Shown here piece after piece: positions 1 to 64,000 of a stretch of DNA of 64,000 nt. The notes below the pieces were generated by a model, which saw only the letters and a list, made by a program, of their open reading frames with translations, was not told the DNA's origin and did no database searches. This stretch comes from Deltaproteobacteria bacterium. Its GTDB lineage: Bacteria; Myxococcota; Kuafuiibacteriia; Kuafuiibacteriales; Kuafuiibacteriaceae. Location: the NCBI GenBank assembly GCA_040218735.1, contig JAVJQW010000043.1:352001-416000 (forward strand). Reading direction: 5' to 3'. The position numbers and the translations under genes are program-made. The number at the start of each line of letters is the position of its first letter. Within the stretch, counting starts at the first letter, position 1.

Positions 1-67
1 CGACGTAGTGGAACGTCCCCGGCACGGGGAGGCTCACGACGACCTCGGCGTACGCGGACGACGACAC
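1..67 (-). CDS. priA: Primosomal protein N' (5' fragment, runs off the window)
   Basis: GTG at 67 reads VSSSAYAEVVVSLPVPGTFHYV, matching the PriA N-terminal pattern YAEVxVxLPxxxTFxY; only 22 codons visible. Confidence 0.6.
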   Translation of the reverse strand, partial: MSSSAYAEVVVSLPVPGTFHYV

Positions 68-73
68 GCGCGA

Positions 74-202
74 CTACCGCGCCGGGGTGGTGGAGGTCGT
101 GGTGCCGGCGTCCGCCGTGCGGTGCGTGACGCGCACGCGCACCTTCTCGCGACAGGCCGCGAGCGAGGCGAGCACGATGAGCGCGAGCACCAGCTTCTTC
201 AT
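74..202 (-). CDS. Small 42-aa putative lipoprotein
   Basis: MKKLVLALIVLASLAAC signal/lipobox; ATG overlaps the TGA of the upstream gene (TGATG). Confidence 0.6.
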   Translation of the reverse strand: MKKLVLALIVLASLAACREKVRVRVTHRTADAGTTTSTTPAR

Positions 203-939
203 CAGGACGTCGGCGGCTCGAGGAGCTGCGGCTCGACGGGCACGTTCACCTGTACTTGGTCGTAGACGACGCGCTGGGTGAGGGTCCCGTTGTCGTAGCG
301 TTCGTACGTGCGCGGGTACCACTCGCCGGTGACGGCCGAGCCGAACCCGTGCAGCTGTTGGTCGACGACATTGCCGGAGCCGTCGACGGTCACGAGCCGC
401 ACCGGCACGCGGAGGATCTTGTCGATCCACAGCTGCGGTTTGTTCGTCTCCCAGGGCTTCGCGCCGATGACGAAGGCGACGCGTTTGTCGAGGCGCGACA
501 GGCTGACGACGCTCGTGTCGATCTTCAAGCGGTCGCAGAAGGCGAGGCCGCGTTTGCCGCCGGGGTCGGAGCTCGCGGCCCCGAGGAAGGTCATGAACGG
601 ATCGTCGGTGACGATCTTCGCGCGCTCCGCCGCCTGCCCGAGGGTTTGTGTCCAGCGCCGAGCGCCGACGGTCGTCTGCACGATCGTCTTGTCCTGGAGC
701 TTGTGCTCGATCCGGTGAGCCTTGCCCGGCACGAGCACCTCCCAGACCGGGTGCGGCGCGTCGGTGCCGACCTCGAGGGTGCCTTCGACGACGAGCGACT
801 TCAGCGCGATCTTGCTGCGGCGTTTGGACACCGACGACAGAATGGCGTCCGCCGGGAGGATATAGGCGTAGGCGATCGAGGAGCAGGCGGTGATCGCGAC
901 GATCGCAAACGCGCGCACCGGATGAATCTTGCGCGGCAT
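202..939 (-). CDS. Exported LolA-like / outer-membrane lipoprotein-sorting fold protein
   Basis: Signal peptide ending in IAYA; beta-rich; LWIDK..VPVRL and WYP motifs typical of LolA-like folds. Confidence 0.55.
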   Translation of the reverse strand: MPRKIHPVRAFAIVAITACSSIAYAYILPADAILSSVSKRRSKIALKSLVVEGTLEVGTDAPHPVWEVLVPGKAHRIEHKLQDKTIVQTTVGARRWTQTLGQAAERAKIVTDDPFMTFLGAASSDPGGKRGLAFCDRLKIDTSVVSLSRLDKRVAFVIGAKPWETNKPQLWIDKILRVPVRLVTVDGSGNVVDQQLHGFGSAVTGEWYPRTYERYDNGTLTQRVVYDQVQVNVPVEPQLLEPPTS

Positions 940-1003
940 GATCCGTCAGCTACCATAGGCCGCCAAGGACGGGGAAGGTGAGTCGCACCTCCGCGGTTTT
1001 CGA

Positions 1004-1912
1004 ATGAAGAGGATGGTCACGAGGATCGAACGCGCACTGCTCTCGACGGTCGTCACGATCCTCGCCGTCGGCGCCGCCGCCCCGGCGTTCGCCCAACAGT
1101 ACGAAGGCGCCCGCCTCCTCGGCCTCGCCGAGGCCCAGCGCGCGCTGACGATGGCGAACGACTCGATCTACATCAACCCGGCCGGGCTCGCTCTGGGGCA
1201 TATGTACAGCCTCGAGCTCGGTTACCTCGACGACATCCGCGGATCCGACCGCCGCTTCAACGCGTCGGTGGTCGACAGCCAGGCCGGCCCCGTCGCCGGC
1301 GGGCTGGCGTACACCTGGACGAAGCGTCGGCCCGAGTTCGCGCCGGAGCCCGACGACCGCCTCGAAGGTCACCGCATGGAGATCGCGCTCGCGACGCGGG
1401 TCGCCGAGAGCGCGGCGATCGGGCTGACCGCGCGTTACATGACGTTCAATCTGCACGACGAAAACGGCGAGCAGATCGAGGACGGCGGGTTCAAGATCTT
1501 CACCGTCGACGTCGGGCTGCAGTGGCGCATCTTCGACGGCCTGTCGATCGGCCTCGTCGGTTACAACCTCACGAACTCCGACGAGCCGGAGGTCCCGCTC
1601 GGTTGGGGCGCGGGGCTCGGCTATCAGCTCGGGTCGTTCTCGATCGAAGGCGACGTCCGCTACAACGCCCAGCGCGGCGAGCCGCGTTACAGCGGCGCGA
1701 TCGGCTACGTGCTCGCGGAGATGGTCGCGCTGCGCGCGGGCGTCAGCTACGACTACGCGACCGAGGGCATCGCGGTCTCCGGTGGCGCGGGGGTGTTCCT
1801 CGACCGCTTCGCGATCGACGTCGGCTACCGGCAGCTCGTCAACGCCGACGACGTCGGCGAGGACTCCGACCAGCGGATCCTCGGGATCGCGCTCCGCGCC
1901 TTGTTTCTCTAG
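1004..1912 (+). CDS. Outer-membrane beta-barrel protein (PorV/FadL-like)
   Basis: Signal peptide (AFA-Q); SIYINPAGL motif; amphipathic strands; aromatic C-terminus. Confidence 0.65.
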   Translation: MKRMVTRIERALLSTVVTILAVGAAAPAFAQQYEGARLLGLAEAQRALTMANDSIYINPAGLALGHMYSLELGYLDDIRGSDRRFNASVVDSQAGPVAGGLAYTWTKRRPEFAPEPDDRLEGHRMEIALATRVAESAAIGLTARYMTFNLHDENGEQIEDGGFKIFTVDVGLQWRIFDGLSIGLVGYNLTNSDEPEVPLGWGAGLGYQLGSFSIEGDVRYNAQRGEPRYSGAIGYVLAEMVALRAGVSYDYATEGIAVSGGAGVFLDRFAIDVGYRQLVNADDVGEDSDQRILGIALRALFL

Positions 1913-1979
1913 ACGGAGGCCGAGCGCGAAGCGGTCGGTCCGACGGCTGTGCCAAGCAGGGCCGCGAAGCGGCGCTGCG

Positions 1980-3035
1980 TTATGGTGTAGCGCGTCGAAA
2001 CTCCCGCACCAACGGGAGGGCGTCGAGCCACGCGGAGGCGTCGGCGCGGTCGCCGTTGTAGTCGCTCGGGGCGCCCGCGTAGCCGGCGGGGATCTGGCTG
2101 AAGCGCTCCTCCTCGGGGATGTCGTCGGCGACGTAGTGGTACTCGTAGCCGGGGACGAAGAGCTGCTCGGCGGCGAAGACGTCGACGACCCGGACGCCGT
2201 AGCTCGACAGCGTGGTGGTGAGCGCCTGGGGCGGCACGATCCACACGTGGCGCGGCGCCGCGAAGAACAACCACTGGATCTGGCGGTTCTCCGAGAGGAC
2301 GCGGAAGCGCTCGATGCGCCCGTGGTAGAGCGTGCTGCGCGACGCGCTCCGCTCCACGATGCCGTCGGCGAAGTCGGGCGCGAAGCCGTCGCGAATTACG
2401 AGCGAGCTCGGGTCGCCGGGGCGCTCGAACCACGCGACCATCGCGCCGTCCGCGATCCGTTGCGTGGGATCCGCCGCCGCCCGTCGGCGCGGACGGACGA
2501 AGTCGGCGTACGGCTCGACGCGACCCCGTGGGGCGTTGCGGAGCACGAGGGTCAGCGCGTCCTCGTCGTTGGCGACGCGCTTCGCGCGTTGGTTCAGCGT
2601 CTCGAGCGCGGTCTGGATCTCCAGCGGGAGGTCCGTCGTCCGCTCGCGCGACACCACCCGCTCGTACGCACCCTCCGGGATGATCTCGACATCGCCCTTG
2701 CCGATCCAGAAGTCCTCGCCGTCGTCGATCACGTGAGAAGCGACGCGCCACACCAACGACAGGTCCTTGTAGAAGATCCGCGCCGACGTCTTTCTCGCGC
2801 CGGGCGGACGCACGTACGCCACGAAGTAACGAAGCTCCGGGATCTGCAGCGGTGCGGAGACGAAGAACGTGGTGCCGAACAACGCGAACTTCGCGCGCGG
2901 CGGGTAGCGCTTCATGAGCTCGGCGGGGTCGACGCGGTTGGCGGTCGCGAGCGGCGCCGCTTCGAGCTGCGCCCAGAACGCCGCGCGAACCTGTCGCGTC
3001 GACAGCGGATCCGGCGCGACGCTGTCGACGATCAC
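1980..3035 (-). CDS. Hypothetical protein (~351 aa)
   Basis: GTG start overlaps the lgt stop (GTGA); globular composition; no family recognised. Confidence 0.7.
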   Translation of the reverse strand: MIVDSVAPDPLSTRQVRAAFWAQLEAAPLATANRVDPAELMKRYPPRAKFALFGTTFFVSAPLQIPELRYFVAYVRPPGARKTSARIFYKDLSLVWRVASHVIDDGEDFWIGKGDVEIIPEGAYERVVSRERTTDLPLEIQTALETLNQRAKRVANDEDALTLVLRNAPRGRVEPYADFVRPRRRAAADPTQRIADGAMVAWFERPGDPSSLVIRDGFAPDFADGIVERSASRSTLYHGRIERFRVLSENRQIQWLFFAAPRHVWIVPPQALTTTLSSYGVRVVDVFAAEQLFVPGYEYHYVADDIPEEERFSQIPAGYAGAPSDYNGDRADASAWLDALPLVREFRRATP

Positions 3036-3880
3036 GCGGCGTGGAGCTTCTTGCGCTGCCCCATCCCGTAGACCGCGAGGATGACGCCCGTCGTGAAGAG
3101 GCCGAGGGAGATGAGCTGGCTCGTCGAGAAGATCGTGCCGAGCATGTCCTCGCCGCGGCCCGCGTCGCCGCGGACGAACTCCACGGAGAACCGCAGGAAC
3201 GGGTAGAGGAAGAGGTAGCCGCACAGGACCATGCCGTGGAAGCGCTTCTGCGTTCGCAGCATGATCAGGATGAAGAACAGCGTGAGGTTGCCGGCCGATT
3301 CGTACAGCTGCACCGGGTGCACGTGCAGCGACGCGACGGCGTCGTGCGCGATGAGCCCGTGCTGCTGCATGCTCTGGTAGGCGAGGCTCCCCGGCGGGAA
3401 CTGCACGGCGAGCGGGTGCGCGGCGTCGACGGGGTCGCCCCAGCAGCAGCCCGCGGCGTAGCAGCCGATGCGCCCGAAGAACTGCCCGAGCGACACACTC
3501 GGGATCAGCGTGTCGGCGACGACCAGGAAGCTGCGCCCCTTCCGACGGGAGTAGAAGATCGAGAGGATCACGGCGCCGAGGAGGCCGCCGTAGAAGACCA
3601 GGCCGCCCTCCCAGATGTAGAAGAACTTCCAGGGCGCGGTGACGAGGCCCATGAAGTCCTCGACCGCGAAGTACAACAGCCGCGAGCCCGCGATGGCCGC
3701 GATCAGGATCCAGAACGTGAGGTCCAGGATGAACTGATCGAAGTTGCCCTCCGTCGACAGGTCGATTCGCCGCGCCTCACGCGCGCCGAGGTTCATGCCG
3801 ATGAGGAAGCCGAGCGCGATCATCAACCCGTACGTGTGCAGGTCGAAGAGGCCGAAGACGTTGAAGAGTACGGGATGCAT
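3032..3880 (-). CDS. lgt: Prolipoprotein diacylglyceryl transferase
   Basis: MHPVLF start; YG, GGLVFYGG, GRIGC..GCCWG, HPVQLYE and RF.VEF.R motifs. Confidence 0.95.
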   Translation of the reverse strand: MHPVLFNVFGLFDLHTYGLMIALGFLIGMNLGAREARRIDLSTEGNFDQFILDLTFWILIAAIAGSRLLYFAVEDFMGLVTAPWKFFYIWEGGLVFYGGLLGAVILSIFYSRRKGRSFLVVADTLIPSVSLGQFFGRIGCYAAGCCWGDPVDAAHPLAVQFPPGSLAYQSMQQHGLIAHDAVASLHVHPVQLYESAGNLTLFFILIMLRTQKRFHGMVLCGYLFLYPFLRFSVEFVRGDAGRGEDMLGTIFSTSQLISLGLFTTGVILAVYGMGQRKKLHAA

Positions 3881-3891
3881 GAAGCAGGGTC

Positions 3892-4578
3892 CTAGGTCGT
3901 CGCCTTCTCGGCGGTCTGGCCGCTCCGCGCGCGTTGCCAGTCGCGGAGCCACTCCAGGATGAGGAGCCCGACGCCCGTGGAGATGGCGGCGTCGGCGAAG
4001 TTGAAGGTCGGCCAGTGCGACTTGCCGACGTACCAGTCGATGAAGTCGATGACGTAGCTGAGGTGGAGGCGGTCGATGAAGTTTCCGATCGCGCCGCCGA
4101 ACACCAACGACATCGCGGCGATCGAGAGGTACTGGTCGTCCTCCAGCTTTCGCACGAACGCGATGATGAAGATGACCGCGGCGATCGGGACGATCAGGAA
4201 GAACGGGATGCGCACGTCCTCGTCGGACTGCGACATGATCCCCCACGCCGCGCCCGGGTTCTCGACGTAGCGCCAGTTCCAGAAGCCGTCGACCACCGAC
4301 ACCGCGCGACAGCGCGCGCGCGCCGTGCGGCACGGGTGTTTGAGGTGCCCGAAGAACGCGCTGATCTGCTCACCCGTGCTCATGCCCTCGAGCTGCGTGG
4401 CGATCTCGGTCTCGGTCATCGGCGTCGACCCGGAGGCGCCCGCCTGCGCGATCGCGGGGGTGAGGTGTTTGACGGCGAGGAACTTGGTCCACTGATCCAC
4501 GATCCCGACGGCCAACCCGACGGCGATCAGGATGATCCAGCGTTTACCCACGCGAGGGCCCTTACCTGTTGCGTTCAT
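3892..4578 (-). CDS. lspA: Signal peptidase II (copy 2)
   Basis: DQWTK, ENPGAAW, GNFIDR, VIDF, FNFAD motifs. Confidence 0.93.
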   Translation of the reverse strand: MNATGKGPRVGKRWIILIAVGLAVGIVDQWTKFLAVKHLTPAIAQAGASGSTPMTETEIATQLEGMSTGEQISAFFGHLKHPCRTARARCRAVSVVDGFWNWRYVENPGAAWGIMSQSDEDVRIPFFLIVPIAAVIFIIAFVRKLEDDQYLSIAAMSLVFGGAIGNFIDRLHLSYVIDFIDWYVGKSHWPTFNFADAAISTGVGLLILEWLRDWQRARSGQTAEKATT

Positions 4579-5240
4579 TGGGGAGCAACGCTGCCTTGGG
4601 GCGTGTCCGCGTTTTTCTTCGCGGCGACGAATTCGAGGATCATGTTCAGCACGATGAGCCCCACGCCCGTCGAGATGGCGGTGTCTGCGACGTTGAACGT
4701 CGGCCAGTACAGGTCCTCGTGGTACCAGAGGATGAAGTCGACGACGTAGCCGAGGTAGAGGCGGTCGAACATGTTGCCGAACGCGCCGCCGAGGATGAGT
4801 GACAGCGCGACGACGAGCATCCCCTGGTCCGGCTCGAGCTTGCGCAGGAACTGGATGACGAACCCGATCGCGATCAGCGACACGACCAGCAGCACGTACC
4901 GACGGCCTGCGAGGATCGACCACGCCGCGCCCGTGTTCTCCGCGTAGCGCCAGCTCCAGAAGCCCTCGATCGACTTCATCTCCGGACAGAGCCGGCCGCG
5001 GCGGGCGCAGGGGTGTCGGACCTCGCCGTAGTACAGGGCCGCCTTGTCGAAGAAGCTCAGGTCCTTCAGCGTCTCCCGAATCTCGGGGAAGGTCGCGACC
5101 CGGCGCTCGGCGCCGAGCTGGGCGTTGGCGATGCCGGGGGTGAGGTGCTCGACCGCGAGGATCTTGCTGGCCTGGTCCAGGACGAAGACCGACAGGCCGA
5201 TCGCGGCCAAGAGCTGCCACTTACGCCTCTCGGCGACCAT
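4575..5240 (-). CDS. lspA: Signal peptidase II (copy 1)
   Basis: DQASK, ENTGAAW, GNMFDR, VVDF, FNVAD motifs; start at 5240 or 5258. Confidence 0.93.
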   Translation of the reverse strand: MVAERRKWQLLAAIGLSVFVLDQASKILAVEHLTPGIANAQLGAERRVATFPEIRETLKDLSFFDKAALYYGEVRHPCARRGRLCPEMKSIEGFWSWRYAENTGAAWSILAGRRYVLLVVSLIAIGFVIQFLRKLEPDQGMLVVALSLILGGAFGNMFDRLYLGYVVDFILWYHEDLYWPTFNVADTAISTGVGLIVLNMILEFVAAKKNADTPQGSVAPQ

Positions 5241-5387
5241 GGGCGTGCCATACCGCATCGACTCGCCGAAAACCCGAGATTCCTCCTCCGCATTTCCGAG
5301 CGCCGAGAAAGAGGGTAAACACCAACGGTCGGACGTCGGCCGGGGGCCGGTGGTGATCCTCGGATCCAGGGGTTATAGCCCACCGTC

Positions 5388-8300
5388 GTGCGCCGGATCT
5401 CGACCGTCCTCGCTCTTTTCGTCGCGTCGAGCTGCGGCTTCGACGGACTCTTCGTCACGCCGCGGAGCTTCGATCCAACACCCCCGCCAACAGTAACTCT
5501 GGTCGGAGTCACTGAGGGCGGCGCGGCGATCACCGTGCACGACCAGGGCGGCAACCTCGTCGCGACTTCGAACGCGGATGCGGCGGGCAACTTCGGCGTG
5601 CAGCTCCCCGCCGAGGTGGTCGCAACGAACCTGCGCGTCACCGCGACGCGCGACGGTACACGCTTCAAGACGATCGTTCCGTTCGCGACGACCGACGAAC
5701 AGACGCCGGTCGGTCGCCTCGACGCGCTGTCCACCGCGCTCGCGCAGCTCGCGACCTACGAGATCGTGGAGGAGGCCGGGTCGTCGTTCTCCGCCACGCC
5801 CGCGACGGCGCTCGCGGCGTTGCTGACGTCGATGGAAGATCGCTCGCCCGCGCTCGTCGCGCTGGTCGACGTCGTGCAGTCGTTCACGAACGCGCCGGTG
5901 CCGATGTTCGATCCGCTGACGCATACGCTCGACGCGTCGGCCTCGCCGCAGGACGCCGAGCGCTACGGTGCCGCGTTGTCCGCCGCCGCCGCCGATTACG
6001 GCTTGGTGGTGCGCTGCGATCCGTCGCGCCTCAACGTCATGTTCACCGTCGATGGCTCCGGTCGCGGACGTGACGGCAACGGTCTGCCGCAGCTCATCCG
6101 CCAGCCGACCGCCGAGGGGCGCATCTTCCTCGGCTTCACGGGCGACGAGTCGTCGCAGGTCACGAGCGACGACATCCCGCGGCGCCTCACGCCGAACGAC
6201 GTCCGCTACGCGATGACCGACGACGGCGAAAACGGCGACGAGGTCGCGAACGACGGCATCTTCACCGTCGTCGTCCCGCTCCCCCGCGGCGCGCGCCTCC
6301 TCTACAAGTACACGAACGGCGCGGCGGGCCAGGGCTTCACGGGCGCCGAGGAGTGGCCGGGCAACGCGCGCATCATCGAGGTCGAAGACGTCCTCACCGG
6401 TCGCCCCGACGGCGAGCCGGACTGCCTCGTCATCCGCCGCGACAGCTTCGGCGACGAAGCCACCAACAAGAACTTCGTGAACCTCCACCCCCGCGCGAAG
6501 GCGCGCGGCGGCTCCGTCGCCTTCGAGACCGACCTCGGCGGCGCCGAGATCCCGGTCGGCCCCAGCGGCGCTTACGTCGGCGGGCTCTTCGCCGAGGACC
6601 TCCGCGGCGCGGCGCCGCTCACGCCGGCCGGCGTCCCCGAGGCGCGGGAGAACGGCGTGTGCACCAAGTGCCCGGCGCCGCTCGTGCTCGATCCGGACGA
6701 CGTCACGCCGCCGCAGCTCGTCGCCGCGGAGCGCATCGCGACCAACCGGGTGCGCGTGCGTTTCTCCGAGCCGATCCTCCGTGAGGATGCGGAGCGGGTC
6801 GCGAGCTTCCTGTACCTCGACGACGCCGGTCGCGCCGTGCCCGTGCTCGCTGCGAGCCCCTCCGGCGCCGACGTCCTGCTCACACTCGAGCCGACCCATC
6901 CGCGCGCGCCCGCGTCGATCGCGGTGCGCTCGATGCGCGACGCGTCGGTGCGCGGCAACCTCCTCGAGACGGCGCAGACCGAAGTCACGCCCGACCGCAC
7001 GCCGCCGCGCGTGCAGAGCGTGACGCCGATGTCGATCCTCGACGTGGATCCCGAAGCGACGGTCGAGGACCCGACCGTCGGTGATCTGATCGAGCTCGTC
7101 CTCGACGAGGTCCCGGAGTCTTCGGCGGCGTCGGATCCCGCGCGCTTCCTCATCGACGGGCTCGAAGTCCTCGCCGCGACGCCGCTCGACACCAACCCGC
7201 CGCGCATCCGCCTCGCGACGGCGACCCAGGTGAAGGGCGCGCCGTACACGTTGACGGTCCGCGGTCTGCGTGACCCGGCCGGTAACTCGATCGAGCAGGA
7301 GCTCCCGTTCGAAGGGTTCGCGCTGTACGAGGTGACGTTCGGCGTGGTGCCCGGCTTCGCGTTCAGCTCGAGCGACGGCACCGAGCGCGGTCTCCCGCGC
7401 GGCGAAGCGCTCTACCTCACCGGCACACCGCTCGCGTCGGCGCGTGATCTCATGGGCCGCGACATCTCTGTGGTCGCGGAAGGGTTCACGCGCACCGACG
7501 TCACCGGTTGGCCGCAGTTCGAGATGACGCCCGGCGCGCGTGCGCACGCGGGTGCGCCGGTCTTCGAGAAGACGGTCCTCCTCCCGCAGGGGTCGTGGGC
7601 GTACAAGGCAGCGCACGGCGTCGAGGGTGAGTACGTCCGTCCGCCCACCACGCTGGAGAAGGTCTACAAGACACTCACCACCGCAAACGACGCGACGGGC
7701 GTGCGCGTCGATCCGGTCACCATGATCGCCGCGAACGGACGCGACTACACCGGCGCGTCGCTCTCCGAGTCCGGCGACGAGCCGCCGCGGTCCGACGTCG
7801 TGTTCAAGCGCGAGGCGCCCGACGAGGTGTGTGAGGTCCACCGCGACACGGTGTGCCCGTACATCGTGCTCGGCGGGTGGCGCGATCTCGTCTTGGATCC
7901 CGGCGGCCGGACGCGTGACTACGACGACGGCATCATCGCCCTCGCGCCGCACCGTCCGGAGCTCCCGGATCTCGACGCTCCGCGTCTGCTCGATGCGCGG
8001 GCGCGTGACTCGTTCTCCATCCTGTTGTCGTTCGACGAGACGATCGTCGCGCCCGAGACGACGCTCGCGGTGTCCGTGACGCGCGCGCGCGACGGCGTCG
8101 GTGTGCGGACGGAGGTCCTCGCGAGCTCGGAGGTCGAGCCGCACCAGGCGGTCGTTCGCCTCGTGGGCGACATGTGTGAGGCGGGGCTGTCGCCCGGCGC
8201 GGCGTACTCGGTGAGCTACCGCGGCGCGCGCAACGAGGCGGGGTTGGTGCAGCGCGAGTCGCGGACGCAGACCATCCTCGCGCCGGATCGCTGTCGGCCG

Positions 8301-9539
8301 TTCTCGCCGCTCACCGACGTGACGCCGCCGGGTGTCGTGCGCGTCGACGCGGTGGATCTCACGGAGCTGCACGTCTACTTCGACGAGCGGATCGACCCGG
8401 CGTCGATCGACGCGACCGCGTTCGAAATCCCGGGCCTGACCGTGGAGTCGGCGGCGCAGCGGCCGGATCGTACGAGTGTCCGCCTCATCACCTCGACGCA
8501 GTCGATCCGCGCGCCGTATCGCCTCACCGCGAGCGGGCTCGCCGACTACGCGGATCCGCCGAACGTCGTGACGAGCACGAGCGTGGACTTCCTCGGGTTC
8601 GGAGAGCTGGATCCGCCGCGCGTCGTGCGTGCGCGGGCGATCGACGCGTCGGAGATCCTGCTGAGGTTCGACGAGCCGCTCGACGTGGCGAGCGCCATGA
8701 ACGCCGCGAGCTACGGACTCGACGGCGGCCAGGTCCGCGCGGTGCGTTTCTCGGGGGACCCGGGGCGGCGCAACCTGGCTTTCAACCCCGAGCTCGCGCC
8801 GCGGGTGATGAACGTGGTCATCCTGGAGACGAGCCCGCTCACGGAGGGGGCGAACCACCGGGTGACCATCGACGGTGTGAAGGATCGCTCCGGGAACGCG
8901 GTGACGACGAGCGTCGAGGTCGTCGGTGTCGCGGCGCCGCCGACGGTCACGGTGGCGTTGGAGGTGGTGATCAGCGACCAGGTCGCGGTGGCGGGGTCGA
9001 TCCCGTCGCGCTCGATCTCGCCCGCGGTGCTGATGAACGCGCGCGAGGGTGTGTTCGTGCTCGGCGCGCGCGCGACGCCGGACCACACGCCGGTCGCGGG
9101 GGCGATGGGCCCGGTGAACGCGTCGCTCGGTGGGTTCGGGGTGGAGGGGCAGCCGCTCGACGGCATCGAGCCGCGCCTCCTCGACAACGGGGCGGCGCCG
9201 GACCGGAAGCAGGCGGACAACGTCTACACGATCGCGATTCCGAACGTCCCGCTGAAGACGACGATCATTTGGAAGGCGTTCGCGCCGTTCACGGTGACGT
9301 ACAAGGACACGAACCCGAACGACTCCCTCGCGGCGTTCGCGGACGCGCTGCCGGGTCCGAGTGTGTTCGCCGACGGTCAGGAGTATCCGGGCAACGAGAA
9401 CGGGATCATCGTGCTCGACGACGGCGACGGCGACGGCATCCTCTACGTGCGCGCGTTGTTCGGCGACGAAATCTCCTACAAGAAGAACACGGGCGCGGCC
9501 GCGTACATCTGGGCCGCGGAGGACGCGGACGCGGAATGA
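5388..9539 (+). CDS. Large modular lipoprotein: five Ig-like (Big_5/SbsA-type) repeats plus three CBM20/choice-of-anchor-X-like modules
   Basis: Lipobox ASSC; DxxPP...F(S/D)E repeats; DDGxxGDxxAxDGIF motif. Confidence 0.75.
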   Translation: MRRISTVLALFVASSCGFDGLFVTPRSFDPTPPPTVTLVGVTEGGAAITVHDQGGNLVATSNADAAGNFGVQLPAEVVATNLRVTATRDGTRFKTIVPFATTDEQTPVGRLDALSTALAQLATYEIVEEAGSSFSATPATALAALLTSMEDRSPALVALVDVVQSFTNAPVPMFDPLTHTLDASASPQDAERYGAALSAAAADYGLVVRCDPSRLNVMFTVDGSGRGRDGNGLPQLIRQPTAEGRIFLGFTGDESSQVTSDDIPRRLTPNDVRYAMTDDGENGDEVANDGIFTVVVPLPRGARLLYKYTNGAAGQGFTGAEEWPGNARIIEVEDVLTGRPDGEPDCLVIRRDSFGDEATNKNFVNLHPRAKARGGSVAFETDLGGAEIPVGPSGAYVGGLFAEDLRGAAPLTPAGVPEARENGVCTKCPAPLVLDPDDVTPPQLVAAERIATNRVRVRFSEPILREDAERVASFLYLDDAGRAVPVLAASPSGADVLLTLEPTHPRAPASIAVRSMRDASVRGNLLETAQTEVTPDRTPPRVQSVTPMSILDVDPEATVEDPTVGDLIELVLDEVPESSAASDPARFLIDGLEVLAATPLDTNPPRIRLATATQVKGAPYTLTVRGLRDPAGNSIEQELPFEGFALYEVTFGVVPGFAFSSSDGTERGLPRGEALYLTGTPLASARDLMGRDISVVAEGFTRTDVTGWPQFEMTPGARAHAGAPVFEKTVLLPQGSWAYKAAHGVEGEYVRPPTTLEKVYKTLTTANDATGVRVDPVTMIAANGRDYTGASLSESGDEPPRSDVVFKREAPDEVCEVHRDTVCPYIVLGGWRDLVLDPGGRTRDYDDGIIALAPHRPELPDLDAPRLLDARARDSFSILLSFDETIVAPETTLAVSVTRARDGVGVRTEVLASSEVEPHQAVVRLVGDMCEAGLSPGAAYSVSYRGARNEAGLVQRESRTQTILAPDRCRPFSPLTDVTPPGVVRVDAVDLTELHVYFDERIDPASIDATAFEIPGLTVESAAQRPDRTSVRLITSTQSIRAPYRLTASGLADYADPPNVVTSTSVDFLGFGELDPPRVVRARAIDASEILLRFDEPLDVASAMNAASYGLDGGQVRAVRFSGDPGRRNLAFNPELAPRVMNVVILETSPLTEGANHRVTIDGVKDRSGNAVTTSVEVVGVAAPPTVTVALEVVISDQVAVAGSIPSRSISPAVLMNAREGVFVLGARATPDHTPVAGAMGPVNASLGGFGVEGQPLDGIEPRLLDNGAAPDRKQADNVYTIAIPNVPLKTTIIWKAFAPFTVTYKDTNPNDSLAAFADALPGPSVFADGQEYPGNENGIIVLDDGDGDGILYVRALFGDEISYKKNTGAAAYIWAAEDADAE

Positions 9540-10552
9540 CGAAGATGAAGGTCTTGGTGACGGGGGTCGGTGGGTACATCGGTACGCACGTCGCGCGTGA
9601 GCTGCTCGAACGCGGTCACACGGTGCGCGGGACGGTGCGCGACCCGAGTGACGCAAAGAAGAACGGCCACCTCGCGAAGATCGGCGACATCGAGCTGTTC
9701 GCGGCGGACCTGACCACGCCCAAGAGCTTCGACGAAGCGATGAAGGGCTGCGACGCCGTGATGCACGCGGCGTCCGTCGTGAAGTTCTCGGCGAAGGACG
9801 CGCAGAAGGAGATCGTCGACGTCGCGGTGGAGGGCACGCGTAACGTCATCGACAGCGTGATCCGCTCCGAGAACGTGCAGCGCGTCGTTCAGACCTCGTC
9901 GATCGCCGCGGTCGTCGACATGGAAAACGACGACGACTACGTCCACACCGAGAAGGACTGGTGTGCGTCGGCGACGGTGCAGAGCGATCCCTACGCGCTC
10001 TCGAAGACCCTCGCCGAGAAGAAGGCGCGCGAGATGTGTGACGCGCTCCCGGAGGGCGAGCGGTTCACGTTGGCCGCCGCGAACCCGGCGTTTGTGCTCG
10101 GCCCGGTGTACGGGCCCGTGCATCTGCGTTCGAGCCCGACGGTGATCGAGGACCTCTACACGGGCAAGTTCCCGCTCGCGCCCAACCTCTCGTTCTCGAT
10201 CGTGGACGTGCGCGACGTCGCGCTCGCCCACGCGCTCCTGCTCGAGGCGGACGATCCGGCGCCGAGGACGATCCTCTCCAACGGGGTGCTGTGGATGCGT
10301 GAGCTCGCGGCGGCCCTGCGCGAGCGCTTCCCGAGCTGCAAGGCGCCCAAGCGCGGCATGCCGAACGCGCTGATGTACGCGGTGGGCCTGTTCGACAAAC
10401 GCATCGAGTTTCCGTTCCTGCGCGATAACCTCGACCGGGCGCGCACCGTGGATGGCTCGTTTGCGACGAAATCGCTGGGATTTACGTACCGGGACATCCG
10501 GACGGCGGCCCAGGACACGGCGGCCTCGATGGTCGAGCACGGTTTCGTCTGA
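9536..10552 (+). CDS. NAD-dependent epimerase / dihydroflavonol-reductase-like extended SDR
   Basis: VLVTGVGGYIG, TSS and YALSK motifs; ATGA overlap with the upstream gene. Confidence 0.88.
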   Translation: MTKMKVLVTGVGGYIGTHVARELLERGHTVRGTVRDPSDAKKNGHLAKIGDIELFAADLTTPKSFDEAMKGCDAVMHAASVVKFSAKDAQKEIVDVAVEGTRNVIDSVIRSENVQRVVQTSSIAAVVDMENDDDYVHTEKDWCASATVQSDPYALSKTLAEKKAREMCDALPEGERFTLAAANPAFVLGPVYGPVHLRSSPTVIEDLYTGKFPLAPNLSFSIVDVRDVALAHALLLEADDPAPRTILSNGVLWMRELAAALRERFPSCKAPKRGMPNALMYAVGLFDKRIEFPFLRDNLDRARTVDGSFATKSLGFTYRDIRTAAQDTAASMVEHGFV

Positions 10553-10607
10553 GCGGCCCCGGGCTACGCACCTTGTCAACAACCCCGAGGTGCTTAATGA
10601 ATCGGAT

Positions 10608-12545
10608 GTGCCTCGGTTCTTGTTGGCCTTCTGCTGCCTCGCGCTGCTGACCCACTGTCGAACGGCTCCTTTCTCGGACCTCGATCGTTCGAACCTCCCC
10701 AAACCGGACGACCACCCCGAGGTCGACGCGGTCGAGCTCGTGCGAGAACGCATCGTCGAGTACGCCTTCGATTCCGGCGCCCCGATCGCCATGACGACGG
10801 AGCATCGAACGCTCGTCGTGCTCACCGAGGACGGTCAGAACCTCGGTGACTTCGCGACGACCTACTCGGAGTTCACGGATCTGATCTCCGCCGACGTTCG
10901 CATCACGACCCCCGACGGGAAACACAAGGACTACGACGTCTCGAAGATGACGGACTTCCCGCTCATCCAGGGCTACGTGCTGTACGACGACGCGCGCGCG
11001 GTAAGCCTCGACGTCCCCGCGGTGCCGGTGGGGACGGTCGTCGAGACCCGCGTGGTCAAGCGTGAGAAGAAGCCGTCGTACTTCGTCGACCGGTTCTCGT
11101 TCGGGGGCCATTATCCGCTGCGCCGCGCGTCGTTCCGAGTCTTCGAGCCCGAAGGGTGGAAACTCGACCACCGCGCGAGCAAGGCGTGGGGCCCGTACGA
11201 GATGGAGCCTCGGGTGGAGGCTGGCTCGGGGGGCCGCTGGTTGGTCTGGGAGCAGAGCGACATCGCGCGCACGAAGCACGAGGACTACGCGCCGTCGGTG
11301 TGGGATCTGGTGCCGATGGTCGCGGTCCGCATCGCGAGCTGGGTCGACGATGACGGAGCGCCGCAGGCGGAGTTCGACTCGATCGCGACGTACGGTCAAT
11401 TCCTCCACCGGCTGCAGGAGGGGACGGCGAAGCCGACGCCGGCGATTCGCGCCAAGGTGGAAGAGATCCTGAAGGACGCCCCGAAGGACCCGCGCGTGCG
11501 CGCTCAGAAACTCTACGACTGGGTTCAGGAGAACGTTCGCTACGTCGCGGTCGAAGTAGGCATGGGCGGCTGGCGCCCGTACGAGGCGGCGGAGACGTTC
11601 AAGACCCGCCACGGGGACTGCAAGGACAAGGCGACGCTGCTCAAGGCGATGCTCGAAGTCGACGGGATCGAGAGTTACCTCGCGTCGCTCTACTCGCACG
11701 GGGGGACGCCTCGGAAGTATCTGATGCCGGGGTTGGGGCAGTCGAACCACGCGATCTTGGCGGTGAATCTGGGGGATGAGTTGGTCATCGCGGATCCCAC
11801 CACGCGCACGGTTCCGTTCGGTGAGTTGCCGCACAACGATCAGGAGGCCGAGCTGCTGCTCGTGAAGGCGACCGGTGGTGAGTTGTACCCGACGGCGCAG
11901 TCCACGGAGCAGGACAACGTGAAGCGCTTGAGCTTCGATCTCACGGCGGAGGCGTCCGGCGCGACGAAGGGTGTCGTGAAGCTCGAGACCACCGGTCAGT
12001 TCGCGTCCAGCCTTCGCTACAACCTCGTCGCGACGAGTGAGGAGTCCGGCCAGGACGAGGTCCGCGGCTGGGCGTGGCTCTACGACGGCGACGTGAAGAA
12101 CGCCAAGTTCGACGAGGCCTACCGCGACGGGCGTCTGGTCGTGACGGCGCAAGGGGACGTGACGATGGACGAGGTCGGTCGCGACGTCGCTGACGTTCGC
12201 CTGATCAGCTTCGCGGAGATCATGGTGACGCCCGGGCCGAAGCTGCCGCCGATGGAGCGCAAGTTCCCCGTGGTCTTCCGACGTCGAGAGCACCGCGACA
12301 CGACGATTCGTCTGAAGGTGCCGTCGAGCTGGGAGGTCAGCACGTTGCCCGAGGACCAGGTCGTGGAGTCGCCGTTCGGTCGTTACACACAGAGCTGGCG
12401 CCTGGAGGGGGACACACTCGTGGCGCACGGCGACTACCGGTTGAAGGAGCGCAGGATCGAAGCGGCGCGCTACGGCGAGCTGGAGGCGTTCTTCGGTGAG
12501 ATCATCGCGGCGCGCTCGCGCCCGGTCGTGGTGAGGTTGAAATGA
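10608..12545 (+). CDS. DUF3857 + transglutaminase-like + DUF3858 lipoprotein
   Basis: Lipobox-like LTHC; VRYVAVE, GDCKDKA, NHAI and DPT (C-H-D triad). Confidence 0.85.
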   Translation: MPRFLLAFCCLALLTHCRTAPFSDLDRSNLPKPDDHPEVDAVELVRERIVEYAFDSGAPIAMTTEHRTLVVLTEDGQNLGDFATTYSEFTDLISADVRITTPDGKHKDYDVSKMTDFPLIQGYVLYDDARAVSLDVPAVPVGTVVETRVVKREKKPSYFVDRFSFGGHYPLRRASFRVFEPEGWKLDHRASKAWGPYEMEPRVEAGSGGRWLVWEQSDIARTKHEDYAPSVWDLVPMVAVRIASWVDDDGAPQAEFDSIATYGQFLHRLQEGTAKPTPAIRAKVEEILKDAPKDPRVRAQKLYDWVQENVRYVAVEVGMGGWRPYEAAETFKTRHGDCKDKATLLKAMLEVDGIESYLASLYSHGGTPRKYLMPGLGQSNHAILAVNLGDELVIADPTTRTVPFGELPHNDQEAELLLVKATGGELYPTAQSTEQDNVKRLSFDLTAEASGATKGVVKLETTGQFASSLRYNLVATSEESGQDEVRGWAWLYDGDVKNAKFDEAYRDGRLVVTAQGDVTMDEVGRDVADVRLISFAEIMVTPGPKLPPMERKFPVVFRRREHRDTTIRLKVPSSWEVSTLPEDQVVESPFGRYTQSWRLEGDTLVAHGDYRLKERRIEAARYGELEAFFGEIIAARSRPVVVRLK

Positions 12546-14539
12546 TGGGATGGGTTCGGGTTTCAGTCGTCGCCGCGCTGGCGTCGATGACGATGTCGTG
12601 CGCGGCGTCGCTCGGTTGGCAGTGGGCGGAGCCTCAGTTCGTGAAGGCGCCGGACGCGAAGAAGTACGACGGTCACGACGCCGTGTACCTGCTCCGCGAG
12701 CACCGGCTGCTGATGTACCAGGAGTGGGGGAAGGATTCGTACACGGAGCGGCAACGCCATGACGTCGTCGCGATCCTTACCGAGAAGGGGTTCCGGTACG
12801 CGAACTTCCGCATCATCTATCCGAACAAGAACTCGGACCTGATCGCGTTCGCGGCGCGCACGATCAACGAAGACGGCACGGCGACCCCGCTCGAGCCGGA
12901 GTGGGTGTTCGACGACGAGGTCAAGGGGGACGAGAACGGCGCGAAGGTCCGCGTCTTCACGTTCCCGAACGTGAAGGTCGGGAGCATCCTCGAAGTGCAG
13001 TACACGCTGCGCGATGACTACGTGGATTGGTACGAGGCGCCGTTCGTCACGACGAACATCCCGATCGAGAAATACAACCTGGAGCTGATGGGTACGAAGT
13101 CCGTTCGTTACAGCGTCAATGCGTACAACATCGAAGAGGGCAGCGAGTGGAAGACCTCCGTCGACGGGGACTACTGGCGATTGCAGTGGCAGATGAACGA
13201 CGTCCCCGCTTCGAAGGGCGGCGAGCGCGTCGAGCCGCGTGACTTCCGGGAGCCGTGGTGGATGTTCACCGCGCTCGCGTACCAGTCGAGCGCGAACCTC
13301 TACGAGATCCACAAGGACTGGGACTCCACGGTCCGGTATCGCGCGAAGGGCCTCTACGACGAGGACGGTGAGTACTACGAAGGGTTCGACGCCGAGGTCG
13401 ACGACAAGGACTGCACCAACAAGAAGTGTCAGGTGCAGGCCGCGCTCGATTTCCTCCGCGCGGAGCTCTATTTCAACTGGTTCCGCAGCGGGATGGGGCG
13501 GAAGGCGAAGGAGGTCATGGACTCCAAGAAGGCCGACAACTGGGAGAAGAATCGGGTGCTCTGGGAGCTGCTCCGGCGAAAGAAGATCGAGAGCCTCTTC
13601 GTGCTCACGAACCGAAAGAACTACGTCTCGTTCGACAAGGAGCAGCCGCACTACGCGCGCCTGAAGCACTTGCTGCTGTGGGTCCCGAAGCAGACGGGCA
13701 TCGAGGAGGGCTTCTTCGTCGACGCCTCGTGTGAGTTCTGCACCGTGGGGCAGGTGCCGGACTGGGCTCGCGGCGAAGAAGGGTTCGTGGTCAGCGTCGA
13801 GAAAGAGGGCCTGTCGACCGAGAACACCTACAAGGGTGAGTGGAAGAAAATCGTCGGCGCCGAGACGCGACCGGACGTGGCGCACAAGGACTACGCAGTG
13901 ACGGTCGACGCCGCCGGGAAACTCACCGCGAAGATGAAGCAGACGCGGACGGGGTGGGGCGCGCAGTGGTGGCGGTCCGCCCGACGCAACCAGAAGGCCG
14001 ACGCCGCGAAGCGCGAGGCGGAGGGTATGGTCAATCGCCGCGACGAGCGCGGAAAGCTGATCTCCGACTCGCGTTATTCCTTCGTCCCGGACGGGTCGGA
14101 GGGGGAGCGCACGATCGAGTTCGAGATCCCCGACTACGGTGTGCTCGACCAGGAGCGCCTGATCATTCCGCTGTCCGCGCTCGACACGCCGTTCGATGGT
14201 GCCTTCGAGAAGAAGACGCGGGACAAGCCGATCTTCTTCGGACACACGGCGACCTGGTCGGAGCGCCTCGCGGTGCGCGGCCCGAAGGGTTACGCGCCGA
14301 CGATCCTGTTCCCGAGCAAGTCAATCGATGCCGGCGCGGTGAAGGTCGACGTGAAGGTGCGGACCGAAGGGGACGTCGTGGTGATCGAACGCAGCGTCCA
14401 CCACCGCGAAGGCACGTACCTGGTCTCGAAGTACGAGGACATCCGGAACGCGATCGAGCTGTACCGGAGCGTGGACCAGGGGGCGATCGTGTTCGCGAAG
14501 CCGGTGTCCGAGCCGCTCGCGCCTTCGGCCGCGCGCTGA
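12542..14539 (+). CDS. DUF3857-family paralog, catalytic Cys apparently lost
   Basis: FTFPNVKVGSILEVQY (DUF3857); KADNWEKN in place of GDCxD; ATGA overlap. Confidence 0.75.
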   Translation: MMGWVRVSVVAALASMTMSCAASLGWQWAEPQFVKAPDAKKYDGHDAVYLLREHRLLMYQEWGKDSYTERQRHDVVAILTEKGFRYANFRIIYPNKNSDLIAFAARTINEDGTATPLEPEWVFDDEVKGDENGAKVRVFTFPNVKVGSILEVQYTLRDDYVDWYEAPFVTTNIPIEKYNLELMGTKSVRYSVNAYNIEEGSEWKTSVDGDYWRLQWQMNDVPASKGGERVEPRDFREPWWMFTALAYQSSANLYEIHKDWDSTVRYRAKGLYDEDGEYYEGFDAEVDDKDCTNKKCQVQAALDFLRAELYFNWFRSGMGRKAKEVMDSKKADNWEKNRVLWELLRRKKIESLFVLTNRKNYVSFDKEQPHYARLKHLLLWVPKQTGIEEGFFVDASCEFCTVGQVPDWARGEEGFVVSVEKEGLSTENTYKGEWKKIVGAETRPDVAHKDYAVTVDAAGKLTAKMKQTRTGWGAQWWRSARRNQKADAAKREAEGMVNRRDERGKLISDSRYSFVPDGSEGERTIEFEIPDYGVLDQERLIIPLSALDTPFDGAFEKKTRDKPIFFGHTATWSERLAVRGPKGYAPTILFPSKSIDAGAVKVDVKVRTEGDVVVIERSVHHREGTYLVSKYEDIRNAIELYRSVDQGAIVFAKPVSEPLAPSAAR

Positions 14540-14582
14540 GTTTCGTCGACGCCCGCCGCGGGGTTGGGCATGATGCGCCGCG

Positions 14583-15671
14583 ATGCGGCGGTTCTTGCGA
14601 AACCTGAGCGCCGTCTGGGCGGCGCTGGGGATCGCCGCGGTGGCGTGGCTCGGGTTGGAGCTGGTGCTCTCGGCGTTCGGCTCCGAGGGGGGCGCGCCGC
14701 TCGTCGACGTCGCGAACACCGACGCGCTCGCCGACCAGGCCCAGGCCGCCGCGTTGTTCGACGAGCTGTACTCTGGGCGCCTCCAGCACCGGTTCGAGCC
14801 CTTCGCGCACTACCGAATGAAGGCCTACGCGGGCCAGCACGTGAACGTGAACGCGGATGGGTGGCGCGCGACGCCGACGTCCGCGGCCGACGGCCCCACG
14901 GTGTGGGTGCTCGGCGGTTCGACGATATGGGGGATGGGCGCGCGCGACGAAGGCACCATCCCTTCGCACCTCGCGCGGGCGCTGCGTAGCGCTCGCGTCG
15001 AGAACCTCGGGCAGATCGGCTACACGAGCACGCAGGAGCTCATCACGCTGCTCGCGCGCCTGCAGGCCGGCGAGCGCCCGGACGTCGTCGTCTTCTACGA
15101 CGGCGTGAACGATCTGCTGTCGCTGCTGAAGCTCGGGCGGGCCGGTCTCCCGCTCGACGTTCCGCGGCGCGAGCTGGAGTTCAACATCACCCGCCCCGAC
15201 GAGCTGCCGCGCCTCCTGAAGGCGACCGTCGCGAACGTGGCGCGAAAATCCAAGGTGCTCGGTCTGGTGCGCGGCACGGGTGAGCGCCAGCCGGCGAGGC
15301 CCATCGAAGATCCGGAGCGCGCGGCGCAAGACGCCTTGCGCGCCTACCTCGCGAACGTCGCCGCGGCGCAGGGGCTCGCGGAGCGTTACGGGTTCGAGGT
15401 GATGTTCTTCTGGCAGCCGACCTTGTTCGGCAAAGCGAAGCTCAGCGCCTCGGAGAAGGCAGCGCTCGCCGAGGAGGCCTCGTTCGCGCCGGTGTATCGA
15501 GCGGCGCAGGCGCAGGTCGCGACGTCGACGGTCGTGGTCGATCTCTCGGACGTGTTCGGCGAGGACCCGGCGCCGACGTTTTTCGACTTCTGCCACCTGA
15601 GCGAAGCCGGGAACCTACGCGTAGCCGACCGCATCGCACAGGTCGTGGCCCCCGTCCTGGAGGGCCGCTGA
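14583..15671 (+). CDS. Membrane-anchored SGNH/GDSL hydrolase
   Basis: N-terminal TM; LGGST, GYTSTQE, DGVND and DFCH blocks. Confidence 0.85.
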   Translation: MRRFLRNLSAVWAALGIAAVAWLGLELVLSAFGSEGGAPLVDVANTDALADQAQAAALFDELYSGRLQHRFEPFAHYRMKAYAGQHVNVNADGWRATPTSAADGPTVWVLGGSTIWGMGARDEGTIPSHLARALRSARVENLGQIGYTSTQELITLLARLQAGERPDVVVFYDGVNDLLSLLKLGRAGLPLDVPRRELEFNITRPDELPRLLKATVANVARKSKVLGLVRGTGERQPARPIEDPERAAQDALRAYLANVAAAQGLAERYGFEVMFFWQPTLFGKAKLSASEKAALAEEASFAPVYRAAQAQVATSTVVVDLSDVFGEDPAPTFFDFCHLSEAGNLRVADRIAQVVAPVLEGR

Positions 15672-16426
15672 TGTTGCGTCGCGCTCTCCGCCGCGCCGCG
15701 CACGGGTATCTGTCGGTGCACCACCGCGTCGCCGGCGTGCCCGAGGGCGCCGTGCTCGTGCTGGGGCACATGCGCTCGGGGTCGACGCTGCTCCTGCACC
15801 TGTTGATGGCGCACCCCGACATCATGGGCGCGGGCGAGCGCAACGCGACCTACGCTTCGGCGCGGGACTTCGATCGCCTCGCGCGCGACGTGTACCTCGT
15901 GCACCGACGTGCGTTCGGACGGACGCGCTACGTCGCGGACCAGCTCAACCACGATCACCTGATCGCGGAAGACACGCTGCTGCTTCACCACCGCGTGTGC
16001 CCGGTGCTGCTCGTGCGCGACCCGGCGAAGAGCATCGGGTCGATGGTGCGGACGTTCGAGTCCTACGGGGGATGGACGCCCAAGCGGTGCGCGGACTACT
16101 ACGTCGAGCGTGTCGACACCCTCACGCGGTACGCGGAGCTCCTCCGCTCCGTCGGGCGTGCGCCGCTCCTCGTGACCTACGAGGCGCTCGTCGACGATCC
16201 CGTCGCGACCCTCGAACCGGTCCGAGCTGCGCTCGAGCTGCGGGCACCCTTTTCGTCCGAGTACGGCACCCACCGCTTCACCGGTGTGCGCGGCGATCCG
16301 TCGAAGACGATTCAGGCGGGGCGCGTGAAGAAGGACTCCGGTCGCGGCGTCGAGCTCGACTCCGCGATCCGGGAGCGCGCCGAAGCGGCGCGGCAGCGGC
16401 TCCTCGATACGGTTCACGAGCCATGA
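15671..16426 (+). CDS. Sulfotransferase family protein
   Basis: HMRSGSTLL (5'-PSB), RDP..S (3'-PB) and YEAL..DP motifs. Confidence 0.85.
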   Translation: MLRRALRRAAHGYLSVHHRVAGVPEGAVLVLGHMRSGSTLLLHLLMAHPDIMGAGERNATYASARDFDRLARDVYLVHRRAFGRTRYVADQLNHDHLIAEDTLLLHHRVCPVLLVRDPAKSIGSMVRTFESYGGWTPKRCADYYVERVDTLTRYAELLRSVGRAPLLVTYEALVDDPVATLEPVRAALELRAPFSSEYGTHRFTGVRGDPSKTIQAGRVKKDSGRGVELDSAIRERAEAARQRLLDTVHEP

Positions 16427-17511
16427 GCCCGCGGGTCTTCGTGCTGAGCCCCGGCTTCCCGCTGGAGGGCGACAAGTTCGGCGGCGCGGTCGCCGAGCAG
16501 ATCCTCGCGCTCGGGCGCCGGTTCGATCTTCGGGTGTGCTCCCTCGTTCCCCTCGCCGAGCGTCGGTCGCGACGGGGCGACGTCGAGATCCTGGGGCCGC
16601 CGGACGCGGGGCGACTCGGGCGCTTCCGCGCGATCGCGGAGGCGGCGGACGTGTGGCGGCCGGACTTGTTCTGGTGTCTGTGGGTGGACCGCGCCGGGCC
16701 CCCCGCGATCGCGTTGTCCAAGATGTTCGATCGACCGGTGGTGGCGTCGGTGATGGGCGGCGAGCTCGCGCGGTTGCCACACGTTGCCTACGGCACGCGG
16801 CGTTCGCTGCGCGGTCGTGTGACGGTGCAAGCTGTCTTGCGGGCGGCGCGCGTCGTCACCGTCGGATCCCCGCGCCTCCGCGCACAAGCAGAGGCCATCG
16901 CGGGCGCGTCGGTGCGCGAGACGCCGTTCGGCGTGGACCCGGCTCGAATCCAACCGCGAACGCGCGCGCCCTGGACGAGGGACCGACCGCTGAAGATGGC
17001 CGCGGTCGTGGACGTGGCCCGCGTGAAGGGGAGCGAGATGATCTTTGCGGCGCACGCCGAGCTGCTCCGCCAGAGGGTCGAGGCCCGCCTCACCGTCTTC
17101 AGCCTCACGCCGAAGGAGGGCCACGCGGAGCTTCGCGGGCGCGCGTCGGCGGCGGGGATCGGGGAGCACGTGGTGTGGTCGCCTCCGCTCGACGCGGAGG
17201 GCCTGTATCGTCGGCTCCCCGACTTCGACGTGCACGTGTCGGCGTCACTGCACGAGTCGCAGGGTCTCGCGCTGATCGAGGCGGCGATGGCAAACGTACC
17301 GGTCGTCGCGCCGCACGTGGGCGTCGCGGAGGTGCTCGCGGGGCAGGGCGCGGCGACGTTGGTGACGTCGACCTCCGCGCCCGAGCTCGCGCATGCCATC
17401 TTGCAGGCCGCCTCTGCGCCGGTGAGCGGCCGCGAGCGCGTCGCGGCGATCTACGGGATCGAGCCGTGCACGGAGCGCTTCGCGGCGGTGATCGAAGAGG
17501 CGCTGTCGTGA
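16423..17511 (+). CDS. Glycosyltransferase family 4
   Basis: SLHESQGLALIEAA (Ex7E) motif; ATGA overlap. Confidence 0.85.
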   Translation: MSPRVFVLSPGFPLEGDKFGGAVAEQILALGRRFDLRVCSLVPLAERRSRRGDVEILGPPDAGRLGRFRAIAEAADVWRPDLFWCLWVDRAGPPAIALSKMFDRPVVASVMGGELARLPHVAYGTRRSLRGRVTVQAVLRAARVVTVGSPRLRAQAEAIAGASVRETPFGVDPARIQPRTRAPWTRDRPLKMAAVVDVARVKGSEMIFAAHAELLRQRVEARLTVFSLTPKEGHAELRGRASAAGIGEHVVWSPPLDAEGLYRRLPDFDVHVSASLHESQGLALIEAAMANVPVVAPHVGVAEVLAGQGAATLVTSTSAPELAHAILQAASAPVSGRERVAAIYGIEPCTERFAAVIEEALS

Positions 17512-18566
17512 GGATCGCGATCGTCGTCCCCGTGGCCTACGTCGAGGGGGAGTCCTGGGACGAGCTCGCGCACCGCTACATCCCGATGCACCACGCGCGG
17601 CACCTCGCGGCGCTCGGTCACGAGGTGCACCTGTTCGCCGACGGACCGCCCCGGGTGTTTGCGCACGACGGTTTCACCGTGCACGTGCTCCACGCCCCGT
17701 TCCCCGCCGTGGGCGGCGTCGTGCGTTCGCCGCACTTGATCCGCGCGGCCGACGCGATTCACCCGGACGTCATTCACCTGCACCACCTCCTCGCGGCGGA
17801 GAACGTCGCCGCCGCCGTTCGCACGGGGCGGCGGGTGTTCGCCGAGTACCACGGCGGTGAGGCGCCGCGCTGGCGGTGGCGGCGAGCGCTCGCGCGGTGG
17901 GCGTCGGCGCGCTTGGCGGGGGCGTTCTTTGCCAACCCCACGATCGCGGAGCGGCTGCGTCGCGACGGGGCGCTCGCGCCCGATACGCCGGTGCACATCA
18001 GCCCCGAGACGACCTCGCGCTACTTGAAGCTCGAGCCCCACGAAGCCGGCGGGCTCCGGGTGCTCGTCGTCGGCCGCTGCGAAGCCCCGAAGGATCCCGA
18101 CGCGACCCTCGCGACCTTCCGCGCGATCCTCGCCCGCGCGCCCGACGCCCAGCTCGTGTGGGCCAGCGCCTCGGGCGCCGACACCGATCGCATCCGCGCG
18201 GCGATGTCGCCGGCCGTGAACGCGTCGTTGACCTTCGGCCCGGTGCCGGTGTCGAAGATGCCCGCGACCTTCGCGTCGGCCGACGTCACGATCTGTACGA
18301 GCGCCCGGGAGATCGGCGGGACGGTGTTGAGTGAGTCGCTCAGCCAGGGGACGCCGTTCGCGGCCTTTCACCTCCCGACCTTCGAGGCGCTCGCGCCGCG
18401 GTGTGAGGCGGTCGCGTTGCTGCCCTCCCGCGATCCGGAGGCGCTCGCCGAGCGGGCGCTCGCGCTCGCCGCCGCCGACGTTCGCGAAGAGGCGCGCCGC
18501 CACTTCGAAGACGTGCTGTCCTGGGCGGCGATCGCCCGCGCGCGCACCGCGATCTACGCCCGTTGA
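17508..18566 (+). CDS. Glycosyltransferase family 4
   Basis: VGRCEAPK and SAREIGGTVLSESL (Ex7E) motifs; GTGA overlap. Confidence 0.8.
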   Translation: MRIAIVVPVAYVEGESWDELAHRYIPMHHARHLAALGHEVHLFADGPPRVFAHDGFTVHVLHAPFPAVGGVVRSPHLIRAADAIHPDVIHLHHLLAAENVAAAVRTGRRVFAEYHGGEAPRWRWRRALARWASARLAGAFFANPTIAERLRRDGALAPDTPVHISPETTSRYLKLEPHEAGGLRVLVVGRCEAPKDPDATLATFRAILARAPDAQLVWASASGADTDRIRAAMSPAVNASLTFGPVPVSKMPATFASADVTICTSAREIGGTVLSESLSQGTPFAAFHLPTFEALAPRCEAVALLPSRDPEALAERALALAAADVREEARRHFEDVLSWAAIARARTAIYAR

Positions 18567-18576
18567 TTCCGTCGCG

Positions 18577-19149
18577 GTGATCGCCGAGGGTCGCCTCGTG
18601 TCGATCTTCCTGCTCGGCGTCGTCGTGGGCGCCACGGCGCTCGCGGGGCTCCTCGGCCTCCTCCTCACCACCGCCCGTCGCGGCGCTCCGCTGGAGCCCG
18701 AGGTGTTCGACGTGTTGCAGGCCGAAGCGACGACCGCCATCGAGCACCGCGACGTCCCGGTCGCGGCGGTCGTCGTCTACGCGGGGGAGATCATCGGACG
18801 CGGCCGCAACCGCATGAACGAGCGCTGCGACGCCGGCGGGCACGCCGAGATCGCCGCCATCACCGACGCGATCGGCCGGCTCGGCCACGACCGCTTCGGC
18901 GCGCTCGACCGCGACCAGCTGTTCCTCGCTTCGACCTGGGAGCCCTGCGCAATGTGCCGCGGCGCCGCGATCGTCCACCGCATCGAACACGTCGTCATCG
19001 CCACGAAGAAGCCGTGGCGCGAAGCGGCCCGCGAGCGCCGCGCGGAGATTCGCCACTTCCTACGCCGCCGCCAGAGCGGCCCCGACGCGATGCAGCAGCG
19101 CCTCAACCGCGCCTACTACGACGTGCACGGTCGCCCGCGCGACCTATAA
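18577..19149 (+). CDS. Zn-dependent nucleoside deaminase (TadA-like) with N-terminal TM helix
   Basis: DVPVAAVVV, HAE and EPCAMC motifs; start at 18577 or 18598. Confidence 0.8.
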   Translation: MIAEGRLVSIFLLGVVVGATALAGLLGLLLTTARRGAPLEPEVFDVLQAEATTAIEHRDVPVAAVVVYAGEIIGRGRNRMNERCDAGGHAEIAAITDAIGRLGHDRFGALDRDQLFLASTWEPCAMCRGAAIVHRIEHVVIATKKPWREAARERRAEIRHFLRRRQSGPDAMQQRLNRAYYDVHGRPRDL

Positions 19150-20457
19150 GGAGTCGTCGCGCACGGCGCGGGTCGCCTCGACGCGCGTGGGGAGCGTGAA
19201 CTTGAAACACGTCGCGCTCTCGGTGCTGCTGTCGACCCACACTGCGCCGCCGAGGTAACGCACGCACTGGTCGACGATCGAGAGGCCGAGGCCCGTGGAC
19301 GGCTGGCCGGCCTTCGACTTCTCGCCGCGGGCGTAATCGTCGAAGAGCTTGGGGATGAGGTCCTTCGGGATCGGCTCGCCGACGTTGTAGACCGCGACCT
19401 CCACGAACTTGGTTCCGGCCTCGGGGCGGATCGGGCGCGCGTGCCGGAAGAGGTGGGCGGCGTCGCCCGCGCGGCGGTGGAGCGCGGACGAGGGGCCCGC
19501 GTCGCCGCGCACCGCGAGGCGCACGTGGATCGTCGAGCCCTGACGGCTGTGTTTGATCGCGTTGAAGAGCAGGTTGTCGAGGATGATCCAGACCCGGTCG
19601 ACGATCGTGCGGACCTCGGGGAGGCTCTTCGGGGCGGTGCACTGGAGCTGGACCTCCTGCATCCCCGCGACCCGGTCGAGCTGGCGCACGTGCGCGGGCA
19701 CCTCCGCCGCGAGCTGCAGCGGCGCGACCTTCTCGGTGGCGACGCCGGCGTCCACGCGCGACAGCTCCAGCGTGCTGTTGATCATGTGGATCATCCGGTC
19801 CGCCGCGCCCGCGATGTCGTTCGTGAGCGACGGGTCGTCCATCGAGCCCTCTTCTTCGATCATCGCCGCGTTCGTGGAGATCACCGTGAGCGGTGCCCGG
19901 AAGTCGTGGACCATCTGCGCCAACAGCTTCGCGCGATAACGCTGCTCTTCGTACAGACGCGAGCCGCGCACCGCCGTGCTCACCAACGCCGCGAGGCCTT
20001 CGAGGAGCTCGAGCCGCTGCGTGACTTCGCGCGGCGCCGCGACTTGCGAGTCGATGTAGAGCATCGCCGCGACCGCACCCTCGACGAAGATCGGCTGCGC
20101 GACCGCGAACCGAATCGCGTTGAGCTGAACGCTGTGGTGCTTCGCGAACTGCGATCCCTTCCCGACATCCGCGTGCACCGCGTGGCGCTTTTCGAGCGCC
20201 TCTCGGATCAACGCTTCACTCACCGGGAGCGGGTTGCCAGGGCCCGCCCACTCGAGGTTGTGCAGCTTGATGCGCTGAAGCGCGCCGTGGTTGTCGACCA
20301 GCGCGAACAGCGCGCGCTCCGCCGCCATGACCTTGGCGGCGCTGCGCAAGATCATCGGGAGCAGGCTCTCCAGCCGAAGCTCACCACCGAGCTGGAGCGC
20401 CACGTCGAGCAGCAGCTCACCGGGGCTCGGCGCGCTGTCTTCTGAGGGCGTGGACAC
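19144..20457 (-). CDS. GAF-domain sensor histidine kinase
   Basis: GAF domain; HDFRAPL H-box; NLLFNAIK; TGLGLSIV; start at 20457 or 20475. Confidence 0.88.
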   Translation of the reverse strand: MSTPSEDSAPSPGELLLDVALQLGGELRLESLLPMILRSAAKVMAAERALFALVDNHGALQRIKLHNLEWAGPGNPLPVSEALIREALEKRHAVHADVGKGSQFAKHHSVQLNAIRFAVAQPIFVEGAVAAMLYIDSQVAAPREVTQRLELLEGLAALVSTAVRGSRLYEEQRYRAKLLAQMVHDFRAPLTVISTNAAMIEEEGSMDDPSLTNDIAGAADRMIHMINSTLELSRVDAGVATEKVAPLQLAAEVPAHVRQLDRVAGMQEVQLQCTAPKSLPEVRTIVDRVWIILDNLLFNAIKHSRQGSTIHVRLAVRGDAGPSSALHRRAGDAAHLFRHARPIRPEAGTKFVEVAVYNVGEPIPKDLIPKLFDDYARGEKSKAGQPSTGLGLSIVDQCVRYLGGAVWVDSSTESATCFKFTLPTRVEATRAVRDDSL

Positions 20458-20491
20458 CGCCCGAAACCGTATCACTCGTCCGGGACTGCGA

Positions 20492-22096
20492 CTACTTCCG
20501 GTCTCCGAACTTGTTGCCGATTCCGTGACGCTTCAGCCGGTCGTGGAAGGTGCTCTTCGAGACCCCGAGCATGCGCGCGGCCTCCGCGCGATTGCCCCCG
20601 CACGCGTCGAGGATCTCGAGCATCTTGTCGCGCTCGACCTCGTCCTGACGTCGCACCTTCCGCCGCACGTCGCTCGACCGCGTGGTGAACGCATCCCGCG
20701 AGAACTGAAGGTCCGAAGCGTCGATCCGGTCCGCGTCGGACATCAGGATCGCGCGCACGAGCACGTTCCGCAGCTCGCGGATGTTGCCCGGCCACGTGTA
20801 GTCGCGGAGCGCTTCTTCTGCGTCGCTCGTCAGCTCGAGTGGTCGCGGTGACTGCGTCTTCAGGAAATGTCGCGTGAGTGGGAGGATGTCGTCCGGACGC
20901 TCCGTGAGCGGGGGCACCCGCAGCGACAGGACGAACAGCCGGTGGAAGAGGTCCTCGCGGAACCGGCCGTCTTCGACCAGCTCCTCCAGGTTGCGGTGCG
21001 TCGCCGCCACGATGCGCGTGTCGACCGGGATCTCCTTCGTCCCTCCGATGCGACGCACCGTCTGCGTCTCCAACACCCGCAGCAACTTCGGTTGCAGGTC
21101 GAGCGGGAGCTCACCGATCTCGTCGAGGAACAACGTGCCGCCGGAGGTCGCGGAGAACGCGCCGTCCTTCGTCTCGTCGGCGCCGGTGAACGCGCCCTCC
21201 TCGTGACCGAACAGCTCGCTCTCCACCACCGTGGGGTTGAGCGCACCGCAGTTGAGGGCGAGGTACGGCCCACGCGCGCGGGGCGACGCGTCGTGCAGCG
21301 CGCGGGCGACGAGCTCCTTACCGGACCCCGACTCACCGACCACGAGTACCGGCTCCTTCGCGCCCGCGAAGCGCTTCACCATCGCGAAGATGCGGTGCAT
21401 CTTCTCGCTCTTCGCGATCATCCCGTAGAAGGCGTCGTCGTCGTCGGTGTTCGACGCGGACGCGGAGAAGTCGAGCGTCACCTTGCCGACGACGATCTTC
21501 GCCGGGGTGGGGAGCTCCGCCTCGCGCACCTTCAGGCCGTTGACCTGCGTGCCGTTGGTGGAGTCGAGGTCGTGGATGAACCAACGCCCGTTCTGGTTGG
21601 TGATGCGCGCGTGGTACGCGGAGATGAACGGGTCCTCGACGATCAGATCGTTGTCTTCGTTGCCGCCGATGTTGAACGGCGCGCGCGGCGTGAGCCGGTA
21701 CTCGATGCCGTCGTAAGCGATCTGTGCGTCGTCGCTGCCCGGGCCGTCGGCGTCGCCGAGCGCTTTGGTCTTGCCGTGGTGCTGGCGGTCGTCGTCCGCG
21801 CGCACGCGCAGCGCGAGGGAGAAGTCTTCGATCCCGAGGACGTCGCCGGCCTTCATGTCGAACTCTTCACCGTCGAGCTCGGCGCCGTTGAGGCGTAGGC
21901 GGCCCGCGGTGAGGTCACGCATCCGGAAGCGGCCGGCGCCGCGGTCCATCATCAACGCGACGGCTTCGGGGACGGACGCGTCGGGGATCACCACGTCGTT
22001 CGTGGGGTTGCTGCCGATGCACACCTCGGCGCGGTCGACTCGCATGTGCAGCAGCGTCTCTCCGCTTCGCGTGATGATCAGCTCGGTGATGTCCAC
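20492..22096 (-). CDS. Sigma54-dependent activator with two FHA-like domains
   Basis: IG..ND and SAYHA..STNGT FHA motifs; GESGSGKE, GAFTGA, FLDEI, WPGNIREL; C-terminal Fis-type HTH. Confidence 0.92.
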   Translation of the reverse strand: MDITELIITRSGETLLHMRVDRAEVCIGSNPTNDVVIPDASVPEAVALMMDRGAGRFRMRDLTAGRLRLNGAELDGEEFDMKAGDVLGIEDFSLALRVRADDDRQHHGKTKALGDADGPGSDDAQIAYDGIEYRLTPRAPFNIGGNEDNDLIVEDPFISAYHARITNQNGRWFIHDLDSTNGTQVNGLKVREAELPTPAKIVVGKVTLDFSASASNTDDDDAFYGMIAKSEKMHRIFAMVKRFAGAKEPVLVVGESGSGKELVARALHDASPRARGPYLALNCGALNPTVVESELFGHEEGAFTGADETKDGAFSATSGGTLFLDEIGELPLDLQPKLLRVLETQTVRRIGGTKEIPVDTRIVAATHRNLEELVEDGRFREDLFHRLFVLSLRVPPLTERPDDILPLTRHFLKTQSPRPLELTSDAEEALRDYTWPGNIRELRNVLVRAILMSDADRIDASDLQFSRDAFTTRSSDVRRKVRRQDEVERDKMLEILDACGGNRAEAARMLGVSKSTFHDRLKRHGIGNKFGDRK

Positions 22097-22136
22097 GACG
22101 TCGCCGATTATCAGGGGTCCAGCCGCGCTTGCAAGC

Positions 22137-22955
22137 TCACGGCTCGGGCGGAGGCTTCCAACCTGGCCGCTCGTCTTCCTTGCCGAGGAGGAAGCGATAG
22201 ATGGCCGGCTTGTTCTCCTCGATCTCGATCGTGACCCGCCGCTCGTAACGGTCGTCCTTGCTCCGCAGCCACACGGTGTACTTCCCCGCCTCCATCGGAC
22301 GTTTCACGATCGGCGTCGCGCCGAGTTTCTTGCCGTCGTCCAGCTCGACCGTCCCGTCGGGGCGCATCCCCAGCGTGAGCCAACCCTTCGGCTTGGGTTT
22401 CGACATCGGAAGCTCGACCTTCGACTCCAGGCCGGTCTCGGGTTCGGATTTCACTTCGTAGAAGAAGACCTCCAGCGTCAGGTCCTCGGAGCGCTTCAGC
22501 GTGGCGCGAACGGATTTCGCCTGGTTGTTCGGCCCGGTCACCGTCACGTCGATCGGGCCCGGCTTGGTCACCACCCGGTACAGCGGCGTGCGCCCACGTT
22601 TGTACCCGTTGATGCGGACCTCCGCCTCCTGGATGTCCGACAGCACCGTCACCGTCGCGGGCTCGGGCGCGGGGATGCGAATGTTGAGATCGTTCTGCTC
22701 GCCGGCTTCGATCGTGATCGTGCGCTCGATGGGTTCGGCGCCCGGCGCCTGAATCTTCAGGTGATACTCACCCGCCTCCTTCACGATGGTCGCGGGCGTG
22801 GAGACGACTTCCAGCTTGCCGTCGATCCAGACCTTCGCGCCCTTCGGATAAGTTCGCAGGCGGAACTTTCCCAGCGTGATGGGTTTGCCGTTCTCGTCGT
22901 ACTTGGTCGGCTTGCAGGCCGCGAGCAGGACGAGCAGGAGCGCCCACCGCCTCAC
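22137..22955 (-). CDS. PEGA-domain lipoprotein
   Basis: LLAAC lipobox; three repeats such as PKGAKVWIDG and G(R/A)TP. Confidence 0.85.
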   Translation of the reverse strand: MRRWALLLVLLAACKPTKYDENGKPITLGKFRLRTYPKGAKVWIDGKLEVVSTPATIVKEAGEYHLKIQAPGAEPIERTITIEAGEQNDLNIRIPAPEPATVTVLSDIQEAEVRINGYKRGRTPLYRVVTKPGPIDVTVTGPNNQAKSVRATLKRSEDLTLEVFFYEVKSEPETGLESKVELPMSKPKPKGWLTLGMRPDGTVELDDGKKLGATPIVKRPMEAGKYTVWLRSKDDRYERRVTIEIEENKPAIYRFLLGKEDERPGWKPPPEP

Positions 22956-23893
22956 GGCTCATCCGTCTCCTGCTCGCCACCGAACCGGACCGCGAGCCGA
23001 AGCATCCCCGACGCGCCGAGCTCGGCCTCCGGGCCGCCCGCGACGTTGAACGCCATCACCGCGCCCCCCACGGACAGCTCGGCGGCGATCTCCGCCGACA
23101 CCTGGTAGAGCACCCCGGCGCGCGCGCCGCCGCCGGGATCGACGCCCGGCAACCGCACGTCGACGGTCGCGAATGGCTCGATGAAGGGGCTCCAACGGTA
23201 GGCGTGCGGCGAGCGTGCGAAGAGGCGCATCGCGAGATCGAAGCCGAGCACGAGCGGACCGCCGTCGGCGAAGATCGTCGGCGTGGAAAACGCCGGACCG
23301 ACGCCGACGTAGACGAGCAGCTCCACGTTCGGTGCGACGTTGCCACCTGCTCCGATGAACAGCCGCGCGCGGGCGCTACTTCCCGCGCGGCCCTCCGTCC
23401 CGACGTAACCCGTGAGCGAGAACTGCTCGTCCTCGACGTCCCGGTCGTAGACCGCGAGGGCCCGTTCGCGGGCCTCGGCCTCGGACGGCGCCAGGACGTC
23501 CAGGGTGAGCGGCTCGATGTCGCCGATGACGAGGAGGACGCCGCCCCGGGCGCCGTAGAGGAAGGCGCGCAGCTCGACCTGGTCGGGTTGGGCGACGCGG
23601 ATGCCGCCTTCGTTCCAGACCGTCGTGCTCGTGAACGTCGCGACCCACCAGCGCGCCATACCGGAGGGGGGCGTGGCGTCGACGCGGGTCCATTCACTCT
23701 CCCCGACCCGCCTCAGCTCGACTCGGACGCGCTTCGTGATGCGTTTGTCGTCGCGGATGTCGACGCGCGCGACGATGTCCTTTCCGACCGTGGCCACGAC
23801 GTCGCCGAAGCGCGCGGAGATCCCCGCCGCGTCGGCGGTCGCCGGGACGAGGACCGCGAACGTCGCGAGAGCGCAGCCGAGGAGCGAACGCAC
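22952..23893 (-). CDS. Exported hypothetical protein, C-terminal beta-barrel-like
   Basis: Signal peptide (ADA); Gly-rich alternating strands; coupled to the PEGA gene. Confidence 0.6.
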   Translation of the reverse strand: MRSLLGCALATFAVLVPATADAAGISARFGDVVATVGKDIVARVDIRDDKRITKRVRVELRRVGESEWTRVDATPPSGMARWWVATFTSTTVWNEGGIRVAQPDQVELRAFLYGARGGVLLVIGDIEPLTLDVLAPSEAEARERALAVYDRDVEDEQFSLTGYVGTEGRAGSSARARLFIGAGGNVAPNVELLVYVGVGPAFSTPTIFADGGPLVLGFDLAMRLFARSPHAYRWSPFIEPFATVDVRLPGVDPGGGARAGVLYQVSAEIAAELSVGGAVMAFNVAGGPEAELGASGMLRLAVRFGGEQETDEP

Positions 23894-23958
23894 GGCGCCC
23901 CATGCATTACGCGAACGACGCCCTTTACGCCAGGCGCCGCGATTGCGAGCCTAGGGAC

Positions 23959-25764
23959 GTGCGCGTTCGCGTCTTGGCTCTGATCGGGTGCATGACGGCG
24001 TGCGCGACCACCCCGCCCGCGACCGAGACGACGGAGGCGCCGCCGCCGGTCGCGGCCGCCGAGACCCACGACCTGTTCGACGCCGCGCTGCTCGCGAGCG
24101 GTTACGCCGAGGGCGCGGAGCTCGCCTCGGCGCGGCGCCGGCTCGAGACACTCGTCACGCCGGTCGTCCAGCGCCTCGCGGACGTCCAGGACGATCGCAC
24201 CCGCGCGGGCGCGCTGCTGATCACGCTGCACGAGAAGGGCGGGCTGTTCGGGACCTACGACGCGCGCGCGACGACGCTCGTCGACATCATCGACCGGCGG
24301 CACTTCAACTGCGTCTCGGCGTCGGTGCTCTACAACCTGATCGCGGACCGGCTCCAGATCGACGCCGCCGCGCAGCTGCTCCCCACGCACGCGCGCACGC
24401 TGCTGTCGATGCCGAGCGAGAAGGGCCTGGAGCGCGTCGTCGTGGAGACGACGTCACCGGCCGGGTTCTCGCCGAGCCCCGCCGACGAAGCGAAGATCCT
24501 CGCGAGCGTCGCCGGCCCGCGCGCGGAGGGGGCGCGGACCTTGGTCTCCGAGACGGGCGCTGTGGTGTCGACGCGGGTCCTGATCGGCACGATCTACGTG
24601 AACCGCGCGTCGATCGCGCAGGAGGGTGGCCAGTACGAGCTCGCCGAGTCGCTGTTCGCGCGCGGTGAAGCGTTTGCTTCGTCCGAGGAGATGCGGCGGG
24701 TGCTGCGCGATCAGCGCGCGGCGCTGCTGTCGCAGCTCGCCGGCGACGACGTCACGTCCAACGATCCGGAGCGCCTCGAACGCGCCTACCGGACGCTGCT
24801 CGCCGCGGTGAAGCTCGAGCCGACGCACCCCAACGTGCGCGAGGCCGTCTTCCACAACCTCCGCGCCGCGGCGGAGCGTCTGATCTTCCTCGAGGCGCAG
24901 CAGGGCGCGGAGGAGCGGCTGATCGCGCTCGCGACGGAGGCGGCGTCGGTGGGGATGCGCTCCGCGGATCGTTCGGGGCTGAGGGCGTTCGCGCTGTCGG
25001 AGGTCGCGCGGCTGAGGGTCGAAGCGCAGGACTACGAAGGTGCGATCGATGCGCTCGACCTCGCGCTGAAGGAGCAGCTCGGCAAGGCCGACGCGGGGCT
25101 GGAAGAGACGCTGAAGACGAACCGCATCTCCGCGCTGCGCCTCGCGGCGTTCCGGAGCGCGCGCGCGGGTGACTTCCGGGTCGGGCTGTCGTGGGTCGAT
25201 CGCATCGAGCAGCACCTCGGCGCGCGGCCGGAGGTCAGCGAAGATCGCCTACGGGTGATTCACCTCGTCGGGAACAAACGGCTCGACGACCGCGACTACC
25301 ACGGCGCCGTGGAGGTGTATCGCGAAGGTGTGCGTCGTTTCCCGCGCGACGACGCGTCGCGCACGAACCTGGTCGCGTCGCTGGAGCGGCTCGCGATGCC
25401 GATGATCGAGACCGGTCGGTGCGCGGAGGTCCGCGAGGTGCTCGAGGAGATCCGGACGATCGACGCGGCGACGAAGTTCGTGCGGCTCGCGGAGTCGCGC
25501 TGCCTGATCGAGCGGGCGCAGAAGCGCCTCGAGGCCAAGGACTACGCGGAGGCGGTGGATCTCATCCGTGCGGCACGTCGTGCGAACCCAAACGAGCCGG
25601 CCGTCGTACAGAACCTAGCGGTGGCATTGGTGCGTTGGGCAGAAGACTTGTCGAGTCGGGGTAAATGCCGCGAAGCTCGGGGTCTCGTGAAGGAGATCGC
25701 CGCGCTGCGGGTGGCCTCGGTCGGCCGAGCCCAGACGAAGCGTGCGCTCGGGAGTTGCGGATGA
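23959..25764 (+). CDS. TPR lipoprotein with N-terminal transglutaminase-like (Transglut_core2-type) domain
   Basis: MTAC lipobox; FNCVSAS..PTHA..ETT motif; helical TPR repeats; start could be 23902. Confidence 0.7.
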   Translation: MRVRVLALIGCMTACATTPPATETTEAPPPVAAAETHDLFDAALLASGYAEGAELASARRRLETLVTPVVQRLADVQDDRTRAGALLITLHEKGGLFGTYDARATTLVDIIDRRHFNCVSASVLYNLIADRLQIDAAAQLLPTHARTLLSMPSEKGLERVVVETTSPAGFSPSPADEAKILASVAGPRAEGARTLVSETGAVVSTRVLIGTIYVNRASIAQEGGQYELAESLFARGEAFASSEEMRRVLRDQRAALLSQLAGDDVTSNDPERLERAYRTLLAAVKLEPTHPNVREAVFHNLRAAAERLIFLEAQQGAEERLIALATEAASVGMRSADRSGLRAFALSEVARLRVEAQDYEGAIDALDLALKEQLGKADAGLEETLKTNRISALRLAAFRSARAGDFRVGLSWVDRIEQHLGARPEVSEDRLRVIHLVGNKRLDDRDYHGAVEVYREGVRRFPRDDASRTNLVASLERLAMPMIETGRCAEVREVLEEIRTIDAATKFVRLAESRCLIERAQKRLEAKDYAEAVDLIRAARRANPNEPAVVQNLAVALVRWAEDLSSRGKCREARGLVKEIAALRVASVGRAQTKRALGSCG

Positions 25765-26789
25765 GAGCGTGGGTGTTCGGGTTGTGTGTGGCGTTGACGC
25801 CGTCGGTGGCGTGGGCGCACGGCGCGAGCAAGAGCTACGCGGACTGGACCGTCGAGGGTGACCAGGCCGCGCTGCGGTTGTCACTCGCCGCACACGACGT
25901 GATCGCCGCGCGCCCCGAGATGGATCCGAACGGCGACCGCCGGTTGGACGCATCGGAGCTGGAGGCGGAGCGCGTCGCGTACGGTGCGACTGTCGTCGAG
26001 CAGACGCGCGTGCGCGCGGGGCGCGCCAAGGCGTCCGAGACGTGCACGCCGGGCGACGCGATCGTCCGGGGCATCGGTGATCCCGTCGAGGAGCTGCAGG
26101 TCACGGTCGTGTACACGTGCCCGTCGGCGATCGGCGCGTTGGAGCTGGGCGCCGGATACCTCCCCGAGCTCGAGCCTCCGCACGCGACGCTCGCCACCGT
26201 GACCGGCGGCGAGGTCAGCGCGCAGCACGTCTTCACCGCGCAGGACCCGCGCTTCGGCGTGACGTTCGAGCTGCCGCCGCTGGCGGAGGAGCTGTTGAAC
26301 GCGCTGCTCGCCGGCCTGAAGGCGAACTTCGTCCCGGGGCCGCTGTTGTTCTGCCTCGGCCTGATCCTCAGTCGGCGTGGGCGTCGCTTCGGAGGGATCC
26401 TCGCTGCGTTCCTCGCGGCGCACACCGTGATGGTGTTCTTCGGCGGGCTCCGCTACCCGTTCCTGCCGCTGATCGTCGCGGCGGCGATCGCCTGGATCGG
26501 GTTGGAGACGTTCCTGTCGTCGAAGGAGCCCGAGGTCGGGTGGCACCACATCGCGATGGCGTTGGTGTTCGGCGCGCTGTTCGGGGTCATGGCGCACCTC
26601 AAGGTGCCGCGGGAGATGATGCCGAAGCTCGCCTACGTCGCGGGCGCGACGGCGCCGCTCTTGGGGACGTTCCTCGTCGGCCGGATCGTGCTCGCGGTGT
26701 CCGGATCCCACACGGAGCGTGTGGTTCGAGGCATCGGCGCGGGGATCTTGGCGTCGGCGCTCGTGCTCGCCGTGCTCCACTTCGTCTGA
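25761..26789 (+). CDS. HupE/UreJ-like membrane protein
   Basis: AWA-HGASKSY mature start; DPNGDRRLD motif; multi-TM C-terminus with AHT. Confidence 0.6.
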   Translation: MRAWVFGLCVALTPSVAWAHGASKSYADWTVEGDQAALRLSLAAHDVIAARPEMDPNGDRRLDASELEAERVAYGATVVEQTRVRAGRAKASETCTPGDAIVRGIGDPVEELQVTVVYTCPSAIGALELGAGYLPELEPPHATLATVTGGEVSAQHVFTAQDPRFGVTFELPPLAEELLNALLAGLKANFVPGPLLFCLGLILSRRGRRFGGILAAFLAAHTVMVFFGGLRYPFLPLIVAAAIAWIGLETFLSSKEPEVGWHHIAMALVFGALFGVMAHLKVPREMMPKLAYVAGATAPLLGTFLVGRIVLAVSGSHTERVVRGIGAGILASALVLAVLHFV

Positions 26790-26863
26790 GCGACCGTTCA
26801 TTCGGTCTTCAACGCACTGCGTCTGACTCGAAGACGTCTTGCGCCTTCGGTTCAGGTCTGTAA

Positions 26864-26888
26864 CGAGGTCCCCTTCCGAAGGACCTCG
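26864..26888 (+). promoter_or_regulatory. Hairpin covering the fabH ribosome-binding site
   Basis: CGAGGTCC-N9-GGACCTCG includes the SD-like AAGGA upstream of GTG 26892. Confidence 0.35.
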
Positions 26889-26891
26889 AAC

Positions 26892-27908
26892 GTGACGAAC
26901 GCATACATCTCCGGCACCGGCTACTACTACCCACCGCGCGTGGTGACGAACCAAGACCTCGTCGACGACTACGGCATCGACACCAGCGACGAGTGGATTC
27001 AGAAGCGCACGGGCATCCAGTCGCGTCACTTCGCCGACGAAGGTGTGGGCAGCGCGGAGCTCGGCGAGCACGCCGCGAAGATGGCGCTCGACAACGCGGG
27101 CATCACGGCGAGCGACCTCGACATGATCCTCTTCGCGACGCTGAGCCCCGACCACGTGTTCCCCGGCTCCGGCGTCTACCTGCAGGCGCGCCTCGGCTGC
27201 GTCGGCGTGCCGGCGATGGACATCCGCAACCAGTGCTCCGGCTTCCTCTACGGGCTGCAGACCGCCTCGGCGCTCGTGAAGGCCGGCGCGGCGAAACACG
27301 TGCTGCTCGTCGGCGCCGAGACCCACTCGGCGGCGCTCGACCTCACGACGCGCGGGCGCGGCGTCTCGTCGCTCTTCGGTGACGCGGCCGGCGCGGTCGT
27401 CGTCTCCGCGACGGAAGAAGAGGGGCGCGGCATCCAGACCGTCGTCCTCGGCGCGGACGGCAACTACGCCGACGTCCTCTGCCAGAAGATCTGGGACATC
27501 TCGAAGCGCCCGTTCATGCCGCTCGACGAGAACGGCAACGGCATCGTCAGCCCCGAGATGATGTGGGCGCACATGGACGGCAAGCTCGTCTTCAAGAACG
27601 CCGTCGAGAAGATGATCACCTCGCTCGCCGCGGTGTGTTGGGACCACAAGGTCCAGGCCGACGAGCTCGACATGGTGCTCTTCCACCAGGCCAACCTCCG
27701 CATCAACCAGTTCGTGCTCCAGACGATGGGGCTCGATCCGGAGCGCGTCCCGAGCAACATCGAGCGCTGCGGCAACACCACCGCCGCGACGATCCCCACG
27801 CTCCTCGCCGAGCAGGTCGAGCAGGGCAAGGTCGAGCCCGGGATGAAGATGGGCATGGCCGCGTTCGGGAGCGGCTTTACCTGGGGCGCGGCTTACCTCG
27901 TCTGGTAG
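26892..27908 (+). CDS. fabH: 3-oxoacyl-ACP synthase III
   Basis: DTSDEWI, QCSGF, HQAN, GNT and FGSGFTWG motifs. Confidence 0.93.
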   Translation: MTNAYISGTGYYYPPRVVTNQDLVDDYGIDTSDEWIQKRTGIQSRHFADEGVGSAELGEHAAKMALDNAGITASDLDMILFATLSPDHVFPGSGVYLQARLGCVGVPAMDIRNQCSGFLYGLQTASALVKAGAAKHVLLVGAETHSAALDLTTRGRGVSSLFGDAAGAVVVSATEEEGRGIQTVVLGADGNYADVLCQKIWDISKRPFMPLDENGNGIVSPEMMWAHMDGKLVFKNAVEKMITSLAAVCWDHKVQADELDMVLFHQANLRINQFVLQTMGLDPERVPSNIERCGNTTAATIPTLLAEQVEQGKVEPGMKMGMAAFGSGFTWGAAYLVW

Positions 27909-27914
27909 CGCGCG

Positions 27915-29093
27915 CTACTCCCCGCATTCGGCGATCAACACGTCGCGGATCGCCTCCGCCCCCGCCTCCACGTTCATCAGCCCGTGTCGCGCCCCCGCGA
28001 CGAAGCGCCACGTCGCGTCCGCGCCGTCGCTCGCGAGCCGATCCGCCCAGCGCGTGCCCTGCGGCACCACCCCGCCGCAGTCCCCTTCGCCGACCAACAC
28101 CCGTACCGCGCACGTCGGCCGGCGACCGCGGTGCGGTGAGTCGGCTTCGAGGCGCGCGAGGTCGGCGGGGGAGGGCGGCCCCGTCGGTCCGCACGGCTCG
28201 CCGACGAAGGTCGCGTTGACGAGCGCTTCGGCGTTCACCTGGCAGGAGCGGCGGCCCGAGCAGATCGTCAGGCCGTCGTCGACGCGGTCGTCCCACTCGG
28301 CGTCGCACGACATGAAGTAGTCGGGCCGTTCGGTGTCGCCCCAGCAGGCGTCGCGGAGGTCGTCGATCGGGCCGCTGGTGGGGATTGCGACGTCGACCCA
28401 GCGATCGATCTGCCACGCGCCGAGCGCGTAACCGATCTCCGCGGCGCCCCCCGAGTTGCCGGTCACACACAGCGGGACGTCGGCGGCGCTTCGGTGGGTG
28501 GTGTGCACGTACTCGACGAGCGTCGCGTAGCGGGCGGAGCGCCCCGAGAGGCCCTGGTCGGTGTCGCCCGAGAACCAGCCGCCGCTCGGGCCGTCCCACT
28601 GGCGCTCGACGATGACGAAGCCGTCGGCGAGGAGCGCGTCCCGGAGGCGGTTGGTGCCGACGCTTCCGTCGAAGTAGGCGCCGCCGCCGCCGGTGCCGCT
28701 GCCGAAGATCACCACGCCGCGTTCGCGCCGCACGCTGCGCGCGATGTGGAGGCGGACGAAGATCGTCGGGTTGCCGTCCGTCTGGATCTGCACGACCTCG
28801 CAGGAGGCGCTCGGGAGGTTCGGGTTCGGGGTGCAGACGTCGACGGCGGTCGCCGTGCCGACCTCGGGCGCAGGGCCGGCGTCCCGGGCGCCCGCGTCGC
28901 GCGGACCGGCGTCGCGAGTACCTCCGTCGCGGGCGCCGCCGTCGCGAGCGTCGTGGGCTCCCGCGTCTTTTGGGCCGCCGTCGCGAGCTCCCGTGACGCC
29001 CACGTCCCGGGCTCCCGCGTCGCGCGGGTCTTCGCCGTCTTCGGCGCCTGCGCACGCCGCGAGCACGAGGCCGATCCACACCACCCGCTTCAC
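27915..29093 (-). CDS. Lipoprotein with RDAG-repeat linker and alpha/beta-hydrolase domain
   Basis: LAAC lipobox; (R/K)D(A/G)G repeats; GNSGG nucleophile elbow; GEGD; ARHG. Confidence 0.7.
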   Translation of the reverse strand: MKRVVWIGLVLAACAGAEDGEDPRDAGARDVGVTGARDGGPKDAGAHDARDGGARDGGTRDAGPRDAGARDAGPAPEVGTATAVDVCTPNPNLPSASCEVVQIQTDGNPTIFVRLHIARSVRRERGVVIFGSGTGGGGAYFDGSVGTNRLRDALLADGFVIVERQWDGPSGGWFSGDTDQGLSGRSARYATLVEYVHTTHRSAADVPLCVTGNSGGAAEIGYALGAWQIDRWVDVAIPTSGPIDDLRDACWGDTERPDYFMSCDAEWDDRVDDGLTICSGRRSCQVNAEALVNATFVGEPCGPTGPPSPADLARLEADSPHRGRRPTCAVRVLVGEGDCGGVVPQGTRWADRLASDGADATWRFVAGARHGLMNVEAGAEAIRDVLIAECGE

Positions 29094-29205
29094 GCCGCCC
29101 ATCCTAGTCGGGGCGTCGCCGCCCTCGCACTTGCGCGGGCCCGCAAGCACCGCGGCCCCCGAATTTTTGGGCCGAAACGCCCCGTGCTAGGCTCCTGGCC
29201 GGGGC

Positions 29206-30402
29206 ATGGCGGCAAACGGGGGCAGCGGGTCGTTCGTCGACCTCCTCGACGACGACGTCGCCGACTACTCGCTCGCCGACTGGCGCCGTCGAAACCTCGT
29301 CTTCTACGAGCGCATCGTCGATCGCGGCCTGTTCGAGCCGCGGATGGTGCCGTTCGAGGCCCACCGCTACCTGGTCGACACGCTGATCCGCGTCCGCGTG
29401 GGGGCCGCGACGGACCCTCAGAACGCCGGCCACGTACGCGCCCAGAACGAAAACGTCGTGCACTACGCGATCGCCGCCGACGTCGACGCCGAGACGCTCG
29501 CGGTCAGCCTCTCCGCCGGGTTCATCCACGACCTCAACAAGGCCCTCGGCGAGCCGCTCCGCTCCGACGAGTTCGCGGTGCGCGACGGGGCCGGGCGCAT
29601 CGTCACGTCGATGACGACGATGGCGCAGATCGTCGGCCTCAACCACCTCGGCGAGCGCACGCGCCGCGCGCTCAACGCGGCGACGCGCTTGCGCGACGGT
29701 CCGATCGCCCCCGAGGTCGCCGACCGCATCGACCGTTGCATCATCCACCACGGCCTCGGCTCGAGCCGCTTCATCCAGGAGCTCATCGACGGGAAGAACG
29801 AGTGGTGGGGCGACGAGTTCGTCGACGCCGAGACCGGCAAACGCAAGCTCGTCCACCCCGAGCAACCGCCGCTGACGTTGGAGTCCGTGATCCACGACCT
29901 CGCCGATTCCACTCAACAGATGCAGGGCGGCGCCGCGTGGTTGATGAAGTACCCCGCCGGTTTCTGGCGCGCGTCGCAGCGTTCGTACTTCGACATGCTC
30001 ACCGACACCACGGTGCCCGACGAAGGCGGCATCGCGATGAGCCTCGCCGGACAGATCGAAGTCGAGACGCAGACCTGCCATGCGATCGTCGACCGCGCGC
30101 TCGCCGAAGGCGTCGTCGACGAAGCGCTCGCCGCGCGCCTGCGCGGAGCGGTCGGCACCGCGATCGAGTCATCCGTCCGTTGGCACGGATGCGCCGACCT
30201 CGCGAGTGACGAAGGCGAGAGCGTCTATCACGACGTCGCCGCCGTGCTCGGCATCACCCGCGAAGAAGCGCTCGAACGCTTGCGCGCCGCGACGCCCGGC
30301 ACGCCAGAGGGTGACGCGATCGAAGATGTGATCTGGGACTCGGGCCGAAAGCTCGATCGCCAACGCGCGCGTGATCTCGCGCACCGCATCGACGCGTCGT
30401 AG
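29206..30402 (+). CDS. HD-superfamily-like phosphohydrolase
   Basis: GHV..., FIHDLNK, NH, IIHH and HDLAD ligand pattern. Confidence 0.6.
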   Translation: MAANGGSGSFVDLLDDDVADYSLADWRRRNLVFYERIVDRGLFEPRMVPFEAHRYLVDTLIRVRVGAATDPQNAGHVRAQNENVVHYAIAADVDAETLAVSLSAGFIHDLNKALGEPLRSDEFAVRDGAGRIVTSMTTMAQIVGLNHLGERTRRALNAATRLRDGPIAPEVADRIDRCIIHHGLGSSRFIQELIDGKNEWWGDEFVDAETGKRKLVHPEQPPLTLESVIHDLADSTQQMQGGAAWLMKYPAGFWRASQRSYFDMLTDTTVPDEGGIAMSLAGQIEVETQTCHAIVDRALAEGVVDEALAARLRGAVGTAIESSVRWHGCADLASDEGESVYHDVAAVLGITREEALERLRAATPGTPEGDAIEDVIWDSGRKLDRQRARDLAHRIDAS

Positions 30403-30505
30403 AACCTTCCTGAATTTTCTTCGTCTCCCATTGATCCACCCGCTGCGTTCGACACGTACACGGGGCAGTTCACTCGCCGCCCCCGCTACGGAGGAATCGA
30501 TTCGC

Positions 30506-31537
30506 ATGAAACGAACATGGACCACTCAGGTGCAGCGCATCGTCGGCACCGCCGGTCTGTCGCTGATGCTCGGCGTCGGCGCAGTCGCCTGCAAGGGCGA
30601 GAGCACGACCGAGCAACCGCCGCCGGACGAGAACCAAAACAGTGCGCCGCTCACGTCGGTGGAGCCCGTCGCCGAGAACAGTGACTTCTGGTCGCCGCTC
30701 GACGCCGCGCCCTCGCCGGACGGCAAGATCATCTACTTCACCGCCATGAACGAAGACGGCCCCGCCGTCATGTCCGTGGAGCCCGGGAGCCAGCCGACGG
30801 TGCTCGCCACCGGTGGCCTCCTCGTGTCGCCGTTCTCGATCATCCCGAGCCTCGACGGGAGTCGTTTGTTCGTCGTCGACAGCGGCGCCGAAGGCGACAC
30901 CGAGGTCACGGGTCGTGTCTTCTCGATGTCGTCGTCGGGCGGCGAGCCGAGCGCGCTCTCCGCGGCCGACGGGACGATGCCGAAGAGCCTCACCGTCGCC
31001 GAGGTCGATGGCGAGGAGCGCATCTACTTCACCGGGGTGATGGCGGACGACGAGACGACGCCGGCCATCTTCTCGATGTTGGCGGACGGCACCGACTTCA
31101 ACGTCGAGCTGTCCGGCGAACCGCTCGTCGACCCGAGCGGCATCGCGGTCACCGGCAACGGCACGATCTACGTCGCGGACTCCAACGCGGACGAGCTCGG
31201 CAACGCGGCCATCGTGAAGGTCGAAAACGGCGCGGCTTCGCTGCTCGCGTCGGACCTGCGCGTCGGCTTCCCCGCGGGCATCGCGCTCGACTTCGAGGAG
31301 CGCGCGCTCTTCGTGTCGGGGCTGGCCAAGGAGGACTCGAGCTCGCTCGTCTATCACATCGTGCTCGACTCCAAGGAGATCACGCGCATCAGCGACGGCA
31401 TCTCGCACAACTCGGAGTCCGCCGGGGTCCACCGGGCGCACGCCGCTGACGTCTACGCTTGGGCGAACGCCGACGGGGATCCGTCCGAGCCCAGCGGCGG
31501 CACGGTGTACCTGCTCAAGGGCCCGCAGGCCCCGTGA
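30506..31537 (+). CDS. Beta-propeller (NHL/SMP-30-like) lipoprotein
   Basis: AVAC lipobox; repeats of the form PSGIAV..GTIYVAD; GGAGG upstream. Confidence 0.75.
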   Translation: MKRTWTTQVQRIVGTAGLSLMLGVGAVACKGESTTEQPPPDENQNSAPLTSVEPVAENSDFWSPLDAAPSPDGKIIYFTAMNEDGPAVMSVEPGSQPTVLATGGLLVSPFSIIPSLDGSRLFVVDSGAEGDTEVTGRVFSMSSSGGEPSALSAADGTMPKSLTVAEVDGEERIYFTGVMADDETTPAIFSMLADGTDFNVELSGEPLVDPSGIAVTGNGTIYVADSNADELGNAAIVKVENGAASLLASDLRVGFPAGIALDFEERALFVSGLAKEDSSSLVYHIVLDSKEITRISDGISHNSESAGVHRAHAADVYAWANADGDPSEPSGGTVYLLKGPQAP

Positions 31538-31617
31538 CCGACAAGCACCGCAACACGAACCCGACAACCTGGACACACCGAGCGCCTGAAGAAGGCGTCG
31601 GGAGGAGTACGCTCGAA

Positions 31618-33030
31618 ATGAAATTCGCCAAGTTCAACGCCGGCCTCGCCATCGTCGCTGCCGCCGGTCTCGTCAGCACCACGCAGGACGCCCAGGCCTC
31701 CAGTCACCGCGAAGCACCGATGATCGCGGAGGACCCCGCAGCCGACAACACGGACGTCTACGCGTGGATGTCGCCCAGCCGCGACAAGCTCTACATCGTC
31801 GCCAACTACATCCCGCTGGAGGAGCCGGCGGGCGGCCCGAACTTCCACAAGTTCTCGGACGACGTTCGCTACGAAATCCACGTCACCCGCGGGGCGAACA
31901 GCCTCGAGGACTACGCGACCTACTTCATCGACTTCAACACGTCGGCGATTCAGCGCGTGGACCCCGCGGACCTCAACGCACCGCTCGGCGGCGGCAAGGA
32001 GTTCTTCTCGCAGCTGTCCGGCCAGACGCAGACCTACCGCGTGATCAAGCGCGGCGGGAACGGCCGCGCCAACGTCATCGGTCGCGACTTCCCGGTCGCG
32101 CCGACCAACATCGGCCCGCGTACGTTCGCGGTGATTCGCTCCGGCGAGACGACGAGCCCCGAGTACGACGACGCGTACGCGGCGCAGTTCATCAACACGC
32201 TCGACTTCGGCGAAGGCCGCATCTGGGCCGGCCCGCGTGACGACGGTTTCTACGTCGACCTCGGCGGCGTCTTCGACCTCGCGAACCTCCGCCCCGCCGG
32301 CGTCGCGCAGGACGGTGTGTCCGGCTACAACGTGCACTCGATCGCGATGGAGATCGACGTCGACGAGTTCAACGGCGGCCCCGTCGCGGCGGGCCCCTCG
32401 AACGAGAACACGCTCGGCATCTGGGCGGCCGCCAGCCGTCGCAAGATCTCGATTCGTCGCAACCGTCGCGGCAAGACCGTCAACTTCGGACCGTGGGTGC
32501 GCGTCTCCCGCCTCGCCATCCCGCTCGTGAACGAGGCGCTCATCGGCCTGCAGGACAAGGACAAGTACAACCGCACGCACCCGCGTCGCGACGTGCAGAA
32601 CTTCGGTGCGTACTTCCTGAACCCGGTCGTGGTGCGTGACGCCGAGGCCGTGGGCATCTACGCCGCGCTCGGCGTGGACCCGACGCCCTTCAAGTCGAAC
32701 CGCACGGACATCATCGACATCATCAACCTGACCAACATCCCGTCCCCGAACGCGCACAGCATCCCGCTCGAGAAGACCGGCGACGTGCTCCGCCTCGACA
32801 TGGGCGTGGAGTCCGGCTTCCCGAACGGGCGCCCGATCCCGGGCGGCGCGTTCCCCGACCAGGAGCAGGCCGACGTCACGGACGTCCTCCTCTCGGTCAT
32901 CCTCGCGGGCGGTCAGCTGCCGATCAGCGATGGCGTCGACTACAACGACAAGGAGTTCCTCGCGGACTTCCCGTTCCTCCCGCTGCCGCACCGCGGCTTC
33001 GACGAGGGTCACGGCATCCCCACTCCTTAG
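31618..33030 (+). CDS. DUF4331-family exported protein
   Basis: AQA-SSHREAP, DNTDVYAW, AGPRDD.F..DL, RLAIPLVNE, GFPNGR and FPFL motifs. Confidence 0.88.
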   Translation: MKFAKFNAGLAIVAAAGLVSTTQDAQASSHREAPMIAEDPAADNTDVYAWMSPSRDKLYIVANYIPLEEPAGGPNFHKFSDDVRYEIHVTRGANSLEDYATYFIDFNTSAIQRVDPADLNAPLGGGKEFFSQLSGQTQTYRVIKRGGNGRANVIGRDFPVAPTNIGPRTFAVIRSGETTSPEYDDAYAAQFINTLDFGEGRIWAGPRDDGFYVDLGGVFDLANLRPAGVAQDGVSGYNVHSIAMEIDVDEFNGGPVAAGPSNENTLGIWAAASRRKISIRRNRRGKTVNFGPWVRVSRLAIPLVNEALIGLQDKDKYNRTHPRRDVQNFGAYFLNPVVVRDAEAVGIYAALGVDPTPFKSNRTDIIDIINLTNIPSPNAHSIPLEKTGDVLRLDMGVESGFPNGRPIPGGAFPDQEQADVTDVLLSVILAGGQLPISDGVDYNDKEFLADFPFLPLPHRGFDEGHGIPTP

Positions 33031-33050
33031 GCATTAGCTCCTTCGAGTCC

Positions 33051-33117
33051 GCGGGGGCGCGGCTCGAATCATCGGTGCGGGGGCGCCCGGTGGTTCGAGT
33101 CCGCGCCCCCGCTTTTT
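33051..33117 (+). terminator. Long GC-rich intrinsic terminator
   Basis: Imperfect stem of about 25 bp followed by TTTTT. Confidence 0.7.
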
Positions 33118-33274
33118 GCGTTGTGCCCCAACGCACGCCAAATCGGCTTCGAAAAGCGGGTTTCGAGACGATCTAGCCGAGCCCGCCGTACGTACTCTCA
33201 TCGTGAAGCGCGCGGCTTGGTCATCACTGCGGGGGCGCTTGGTGGCCAAGCCGTGTTCTTCGCCTCGACACTCC

Positions 33275-34600
33275 ATGAAGACATCCATGAAACGCATCGT
33301 TTACGTCCTGCCCTTCGCGTTGCTCGTCGCCTGTGACGACGCGCCCGAGACGACGAAGGTCCTCACCGTCGAAGAGAAGAACGCGCCGAAGACCCAGACG
33401 GGGCCGTCGGGGCTGCAGCGCCTGGCGCTCGAAGACCCGGGCGGGGCGACGGCGATCGACGAACAGATCCGACGCCTGCAGGGCGTCGCGCAGCGGCACG
33501 AGCAAAAGCTCGATCCCTGGATCCTCCTCGGCCGCTCCTGGATTCAGAAGGCCCGGCAGCAGAGCGACCCGGGGTACTACAAGAACGCAAACGCGTGCGC
33601 CGACATCGGCTTCGACATCCTCCCCGACAACGCCCTGTCGCGGAACCTGCGCGGCCTCGTGTTGATGAACGACCACCGCTTCGCCGACGCGAAGGCGTTG
33701 ATGGAAGACGTGCTCGCCGACGACCCGGACGACTTCATGGCGCTCGGTACGCTCAGCGACGCGCTCCTCGAGCTCGGCGACGTCCAGGGCGCGACGAAAC
33801 ACGCGCAGCGCATGCTCGACCTCAAGCCCAGCCTCCCTTCGTACACCCGCGCCGCGTACCTTCGCTGGCTCACCGGCGACGCGAAGGGCGCGACGCTAAT
33901 CCTGAAGAAGGCGATCATGGCGGGCGGCACCGCGCGCGACAAAGAAGCCTTCGCGTGGGTCATCGTCGAGGCGGCGAAGATCTTCTGGCATCAGGGGGAC
34001 CACGAGGGCGCCGAGGCCGGCTTCGACCGCGCGCTGCAGGCGTTTCCGGAGTACCCGCCCGCGCTGGTGTGGAAGGCGCGCGTCGCCTTGGCGCGCGGTG
34101 AGCCGAACCGGGCGCTCGACCTGGCCGAAAGATCGTATCGCGGCGCCGCGCTCGCCGAGACGGCGTGGGTGTGGGTCGACGCGGCGCGCACCGCCGGCGA
34201 CGCCGCCAAGGTCAAGGAGGCCGAGGCGAAGCTCGAGAAGCTCGGCGAGCACGGTGAGGCGCGGGTCCTCGCCGCGTACCTCGCGACCGAGAACAAGGAT
34301 GCGAAGCGCGCCGTGGCCCTCGCCGAGCGCGAGCTGAAGGGGCGCTCCGATCTCTACTCCCACGACGCCCACGCGTGGGCGCTCTACCGGGCGGGGCGCT
34401 TCGAGGAAGCGCTCGCGGCGGCGAAACGGGCGAATGCGCACGGCACACCCGACGCGTCGCTCCGTTACCACCTCGGTGCGATCCAGATCGCCAGCGGCGC
34501 CGTGGCCGAGGGCCGCGAGAACGTCTCCGCGGCGCTCGCCCTCAACCCGCGGTTTCACCCGACTGCCGCCGCCGAAGCGCGCAACCTCCTCGCCGACTGA
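33275..34600 (+). CDS. TPR lipoprotein (DUF4331-associated type)
   Basis: LVAC lipobox; HRF.DA, DALLELG, SYTRAAYLR and DAHAWALY motifs; start at 33275 or 33287. Confidence 0.82.
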   Translation: MKTSMKRIVYVLPFALLVACDDAPETTKVLTVEEKNAPKTQTGPSGLQRLALEDPGGATAIDEQIRRLQGVAQRHEQKLDPWILLGRSWIQKARQQSDPGYYKNANACADIGFDILPDNALSRNLRGLVLMNDHRFADAKALMEDVLADDPDDFMALGTLSDALLELGDVQGATKHAQRMLDLKPSLPSYTRAAYLRWLTGDAKGATLILKKAIMAGGTARDKEAFAWVIVEAAKIFWHQGDHEGAEAGFDRALQAFPEYPPALVWKARVALARGEPNRALDLAERSYRGAALAETAWVWVDAARTAGDAAKVKEAEAKLEKLGEHGEARVLAAYLATENKDAKRAVALAERELKGRSDLYSHDAHAWALYRAGRFEEALAAAKRANAHGTPDASLRYHLGAIQIASGAVAEGRENVSAALALNPRFHPTAAAEARNLLAD

Positions 34601-34651
34601 CCGCGCCGGGCTATCCATCCGCTCGAAATCCGGAGACAATCTCGCCGCCCG

Positions 34652-36553
34652 GTGAGCCTCTCGGTCCGCATGATGCTCGCGTTCTCGGTGCTGGTCGTCG
34701 TCACGGCCATCGCCTCCGCGAGCGCGATCTTCTTCGAGCTCGACGCGCAGCTCGTCGCCAGCAAGGAGCTCCAGCTCTCGAGCGAGACCAGCGTCCGCGC
34801 GGTGCGCTTCAAGGACGCCATGGACGAGCTCGTTCGCGACGTCCGGCTCCTCGCGGGGACGCCGCCCATCCAGGGCGTCGTCCGCACCGTGGCCGCGGGC
34901 GGCATCGATCCGGCGGACGGTTCGACCGACGAGCAGTGGAAGCTGCGCCTCGCCACGATCTTCCGGCAGCTCCTACGCAGCAAGCCGAACTACTTGCAGG
35001 CGCGCTACATCGGCGTCGCCGACGGCGGGCGCGAGATGGTGCGCGTGGAGCGGGCCGTCGGGAGCGCGAAGATCGCCGCGGTCTGGGGGGATGCGCTTCA
35101 GCAGAAGGGCGATGCGTCCTACTTCCAGGCCACGATCGCGCGCGAGCCTGACGGGCTCTACGTCTCCCCGATCGATCTCAACCGCGAGCACGGCGAGATC
35201 CAGGTCCCGCACACCCCGGTCGTGCGTGCGAGTGTCCCCGTCTTCGACGCGGCCGGCGCGCCGTTCGGGATCGTGATCGTGAACTTCGCCATCGGGCCCA
35301 CGCTCGACGCGTTGACCGAGAGCACGAATCCCGATGACCGCCTCTTCGTCACGAACGGAGCGGGCGCCTACCTCGCGCACCCCGATCCGCAGCGGGAGTT
35401 CGAGTTCGAGGTGGGGAAGTCGGCTTCGGCCGCCGCCGACTTCCCGATCCTCCGGCGCGTGCTCGAAGGCGGCGAGAACGTCGTCGTGGAAGTGCGTGAG
35501 GACGACGTCGTGGCCGTGCGACGCGTCCGGTACGGCCCCGCCGGGAGCCAACACACCTTCGCCATCATCGCGGAGACCAGCCTGTCGGAGGCCACGGCCG
35601 TATCGCGCGCGGTCCTCAACCGCACGCTCTTGGTGATGGCGGTGTTCGTCGTGCTCGCGCTCGTCGCCGGCCTCGCCCTGGCGCGGAGTGTCGCGCGTCC
35701 GATCACGTCGCTCGCGTCCGCCGTGCGCAGCATCGAGGACGACGCGCGCCGCTTCGATCCGCCGCCCGGCCTCTCCGCGGAGGCGTCCGAGCTCGCGGAC
35801 GCGCTGTCGTCGTCGTTCGCGAAGATCGATCGGCACACCTCCGAGCTCGAGGAGAAGAACAAGGAGCTCGCGCAGTTCGCGTACATCGCTTCGCACGATC
35901 TCCAGGAACCGGTTCGGACGATCTCCAGCCTGGTGTCGCTCCTCGTCGAGCACCACCACGAGCAGTTCGACGGTGACGCCAAGACGTCGCTCGAGTTCCT
36001 CCGGGAGTCGACGGACCGAATGCAGGCGCTGATTCACGGCCTGCTCGAGTACAGTCGCCTGGGTTATGGCGCCCAGGCGAAGCCCACGGATCTGAGCGTC
36101 CTTCTGCAAGAGGTGCAGCAGGACCTCGACGCGCAGATCAAGGCCAGTGAAGCGACGATCGACGTCGCTCCGCTACCGACGCTGCGCGTTCTGCCGGTCG
36201 AAGTCCGGCTGCTGTTTCAGAACCTCCTGTCCAATGCCCTCAAGTTCAGGCGCACGGATGTGCCACTTCGGGTCTCCGTAAACGCAGAGAATGCGGGGCG
36301 GGATTGGAAGTTCTGCGTGGAGGACAACGGTATCGGGATCGACCACGCCCACCGCGACAGGGTGTTCCTCATCTTCCAACGGCTCCATAATCGCGGCGTG
36401 TACGAAGGTACCGGCATTGGCCTCGCGCATTGCAGCAAGATCGTCTCGATGCACTACGGACGGATCTGGGTCGAGGACGCGACGTCCGGGGACGGCGTGC
36501 GGTTCTGCTTCACGCTTCGCGAGCTTCGCGAGCAGGAGGCGCACCGTTCATGA
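34652..36553 (+). CDS. Cache-type periplasmic sensor histidine kinase (Cph1-like transmitter)
   Basis: Two TMs; YVSPIDLNRE; FAYIASHDLQEP, NLLSNALKF, DNGIG and GTGIGLA motifs. Confidence 0.92.
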   Translation: MSLSVRMMLAFSVLVVVTAIASASAIFFELDAQLVASKELQLSSETSVRAVRFKDAMDELVRDVRLLAGTPPIQGVVRTVAAGGIDPADGSTDEQWKLRLATIFRQLLRSKPNYLQARYIGVADGGREMVRVERAVGSAKIAAVWGDALQQKGDASYFQATIAREPDGLYVSPIDLNREHGEIQVPHTPVVRASVPVFDAAGAPFGIVIVNFAIGPTLDALTESTNPDDRLFVTNGAGAYLAHPDPQREFEFEVGKSASAAADFPILRRVLEGGENVVVEVREDDVVAVRRVRYGPAGSQHTFAIIAETSLSEATAVSRAVLNRTLLVMAVFVVLALVAGLALARSVARPITSLASAVRSIEDDARRFDPPPGLSAEASELADALSSSFAKIDRHTSELEEKNKELAQFAYIASHDLQEPVRTISSLVSLLVEHHHEQFDGDAKTSLEFLRESTDRMQALIHGLLEYSRLGYGAQAKPTDLSVLLQEVQQDLDAQIKASEATIDVAPLPTLRVLPVEVRLLFQNLLSNALKFRRTDVPLRVSVNAENAGRDWKFCVEDNGIGIDHAHRDRVFLIFQRLHNRGVYEGTGIGLAHCSKIVSMHYGRIWVEDATSGDGVRFCFTLRELREQEAHRS

Positions 36554-36963
36554 CCAAGCTCCGTGAAGTCCTGCTCGTCGACGACCTCCCCGCAGACAAC
36601 TTCCTCAACAAGTTGCTGCTGCAGCGCCTCGACTGCGCCGAGAAGATCTCGATGGCGTTGAACGGGCGTGAGGCGCTCGACTACCTCACGACGCCCGTGG
36701 ACGGAGCTCGCCCGGACGTGGAGCTGATCATCCTCGACATCAACATGCCCATCATGGACGGCTGGGAGTTCCTCGAAGCGTACGAAAAGCTCCCGCCCGA
36801 GCAGCGCGCCGCCGCCGTGCTCATGATGTTGACGACGTCGATGAACCCCGACGACGAAGCGCGGGCCCGGAGCAAAGAATCCATCGATCGTTTTGCGGTG
36901 AAGCCGCTGACCGAGGAGACCTTCCGCCGTCTCCTCGAAGAACAGTTCCCCGGTAGGTTCTAG
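36550..36963 (+). CDS. Single-domain response regulator (Rcp1-like)
   Basis: LLVDD, LDINMP, LTTS and KP motifs; ATGA overlap. Confidence 0.92.
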   Translation: MTKLREVLLVDDLPADNFLNKLLLQRLDCAEKISMALNGREALDYLTTPVDGARPDVELIILDINMPIMDGWEFLEAYEKLPPEQRAAAVLMMLTTSMNPDDEARARSKESIDRFAVKPLTEETFRRLLEEQFPGRF

Positions 36964-37964
36964 CGCGCCTTACGCTTCTTCATCTTCTCCCGCGGCACCA
37001 TCGGCTTCGAGAGCTGCCGAAGGACCGGCGCGGTGTCGCAACTCATCTTGCACTTCCCCTCGATGCAAGCCGACTTGCACTCGGAGTCGACCGAGCAGGA
37101 CGCGCCCACGGCTTTCGGAGCGACGCAGCGTTTCTCGGAGCAGGAGAGCCCCGCGGCGCAGTCGCCGCCGATGCACGGCTCGCCCTCGGCGGCGAGCGCG
37201 CTCCCCGCGCACACCCCCTCGCGGCATCGGTGCTCGGGTCCGCACTGGACGTTCGAGACACACGCGCCGCCCGGCTCGATGAACGCGCGGCAGCGGTTGC
37301 GATCGCAGAACCCGTCGCAGACCGGACGTGTCCGCTCGACGTGGGTCTGGCGTAGGTAGGTGACGAGCGGATCCACGCCCGTGTTACACGAGGCGCGGGG
37401 CGGCGCCGGAGGCCCGCAGCGTCCGAGGTCCGTGGGCCCGCCGCCGACGCAGTGCATGCCGTCGGGGCACTCGAGCGTCGAGCGGCACGCCTGGCCGAGC
37501 TGACGTGTCCCGGTGACGAGCTCGCGGCAGGCTTCGGGGGTCTTCAGCGGCGTCGGCGCGACCCAGTCGCAGCCTTCGTGTTGCGTTTCGATCGCGGCCT
37601 CGCAGGCCTCGACCTTCGCCTCGTCGAGCACGACACCCTTCACCAGGATTGCGCCCGCGAGGTTGCGCTCACACTCACTCGTGAGCAGGACGCCGGGTTT
37701 ACGTTCGCAGCACTCCGCGCGCCGTACCTTGGGGCGCTCGTGGAGCGCCTTGCAAAGACGCGTGACGATCGGGGGGATCGTCTCGATCTTTTCGGGGTAG
37801 ACCGGGCGGATCTCGTCGTCCTCCTCGGGCGGGGCGTCCGCGGTGGGTTGCCCCGCGTCGCGCGGCGCGGCGGGTTCCTTCTGGGCCGCTTCCTCGGTCT
37901 TCTTGCAGCCCACGAGGACCAGCGCCGAGAACAGTGCGAGTGAGACGAACGAATTTCGGGGCAC
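36960..37964 (-). CDS. Cys-rich lipoprotein (Dickkopf-like repeats)
   Basis: LVGC lipobox; repeated GxxC...C...C modules. Confidence 0.75.
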   Translation of the reverse strand: MPRNSFVSLALFSALVLVGCKKTEEAAQKEPAAPRDAGQPTADAPPEEDDEIRPVYPEKIETIPPIVTRLCKALHERPKVRRAECCERKPGVLLTSECERNLAGAILVKGVVLDEAKVEACEAAIETQHEGCDWVAPTPLKTPEACRELVTGTRQLGQACRSTLECPDGMHCVGGGPTDLGRCGPPAPPRASCNTGVDPLVTYLRQTHVERTRPVCDGFCDRNRCRAFIEPGGACVSNVQCGPEHRCREGVCAGSALAAEGEPCIGGDCAAGLSCSEKRCVAPKAVGASCSVDSECKSACIEGKCKMSCDTAPVLRQLSKPMVPREKMKKRKAR

Positions 37965-38078
37965 GCCGTACGGTCTCCAACCCCCTCGCTCGGCGCAAGC
38001 CGCGCGGGGTTCGAATGTCGTACGTGTGAAGGCTAGTTCTGGATCGATCGCCGACGCTCGGCGGATGCTCCCCGCGCC

Positions 38079-38555
38079 GTGAAGCTCGTCGTCGTGATCG
38101 TGGGCAAGGACCGAGGCGATCCGATCGTCGGCGCGAGTGACGACTACCTGCAGCGCCTCCAGCACTACTTCCCGGCCGAGGTCGTCGAGGTGAAGGAGGA
38201 GCCCGCGAAGAAGGGCCGCTCCGTCGAAGTCGTGAAACGCGCCGAGGCCGAGCGCATCCGACGCGTGATACCGGACGGCGCCATCACCATCGCGCTCGAC
38301 GAACGCGGCAAGGCGTACCGCTCCGAACAGCTCGCCGAGAAGCTCGAGCGCTGGCAGGTCGAGGGCACGCGCAACGTCGCGCTCGTCATCGGCGGCCCCA
38401 ACGGCCTCGACGCCGAGCTCCTGAAGAAGGCACGCGAGCGCTGGTCGCTGTCGTCGCTGACGCTCCCGCACCGCATCGCCCGGCTCGTGCTCCTCGAACA
38501 GCTCTACCGCGCCGGGACGATCCTCCGCCGCGAGCCGTATCACCGGGGCGACTGA
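38079..38555 (+). CDS. rlmH: 23S rRNA pseudouridine-1915 N3-methyltransferase
   Basis: LDERGK, IGGPNG, LTLPH, LEQLYRA and PYH motifs. Confidence 0.95.
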   Translation: MKLVVVIVGKDRGDPIVGASDDYLQRLQHYFPAEVVEVKEEPAKKGRSVEVVKRAEAERIRRVIPDGAITIALDERGKAYRSEQLAEKLERWQVEGTRNVALVIGGPNGLDAELLKKARERWSLSSLTLPHRIARLVLLEQLYRAGTILRREPYHRGD

Positions 38556-39160
38556 TGTCGATCGTCGAAGGCCTGCTCGACGTCTTTCACCCGCCGTCGT
38601 GCGCGGCGTGTGGACGCCTCGGCGCCGAGCCGTTCTGCGCCACCTGCGCCGAGGCGCTGCTCCCCGCGGAGCCGTTTGAAGTCGCGGGCGTTGCAAAGGC
38701 GGTCGCGGTCTACACGTTCGGAGGGCCGATCGCGGAGGCGATCCACCACTTCAAATATCACGACCGTCCGGACCTCGGTCGGCCGCTCGGCCGCTCGATG
38801 CGCCCCGCGCTCGAGCGCTTCGCGCCCTTCGATCTCGTGGTCGCGATGCCGCCCTCCCGCGGTCGGCTCGTCGCGCGCGGCTACGACCCGGCGCGTGAGC
38901 TGGTTCGTGGACTGTCGCTCCGGCCGGACATCGACGCGCTCCTCCGCGTCACCGAGCCGCCGGCGCAGGTAGGGCTGGATCGGGACAAACGGCTCGCGAA
39001 CCTCACCGGCGCGTTCGCCGCCGACGGGCCGCGTGTCCGGGGCCGAAACGTGCTCCTGGTGGACGACGTCGTCACCACGGGGGCCACCGCGGAGGCGGCG
39101 ACGGCCGCGCTCTCGGCCGCGGCGTCCGTCCAACTCTTGGCGCTCGCACACACACCCTGA
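38555..39160 (+). CDS. comF: ComF family protein (Zn ribbon + PRTase fold)
   Basis: Two CxxC; FKY; RGY; LLVDDVVTTGAT. Confidence 0.9.
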   Translation: MSIVEGLLDVFHPPSCAACGRLGAEPFCATCAEALLPAEPFEVAGVAKAVAVYTFGGPIAEAIHHFKYHDRPDLGRPLGRSMRPALERFAPFDLVVAMPPSRGRLVARGYDPARELVRGLSLRPDIDALLRVTEPPAQVGLDRDKRLANLTGAFAADGPRVRGRNVLLVDDVVTTGATAEAATAALSAAASVQLLALAHTP

Positions 39161-39239
39161 TCCCCGTACCGCGAAACCCCAACCCCCGGTCATGCGCCCG
39201 ATGCGCTGACGTGCCCTGAACGGTCATCTTCCACGCGGT

Positions 39240-40535
39240 TTGGGGATCGAACACCACAGAGGACTTCACCTTCCGTTGCTTGGATGTCTCGTGCTCGGCG
39301 CGCTCGCGCTCGGGTCGGCGTGTCGAGACCAAGGCGGCGTGCCTGTCGATCGGAGCGACGCCGGTACCAGCGCGTTGACGTGCATGACGACCACCGACTG
39401 CGGCGGCACCGGCGTGTGCGTGGCCGGGCTGTGTCAGCAGGTCACGTCGTGCAACGAAGACAGCGAGTGCGCGGCGGACAACAAGGTCTGCCACAACAGC
39501 CGCTTCTTCTGCGTCGAGTGCGACGGCCGTGAAGGGCAGTGCGGCACCGGCTTCAGGTGCCAGTTCGACTTCACGTGCGCCGAAGTGACGACGTCCACGA
39601 TGTCGGAGCGCAACTGTATGGCGTCCTGTACGGACCGCTCGATGTGCAACCCCGATCAGGTCTGCGACGCCGAGATGGGCCAGTGCTGCGATCCGCCGCG
39701 CCGTTGCCGTTCGCCGGCCGACTGCCCGACCTCCCAGCCCGAGTGCAACGGCGCCAACGGCTCGTGCTTCGGCGGCGACGGCTGCTTCGACAACGCCGAG
39801 TGCGAGCAGCAGCCGGGCTGCGCCGGCGGCCTGTGTGAGTGTGAGATCGTCGGCGGTGGCTCCGGTACGTGCGTCATGCGCGGCGCCGAGTGCGCGAACG
39901 ACATGGACTGCTTCGACAACGGCACCTACGACGGCAAGTACTGCACGCTCTCGATGCCGCCGCCGCGTTGCCTCGAGGCGCCGATGTGCACGGACTCCGT
40001 CGCGTGCTCGCGGCTCGGTCTCGTCTGCGACATGACACAGGGCAGCCCGAGCTTCGGTCGCTGCAAGAACGGCGACCCGTGTCCGATGGGGAACGAGTGC
40101 GGCGCGAACCAGGTCTGCGCGAACGGCGTCTGTGTCGGTGAGAACTGCTCCAACAACCCGGCGCTCTGCGGACAAAACGAGATGTGCGACGGCGTGTCGC
40201 TCACGTGTGTCCCGGTGCAGGGCGGCACGTGCACGGTCGATACGGACTGCCAGGCCGGCTACTACTGCGAGACGTCGATCAGCGAGTGCCGCGTCGGCTG
40301 CCGCGACAACTCGGAGTGCGGCTCCGGCATCTGCAACGCGATGCACCAGTGCGAGCAGCCGGCCGGCGGGCTGTGCGGCGCGTGCGCGACCGACGCCGAC
40401 TGCCCGGCGGGCGCGTCCTGCAAGGACATCACCGGCCAGATGAAGTGCTACGAGGACTGCAACACGTTTACGGGTCAGGACTGCATGATCGACCCGAGCG
40501 CGACCTGCTTCATCACCGTCTGCTCCTGCCTGTAA
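39240..40535 (+). CDS. Very Cys-rich repeat lipoprotein
   Basis: GSAC lipobox; more than 10 CxxxxxC...C modules. Confidence 0.8.
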   Translation: MGIEHHRGLHLPLLGCLVLGALALGSACRDQGGVPVDRSDAGTSALTCMTTTDCGGTGVCVAGLCQQVTSCNEDSECAADNKVCHNSRFFCVECDGREGQCGTGFRCQFDFTCAEVTTSTMSERNCMASCTDRSMCNPDQVCDAEMGQCCDPPRRCRSPADCPTSQPECNGANGSCFGGDGCFDNAECEQQPGCAGGLCECEIVGGGSGTCVMRGAECANDMDCFDNGTYDGKYCTLSMPPPRCLEAPMCTDSVACSRLGLVCDMTQGSPSFGRCKNGDPCPMGNECGANQVCANGVCVGENCSNNPALCGQNEMCDGVSLTCVPVQGGTCTVDTDCQAGYYCETSISECRVGCRDNSECGSGICNAMHQCEQPAGGLCGACATDADCPAGASCKDITGQMKCYEDCNTFTGQDCMIDPSATCFITVCSCL

Positions 40536-40591
40536 ACAGGATACCTACACGCAACTACCTGTCCTCACCTGCCGATAAGGCAGGTGAGGCC

Positions 40592-41218
40592 ATGCGCGCT
40601 GCGCCGATCCACGCTCCGATGGAGGATGCACCGACTTCGGTGGATCCCCCGCGAATTCGAAGGGTTCGAGGCGCACGGGTCCGTCTGGAGCCCCCGCCCG
40701 AGGCGGAGGAGCGAGCGGGGCCCACGTTCCACGGCGTCCGGGGGGACCCTGGGAATCGGCTCGCCCGCGCGCCGCTCACGGCGGTGCGGATCCGCGAGGC
40801 GATCGCGCTGCGGAACCACCGGATCGACCAGGCGGAGCGCGCCCCCCCGCCGCGCGCCGGACCGGCGCGCGTCCCCATCGACTGGGTGCGCTCGCGCGAC
40901 GCTCAGCAGCAGATCCGACAGACGGGCCCCGATCGGCTCCGCATCCTGCGGACCGGCGCCGGACGCCCCGGCCCGAATCCGCGCCACCCGCACCGACCCG
41001 TCACGCCGCTCACCCCCGCGGTGAGCGTCGCGATCGACGGGCTCGTCTACACCGTCGTCGTCACGCCGGGCGCGACCCCCGAAGCGACGGCGCGTCTGCT
41101 CGCGGAGCGCCTGAAGGGCCGCTATCACGTCGAAATTCGAGAGGTTTCAGCCTCGAGCGCGACCGTTCGTCTAAAGCCTCCCATACTAAGGACCACCGAC
41201 CCGAGCCGCGCACGTTGA
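40592..41218 (+). CDS. Hypothetical protein (disordered N-terminus, small globular C-terminus)
   Basis: GAGG before ATG; fills the gap; C-terminal part looks protein-like. Confidence 0.45.
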   Translation: MRAAPIHAPMEDAPTSVDPPRIRRVRGARVRLEPPPEAEERAGPTFHGVRGDPGNRLARAPLTAVRIREAIALRNHRIDQAERAPPPRAGPARVPIDWVRSRDAQQQIRQTGPDRLRILRTGAGRPGPNPRHPHRPVTPLTPAVSVAIDGLVYTVVVTPGATPEATARLLAERLKGRYHVEIREVSASSATVRLKPPILRTTDPSRAR

Positions 41219-41262
41219 CTTTGGAATCAACCGGACGGACCCTGCCAAAAGTGTGGAGTAGC

Positions 41263-41279
41263 ACTCCACGCTTATCCAG
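41263..41279. promoter_or_regulatory. Palindromic operator-like site upstream of the acyl-CoA dehydrogenase pair
   Basis: GTGGAGT-AGC-ACTCCAC, immediately upstream of SD GGAGG. Confidence 0.5.
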
Positions 41280-41293
41280 GGAGGACCATCCGC

Positions 41294-42493
41294 ATGATTT
41301 CGTTCGAGCTCGACGAGGCCCAGGCGCTCTTCGCCAAGACCGCGTCCGACTTCGCGCGCGACCGGTTCCGGCCGGCCGCACGTTCCGCTGAAGCCGAGGG
41401 TCGCGCCGCCGACGCGCTGACCGCCGAGTACACGTCGCTCGGCTTCGGCGCGTTGGATCTGCCGGAGGCGATCGGCGGGCTGGGGCAGGGCCTCGCGACG
41501 CGCGCCGTCGTGGAGGAGGCGCTCGCGTTCGGTGACCTCGGGCTCACGCTCGCGATGCCGAACCCCGGACCGTTCGCCGACGCGTTGCTCGCGTTGGGCG
41601 ACGACGCGGACCAGGCGCGTCACCTCGCGCCGCTCGTCGAGGCGGGGCGCCGCGGCGGTCTGCTGTGGTCGGAGGTGAAGCCGCGCGCGCGTACGTTCTC
41701 GACCGTCGCGCGCGAGGTCGACCGGGGCTTCGCGATCGTCGGTCGCAAGGCGCACGCGGTCGCGGCGCGCGAGGTCGCGTCGTTCGTGGTGTTCGCTCGA
41801 ATGGAGCGCAACGATGGAGAGGTCCGGCCCGCCGCGTTCGTCGTGCCGGCCGACGCCGACGGCGTGCGCGTCGGTGAGCCGATCCGTGGCCTCGGGCTGC
41901 AGGCCGCGCCGACGTGTGAGGTCACGTTGGAGGACGTCGTCGTCGACGCCGACCACCGCCTCGCGGCCGCCGACGAAGACTTCGACGGCCGGGTCGTCAC
42001 GATGTGGTCGCGCATCGCGATCGTCGCGGCGGCGCGGAGCGTCGGGCTCGCGGCGGCGGCGTTCGAGTACGCGCGCGCCTACGCCGCCGAGCGCGAGGCG
42101 TTCGGAAAACCGATCGCACATTTCCAGGGGCTCGCGTTCCTGATCGCGGACATGGCGACGCGCGTGGAGGTCATGCGCGCCCTGGTGATGCGCGCGGCGT
42201 GGGCGTTCGACACCGGCGCGAAGGACCGCACGAAGTACGCGGCGATGGCCGCGGCCGAGTGTCACGAAGGAGCGATGTTCGTCGCGAACCAAGGGGTGCA
42301 AGTGCTCGGCGGGGCCGGCTTCGTGCGCGACCACCTGTCGGAGAAGTGGATGCGCGACGCGCGCGCGCACATGGCGTTCGGGATCCCGTCCGCGCTCGCC
42401 GACCTGATCGTCGGGCGGCGAGCGCTCGGCGAGAGCGACGCCAACCTCCAAGAAGATGCCCCGATGCCCGAGCTGCAGCCGGTGATGGCGTAG
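41294..42493 (+). CDS. Acyl-CoA dehydrogenase family (degenerate subunit)
   Basis: REAFGKPI..FQG and GVQVLGGAGF motifs; lacks the C-terminal I(Y/F)EG glutamate. Confidence 0.85.
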   Translation: MISFELDEAQALFAKTASDFARDRFRPAARSAEAEGRAADALTAEYTSLGFGALDLPEAIGGLGQGLATRAVVEEALAFGDLGLTLAMPNPGPFADALLALGDDADQARHLAPLVEAGRRGGLLWSEVKPRARTFSTVAREVDRGFAIVGRKAHAVAAREVASFVVFARMERNDGEVRPAAFVVPADADGVRVGEPIRGLGLQAAPTCEVTLEDVVVDADHRLAAADEDFDGRVVTMWSRIAIVAAARSVGLAAAAFEYARAYAAEREAFGKPIAHFQGLAFLIADMATRVEVMRALVMRAAWAFDTGAKDRTKYAAMAAAECHEGAMFVANQGVQVLGGAGFVRDHLSEKWMRDARAHMAFGIPSALADLIVGRRALGESDANLQEDAPMPELQPVMA

Positions 42494-42510
42494 GCCCGAA
42501 GGAGACCGAC

Positions 42511-43698
42511 ATGGAATTCGAGCTCACCGACTCCCAGCAGAACGTCCGCCAGCTCGTGCACTGGCTCGCCAAGGAGCGGATCCGTCCGCTCTCGCTGCAG
42601 GCGGATCGCGACCACACCTGGCCCAACGACTTCCTCCTCGAGCTGAAGCAGATGGGCGTCTCGCAGAGTGCTTCCTCCGCCGACGACGGGAACACGGATC
42701 GATCCGGCCCCAAGCAGACGAGCCGCAGCGCGGTCATCGGCGCGGAGGAGATGGCGTGGGGCGACGCGTCCCTGATCCTCACGCTCCCCGGCCCGGGCCT
42801 CGGCGGTCCGCCGGTGCGGATGACGGGGACGCCCGAGCAGAAGGAGCGCTTCTTCGCGCCCTTCGCGAAACAAGACGAGGTGCACTGGGGCGCGTACGCG
42901 CTGACCGAGCCGGCCGCAGGGAGCGACGTCGCGGGCATCCGAACCACCGCGAAGAAGGACGGCGACGCGTACGTGATCGACGGGACGAAGTGCTACATCA
43001 CCAACGGCGCGCGCGCCGACTGGGTGGTCGTCTTCGCCACGGTCGACCCGTCGAAGGGGCGCGCGGGGCACCGCGCGTTCGTGGTCGAGAAGGGGACGCC
43101 GGGGTTCTCGGTCGGGAAGATCGAGGAAAAGATGGGCCTGCGCGCGAGCGAGACCGCGGAGCTCGTCTTCGAGTCGTGCCGCGTCCCGGTCGACAACCTG
43201 CTCGGCGGCGAGGCGCTCTACGAGAAGAGCGACGGCTTCAAGACCGCGATGAAGACCTTCGACAACACCCGCCCGCTGGTCGCGGCGATGGCCGTCGGCA
43301 TCGGGCGCGCGGCGTTCGAGCGGGCCCGCGACTTCGCGAAGGAGGCGTACGTGCTGTCGAGGCCGATCGCGAGATACGCCAGCATTCGCGCGATGTTGGG
43401 GCGCATGGAGCGTCGGCTCGAGGCGGCGCGTCTGCTCACCTGGAAGGCCGCGACGATGGCCGACCTCGGCATCCCGAACACGAAGGAAGCGTCGATGTGC
43501 AAGGCGTTCGCGGCGGAGGTCGCGCAGGGCGTGACCATCGATGCGATCGAAGTGATGGGCGCCGCCGGCAACCACGCGGACGCGTTCGTGGAGAAGTGGT
43601 TCCGCGACGTGAAGGTGTACGACATCTTCGAAGGCACCGGACAGATCCAACGCATCGTGATCGCGAAGCGGTTGTTCGAGACGATCCGATCCTTCTGA
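42511..43698 (+). CDS. Acyl-CoA dehydrogenase
   Basis: ALTEP.AGSD, KCYITNG, KMGLRAS and IFEGTGQIQ motifs. Confidence 0.92.
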   Translation: MEFELTDSQQNVRQLVHWLAKERIRPLSLQADRDHTWPNDFLLELKQMGVSQSASSADDGNTDRSGPKQTSRSAVIGAEEMAWGDASLILTLPGPGLGGPPVRMTGTPEQKERFFAPFAKQDEVHWGAYALTEPAAGSDVAGIRTTAKKDGDAYVIDGTKCYITNGARADWVVVFATVDPSKGRAGHRAFVVEKGTPGFSVGKIEEKMGLRASETAELVFESCRVPVDNLLGGEALYEKSDGFKTAMKTFDNTRPLVAAMAVGIGRAAFERARDFAKEAYVLSRPIARYASIRAMLGRMERRLEAARLLTWKAATMADLGIPNTKEASMCKAFAAEVAQGVTIDAIEVMGAAGNHADAFVEKWFRDVKVYDIFEGTGQIQRIVIAKRLFETIRSF

Positions 43699-43700
43699 AG

Positions 43701-43804
43701 CGCGATCGATGATCGCGATTCGGCCGCATCACATCGGGCTTTGATCGATCATCGTCGTCGTCGATCGATCACGACTCGGATCGATCGACGACGATCCGAG
43801 TCGT
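43701..43804. repeat. Three consecutive inverted repeats containing nine GATC sites
   Basis: CGCGATC/GATCGCG; TGATCGATC/GATCGATCA; ACGACTCGGATCG/CGATCCGAGTCGT. Confidence 0.7.
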
Positions 43805-43844
43805 CGCCAGCCATAGTTCGCAGGAGCATGCAATGCGCATGTTG

Positions 43845-43873
43845 TTGACATCGTCTCTGGCGCTCCGTACATT
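43845..43873 (+). promoter_or_regulatory. Sigma70-type promoter of the histone-like gene
   Basis: TTGACA-17 bp-TACATT. Confidence 0.7.
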
Positions 43874-43921
43874 TCGCTCAACTTTTGCCTCGGTACGTCC
43901 GAGGCACGAAAGGTGAATCGG

Positions 43922-44185
43922 ATGGCAACCAAGAAGAAGACGACGAAACGCAAGACAACGAAGCGCAAGGCGACCAAGCGCAAGCCGGCCGCCAAGAAGA
44001 AGGCCACGAAGAAGAAGGCCACCAAGAAGAAGGCCACGAAGAAGAAGGCCACCAAGAAGAAGGTGACCAAGAAGAAGGCCACCAAGAAGAAGGCTACGAA
44101 GAAGAAGGCCACGAAGAAGAAGGCCACCAAGCGCAAGGCGACCAAGAAGAAGGCCACCAAGCGCAAGGCGACCAAGCGCAAGTAG
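43922..44185 (+). CDS. Histone H1-like Lys-rich DNA-binding protein (87 aa)
   Basis: Tandem K(K/R)KAT pentapeptides; GAAAGG SD; own promoter and terminator. Confidence 0.8.
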   Translation: MATKKKTTKRKTTKRKATKRKPAAKKKATKKKATKKKATKKKATKKKVTKKKATKKKATKKKATKKKATKRKATKKKATKRKATKRK

Positions 44186-44236
44186 CCCGTACCTTCCGAG
44201 AGGCAGGAGCCTCTTCTTCGAAGAATAGGATCGCTC

Positions 44237-44279
44237 TTCGGCCCGCCCTCCCTCGGGAGGTGCGGGCCGAAACTTTTTT
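44237..44279 (+). terminator. Intrinsic terminator
   Basis: TTCGGCCCGC...GCGGGCCGAA stem followed by a T6 run. Confidence 0.75.
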
Positions 44280-44342
44280 GGGGCCATCCATTTTCGGCCC
44301 GACTTTTCTGGGGCCCATCCCGACGCCCCGAGGACTCCCGCC

Positions 44343-45692
44343 GTGACGCTCTCCGCCGCCGAGCTTCGTCAGATCACCGAGGAGCTGTTGCCCTTGGTCG
44401 GCGGCCGCATCCAGCGCGTCGATCTCGTCGCCGAGCGCGAAGCCGTCTTGGAGGTTCGCGTCCCGGGCCGCACCGTGCGGCTCCTCGTCTCGGCGCGCCC
44501 GGGGCTCGGGCGCGTACACGTGGTCGAATCCCGCCCTACGCGGCAGATCCCGGGGGGCAACGTGCAGGCGCTCCTGAGGCGGCGCCTCGGCGGTCAGCTC
44601 CTCGCCGGCCTGTCGTGTGTCGCGCGGACGTTCACGATCGACACCCCCGCCGCACGTTTTTCGGTTCGCATCGACGGCGGCAAGGACGCGTTTTTGATCC
44701 AGCCTCCCGTCGAGCTCGCGTCCCCCGAGGACTTGGATGTCCCCGAGGCCTTCCCGGCTTCGAAGGCCGTCGCCGATCGCTACGGCGATCGCGCGGACGA
44801 AGTGGTGCGCGCGACGAAGCGGCAACAGCTGTTGTCGGTGGTCGCGCGCAAACGAAAGAAGCTCGCGCGCCTCGCGAAGAACGTGGAGCGCGACGTCGAT
44901 CGTCTGCAGACGATGGTCGACGGTGCGCGCTTCGGCGAGCTGCTCAAGACGTCGCTGCACACCGTGAAGCGCGGCGCGACTTCGGTGACGGTCACCGACT
45001 GGTCGACGTCCGAGCCGGTCGACGTCCCGCTCGATCCGAAGCTGTCGGCGAAGGCCAACCTCGAGCGTTACTTCACACGCGCGAAGAAGGGATCGCGCGG
45101 ACTGCCGATCGCCGAAGCGCGCGCCGAGAAGATCCGATCCCGGATCGCCGAGCTCGACGCGACGCGGGATCGGATCGATGCCGCGTCCGACGAAGAGCTG
45201 GATCGGATCGCCGCGCACGACGCCGACGCACTCGCGGGGGTGACGGCGAATCGGATCGAGCGCGACGCGAAGCCGAAGGCCGCGAAGGTGAACCCCGCCG
45301 AAAAGTGGGCGCGTCGTTTCGAGGCGGTCGACGGATCCGAGATCTGGGTCGGACGAGGTGCGAAGGAGAACGACCGGCTGAGCTTCAACGTGGCGAAGGC
45401 GGACGACGTCTGGCTGCACGCGCGGGGCACCGCCGGCGCGCACGTGATCCTGAGGAACGACAAAGGGCAGTCGCCGTCGTCCGAGGCGCTCCTCGACGCC
45501 GCGCACCTCGCGGCGTTCTACTCGAGCGCCAAGAACGACGCGAAGGTCGAGGTCCTCCACACGGAGGCCCGCCACGTGAAGAAGACGAAGGGCGCGCCCC
45601 CCGGCTTGGTGGGGGTCGCCAAGAGCAAGACGCTGCTCGTCCGGATGGATTCAGCGCGCCTGGACCGCCTCCTGGGCCGGGACGCGCTCTAG
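44343..45692 (+). CDS. rqcH: NFACT family (RqcH/FbpA-like) protein
   Basis: N-terminal NFACT-N-like region; LDPKLS..ANLERYF; NFACT-R motifs VGRGAKENDRL and WLHARG.AGAHV. Confidence 0.8.
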   Translation: MTLSAAELRQITEELLPLVGGRIQRVDLVAEREAVLEVRVPGRTVRLLVSARPGLGRVHVVESRPTRQIPGGNVQALLRRRLGGQLLAGLSCVARTFTIDTPAARFSVRIDGGKDAFLIQPPVELASPEDLDVPEAFPASKAVADRYGDRADEVVRATKRQQLLSVVARKRKKLARLAKNVERDVDRLQTMVDGARFGELLKTSLHTVKRGATSVTVTDWSTSEPVDVPLDPKLSAKANLERYFTRAKKGSRGLPIAEARAEKIRSRIAELDATRDRIDAASDEELDRIAAHDADALAGVTANRIERDAKPKAAKVNPAEKWARRFEAVDGSEIWVGRGAKENDRLSFNVAKADDVWLHARGTAGAHVILRNDKGQSPSSEALLDAAHLAAFYSSAKNDAKVEVLHTEARHVKKTKGAPPGLVGVAKSKTLLVRMDSARLDRLLGRDAL

Positions 45693-45719
45693 GCACTCGT
45701 GTTACGACCGGCCCGCGGC

Positions 45720-46358
45720 ATGGAAGACATCCTCGCGTTCGTCCAGAGCAGCCCGGGCGGCTGGGGGCTGTTCGCCGTGTTCGCGGCGGCGGCGCTCGAG
45801 TACTTGATGCCGCCGCTCCCCGCGGACACCGTCGTGCTCGCGGGCTCGCTGTTCGTCGTCGCAGGGGTGCACTCGTTTCTGCTCGTCGACACCGTGGCCA
45901 TCGCGGGTGGGGCCCTCGGGGCGGCGGTTCACTTCGGCATCGGGCACAAATTCGCCAAGCCCGACGGTTCTGTCCGCGGTGGGCGCTACGTGGAGATGCT
46001 CGTGGGCGAGGGGCGTCTGGAGAAGTTCTTCGAGGTGTTCCGGAAGCGCGGCATGTGGGTGATCGCGGTCAATCGCGCGCTCCCGGGGATCCGCGCCGTC
46101 ACGTTCTTCGCCGCGGGCGCCGCGCGGCTGCCCTTTACGCGCACGATGGCCTTCGGCCTCATCTCCAACGTGGTGTGGTCCACCGCCATCCTGAGCCTCG
46201 GCGTCGCCCTGGGCGGGAACTGGGAGAAGATCGAGGCCGCGTTTGGCGTCTACAAGACGGTGGTGTACGGAGTCTTCGGGACGGCGCTCGCCCTCTACGT
46301 GGCCTACCGCCTCTACCAACGCACCCGCCGCAAACCACCGCAGGAGCCCCAAGCATGA
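45720..46358 (+). CDS. DedA/VTT membrane protein
   Basis: E..PPLPADT and NRALPGIR motifs. Confidence 0.88.
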   Translation: MEDILAFVQSSPGGWGLFAVFAAAALEYLMPPLPADTVVLAGSLFVVAGVHSFLLVDTVAIAGGALGAAVHFGIGHKFAKPDGSVRGGRYVEMLVGEGRLEKFFEVFRKRGMWVIAVNRALPGIRAVTFFAAGAARLPFTRTMAFGLISNVVWSTAILSLGVALGGNWEKIEAAFGVYKTVVYGVFGTALALYVAYRLYQRTRRKPPQEPQA

Positions 46359-47839
46359 TGCGCCGACCGCTGATCTTCGCCCTCGCCGCCGCGCTGTTCA
46401 CCACGGCGGCGCCCGTCGCCGCCAAGCCCAAGGCCCCGAAGCTCGATCGCGAGGTCTGGTACGGGTTCGAGTTCCTCGGGAACAAGGTCGGCTACATGGT
46501 CGCGCGCGACGAGGGCACGCTGCTGAACGACCAACCCGCGTATCACCTGAACCGGCACACCGTCGTCACCGTGAAGCGTAAGGCGGAGGTCATCAACGTC
46601 GAGTCGTCGACGGACCTGTGGGTCACCCCTGACCTCACGCCGCTGCGGTTCAAGAACGAGCGCCGCGAGGGGAGCGAAGTGCGCACCGTCGAGGGCTACC
46701 GGGACGGGACGTCGTTCGTGATTCGTCGCGCGCTCGGCGGCAACCTCGAGGAGCGCCGCATCCCGATGAAGGGCCTCCGCCTCGCGATGTCGCTGGACCT
46801 GCTGCTGTACCGCGGCCTTTCGAAGGGCAAGAAGTGGACGGGGCGTGCGCTCGGGGAAGAGGACGGTGACGTCCACGACTACGAGGTCGAGGTCACGGAG
46901 GCGAAGGGGAAGGGCAAGGCGCAGCGCTTCGTCGTGAAGTCGCGCGTCGGGAAGCTCGCGACGCTCTCCGTGGTGGAGCCGGACGGGACGATCGAGACGA
47001 CCGAGGTCGTGGGGATCGGTGCGAAGTACACGAAGATGCCGCGCGACGAGGCCGTGAACCTCACCGCGGAGCTCGACGTGTTCAGCCGCGGTCTCTTCGA
47101 GTCGCCGGTACCGCTGCCGCCGGGACACCAGCTCGACAGGATCACCGTCGAGCTCAAGACGAAGTCCGGGCAGCCCCCGCGTTACAAGGCGGATCGTCGT
47201 CAGAAGGTGAAGCGGAAGCGGAAGAAGAGCGTGACGCTGGAGCTGTCGACGGACCGGGCGCCGAAGAAGGCGCCTCGCCTCCCGATCCAGAACAAGAAGG
47301 TGAAGGAGTTCCTGAAGGAGACGCCGTACGAGCCGCTCCTAGACGAGCGCCTCGTCGCGACCGCGCAGCGCGTAGTGGGCGCGGAGAAGGACGCGTGGGC
47401 GGCGGCGCGGGCGATCAACGCGTTTGTGTTCCGCCACATCCAGAACAAGTCACTCGCGCGCGCGTACGCGACGGCGCCCGAGGCGCTCGCGACGCGCGAG
47501 GGCGACTGCACGGAGCACGCGACGCTGTTCTCGGCGCTCGCGAAGATCGTCGGGATCCCGACTCGCCACGCGACGGGGCTGGTCTACGTCGGCCAGAAGG
47601 ACAACGTCTTCGGGTACCACGAGTGGGTGGAGGTCTGGATGGGGTCCGGCGGGTGGGTCGCGATGGATCCCACGTTCGGTCAGGACATCGCCGACGCCAC
47701 GCACATCAAGTTCGCGCAGGGGCAGACGGACAGCGAGGGGCTGCAGGAGGCCGGGATCACGGCGGCGGCGGTGATCGGGGATCTCGATTTGTCCGTCTTG
47801 GAGTACGTTACGGTCGACGGAGCCAAGAAGAAGATTTGA
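46355..47839 (+). CDS. Exported transglutaminase-like protein
   Basis: Signal peptide; GDCTEHA, YHEW and MDPT triad; ATGA overlap. Confidence 0.88.
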   Translation: MMRRPLIFALAAALFTTAAPVAAKPKAPKLDREVWYGFEFLGNKVGYMVARDEGTLLNDQPAYHLNRHTVVTVKRKAEVINVESSTDLWVTPDLTPLRFKNERREGSEVRTVEGYRDGTSFVIRRALGGNLEERRIPMKGLRLAMSLDLLLYRGLSKGKKWTGRALGEEDGDVHDYEVEVTEAKGKGKAQRFVVKSRVGKLATLSVVEPDGTIETTEVVGIGAKYTKMPRDEAVNLTAELDVFSRGLFESPVPLPPGHQLDRITVELKTKSGQPPRYKADRRQKVKRKRKKSVTLELSTDRAPKKAPRLPIQNKKVKEFLKETPYEPLLDERLVATAQRVVGAEKDAWAAARAINAFVFRHIQNKSLARAYATAPEALATREGDCTEHATLFSALAKIVGIPTRHATGLVYVGQKDNVFGYHEWVEVWMGSGGWVAMDPTFGQDIADATHIKFAQGQTDSEGLQEAGITAAAVIGDLDLSVLEYVTVDGAKKKI

Positions 47840-48522
47840 CCCCGACCAAGTACGTCTCGTTCGTTGTCCTCGCGGATCAGCTGCACCACCTCCCCGTCGT
47901 TCTCCGCGCGGCGTTCGAGCATCCGTGGATCGGGAGCTTCCAGGTCGGCTTTGGCCCCCCGCTGCTCCAGAGCTCCGCCCGCCTGAAGGATCGCCTGCAG
48001 GGCGTGGTGGGCGCCCTCGACAAACTCGAAGCCTACTTGGCGGTCTGTGTCCTGGACGCCGCGGAGCGTGAGCGCCTCGCCGTGCAGCACCGACGGATCC
48101 TCGTCCGACGTCACGGCCCGTTGGAGGCCGAGGCGGTGAATCGAGCGAGCGCCGACGTCCTCGACCTGATGCTCCGCCTACGCTCTCCGCTCGACGCGCC
48201 GCCCGACGTGCGTGCGTCGATGGACGCCTACGACGTGGACCCCGCCTGGGTCCCCGACGACGCGGCGCCGGATCTGTTGTCGGGGCGCTTCCTCGTCCAC
48301 CTCTCCGACCCGCGCAACGAGCGCCTCCTGTACGCCGACGCGGTCCGGTCCGTCTGTGACCCCGACACCGCGCTCGCGGTCGACCTCCGCGTCCCCGCCG
48401 TGTTGCGCCCGCTGTGGGCCGCGTGGGGCCGCCACTTCGCGAAGCAGACCGGTTACCGCGTCGTCGACCTCGGCGAGCCCCCCGCGCACGCGCGGGTGCT
48501 GAGGGACGGCACGAGGTCGTAG
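47836..48522 (+). CDS. Hypothetical protein
   Basis: TTG overlaps the upstream TGA; globular composition. Confidence 0.55.
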   Translation: MTPTKYVSFVVLADQLHHLPVVLRAAFEHPWIGSFQVGFGPPLLQSSARLKDRLQGVVGALDKLEAYLAVCVLDAAERERLAVQHRRILVRRHGPLEAEAVNRASADVLDLMLRLRSPLDAPPDVRASMDAYDVDPAWVPDDAAPDLLSGRFLVHLSDPRNERLLYADAVRSVCDPDTALAVDLRVPAVLRPLWAAWGRHFAKQTGYRVVDLGEPPAHARVLRDGTRS

Positions 48523-48541
48523 CTCCAAGGGCGAGTCGGGC

Positions 48542-51500
48542 CTAACTGCCCAGGTCGAGTTCGACGGTGTGGTGGTGGTCGAGCTCGTCGACCGCTTCGT
48601 CGTCTTCGCTGTAGCGGACGACGTAGACCGGCGCCATCGCGTCGGGGTCCTTCTTCTCGATGCCGCGGAAGACGGCGCCCTCGGGGAGGCGGACCATCGC
48701 GCCGCCGAGGCCGCCGAGGACCGTGCGGCCGTCGGCGTCGCGGCCGATGGCGATGGGGTCGACGGCGCCGCGCGACGGCGCGAACTGCGAGCTGATCGCG
48801 TCGACCTGAACCATCGCCTCTGGAAGGCGCCGGTTCGCCCAGGCTCGAGCGCCGTCGCCGACGGCGTGGAGCCGACCGCCGGACTTCTCGATCGCGACGA
48901 CGACGTTCGGCTCCGGCCACAGGTAGTGGCAGGGCGCGTCGGTCGGGGCGTCGAACACGTCGGCGCTTTCGACGTCGCCGTCTCGGTAGGCCGTGAGCTG
49001 GCCGTCCTTCGCGACGAGCACCGACATCGGCATCGACACTTCCTTCTGCGCGATGAGGAACATGTCGGCGTCCTCCGGCTGGACCTGTTCGGGCACCGAC
49101 GGCGGCGACCACCGGGACGCGACGACCTCGCCGCCCGCTCGACGCTCGCCGACCTCGAGCTTCTTCTTCGTGAGCCGAACGGGGAGGGCCCACGCGTCTT
49201 CGCCTTCGCCGCCGCGCAGGAGCACGTCGAAGTCACCCGGCGGCACGCCGAGGAAGGTGACCTTCTCGGGGAACGTGTCGACGGGCAGCTTGAACGAGCG
49301 GCCGATGCGGGTGTCGACCGCGCGCACCTGTCCGTTCGGGAGCTGGAACAGATAGACGGCGGGGACGCGCCGCGTCGAAGTGGGCGGCGGGTGCACGCGC
49401 CCGGGGTGGTTCATGAAGAACGTCATCCACTCGTCGTGCGGCGCGCGGCGGGCTGGCCCGTAGAGGTCCGGTGGGCGCAACCTGTGTTGCGGCGCGCGGG
49501 ACAGCGGCTCCACCTCGTCGCCGCCGGTCTTTCGCCAGAAGTCGACGATCTCGTGGTGGACGTCCGTGAGCGGCACCATGCGGGGCGCGCCGTCGGTCGG
49601 GAGCTCCTGCGCGCAGGCGAGGAGGAGCAACGCGCGCGTCAAACCGATCTGCTCCTTCGAGAGTTGCTCGTGACCGTCACCGGAGAAGTTGAGCGGCCGG
49701 AACCAGTTGAAGACGTCGACGTCGCCGTTGAACGCCTGGATGTGGTCGGTGTCGCCTTCGATCGCCGCGGAGGATCCGCTCGCGAGCATCCCCTCGAAGC
49801 CCTGGAGGTTGAAGCCGTTCACCGAGCGCTTGCCGGTGCAGGGGAAGAGCAGGTCGACCAGCTTGACCGTCTCGCGCACCCGCTCGCTCACCGCGAGGCC
49901 GGCGCCCTCGGCGCGCTCGCGCTTGGCGTCGTCCTTGTCCACCACGGTGACGTCGTACGCGAGGTCCTCGGCGAGGCGCTTCGACAGCTCGAGCCCCACC
50001 GTGCCGCCGCTGACCACGCCGACGCGCTCGAGCGCGTCGACCTTGCCGCGGTGGTGCAGCTCCATGAGGAGCGCCTTGGCGAGATCCCACGCGATGATCC
50101 CGCCCTCCGCGATCTTCCCGGGTGCGTTTGCGACGGTGACGATGAAGTGCGTGAGCGCCTCCTCGTTCAGGAGGAGCTCGGTCAGCCCGCGCGTCGTCTG
50201 CTCCACGCCGTGCACCGGCTGCCCGCCGAACGCCGCCTCGATCGACGCGCGGATGTCCGGCGCGCTCCCGAACGGCGAGTCGACCTCCTTCAGACCGCTG
50301 AGCAGCCCGTTGAGGAGCCCGCCGTCGTCGAGCGCGATCCACCCCTCCTTCGGCTTGCGCCCGAGCACCGAGACGGAGCCGAGGAACGCGAGGACTTCGT
50401 GCAGACGCAGCGCTTCGAAGCTGCGGGTCGAGCCCGCGTCGTCGCCCGAGCGTTCGAGGTGGTAGCCCTTGAGCCGACCGTAGGTCGCGACCAGCGGGTT
50501 CGACGCGTACTTCGTGCCGAGGACGTGCACGTCCCGCGCGCTCATGCCGCGCCGCTCGAACGCTTCGAGGAGCGGGATGAACGTCGGGAACATGTGCTGG
50601 ATCGCGATGAGGCCCCGCCCCGCGAAGCGCCCCTCAGGGATGTACTCGAGCGCCTTGTCGATCGCCGGCACGCGCTTGGGGATGAGCGCGTCGTGGCGCA
50701 CCAATCGATCCACGAGCGGGAGCGCGTGCCGCGGCCCCATCATCACGCCGAGCGCCTCGACGATCTGCGCCATGAAGTCGAAGTTCGGCCGCTCGGGGAC
50801 CGGCCGCTGCGCGCCGTCGATCAGCTGCTTTGCGATCGATTCACCGACCTCCCCGTACGTCTGCGCGAACAGCTCGAGGTTGATGCCGGTCGGATCGTGC
50901 GGGTCCTTGAAGGCGTCGAGCAGGCGGAGCAGTCGGGCGACGAGCGCCGCGCGGCGCGGGCCCGTGTACTGCTGCCGGCCGCGCGTCCGGAGCGCCGCGC
51001 TGAGCGGCGACTTCGGGTTGTCGGTGATCTCTTTGGCCAGCGCAGTGATGAGCGGCGTCGCGCCGTAGGTGAGCCCGAACAGGACGTTGTCGAAGCGCAC
51101 CGACGAAGCCTCGGGCCCGAGGCGTTTCACCTCCGCGACCGCCGCCGTCGGGGCGGGCGGGAGGGAGGCTTCGAGCGAGGCCGAGCGCCGGACGACGAAC
51201 GCCGCGTCGGGCGCGAGCTTCCGCAAGACAGCCTGCATGGCCGCGAGCTCTTCCGCGCCCGCCGGGATGTTCCGCGTGCGTTGATCGATCGCCGAGATCG
51301 TCGCCGCGACCAGCGCGCCGGGTTGGCCGTACTGGGTGAGCGCGTCGAACGGCACCTCGTCGCGGAGGTGCACGTCGTCGGGGCCGTCGTCGACGAGGAG
51401 CGTGAACAGCCCGGCGATCAACGCGTCCGGAGTCGGCTTGGTCCCGCGCGGGAGGACGACCTTCAGGTCGTGGGCGAGGTCGCTGTCACCGTCGGCGATC

Positions 51501-51646
51501 TGCTGGAGGATCCCGCCGAGGTAGTCGCGGCCGTGGGTCGCGATCTCCAGGAGGCGCTCGTAGCGGAGCCGGCTGTCCGTGAGGAGGCGGACCGCGCTCG
51601 CGACGGTCGTGCCGATCGTCGGCGTGGGATCGATCCGAACGGCCAC
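48542..51646 (-). CDS. Multidomain protein with a divergent adenosylhomocysteinase-like (NAD-binding) core
   Basis: IQHMFPT, KYAS, LDDGG, VEQTTRG, PGKIAE, SGGTVG, CTG and PLNF motifs; start uncertain (51646-51916). Confidence 0.65.
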   Translation of the reverse strand: MAVRIDPTPTIGTTVASAVRLLTDSRLRYERLLEIATHGRDYLGGILQQIADGDSDLAHDLKVVLPRGTKPTPDALIAGLFTLLVDDGPDDVHLRDEVPFDALTQYGQPGALVAATISAIDQRTRNIPAGAEELAAMQAVLRKLAPDAAFVVRRSASLEASLPPAPTAAVAEVKRLGPEASSVRFDNVLFGLTYGATPLITALAKEITDNPKSPLSAALRTRGRQQYTGPRRAALVARLLRLLDAFKDPHDPTGINLELFAQTYGEVGESIAKQLIDGAQRPVPERPNFDFMAQIVEALGVMMGPRHALPLVDRLVRHDALIPKRVPAIDKALEYIPEGRFAGRGLIAIQHMFPTFIPLLEAFERRGMSARDVHVLGTKYASNPLVATYGRLKGYHLERSGDDAGSTRSFEALRLHEVLAFLGSVSVLGRKPKEGWIALDDGGLLNGLLSGLKEVDSPFGSAPDIRASIEAAFGGQPVHGVEQTTRGLTELLLNEEALTHFIVTVANAPGKIAEGGIIAWDLAKALLMELHHRGKVDALERVGVVSGGTVGLELSKRLAEDLAYDVTVVDKDDAKRERAEGAGLAVSERVRETVKLVDLLFPCTGKRSVNGFNLQGFEGMLASGSSAAIEGDTDHIQAFNGDVDVFNWFRPLNFSGDGHEQLSKEQIGLTRALLLLACAQELPTDGAPRMVPLTDVHHEIVDFWRKTGGDEVEPLSRAPQHRLRPPDLYGPARRAPHDEWMTFFMNHPGRVHPPPTSTRRVPAVYLFQLPNGQVRAVDTRIGRSFKLPVDTFPEKVTFLGVPPGDFDVLLRGGEGEDAWALPVRLTKKKLEVGERRAGGEVVASRWSPPSVPEQVQPEDADMFLIAQKEVSMPMSVLVAKDGQLTAYRDGDVESADVFDAPTDAPCHYLWPEPNVVVAIEKSGGRLHAVGDGARAWANRRLPEAMVQVDAISSQFAPSRGAVDPIAIGRDADGRTVLGGLGGAMVRLPEGAVFRGIEKKDPDAMAPVYVVRYSEDDEAVDELDHHHTVELDLGS

Positions 51647-51743
51647 CTTGCGCCGAATCTGTCCCGGTCGTCGCTCGCAGGACAAGCGATCGAGCATCGT
51701 CGGGCTCCGTGCCGTCCTGGTCGATGCGTAGTAGCTTCGGTTC

Positions 51744-52988
51744 GTGCCGAGCTGGTGGTCGAAGCTGAAAGCTCTCTTCGGTGTCTCACCGGAGCGCCCT
51801 ACGGAGCGACCGGCCGCGGAGCCCGCGCAGTGGCTCGACGCGGACGCCCCCGGCAACCCGTTCGACGTCCCGATCCTCGACCTCATGCTGACGCAGACCC
51901 TCGTCGCGACGTCCACGGATCCGCAGGTCGCGGCCCGGTCCGTGTCGTGGTCGGGGCGAACCGGGGAGGACCTCGAGCCGGGACCCCTCCTCGAGCGTCC
52001 CGCGATCGACTGCGACCTGTCCTACGCTGCGGCCCGTAGCCTGCCGGAAGGCCTGCTTCACACGCCGTCATCGATGGACGAGAAGTGGGTCCTCGCTTGG
52101 CGCGGCGGCCGAATCTTCGTCGTCCAAAGCTGGTCGGGCGAGGTCGAGGCGATCGCGGACGCGACCCATGTCGACGAGACACTCACCATCCACAAGCTGA
52201 GGCTCGCGGAGTCGACGCCGTTGGCTTCGGGGGATCCCGTGTCGGTCGTCGACTGGCTGATCCGAAGCACCGCGCTGCAACAGAAGTTGCCGTTTCCGGC
52301 GGACGACGCGACGGCGGGGCTCTTCGAGTCGGTCCCCTTCACCGCGTTCACGTTCTTCGGGAACGTCATCTTCTGCGCGGCGCGGAGCTGGAACCCGCCC
52401 CCCGTCGAGCGCCCCCTGCGCAGCGACGGACGCCTGGTGCGCGCCGTCCAGTCCGGGGACCTCGACGCCGTGAACGCTGCGCTCGGTGAAGACGTCGACA
52501 GTCCGAGCACGTTCGAAGGTTACACGCCGCTGCACATCGCCATCGTGAAGGGAAGCCTGCCGCTCATCGCGCGCCTCCTCGAGGCGGGCGCGGATGTCCA
52601 CCGCCGCGCCGACGGCGGGATGTTCGCGCTCGGCATCGCGATCGTGCACGGTCACGACGAAGCCGTCCTCGACGCGCTCGCCGCGGCGGGGGCGGAGCTC
52701 GACGCGACGAACGACGATGGCTTCGGTGCGCTGCACGCTGCCTGTGAAGTCGGTCGCGTCGACGCGATCGAGTGGCTCCTCGAACGAGGCGCCGACATCG
52801 AAGCCCGTACGAACCGCGGCTTCGCGCCGCTGCACATCGCGGGCGCGCTCGGTCACCTCGACGCCGCAAAGGCGCTGGTGAGCCGCGGTGCCGATCGTGG
52901 CGCGGTGTCTACGGACAACAAGGACGTCATCGCCCTCGCACGCGAGGAGGGCCAGACCGAAGTCGTCGCGTGGCTCGAGGAGATGTGA
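51744..52988 (+). CDS. Ankyrin-repeat protein with unknown N-terminal domain
   Basis: GYTPLHIA, GFGALHAA and GFAPLHIA repeats. Confidence 0.88.
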   Translation: MPSWWSKLKALFGVSPERPTERPAAEPAQWLDADAPGNPFDVPILDLMLTQTLVATSTDPQVAARSVSWSGRTGEDLEPGPLLERPAIDCDLSYAAARSLPEGLLHTPSSMDEKWVLAWRGGRIFVVQSWSGEVEAIADATHVDETLTIHKLRLAESTPLASGDPVSVVDWLIRSTALQQKLPFPADDATAGLFESVPFTAFTFFGNVIFCAARSWNPPPVERPLRSDGRLVRAVQSGDLDAVNAALGEDVDSPSTFEGYTPLHIAIVKGSLPLIARLLEAGADVHRRADGGMFALGIAIVHGHDEAVLDALAAAGAELDATNDDGFGALHAACEVGRVDAIEWLLERGADIEARTNRGFAPLHIAGALGHLDAAKALVSRGADRGAVSTDNKDVIALAREEGQTEVVAWLEEM

Positions 52989-53921
52989 TCAGAGGAGCAC
53001 GCGGACGGCGCTCTGACCCCGCAGCTCCTCGAGCCAGACCTTGGTCTGCTCCTCGACGCGCCGCTGATACATCTCCTGATAGATCCGATCCCGAAGCTCC
53101 GCGTAGGAGTTCGGCTTCTTGAAGCGCCGCCCCACCAGGTAGACCACGTGCACGCCATTGGCGGTGTCGATCGGGTTGGTGATCGTGCCCGGCTCCACGC
53201 CCTCGAGCGCCACCTTCAGCTCCGGGAGGAGCTGCTTGCCGGACAGCTCACCGAGGTCGCCGCCGTTGTTGCGCGTGGGCCCCTCCGACAGCTCCTTCGC
53301 GACCGCCTCGAAGTCCCCGCTCAGCGCCTGCTTGCGCGCGGCGACGGCCTTGTCGCGGATCGCCGCCTTCTCGGCCTCCGTCGCGTTCTCACCCCACTTG
53401 AAGAAGATGTGCCGGATGTGAACGAGCTCCTCCTGCTCATCGTCCTTCGTGCGCTGGTCGTACTCGGCCTTGATGTCGGCCTCCGGGATGACCACGCGCG
53501 AGCGCACCTTCATGTCGATCAGCTTCAGCCGCACGAGCTGCGACTTGAGGTCCTCGCGGTACTGCCCCATCGACATCCCGCGCGACTCGATCGCCTGCTT
53601 CAGCTGCTCCTCCGAGATGCGGTTCTGGCGGAGGATGTCCTTCACCGCGCGCGAGACCTCCTCGTCCGAGACGGTGATCTTCGCCTGTTTGATCTCCTGC
53701 GCGAGGAGCCGCTCGGAGATGAGCTGGTCGAGGATGTCCTTGAAGAGGAGCTTCTTCCGCTCTTCACCCTCGTTGTGCTGCATGTACGGCTTCGCCGACG
53801 CCTCGACCTCGGAGAGCGTGATGACCTCGTCGTTCACGACGGCCACGATGCGGTCCAAGAGCTCGCGGTCGCTCGGCGCACCCACGGCGAGGGTCGCCAC
53901 CAACATCGTCGTCCACATCAC
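52989..53921 (-). CDS. surA: SurA-like chaperone / PpiC isomerase
   Basis: DRIVAVVNDEVIT, RHI and GGDLG motifs. Confidence 0.8.
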   Translation of the reverse strand: MMWTTMLVATLAVGAPSDRELLDRIVAVVNDEVITLSEVEASAKPYMQHNEGEERKKLLFKDILDQLISERLLAQEIKQAKITVSDEEVSRAVKDILRQNRISEEQLKQAIESRGMSMGQYREDLKSQLVRLKLIDMKVRSRVVIPEADIKAEYDQRTKDDEQEELVHIRHIFFKWGENATEAEKAAIRDKAVAARKQALSGDFEAVAKELSEGPTRNNGGDLGELSGKQLLPELKVALEGVEPGTITNPIDTANGVHVVYLVGRRFKKPNSYAELRDRIYQEMYQRRVEEQTKVWLEELRGQSAVRVLL

Positions 53922-53922
53922 G

Positions 53923-54900
53923 TCACTCCTCGTCCGCTTCGTCGAGCGGCTCGGCGTCGAGGTACCGAATCTGGACCTTCCCGCGCAACCGTTCCTTGTA
54001 GGCCTTCTTGGCCGCGCGCTCCGCCTCCACGCGCATCGTCCGCTTGAGGCGAGGGGCTGCCTCCTCGAACGTCAGGGGCCGCTCCGGCTCCCGCTCCAGG
54101 AGCTGGCAGATGTGAAAGCCGAGCTCCGACGCCATCACCGGCGAGATCTCCTCCGGCTGCAGCGGGAAGCAGCTCTCGTCGAACACCTCCGGCATCTGCC
54201 CGCGCTGGAACCACCCGACCTCGCCGCCGCGCCTCGCCTCCGGCCCGATGCTCACGCGCTCGGCCATCTCGGCGAAGTCCTTCTTCCGCCAGGTGAGGTC
54301 CTTGTGGATCGCCTGCGCGTCCTCCTCGGTCGTCACCATGATCTGGCGCGCGCGCACGCGCTCCGGTCGCATGCGCTCCTCCGGAGGCATCGATTCGAAC
54401 CGCGCCTTCACCGCCTCCATCGAAGGTTCGACGTCCTTCATCGCCTCGCGCTTCAACAGCTCGATCTCGGTGAGCTGGCGCTCGATCGCCCCCACGAACT
54501 CGGCCTCCGTCTGGAAGTTCTCGATCAGCGCCCGCCGGAACTCGTCCGCGCTCCGCCCCTCGCGGAACGCCTCCAGCTCTCGCGCCACCGCCGTCGTGGT
54601 CGTCTTCACGTTCAGGCGCTCCGCCTCCATGGCCAACAGGCGGGTGTCGATCATCGACTCGATCGTGTGTTTGCGGAGTGACTTCGGGAGCTCCTTCGCG
54701 CGCAGCGACCCCTCGCGTTCGAAGCGCTTCCGCGCCAGCGCGAGGTTGATGTCACCCACCGTGATCTTCGCGAGCGGGTGGTCGAGCGGCGTGCCTTCGG
54801 GATCCGTGAAGACGATCGCGACGCGGTCCTCCGCGGAGATGGGTTTTTTCGCCGGGCACCCCGCGAGCAGGAGCACGAGCGGCCAGAGCGCACGTCTCAC
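53923..54900 (-). CDS. PpiC-type peptidylprolyl isomerase lipoprotein
   Basis: LAGC lipobox; ARQIMV, GGEVGWF and SELGFHI motifs. Confidence 0.88.
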   Translation of the reverse strand: MRRALWPLVLLLAGCPAKKPISAEDRVAIVFTDPEGTPLDHPLAKITVGDINLALARKRFEREGSLRAKELPKSLRKHTIESMIDTRLLAMEAERLNVKTTTTAVARELEAFREGRSADEFRRALIENFQTEAEFVGAIERQLTEIELLKREAMKDVEPSMEAVKARFESMPPEERMRPERVRARQIMVTTEEDAQAIHKDLTWRKKDFAEMAERVSIGPEARRGGEVGWFQRGQMPEVFDESCFPLQPEEISPVMASELGFHICQLLEREPERPLTFEEAAPRLKRTMRVEAERAAKKAYKERLRGKVQIRYLDAEPLDEADEE

Positions 54901-55859
54901 GGCGCGGCCTTCTCCTTGGGCTCGAGCTGAATCTTCGAGAACGCGTCCTCGTTCACCACCACGCTGCGCTTTTTCATCAGCTCGTCGATGAACTTGTCGA
55001 ACGCCGCTTCGCGCTTCTCGGCGATGATCTGCCCGCGGAGCTGCGACTTCACCTGCTCGAGTGAACGGTGCACGGCGCGCCGCAGTCCGGTCTTCTTGAA
55101 CAGCACCACGGCGTTCGGCGCGTCGGCGACGACGAGGTCCCCGATCGTCGCGTCCTCGAAGAGGGTCTTCGCGACCTCCTCGCCGTAGCGCTCCGTGAGC
55201 TGCTCGCGGTCGAGGAACTGGAGGTCGCCGCCCCCGTTCTTCGTGGCGTCGTCCTGCGAGTGCTGCCGCGCGAGGCGGCCGAACGCGGTCTGGTCGTTCT
55301 TCCGCTGCGCGCTGAGGACTTCGCTCTTCACGCGCGCGAGGAGCTTCTTCGCCGCGGCGCGCTCGCCGTCGGACTCCACGTAGCGGACGATCTGGGAGAG
55401 GCGGATGCGCTCGGGTTTGTTGAGCTCCTTCTCCTTCTGTTTGTACATGATGGCGAGGTCGCCGTCGGTCGCCTCCAGGGCGTCCCCGAGCTGCGCGATG
55501 TGGTCGTTCATCACGCGCTGGACGATCAGACGCTTCAGCTCTGCCTTGATCTGCGGGTCGTCGTACAGCTTCTGGCTCCAACCTTCTTGGGCGAGCAGCT
55601 CCATCCGGACCTCGCCCTCGACGTACTTCTCGAGCTGGCTCGGATCCTTGAGCTGCATCCGCCGGAAGGGGCTCTGCTTGTACAGGCGCTTCTCCAGCTC
55701 CGCGGTGGTCAGGGTGACGGGGCCGATCTGGGCGACGACCTCGCCCTCGGCCACCACCTCGGGGGCGGGGTAGGGCTTGTCGGTGTCACCCGCCTTCTTC
55801 TCGGCCTGTGGGCAGGCCCCCAGGAAGAGGGCCATCAGCGGCAGCAGTCCACGACGCAT
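54897..55859 (-). CDS. PpiC/PrsA-like lipoprotein
   Basis: LGAC lipobox; F..LARQHSQD..GGDL motif. Confidence 0.85.
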   Translation of the reverse strand: MRRGLLPLMALFLGACPQAEKKAGDTDKPYPAPEVVAEGEVVAQIGPVTLTTAELEKRLYKQSPFRRMQLKDPSQLEKYVEGEVRMELLAQEGWSQKLYDDPQIKAELKRLIVQRVMNDHIAQLGDALEATDGDLAIMYKQKEKELNKPERIRLSQIVRYVESDGERAAAKKLLARVKSEVLSAQRKNDQTAFGRLARQHSQDDATKNGGGDLQFLDREQLTERYGEEVAKTLFEDATIGDLVVADAPNAVVLFKKTGLRRAVHRSLEQVKSQLRGQIIAEKREAAFDKFIDELMKKRSVVVNEDAFSKIQLEPKEKAAP

Positions 55860-55962
55860 GCGCAAGCGGGTTAGCACGGTGGGCCCGGACGGCACCAGAT
55901 GGAACGCGCGCCGACATTCGACGGGCTTGCACCGCCCCGAAATTCGGTATCGTCCCGGGTGC

Positions 55963-56721
55963 ATGAGCCACGGCGCCATCACCGAGGCCATCGACCGCGT
56001 GGGCCCCCGCGGCGAGCTGAAGTTCACCCTCGCGGACATCCCCTTCGACGAGCTCCTCCTGCACCTGCACATGGCGCGCTTTACGGGGCTGGTGGAGGTC
56101 GGCGCGGGCGACGACCGCGATCGGGTCTTCCTGCGCGAGGGGTCCGTCGTGGGCCTGCGGCCCCCCGCGGAGGCGGATCACTCGAGCCTCCGGGAGGGCA
56201 TCCTCGCCCTCAAGCTGCTCACGCCGGAGGCGGTCGACGCGGTCACGGACGGCGCGCGCGATGGCCTGGAGATGGGAGAGAAGCTCGTCGAGTCTGGGCG
56301 CGTCAGCGCGGAGGAGCTCGATCGGGCCGTCGAGGAGCAGGCCCGCCGCCGCCTCTTCTCGGTCTACGATCGCTCCGAGGCCGCGGTTCGCCTCGCCGAG
56401 GGCCTGGATCGCCTCGCCCACTTCCACGCGGTCTACGTCGACGTCCGCCCGGCGATCGCATTCGGCATGGTGGTCCGCTCCGCGGCGGGGCGAAAGCAAG
56501 CCATGTTGCAGAAGGTCCGCGACAAGTCGGTCCGGCTCGTCGCCCCCTACGACGAGACCCGCAACGGCTACGGCCTCCCGCCCCCCGTCCTCCTCGCCCT
56601 CCGCGAACTCGCCGAAGGCGTCACCATGAACGGCGACATCGGCCTCCCGGGCCTGTCGTCGTCCGAGACGGCGGGGGTGTTGCTGTTGTTCGATCGGATG
56701 TCGCTGCTCAAGATCGGCTGA
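55963..56721 (+). CDS. DUF4388-like protein
   Basis: L..LH..RFTG.V....R.FLREG pattern followed by a GEKLVE.G motif. Confidence 0.55.
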   Translation: MSHGAITEAIDRVGPRGELKFTLADIPFDELLLHLHMARFTGLVEVGAGDDRDRVFLREGSVVGLRPPAEADHSSLREGILALKLLTPEAVDAVTDGARDGLEMGEKLVESGRVSAEELDRAVEEQARRRLFSVYDRSEAAVRLAEGLDRLAHFHAVYVDVRPAIAFGMVVRSAAGRKQAMLQKVRDKSVRLVAPYDETRNGYGLPPPVLLALRELAEGVTMNGDIGLPGLSSSETAGVLLLFDRMSLLKIG

Positions 56722-56760
56722 GTTGGGAATTCGTCGATCGATTAGGCTATCATCGCCGAT

Positions 56761-57336
56761 GTGACGAAGCAGTACGCCCAGCCAACCCTAATCGCGACCG
56801 CGGTGACCGCTTTTTTCGTGGGTGGCGCGGGTGGCTATTTCGTGGGGCAGAGCATGTCGGCGTCGGGATCGGGTGGCGGAGAGGACAAGCCGTGTAAGAA
56901 CTGCGTGCTCGATCTTTGGGGCAATGACATGCGTCTGTCTATGAAGATGGGAGCCGACGAACCCGGAAACAAGGCCTTCTTCCCTATGCGGTGCGTTGTC
57001 GTTCAGACGTTCAAGGATGATGGAGACTTCCTCGGCCTACTGTACCCGGACCCGAGTAATGCTGACGATCTCAAGGGATCGTACAAGGCGAATCACAGCT
57101 ACCCGGACATTCTGCTCAAGTCCAACGTCAACGACTTCGACAAGGCGGCGGTCGCAGAGGCGCATATCTACTGGATAGGGGTGAGGGACGACCCAGACTC
57201 GAGCGCTATTCGCCCGCTCAAGAGCGGCGCTGAAAAGGCACAGGGCTTTCATGCGATCTACTTCGCCGACGGCGAGGCGAGCGCCAGCTCCTACGCGGAT
57301 CCGAAATACCCAGGGATGAAATGCCCGGGATTCTAG
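56761..57336 (+). CDS. Membrane-anchored hypothetical protein (lower GC)
   Basis: N-terminal TM; CKNC; atypical codon usage. Confidence 0.6.
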   Translation: MTKQYAQPTLIATAVTAFFVGGAGGYFVGQSMSASGSGGGEDKPCKNCVLDLWGNDMRLSMKMGADEPGNKAFFPMRCVVVQTFKDDGDFLGLLYPDPSNADDLKGSYKANHSYPDILLKSNVNDFDKAAVAEAHIYWIGVRDDPDSSAIRPLKSGAEKAQGFHAIYFADGEASASSYADPKYPGMKCPGF

Positions 57337-58784
57337 CGACCAATGCCCTCGATGCATCCTTTGAGTGCATCGAGAACATCATTCTGCTGCTCTCCGTGCC
57401 TACCGAGGACATGTGATGCCCAGGCTCTCCCGCTGAGGAAACGATGACGCTGTGCGCCAGCGATTCCGCTTAGAGTCGCGGTGAGCTGCGCCGGAGTTAC
57501 GAGCCATGAGATCAACTGCATGACTCGTTCTCCCATGTCGTAGACCCGATCGTTGGTGTGGCGTGCATAAGGACCAACAGCCTCGACCTTGTCGCCACAC
57601 GGAATACCCGAGGATATGAGCCTCTTTCTCCCCACCCAGATCGCGACGACCTCATCCACCCATCCACTCGTGGCGGACGGGGGCCGCACGCTTCGCCCGA
57701 ACCACTGATGAGCGATCTCGTGTCCGAGGACATCTTCGGACACTCCCTCCGCGATCCAGATCGCGCCCGCATACTCCTGCCCACGTGAATCACTGGATTT
57801 CATCCCTGGAGGCGGCCCGCCTCCACGTTTTCCGTCCAGATGCTCGAGTCTCCAGAGCTGTTCCGCAAGACTGCCTTTTGGGCCCACCTCGATCTTGAGC
57901 TCTTCGAAGGGGAATGTCCCGAGTCGGCCGATCAACCGTTCGAGGATCTCCGGAACAAGCGCCGCTACGCGCCCGAGCTCGTCACTGGGCTTGTCTACGC
58001 GCAACGAGACGTGAATCTGGACTCTCGTTGGCCTTTCGTTCCGTTTGATTTCGAGCTTCTCCGCGCCTCGCACCAAGTGGAGATAGAAGGACGCTGAGTT
58101 GCTCCAACTCGAGAAGGTGATTCGCCAGCGATTGGGGCGGAGATTCGACTTACGTCCGTTTGTGAAGACCTCATAGCCCGAAGAAGCATTCTTGACATGG
58201 AGTTCAGTGCGAAGCCGGAAAGTGTCGAACTCGAAGTTCGAAGGAAAGTACGCGTCGCTCAGATAGACATCAGGCGCGATGCAGGGGATCGTACAGCTAC
58301 TGACGTCGGTCATGTCGAACGCCAGTTCCGCCCCGTACTTCTTGCTCGCTGGAAATCGACCAGTCAGTTCATAGTCGATTTCGACGCGATAGGGCTTGAC
58401 GCGGGGGCGCAGTGGGACGGGCGTCCGTAGGACCTGCACGCTGGCATCCTCTTCGCTTCGCGACTCAGTCGTCAGCCGATCCGGATCTAGAACGCGGCTG
58501 TCGAGTGAGATCCGTTTGGGCTTCAACGCGAATAAGAAGAACGGGTGGCCAACCTCGTCGACCGTGAAGGTCATCGTGGCCTTGGCGCGGATGATGTCTT
58601 TGGATTCGTCGAGGACGTAGAGGACCTCGACGTCTTCGATATCGATGGGTACGGCTGCAACGCCGCCATTCGATGAAAATGTCGGGGGTGCGTACTCGAA
58701 TGAGCTAGAGCATCCCCAGACGGCCGACACAAACGCCGAACTCAACGCAACACGATATCCCCACGATTTGGCTGACCGAAACAC
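57333..58784 (-). CDS. M1-like gluzincin metallopeptidase (lower GC)
   Basis: GQEY exopeptidase-like motif; HEIAHQWFG...WVDE (HExxH...E); possible lipobox VWGC. Confidence 0.8.
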   Translation of the reverse strand: MFRSAKSWGYRVALSSAFVSAVWGCSSSFEYAPPTFSSNGGVAAVPIDIEDVEVLYVLDESKDIIRAKATMTFTVDEVGHPFFLFALKPKRISLDSRVLDPDRLTTESRSEEDASVQVLRTPVPLRPRVKPYRVEIDYELTGRFPASKKYGAELAFDMTDVSSCTIPCIAPDVYLSDAYFPSNFEFDTFRLRTELHVKNASSGYEVFTNGRKSNLRPNRWRITFSSWSNSASFYLHLVRGAEKLEIKRNERPTRVQIHVSLRVDKPSDELGRVAALVPEILERLIGRLGTFPFEELKIEVGPKGSLAEQLWRLEHLDGKRGGGPPPGMKSSDSRGQEYAGAIWIAEGVSEDVLGHEIAHQWFGRSVRPPSATSGWVDEVVAIWVGRKRLISSGIPCGDKVEAVGPYARHTNDRVYDMGERVMQLISWLVTPAQLTATLSGIAGAQRHRFLSGRAWASHVLGRHGEQQNDVLDALKGCIEGIGR

Positions 58785-58821
58785 AATTGTACTCTATCGC
58801 ACCTACGACCGTAGCGCCCGG

Positions 58822-59592
58822 CTAACCCAGCATCCCCAGCACCGCGTCGTGCAGCGGTCCGTTGCTCCCGACCGCGTGGCCCTCGTGCACCGAGTCGCCG
58901 CCGTCGAACGTCGTCCAGCGACCGCCGGCCTCCTCGAGCAGGATCTTCGTCGGCGCGAGGTCCCACGGCTGTACGCCGTGCTCCAGCCAGACGTCGGCGA
59001 GGCCGTCGAGGAGCATCGCGACGCCCTTGAGGTCGCCGTAACACCGCGCCGAGGCGGCGCCGCGGACGACGCGGGTCACGGCGTCGCCGTGCGGAGGGGA
59101 CAGCAGCGGGCCCATCTCGCCGAGGCTCACGGTGGCGTCCGCGAGGGCATCGATCGCCGTCACCCGGCAGCGCGCTCCGTTCTTGAAGGTTCCGCCGCCC
59201 TTCTTCGCCCAGTACTGGTCCCCGAGCGCCGGGAGGCCCATCGCGCCGATGACGACCTCGCCGCGCAGCTCCAACGCGATCAGCGCGCCCCAGAACTTGC
59301 CGCCCCGCGTGAAGCCGCGGGTGCCGTCGATCGGGTCCACGATCCAGCGTGCGTCCGCCGCCTTGTCCTGCTTGCCGCTCTCCTCGGCGAGGATGGAGTG
59401 CTCCGGGAACGCCGCGGTGATGACGTCGAGAATCGCCACCTCGGAGTCCCGATCCGCCGCCGTCACCGGCGATCGGTCGGGCTTCGTCTCCACCTTCACC
59501 CCCTGGTCGTAGTGTTTCATCGCCGCCGCGGCGGCTGCGTCGAGGGCGCGGCGGGCGACGTCCAGGGCGCGATCGAGGTCGACTTCGGTCAT
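58822..59592 (-). CDS. hisN: Inositol-monophosphatase family, histidinol-phosphatase-like
   Basis: KPDRSPVT.AD, EE, WIVDPIDGT and WDLA motifs. Confidence 0.7.
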   Translation of the reverse strand: MTEVDLDRALDVARRALDAAAAAAMKHYDQGVKVETKPDRSPVTAADRDSEVAILDVITAAFPEHSILAEESGKQDKAADARWIVDPIDGTRGFTRGGKFWGALIALELRGEVVIGAMGLPALGDQYWAKKGGGTFKNGARCRVTAIDALADATVSLGEMGPLLSPPHGDAVTRVVRGAASARCYGDLKGVAMLLDGLADVWLEHGVQPWDLAPTKILLEEAGGRWTTFDGGDSVHEGHAVGSNGPLHDAVLGMLG

Positions 59593-59681
59593 GGCGCCGG
59601 AGGCTAGCAGAGGGTCGGACGCGGGTCCCGGCCGACAGAGCGCTTGACTCGGGTCCGACAAGTTCGGACACACGAGCCGCC

Positions 59682-60851
59682 TTGCGCCGAACGCCGATTG
59701 CGCACGTGATCTTCCCGCGGCCGAACCTCTTGCGGCCGGTGCCGGAGTTCGCGTGGGAGGCCGTCCGGGCTCACGCTCAGACCGACGACCTCGACGTCGC
59801 CGTTTACATGCCGGTGCCCGTGCGCGCGATCCAAAAGCTGCACGGGAAGGTTCGCGCACGTCGGGGCGCCGCGCCGTGGCCGGACGGCCTCGAAGAGGCG
59901 CTCCTCGCGCTGGAGCCGCGGCCGAAGCTCGTTCGTTACGTCCCCGTGCCGCGCCGCTCGACCGAGGTCGCGACCGCCGCGATCGCCGCGCACCTGCTGA
60001 AAGGGCCTCGCGCCCGGCAGCCGGCGGTCGTCCACGGATCGTTCCTCGACGAAGGCGGCTACGCCGCGTCCCAGGTCGCACGTGTCCTCGGCGGGCCCTC
60101 CGTCGTCGTGGCGCACGGGACGGACGTCCGCGTCGCCCGCGGCCTCGCCGACGGCGGCATCAACCGCAAACGTCGCGCGCTGCACGCGCTGCGCGACGCC
60201 GCACGCGTCCTCGCCGTGTCGCAGGATCTCGCGCGGGAGCTGTCGTTCCTCGGCCAGCGCGCGGAGGTCATGCAGTTCACCTCGCGCGGGAGCCTGTTCC
60301 CCGTCGCGCGCAAACCGCGCGGGGCACCGGAGCTGCTGTTCGTCGGTCGCGTCGGTCGCCCCAAGGGCGTCGACGTCCTCCTCGCCGCCCTGGCGCAGGT
60401 CAAGACCGAGGGGGTCACGCTGCGGCTCGTGGGGCCGGTGCTGCCGGGCTTCGACGTCGAAGCGCAGGCCGCCGCCCTCGGGCTCGCGGACCGCGTGATC
60501 GTGGAGGGCGAGCTCGCGCAAGCTGACTTGCCAGAGCGCTACGCGGCCGCGTCCTTGTTGGTGCTCCCGTCGCGCGGCGAGGGCCTGCCGTGTGTCGCCG
60601 TCGAGTCGCTCCTCACTGGGCGCCCGGTCGTGGCGAGTGAAGTGGGCGGCCTCTCGGAGCTGATCGACGATCGCGTCGGCCGGCTCGTCGCGCCCGAGGA
60701 CCCCGCCGCGCTCGCCGCGGCGATCGACGACGTCCTCGCGCACAAGAAGGACTTCCGCCCGCGGAACCTTCGCGCTCGCGCCGAGCCCCTGACCTGGGAG
60801 CACGTCGGGCCGAGGCTCTGCGACCTGACGCGGTCGCTGATCTCCACCTGA
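59682..60851 (+). CDS. Glycosyltransferase family 4
   Basis: HGTDV, FVGR..KG and SRGEGLPCVAVE motifs. Confidence 0.87.
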   Translation: MRRTPIAHVIFPRPNLLRPVPEFAWEAVRAHAQTDDLDVAVYMPVPVRAIQKLHGKVRARRGAAPWPDGLEEALLALEPRPKLVRYVPVPRRSTEVATAAIAAHLLKGPRARQPAVVHGSFLDEGGYAASQVARVLGGPSVVVAHGTDVRVARGLADGGINRKRRALHALRDAARVLAVSQDLARELSFLGQRAEVMQFTSRGSLFPVARKPRGAPELLFVGRVGRPKGVDVLLAALAQVKTEGVTLRLVGPVLPGFDVEAQAAALGLADRVIVEGELAQADLPERYAAASLLVLPSRGEGLPCVAVESLLTGRPVVASEVGGLSELIDDRVGRLVAPEDPAALAAAIDDVLAHKKDFRPRNLRARAEPLTWEHVGPRLCDLTRSLIST

Positions 60852-60867
60852 GCGGTATCATCGGGGC

Positions 60868-62721
60868 GTGAGCTCGAGACCCGACAGCACGTCGACGCGA
60901 ATCGGGCTCGTCCTCGACGGTCGGTTCGTGCTCGAGCGCGCGATCGGGCAAGGCGGCGCGGGCACGCTCTGGGTCGCGACGGATCAGCAAGGCGGCGGAC
61001 GGGTCGCGGTCAAGCTGCTCCACAAGACGCTTCGGGGCTCACCGGACGCCATCGCGCGCATTGCACGCGAAGCGCGGGTGCTGATTCGGCTCGACCACCC
61101 GAACGTGGCGCGCGCGATCGCAATCGAGGTCGAAGGCCCGCGCCCCTACCTCGCGATGGAGCTCGTGCCCGGCGTCGACCTGCTCGAAGCCATGCACGAT
61201 CGCGTCGACCGGCGCGCGGTGTTCACCGCTGCCGAGGTCGATCGAATCGCGGCGGACGTCGGCGGTGCGCTCCAACGCGCGCACGACGCCCAAGTGGTAC
61301 ACCGCGACGTGAAGCCGGCCAACCTTCGGCTTCGGCCGGACGGGTCGTGTGTGGTCCTCGACTTCGGCATCGCGCGCGTCGAGGAGGTCGCGCGGGATCT
61401 CGCGACGACCGCCGGGCGAACGATCGGGACGTACACGTACATGTCGCCCGAGCAGGCGCGCGGCTCACCCGAGATCGCGGGGGCGTCCGATCAGTTCTCA
61501 CTCGCGGTGGTGTTGTTCGAAGTGCTCACGCTGCGCCGGCTGTGGGTGCGCGCCGAGAGCGGCGCGCCGCTGCCGATGGACCAGGCGCCGCCCGCAGGCG
61601 GCAACGACGTGATGTCGCTGCTCGACCGCATCGTCGCCGGGCCCCGCCCCCGCATCGAATCGATCGTCCCGGCGTACGCGCCGCTCGACGAGATCTTCGT
61701 GCGCGCATTGGCGCCGAAGCCATCGACTCGCTTCGAGAGCATCGCGGCGTTCGTCGCGGCGTTTCGCGCGACCCTCGCAACCTGCGATGCACCCCGTCCC
61801 GCGACGCCGGTGCCGGGGCGCGGCTCGACCGAGGCACGCCCGTCGTCGAACGAAGGTCCCGCCGCCGCGCGGTTGCCGAACGCACGTCCTTGGATGGCGA
61901 CGACCACGTCCAACGCCGTCACCGCCCCGGGGCGCCCCCCGCGGGACGGCGCGCGGACCGCCCCGTTTGCCATCGGTCCCGGTCAGGGTCCCGGTCCCGG
62001 TCCCGGTACCGGTACCGATTCACCCCAGGAGGACGTCGCGCCAACGCGCGCGGTGCCCTTCGAGGCCGACGAGCCCATCTCCAACACGGTGACGCGCCCG
62101 AGCGCGCCACCGCCGCGCCGCCGCGCGTGGAGTGGAGTCGTGCTCGCAACGGTGATCCTCGCCGTCGCCGCGACCGCAGGCTGGGTTGCATTTCGTCTGG
62201 CCGAGCCTCCCGAGGAGTCGCCGCCGCCCCGGACACCGTCGGCGCGCCCGGCGCCGCCCCGGACACCGTCGGCGCGCCCGCCGCCGTCCCCGACTCCGTC
62301 GGCGCGCCCGGCGCCGATCGCCGCACCCGTCCCCGCCGCCGCACCCGTCCCCGCCGCCGCACCGGTCCCCGCCGCGGTGCCGCAGCCGACGGACGTGACA
62401 CCGAGCGCGCCTCCGCTCGCGGAGCCGCCGCCGAAGGCCCGACGTCGTGCGTCCGAGCCCCCACCGAGGAAGGTTGCACCGAAGGCGCCGCCGCCGGACC
62501 CCGTCGCGGCGCTGAGCCGACGACTCGATGCGCTCCGCAGCAGGCCCGACGATCTCGCGGCGCTCCGCGAGCTCGCGCGCGCGATCGAAGCAGCGGCCTC
62601 CACACGATCCCCGGCCGTGCAGACACGGGTGCGTCGGCTGGTGCGTGCGTCGGAGGCGCGCGCGGATCTCGAGGGGCTCGCGACGGCAATTCGCGCGCTG
62701 CGATCGTCAGAGCGCCCATGA
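60868..62721 (+). CDS. Membrane Ser/Thr protein kinase with Pro/Ala-rich extracellular tail
   Basis: IGQGG, VAVK, HRDVKPAN, DFG and YMSPEQ motifs; TM; PAAAPV repeats. Confidence 0.92.
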   Translation: MSSRPDSTSTRIGLVLDGRFVLERAIGQGGAGTLWVATDQQGGGRVAVKLLHKTLRGSPDAIARIAREARVLIRLDHPNVARAIAIEVEGPRPYLAMELVPGVDLLEAMHDRVDRRAVFTAAEVDRIAADVGGALQRAHDAQVVHRDVKPANLRLRPDGSCVVLDFGIARVEEVARDLATTAGRTIGTYTYMSPEQARGSPEIAGASDQFSLAVVLFEVLTLRRLWVRAESGAPLPMDQAPPAGGNDVMSLLDRIVAGPRPRIESIVPAYAPLDEIFVRALAPKPSTRFESIAAFVAAFRATLATCDAPRPATPVPGRGSTEARPSSNEGPAAARLPNARPWMATTTSNAVTAPGRPPRDGARTAPFAIGPGQGPGPGPGTGTDSPQEDVAPTRAVPFEADEPISNTVTRPSAPPPRRRAWSGVVLATVILAVAATAGWVAFRLAEPPEESPPPRTPSARPAPPRTPSARPPPSPTPSARPAPIAAPVPAAAPVPAAAPVPAAVPQPTDVTPSAPPLAEPPPKARRRASEPPPRKVAPKAPPPDPVAALSRRLDALRSRPDDLAALRELARAIEAAASTRSPAVQTRVRRLVRASEARADLEGLATAIRALRSSERP

Positions 62722-62802
62722 CAACGATTCGCGCGCTGCGATCGTCAGAGCGCCCATGACAACGATTCGCGCGCTGCGATCGTCAGAGCGCCCATGACAA
62801 CG
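62689..62802. repeat. Perfect tandem repeat, 3 x 38 bp
   Basis: ATTCGCGCGCTGCGATCGTCAGAGCGCCCATGACAACG at 62689, 62727 and 62765. Confidence 0.95.
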
Positions 62803-63913
62803 CGGTGGACGAGGCCACGCCGCCGAGCAGGCCGACCGCCATCGACCACCACAGCGGTTCCTCCTCCGCGAAGAACACGGTCGACAACGACCACACCGCG
62901 CCCGTCACGCCGAGCCCGACCGCGAGGGGCAGGAACTCGGGGCCGCCGTCGACGGCGCTCGGATCGGTGGTCGGCGCGACCGGCGCCGTGTAGCCGAACC
63001 CCAACGCGCCGACGCTGGGACAACCCAAGGCCCCCGCGCGCATCAGGCACGTCGCCTGGGTGTCGTCGCTGGTCGCGGCGGCGCCGTAGATCCCGACGCC
63101 GACCGCCGCCGCGGCGACGGCGAGGCCGGCGTACAAGGCGGCGTTCCGGAGCACGGGGACCTCGGGCGGCGCCGGCATCACCACGCGCGCCGGTGTTCCG
63201 AGCACGACCGTGACGCGCTGGGTGAACGCCGGCGCGTCATCGCGGGTCAGCGTGATCTCGCGGGCGCCGGGCCGCACGTCGCGGAGCGTGGCGGTCGTCG
63301 CCTCGATCGCTCCGACCGTGCGCCCGTCGAGCGCGACCACCGTGGAGCCCGGTCCGAAGACCTCGATCTCGATGGAGGCGAGCGCTCCCCAGAAGCCGGT
63401 GAGTTTGTCGCGGAAGGTAGCGTCGAGGACGTCGGCGGCGTGAGCGCGCAGCGCGTCGCGCTCCAGGCGAACCGGAGACAGCGGCGTCGACTTCGAGGCC
63501 GAGAACAGCCGGTCCTCCTGCTCCGCGCGCGAACCTCCGCCGCTCGTGATTCGCGTCGCCTCTTCGAGATCGATCATCGTCAGCCCGAGCCGCGCGGGTT
63601 GGCCGGGGTGGACGTCCGCGACGAAGAGGAAGCGCGCCGTCGGGAACGACGCGCGGACGGTGCGCGAGGTGCACCCGAAGCGCTCCTCGAAGCTGCACCG
63701 TCGTAGTGCGATCTCGTCGACGCCCGCCTGCTCCAGCGACGAGATCTCCAGCGACGTCTTCGTTTCGATGGCCGTCGTCATCCCCTCCAGCACCAGCGCG
63801 GTCGAGACGCCGAGCGGGACGTTGCGCGGCGTGACGATCATCAGCGCGGCCGGGGTGCGCTCCCCGGCGGTGAGCGTCGTGGCTGCGACGAGTGCGAGGA
63901 GCGCGGCGTTCAT
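62783..63913 (-). CDS. Myxobacterial exported protein with PEGA-like domain and C-terminal TM helices
   Basis: PGSTVVALDGRTVG..VRPGAREITL; hydrophobic C-terminal helices. Confidence 0.65.
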   Translation of the reverse strand: MNAALLALVAATTLTAGERTPAALMIVTPRNVPLGVSTALVLEGMTTAIETKTSLEISSLEQAGVDEIALRRCSFEERFGCTSRTVRASFPTARFLFVADVHPGQPARLGLTMIDLEEATRITSGGGSRAEQEDRLFSASKSTPLSPVRLERDALRAHAADVLDATFRDKLTGFWGALASIEIEVFGPGSTVVALDGRTVGAIEATTATLRDVRPGAREITLTRDDAPAFTQRVTVVLGTPARVVMPAPPEVPVLRNAALYAGLAVAAAAVGVGIYGAAATSDDTQATCLMRAGALGCPSVGALGFGYTAPVAPTTDPSAVDGGPEFLPLAVGLGVTGAVWSLSTVFFAEEEPLWWSMAVGLLGGVASSTALSWAL

Positions 63914-64000
63914 GGCGTTGGCGTGAGGCGGACGAGCTCGGCGTCCCACGGGAAGAGCAGGACGACGCGCCCCGAGGCGTCGGTGCGGATGCGGCCGGGC
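63910..64000 (-). CDS. 3' end of an upstream gene (partial)
   Basis: Open frame ...IRTDASGRVVLLFPWDAELVRLTPTP*, with the stop overlapping the next ATG (ATGA). Confidence 0.5.
   Translation of the reverse strand, partial: PGRIRTDASGRVVLLFPWDAELVRLTPTP

Follow-up and report, generated by a model that had tools for sequence, protein, structure and literature searches.

SAH hydrolase (SAHH, or AhcY) is among the most conserved enzymes and is usually regarded as a single-function housekeeping protein. Within the window, the whole 64,000-nucleotide stretch of Myxococcota DNA analysed here, one gene encodes a much larger protein in which SAHH-like motifs lie between extensive additional domains, raising the question of whether this protein is a further hydrolase, a catalyst of another reaction, or not an enzyme at all. 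The gene occupies positions 48542..51646 of the minus strand, on which all features described below lie, with a GTG start at 51646 and a stop codon at 48542-48544, inside a frame that the ORF list and its translation show to be open across 48542-51916. A public protein record (P0003) of 1034 aa is 100% identical to the gene product and uses the same GTG start, with which the N-termini of homologues line up. A plus-strand ORF at 48569-52039 was rejected as a gene, its R/D/E/V-rich translation being the high-GC shadow of the minus-strand gene; codon-position GC (GC3 0.93 versus GC2 0.47) favours the minus frame. The AlphaFold2 model of the 1034-aa protein (mean pLDDT 87.5, pTM 0.87) comprises, from the N- to the C-terminus, a duplicated helical domain, an SAHH-like core and a probable beta-propeller, so that ~290 N-terminal and ~325 C-terminal residues are added to the core.

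The core spans residues 293-708 (49523..50770) and was delimited by VIA, Foldseek, profile search and hhalign as a substrate-type domain joined to a Rossmann NAD-type domain. VIA-align superimposed it on 7r3a_A and other SAHH/SIHH entries with a Z score of 36.6 and an rmsd of 2.8 Å over 358 aligned residues; across SAHH structures the Z scores ranged from 30 to 37, and the inosine-bound archaeal enzymes 7r3a and 7r37 were among the best structural matches. Among the Foldseek matches listed to rank 50, all were SAHH or SAHH-like, with E-values from 5.9e-12. A profile of the core family matched SAHH in the PDB at an E-value of 5.5e-37, covering positions 9-380 of 390, and hhalign paired the core with the AhcY of its own genome at a probability of 99.6% (E 9e-24). 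The core therefore adopts the two-domain AdoHcyase fold and is a genuine member of the SAHH superfamily, as the first-pass annotation had predicted. It shares only ~13-20% identity with SAHH, and the AhcY models PF05221, PF00670 and TIGR00936 (the NCBIfam ahcY model) gave no match to the 1034-aa protein even at E <= 1.

A search of the same genome for a canonical ahcY found two such genes elsewhere, encoding proteins of 452 and 472 aa with all the classic motifs and PF05221 scores of 374 and 246+207 bits. Because both are present, the 1034-aa protein is not the housekeeping enzyme, in agreement with the earlier suspicion that this was not the ordinary AhcY of the genome.

All the AhcY-like motifs previously claimed for the core are present in the translation and collinear with SAHH. 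Their conservation was counted in 34 subfamily members and 110 wider relatives, and residues are compared below with SAHH positions in human numbering, supported by reference titles that use rat numbers. His351 of the QH motif (50594..50596), aligned to the catalytic His55, is kept in 33/34 and 101/110 sequences, the rest being gaps. The LDDGG motif (DDGG at 440-443, 50318..50329) aligns with LDDGGD of SAHH, D441 taking the place of Asp131 (33/34; D in 97 and E in 8 of the 110). EQTTRG (482-487, 50186..50203) corresponds to SEETTTG, and a column-by-column reading of the hhalign alignment puts Gln483 at the place of Glu156; E482, Q483 and T484 occur in 34/34 subfamily members, and Q483 in 105/110 wider relatives. 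K511-I-A-E514 (50105..50116) aligns with Lys186...Asp190 with one residue fewer, both K and E being found in 34/34 and 106/110, again with gaps in the remainder. The Rossmann segment SGGTVG...VVD (546-551, with the acidic D570 ending the next strand; 49937..50011) coincides with a sub-threshold TrkA_N match; G548 and G551 are kept in 34/34 and D570 in 33/34, the last being D in 75 and E in 30 of the wider relatives. CTG follows at 603-605, and SGSSAAIE ... RPLNF (49688..49771, with PLNF at 651-654) supplies Ser626 at the place of His301 (31/34 and 104/110), Glu630 (30/34 and 106/110) and Asn653 at that of Asn346 (31/34 and 104/110).

Taken as a set, H351, D440/D441, E482, Q483, T484, K511, E514, G548, G551, D570, S626, E630 and N653 are kept in 30-34 of the 34 subfamily members, and each of them except D570 in 97-107 of the 110 wider relatives. 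Since they are (nearly) invariant in both samples and collinear with SAHH, the core motifs are not chance matches, and the conserved set looks like a working active site as judged from the alignments. It is also an altered one. The equivalents of His55, Asp131, Lys186 and Asp190 (H351, D441, K511 and E514, with Glu for Asp) are retained, whereas Glu156 and His301 of the SAHH catalytic set are replaced by Gln483 and Ser626 throughout the family. The word 'repurposed', applied to the protein initially, is therefore fair. At the first position of GxGxxG, this protein has Ser, as do 23/34 subfamily members, compared with Gly in 11/34 and in 105/110 wider relatives; this substitution could weaken NAD binding.

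These residues bear directly on the possibility that the protein is a third SAH (or S-inosylhomocysteine) hydrolase isozyme, performing the canonical reaction under targeting or regulation by its extra domains. The complete two-domain fold, the retained equivalents of His55, Asp131, Lys186, Asp190 (as Glu) and Asn346, and the inosine-bound archaeal structures among the best matches all fit such an isozyme. However, the genome already holds two canonical ahcY genes, PF05221 and TIGR00936 are without a match, and the exchange of Glu156 for Gln (34/34 and 105/110) and of His301 for Ser (31/34 and 104/110) is fixed. Around the catalytic His, hhalign reads HMFPT where SAHH has HMTxxT. The C-terminal tail of SAHH reaches into the neighbouring subunit and completes its NAD site; here, a counterpart of this tail may be lacking, as the superpositions reach no further than model residue 708, ~10-30 residues short of the SAHH C-terminus, and a linker and the propeller follow. 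We consider a third isozyme distinctly improbable.

At E <= 0.001, the core family comprises 2111 representative clusters, and the profile searches show a large sister family of SAHH that appears to be without a curated model of its own. Pfam AdoHcyase_NAD is passed by 26/40 relatives, and against the ahcY models relatives reach 18-130 bits where the cut-offs are 275-498 bits, a shortfall that also counts against an isozyme. With a profile built from the core alignment, members of the divergent family score at least 140 bits and canonical AhcY at most 122 bits. The family motif set, QH / DDGG / VEQT.RG / K-x(2,3)-E / GxGxxG / (C/A)TG / S-x3-E / P-x-N-F, is found in full in P0003. The ~1000-aa architecture was found in Myxococcota only; the domains fused to the core in relatives are highly varied, and stand-alone relatives of 370-440 aa with the same motifs also exist. 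Of 80 metagenome loci, 14 show a stand-alone relative beside a gene for a SAM methyltransferase of the MTS or FkbM type, the gap often being 4-50 bp, and some of these loci also carry an EamA transporter. An operonic link to SAM-dependent methyltransferases would suit an SAH-hydrolysing isozyme and, as an adenosyl link in the wider family, also the reading favoured below, but these loci come from another clade, stand-alone and low in GC, whose context might not hold for the 1034-aa protein. JGI names some relatives 'S-adenosylhomocysteine hydrolase', a label that would likewise favour an isozyme.

The flanking domains raise the question of whether the core is catalytic at all. Two ~150-aa N-terminal repeats had been described from the sequence, and they are real: profile-versus-profile hhalign joined repeat 1 (residues ~16-165, 51152..51601) to repeat 2 (residues ~175-335, 50642..51124) at a probability of 96.9% and an E-value of 1.8e-10 over 131 columns. 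The repeats are too divergent for BLASTP, which aligned them at an E-value of 1.2, and neither has a Pfam or NCBIfam match. Repeat 1 is modelled as mostly helical apart from short strands at residues 26-28 and 97-99, and repeat 2 has its secondary-structure elements in the same order, its final helices packing against and overlapping the start of the SAHH-like core in the model. The beta-rich tail noted at first reading is equally real and resolves, in a per-domain check by separate modelling, VIA and Foldseek, into a ~50-aa linker with a conserved HDEWM motif and a probable beta-propeller of ~290 aa (residues ~738-1034, 48545..49435). Modelled separately, the propeller reached a pLDDT of 92.0 and a pTM of 0.85. 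All 50 VIA matches listed were beta-propellers, as were the listed Foldseek matches, the best of which had an E-value of 7.3e-5. The best VIA match, 4nlm_A, gave a Z score of 9.6 (rmsd 6.0, 239 residues aligned), and the bacterial DPP4 propeller 7y4f_A gave 9.4 (rmsd 4.3, 234 aligned), against a background that the tool states as Z 7-8. No Pfam repeat family was detected in the propeller. The predicted fold class is likely that of a beta-propeller, the matches being too weak to name one specific propeller family.

A propeller is typically an interaction platform, and the eukaryotic SAHH relatives AHCYL1 and AHCYL2 (IRBIT) are enzymatically inactive regulators. By analogy, the core might merely bind NAD(H) or a nucleoside and signal through the repeats and propeller to partners, as a non-catalytic sensor or scaffold. 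Large non-enzymatic domains without a family match on both sides would suit such a role, as would the varied domains fused to the core in relatives, the Ser at the first Rossmann Gly in 23/34 members and the replaced equivalents of Glu156 and His301. The two top PDB matches of the core-family profile are moreover AHCYL proteins, 3mtg (E 5.5e-37) and 3gvp (E 1.4e-36), but these stand ahead of true SAHH by just a few bits. Against a scaffold, Lys, Glu, His, Asp, Gln, Ser and Asn are near-invariant at ~25% overall identity, which is active-site-like, and the stand-alone relatives with the same motifs in methyltransferase operons point to metabolism rather than scaffolding. On balance, a non-catalytic role seems unlikely.

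The genomic context was examined for partners. The gene stands alone between one convergent and one divergent gene, among housekeeping-type genes; its neighbours encode ankyrin, SurA/PPIase, transglutaminase, NFACT and acyl-CoA dehydrogenase proteins, none of which is conserved beside relatives. The sole conserved neighbour among relatives is a Crp/Fnr-type transcription regulator, whose gene adjoins 7 of 11 P0003-type loci (the other 4 of 11 are without an adjacent Crp gene) and, among 24 core-only loci, falls inside the retrieved flanking sequence in 6. The present window contains no Crp-like gene by tblastn (best E 0.36); the partner-type Crp of this genome lies on another contig (C21:48539-49240) among unrelated genes, scoring 251 bits where the next protein scores 151, in an 11.6 Mb genome with only 10 HTH_Crp_2 matches. 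Across 41 related genomes, with thresholds of at least 140 bits for the SAHH-like gene and E <= 1e-40 for the regulator, a partner-type Crp was present in 9/9 genomes with the SAHH-like gene versus 2/32 without it, a count that is inflated because the Crp profile derives from regulators encoded beside these genes, some of them in the same genomes, and because related genomes are not independent. In the alignment, the partner Crps have a conserved Glu at the place of the CRP Arg-Ser, presumably the ligand-pocket motif whose Arg binds the cyclic phosphate. Judged from gene linkage and alignment, a genetic coupling exists in Myxococcota between the family and a single Crp/Fnr-type regulator without this Arg.

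This context also speaks to the initial proposal of a predation or conflict effector that disturbs methylation, taken here as a secreted or injected protein that would upset the methylation or the nucleoside pools of prey and competitors. The 1034-aa type has a patchy, accessory-like distribution (6 of 40 other related genomes), its host belongs to Myxococcota, many of whose members are predators, and a large multi-domain protein without an assigned function might be put to such use. Yet inspection of the N-terminus revealed no hydrophobic signal-peptide-like stretch, PADLOC returned no match, and no conserved small immunity-like or toxin-like partner was found among the neighbours. The gene shows no composition anomaly (GC 0.71 versus ~0.69 overall), its housekeeping-type surroundings are not conserved in relatives, and the conserved partner is a transcription factor. 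The effector proposal is without support from these data and is highly improbable.

The reading that we favour, with about even confidence, is that the protein is a cytoplasmic NAD-dependent nucleoside-transforming enzyme that acts on a new substrate and is tied to a small molecule sensed by the Crp-type regulator. We infer NAD binding, catalysis, the substrate class and the link to a Crp ligand from sequence. The core would hold NAD tightly and carry out an SAHH-type cycle on a ribose-containing substrate, in which the 3'-OH would be oxidised, the Lys/Asp/His set would take the 4' proton, the 5' substituent would be eliminated or exchanged, and the sugar would be reduced back. In view of Gln for Glu156, Ser for His301 and the divergent adenine-contacting residues beside the His, either the substrate or the result of the reaction probably departs from plain SAH hydrolysis. 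Most likely, the helical repeats and the propeller serve to bind partners or to gate the core, and the enzyme makes or removes a small molecule sensed by the Crp-type regulator, or is itself controlled by that regulator. A broader and quite doubtful extension is that the SAHH-like enzymes and Arg-less Crp-type regulators of Myxococcota form a new signalling system based on nucleoside-derived ligands. In such a system, a ligand derived from adenosine or SAH would be produced or broken down by SAHH-type NAD chemistry and perceived by the Crp-like protein, which would respond to it instead of to a cyclic nucleotide. The diverse domains fused to the core, in this case the helical repeats and the propeller, would connect different inputs to one common chemistry.

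If a new nucleoside transformation does take place, it would add one more reaction to the SAHH scaffold, as with AgmF, and could bring a novel Crp/Fnr-family ligand to light. The sister family itself retains the SAHH fold and one half of the catalytic residues, but the remaining half carries set replacements. Its module is joined in Myxococcota to many uncharacterised domains and occurs together with one Crp-type regulator. For annotation, its members should not be named adenosylhomocysteinase, as some sources do.

Compared with known systems, the protein shares with AhcY/SAHH (PF05221 + PF00670; PDB 7r3a, 7zd8, 1li4) the two-domain fold at Z 30-37 and collinear His, DDGG, Lys, acidic, Rossmann and Asn positions and, probably, bound NAD. 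It differs in its ~13-20% identity and the failure of every curated AhcY model, in Gln for Glu156, Ser for His301 and Arg for the third Thr of EETTT, in having one residue fewer between the Lys and the acidic residue, in its ~290 and ~325 extra terminal residues, and in coexisting with two housekeeping ahcY genes. Like AHCYL1/AHCYL2 (3mtg, 3gvp), it joins an SAHH-like domain to an extra regulatory region; those proteins are eukaryotic, and their extension is short and N-terminal, unlike the helical repeats and propeller found here. The C-terminal domain resembles beta-propellers (WD40-like, prolyl-oligopeptidase/DPP4, PROPPINs) at Z 9.6 and 9.4, only slightly over the background of 7-8. AgmF from angustmycin biosynthesis is described as a dehydratase that is homologous to SAHH, binds NAD tightly and forms a cluster among the SAH hydrolases (PMC8599513). 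Going by that description, AgmF is stand-alone and lies in a nucleoside-antibiotic cluster, whereas the present protein is multi-domain, lies outside a biosynthetic cluster and is far more divergent. By the same account, AgmF applies the oxidise, eliminate and reduce logic of the SAHH superfamily to a reaction other than SAH hydrolysis, and thus offers a precedent for a repurposed SAHH (PMC8599513).

The gene for P0003, the 1034-aa protein under study, lies on the minus strand at 48542-51646 of the window. The high G+C content of the window, about 69%, leaves both strands open from 48.5 to 52.0 kb. The minus-strand frame 48542-51916 yields a normal protein sequence and has a GC content of 0.93 in third and 0.47 in second codon positions. 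The plus-strand frame at 48569-52039, antisense to the gene, encodes 1156 aa rich in Arg, Asp, Glu and Val; it is a typical high-GC shadow ORF and not one for annotation. An identical 1034-aa record in the protein database starts at the GTG at 51646, and homologue N-termini align to the same codon, so the checked coordinates 48542-51646 were adopted, with the same start as in the first-pass annotation. A convergent gene of about 225 aa from no known family adjoins the 3' side and a divergent ankyrin-repeat gene the 5' side, and P0003 is therefore probably transcribed as a single gene.

The surrounding genes have features of their own. The ankyrin-repeat gene (51744-52988, plus strand) carries its repeats at ORF residues ~299-384, and its N-terminal ~290 aa belong to no family. 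Three genes in a row at 52989-56072 (minus strand) encode SurA_N and PPIC-type rotamase domains (ORFs of 310, 552 and 391 aa, the last two overlapping as listed) and look like a tandem family of periplasmic chaperone/isomerase-like proteins. At 45699-47839 (plus strand), the codon-position GC phase changes near 46250-46350, separating a 219-aa ORF (45699-46358) from a transglutaminase-core frame (core ~47357-47672); this region holds two genes or else a single frameshifted gene. A second phase change near 47800 marks the start of the ~225-aa gene ending at 48522.

Compared on its own with Pfam, NCBIfam and the PDB, P0003 gave only a weak Rossmann signal, and a 9-sequence full-length profile extended no further than the Rossmann part of PDB entries. 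The homology of the core became clear only with a 30-sequence core alignment, A2, comprising the P0003 core and 29 stand-alone relatives over 390 positions. Against the PDB, the A2 profile retrieved solved structures of S-adenosylhomocysteine hydrolase (SAHH, or AhcY) and AHCYL, with a best E-value of 5.5e-37 and with the best alignments extending almost from end to end of the profile (positions 9-380 of 390). The same alignment matched the genome's own AhcY by hhalign with a probability of 99.6% (E 9.2e-24, 361 columns). Structural comparison of the P0003 model agreed: all Foldseek matches listed through rank 50 were SAHH or SAHH-like (E from 5.9e-12), and VIA-align superposed 358 residues, within model residues 293-708, at Z 36.6 and rmsd 2.8 Å. 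The SAHH-like core that the first-pass annotation had recognized from motifs thus has the AdoHcyase fold.

An exhaustive profile search retrieved 2111 representative proteins at E ≤ 0.001, including 1092 at ≤ 1e-10 and 115 at ≤ 1e-30. The Pfam AdoHcyase_NAD cut-off was passed by 26 of the 40 relatives scanned, and 6 of the 40 gave sub-threshold AdoHcyase matches. The NCBIfam ahcY models were matched by 20 relatives (E down to 9e-38), at only 18-130 bits versus cut-offs of 275-498; no curated model exists for this divergent SAHH-like family. Full-length homologues are fewer: a word-indexed search found only 8 besides P0003, and the exhaustive search about 33 representatives spanning most of its length. 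The 32 loci recovered from species genomes all belong to Myxococcota metagenome-assembled genomes (MAGs). Homologues of P0003 occur in 6 of 40 other related genomes, among them 5 of the 19 from the same family, and none was found in the same-genus genome, which is 75% complete. Core-bearing proteins of Myxococcota range from 400 to 1900 aa, and their remaining regions have no Pfam match. In one related genome (G010), 17 matches to the core profile were counted, a canonical AhcY-type match included, and one Myxococcota MAG carries two family genes of 1260 and 1424 aa in tandem, 3 bp apart (L020:1245-5027 and L020:5031-9305); the tandem and the G010 copies constitute a lineage-specific expansion.

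The catalytic site was read column by column from the alignments of A2 with PDB structures and with the genome's own AhcY, with residues numbered as in human SAHH; rat-numbered residues occur in reference titles. His55, Asp131, Lys186 and Asn346 of SAHH are kept in P0003 as H351, D441, K511 and N653, and Asp190 is kept as a Glu (E514). Glu156 is changed to Gln483, His301 to Ser626, the third Thr of the EETTT motif to Arg486 and Asn191 to Gly515. Conservation was counted in 34 subfamily members and 110 wider relatives, drawn from the best 150 matches. Apart from the Asn191 position, all these positions, kept or changed, are nearly invariant in the subfamily (30 to 34 of 34), and 97 to 106 of the 110 wider relatives agree, except that Arg486 is Arg in 80 of 110. 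At the Asn191 position, subfamily members carry Gly or Ala, and the wider relatives carry Ser, Gly or Ala. The subfamily-specific changes Thr378, Ser546 and Ala628 fall at positions that vary in the wider family too; Ser546 takes the place of the initial Gly of the Rossmann motif in 23 of 34 subfamily members. One rival reading, an AHCYL-type sensor without catalytic activity, may be set against this pattern: AHCYL structures are among the profile matches and part of the site is changed, while the conservation of kept and changed residues alike looks like that of a working, re-tooled catalytic site, unlike a decayed one.

A second rival, that P0003 is a true SAH hydrolase isozyme, is to be weighed with both the kept and the changed residues and with the rest of the genome. 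Two canonical ahcY genes are present in the 11.6-Mb genome (G000), each with the full set of classic motifs: a 452-aa copy on contig 17 (G000:C17:285320-286666; L001:1495-2853, minus strand in L001) and a 472-aa ORF on contig 42 (G000:C42:163042-164334; L002:1381-2799, plus strand in L002). The former shares its contig with the P0003 gene, about 115 kb away and some 66 kb ahead of where the window begins. P0003 is hence not the housekeeping AhcY, as had been anticipated at first pass, and no paralogue of it was found in the genome. Two housekeeping copies alongside a rewired one are unusual in themselves.

An AlphaFold2 model built from a 41-sequence alignment (mean pLDDT 87.5, pTM 0.87) places a helical region at residues 1-335, an alpha/beta region at about 340-710 and a beta-rich region from about 760. 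Recognized by neither Pfam nor NCBIfam, the N-terminal duplication proposed at first pass is real: BLASTP of the two halves gave no match (E 1.2), while sub-alignments of residues 16-165 and 175-335 matched by hhalign (probability 96.9%, E 1.8e-10, 131 columns), and the modelled secondary-structure elements follow the same order in both. Modelled separately, residues 725-1034 (pLDDT 92.0, pTM 0.85) matched beta-propellers in all 50 VIA rows, led by lmo1340 (Z 9.6, rmsd 6.0, 239 aligned), bacterial DPP4 (Z 9.4, rmsd 4.3, 234 aligned) and Atg18 (Z 9.2); Foldseek returned WD40 and acylaminoacyl-peptidase propellers (E from 7.3e-5). As these scores exceed the tool's stated background by a modest margin, the model indicates a likely beta-propeller fold class with no specific family.

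When the ORFs of the loci were clustered, a single shared neighbour family emerged, a Crp/Fnr-type regulator with cNMP_binding and HTH_Crp_2 domains. It directly adjoins the gene in 7 of 11 P0003-type loci (L006, L007, L008, L010, L012, L046 and L047) and is not adjacent at the window locus, L005, L011 or L045; L009, whose contig of 4.7 kb ends with an incomplete gene and shows no Crp gene in the 2-kb flank, was excluded from the count for want of flanking sequence. Among core-only loci, 6 of 24 also have the regulator somewhere in the flanking sequence retrieved. Such regulators are rare, with 10 HTH_Crp_2 matches in the 11.6 Mb of G000 and no Crp gene in the 64-kb window. The partner profile has one outstanding match in G000, at C21:48539-49240 on contig 21 (251 bits, versus 151 for the runner-up), where it adjoins unrelated genes; the ORF downstream is not SAHH-like (hhalign probability 0.4%). 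Among 41 related genomes, partner-type Crp (E ≤ 1e-40) was present in 9 of 9 with an SAHH-like gene (at least 140 bits with A2; canonical AhcY at most 122) versus 2 of 32 others, although the profile was built from these very neighbourhoods and the genomes are not independent. The two exceptions contain weak long-frame matches. The same-genus genome has a different SAHH-like gene, separated by about 650 bp from a partner-type Crp gene. Complex prediction for the P0003 core and the G000 partner-type Crp scored 0.00, which speaks neither for nor against binding. In an alignment of partner proteins (A5; e.g., L008:6204-7028, L022:5864-6637 and the G000 copy), a conserved Glu replaces the Arg-Ser with which E. 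coli CRP grips the cyclic phosphate; this replacement in the phosphate cassette hints, at the sequence level, that these proteins bind something other than cyclic nucleotides.

No window neighbour behaves as a partner: beside the P0003-type loci L005-L012 there is no equivalent of the ankyrin, 47.8-48.5 kb ORF, transglutaminase, NFACT, SurA/PPIase or acyl-CoA dehydrogenase gene, and the 32 loci searched gave just two matches, both at core-only loci (SurA/PPIase at L022, acyl-CoA dehydrogenase at L033). Ser/Thr kinases common to three loci were dismissed as common Myxococcota background genes. In one ~1000-aa subgroup of SAHH-like genes, three loci have a Peptidase_MA_2 protein encoded immediately downstream (L029:10079-11371, L030:10857-12182 and L033:10111-10362), possibly a second, clade-specific neighbour. 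The first-pass idea of a predation or conflict effector, taken here as a secreted protein, finds no support: the gene stands alone between convergent and divergent genes, its window neighbours are without counterpart beside P0003-type loci, the N-terminus, judged by eye, shows no stretch resembling a signal peptide, and PADLOC has no family for P0003, some relatives giving weak E1-E2 matches over the Rossmann stretch only.

The Crp link is not family-wide, as none of 80 metagenome loci of stand-alone relatives, gathered with an alignment narrower than A2 and from low-GC organisms (median GC 0.37), contains a Crp-type gene. In 14 of these 80, MTS-type and/or FkbM-type SAM methyltransferase genes adjoin the SAHH-like gene, often on the same strand with gaps of 4-50 bp, and some loci also carry an EamA transporter. 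Apparent operons in L083, L098, L103, L125 and L126 run from an MTS-type methyltransferase through the SAHH-like gene to an EamA transporter and/or FkbM-type methyltransferase (gaps 4-50 bp) and may form a module dedicated to handling SAM/SAH. This context, from a clade other than that of P0003, ties the family generally to adenosyl/SAM-related chemistry.

Our preferred reading is a re-tooled enzyme. The core would bind NAD and run an SAHH-type cycle of oxidation, elimination and reduction on a nucleoside-like substrate that differs from SAH or is accepted in addition to it; partner binding or control may fall to the helical repeats and propeller, and the Myxococcota clade may share a pathway with the Crp-type regulator. 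The label "S-adenosylhomocysteine hydrolase", given to some relatives in some sources, is unsupported by the evidence here. Full-text literature searches turned up no paper describing a family of multi-domain SAHH-like proteins in bacteria, and "SAHH-like" terms led to eukaryotic AHCYL. AgmF sets a precedent for the SAHH fold carrying out chemistry of another kind (PMC8599513).
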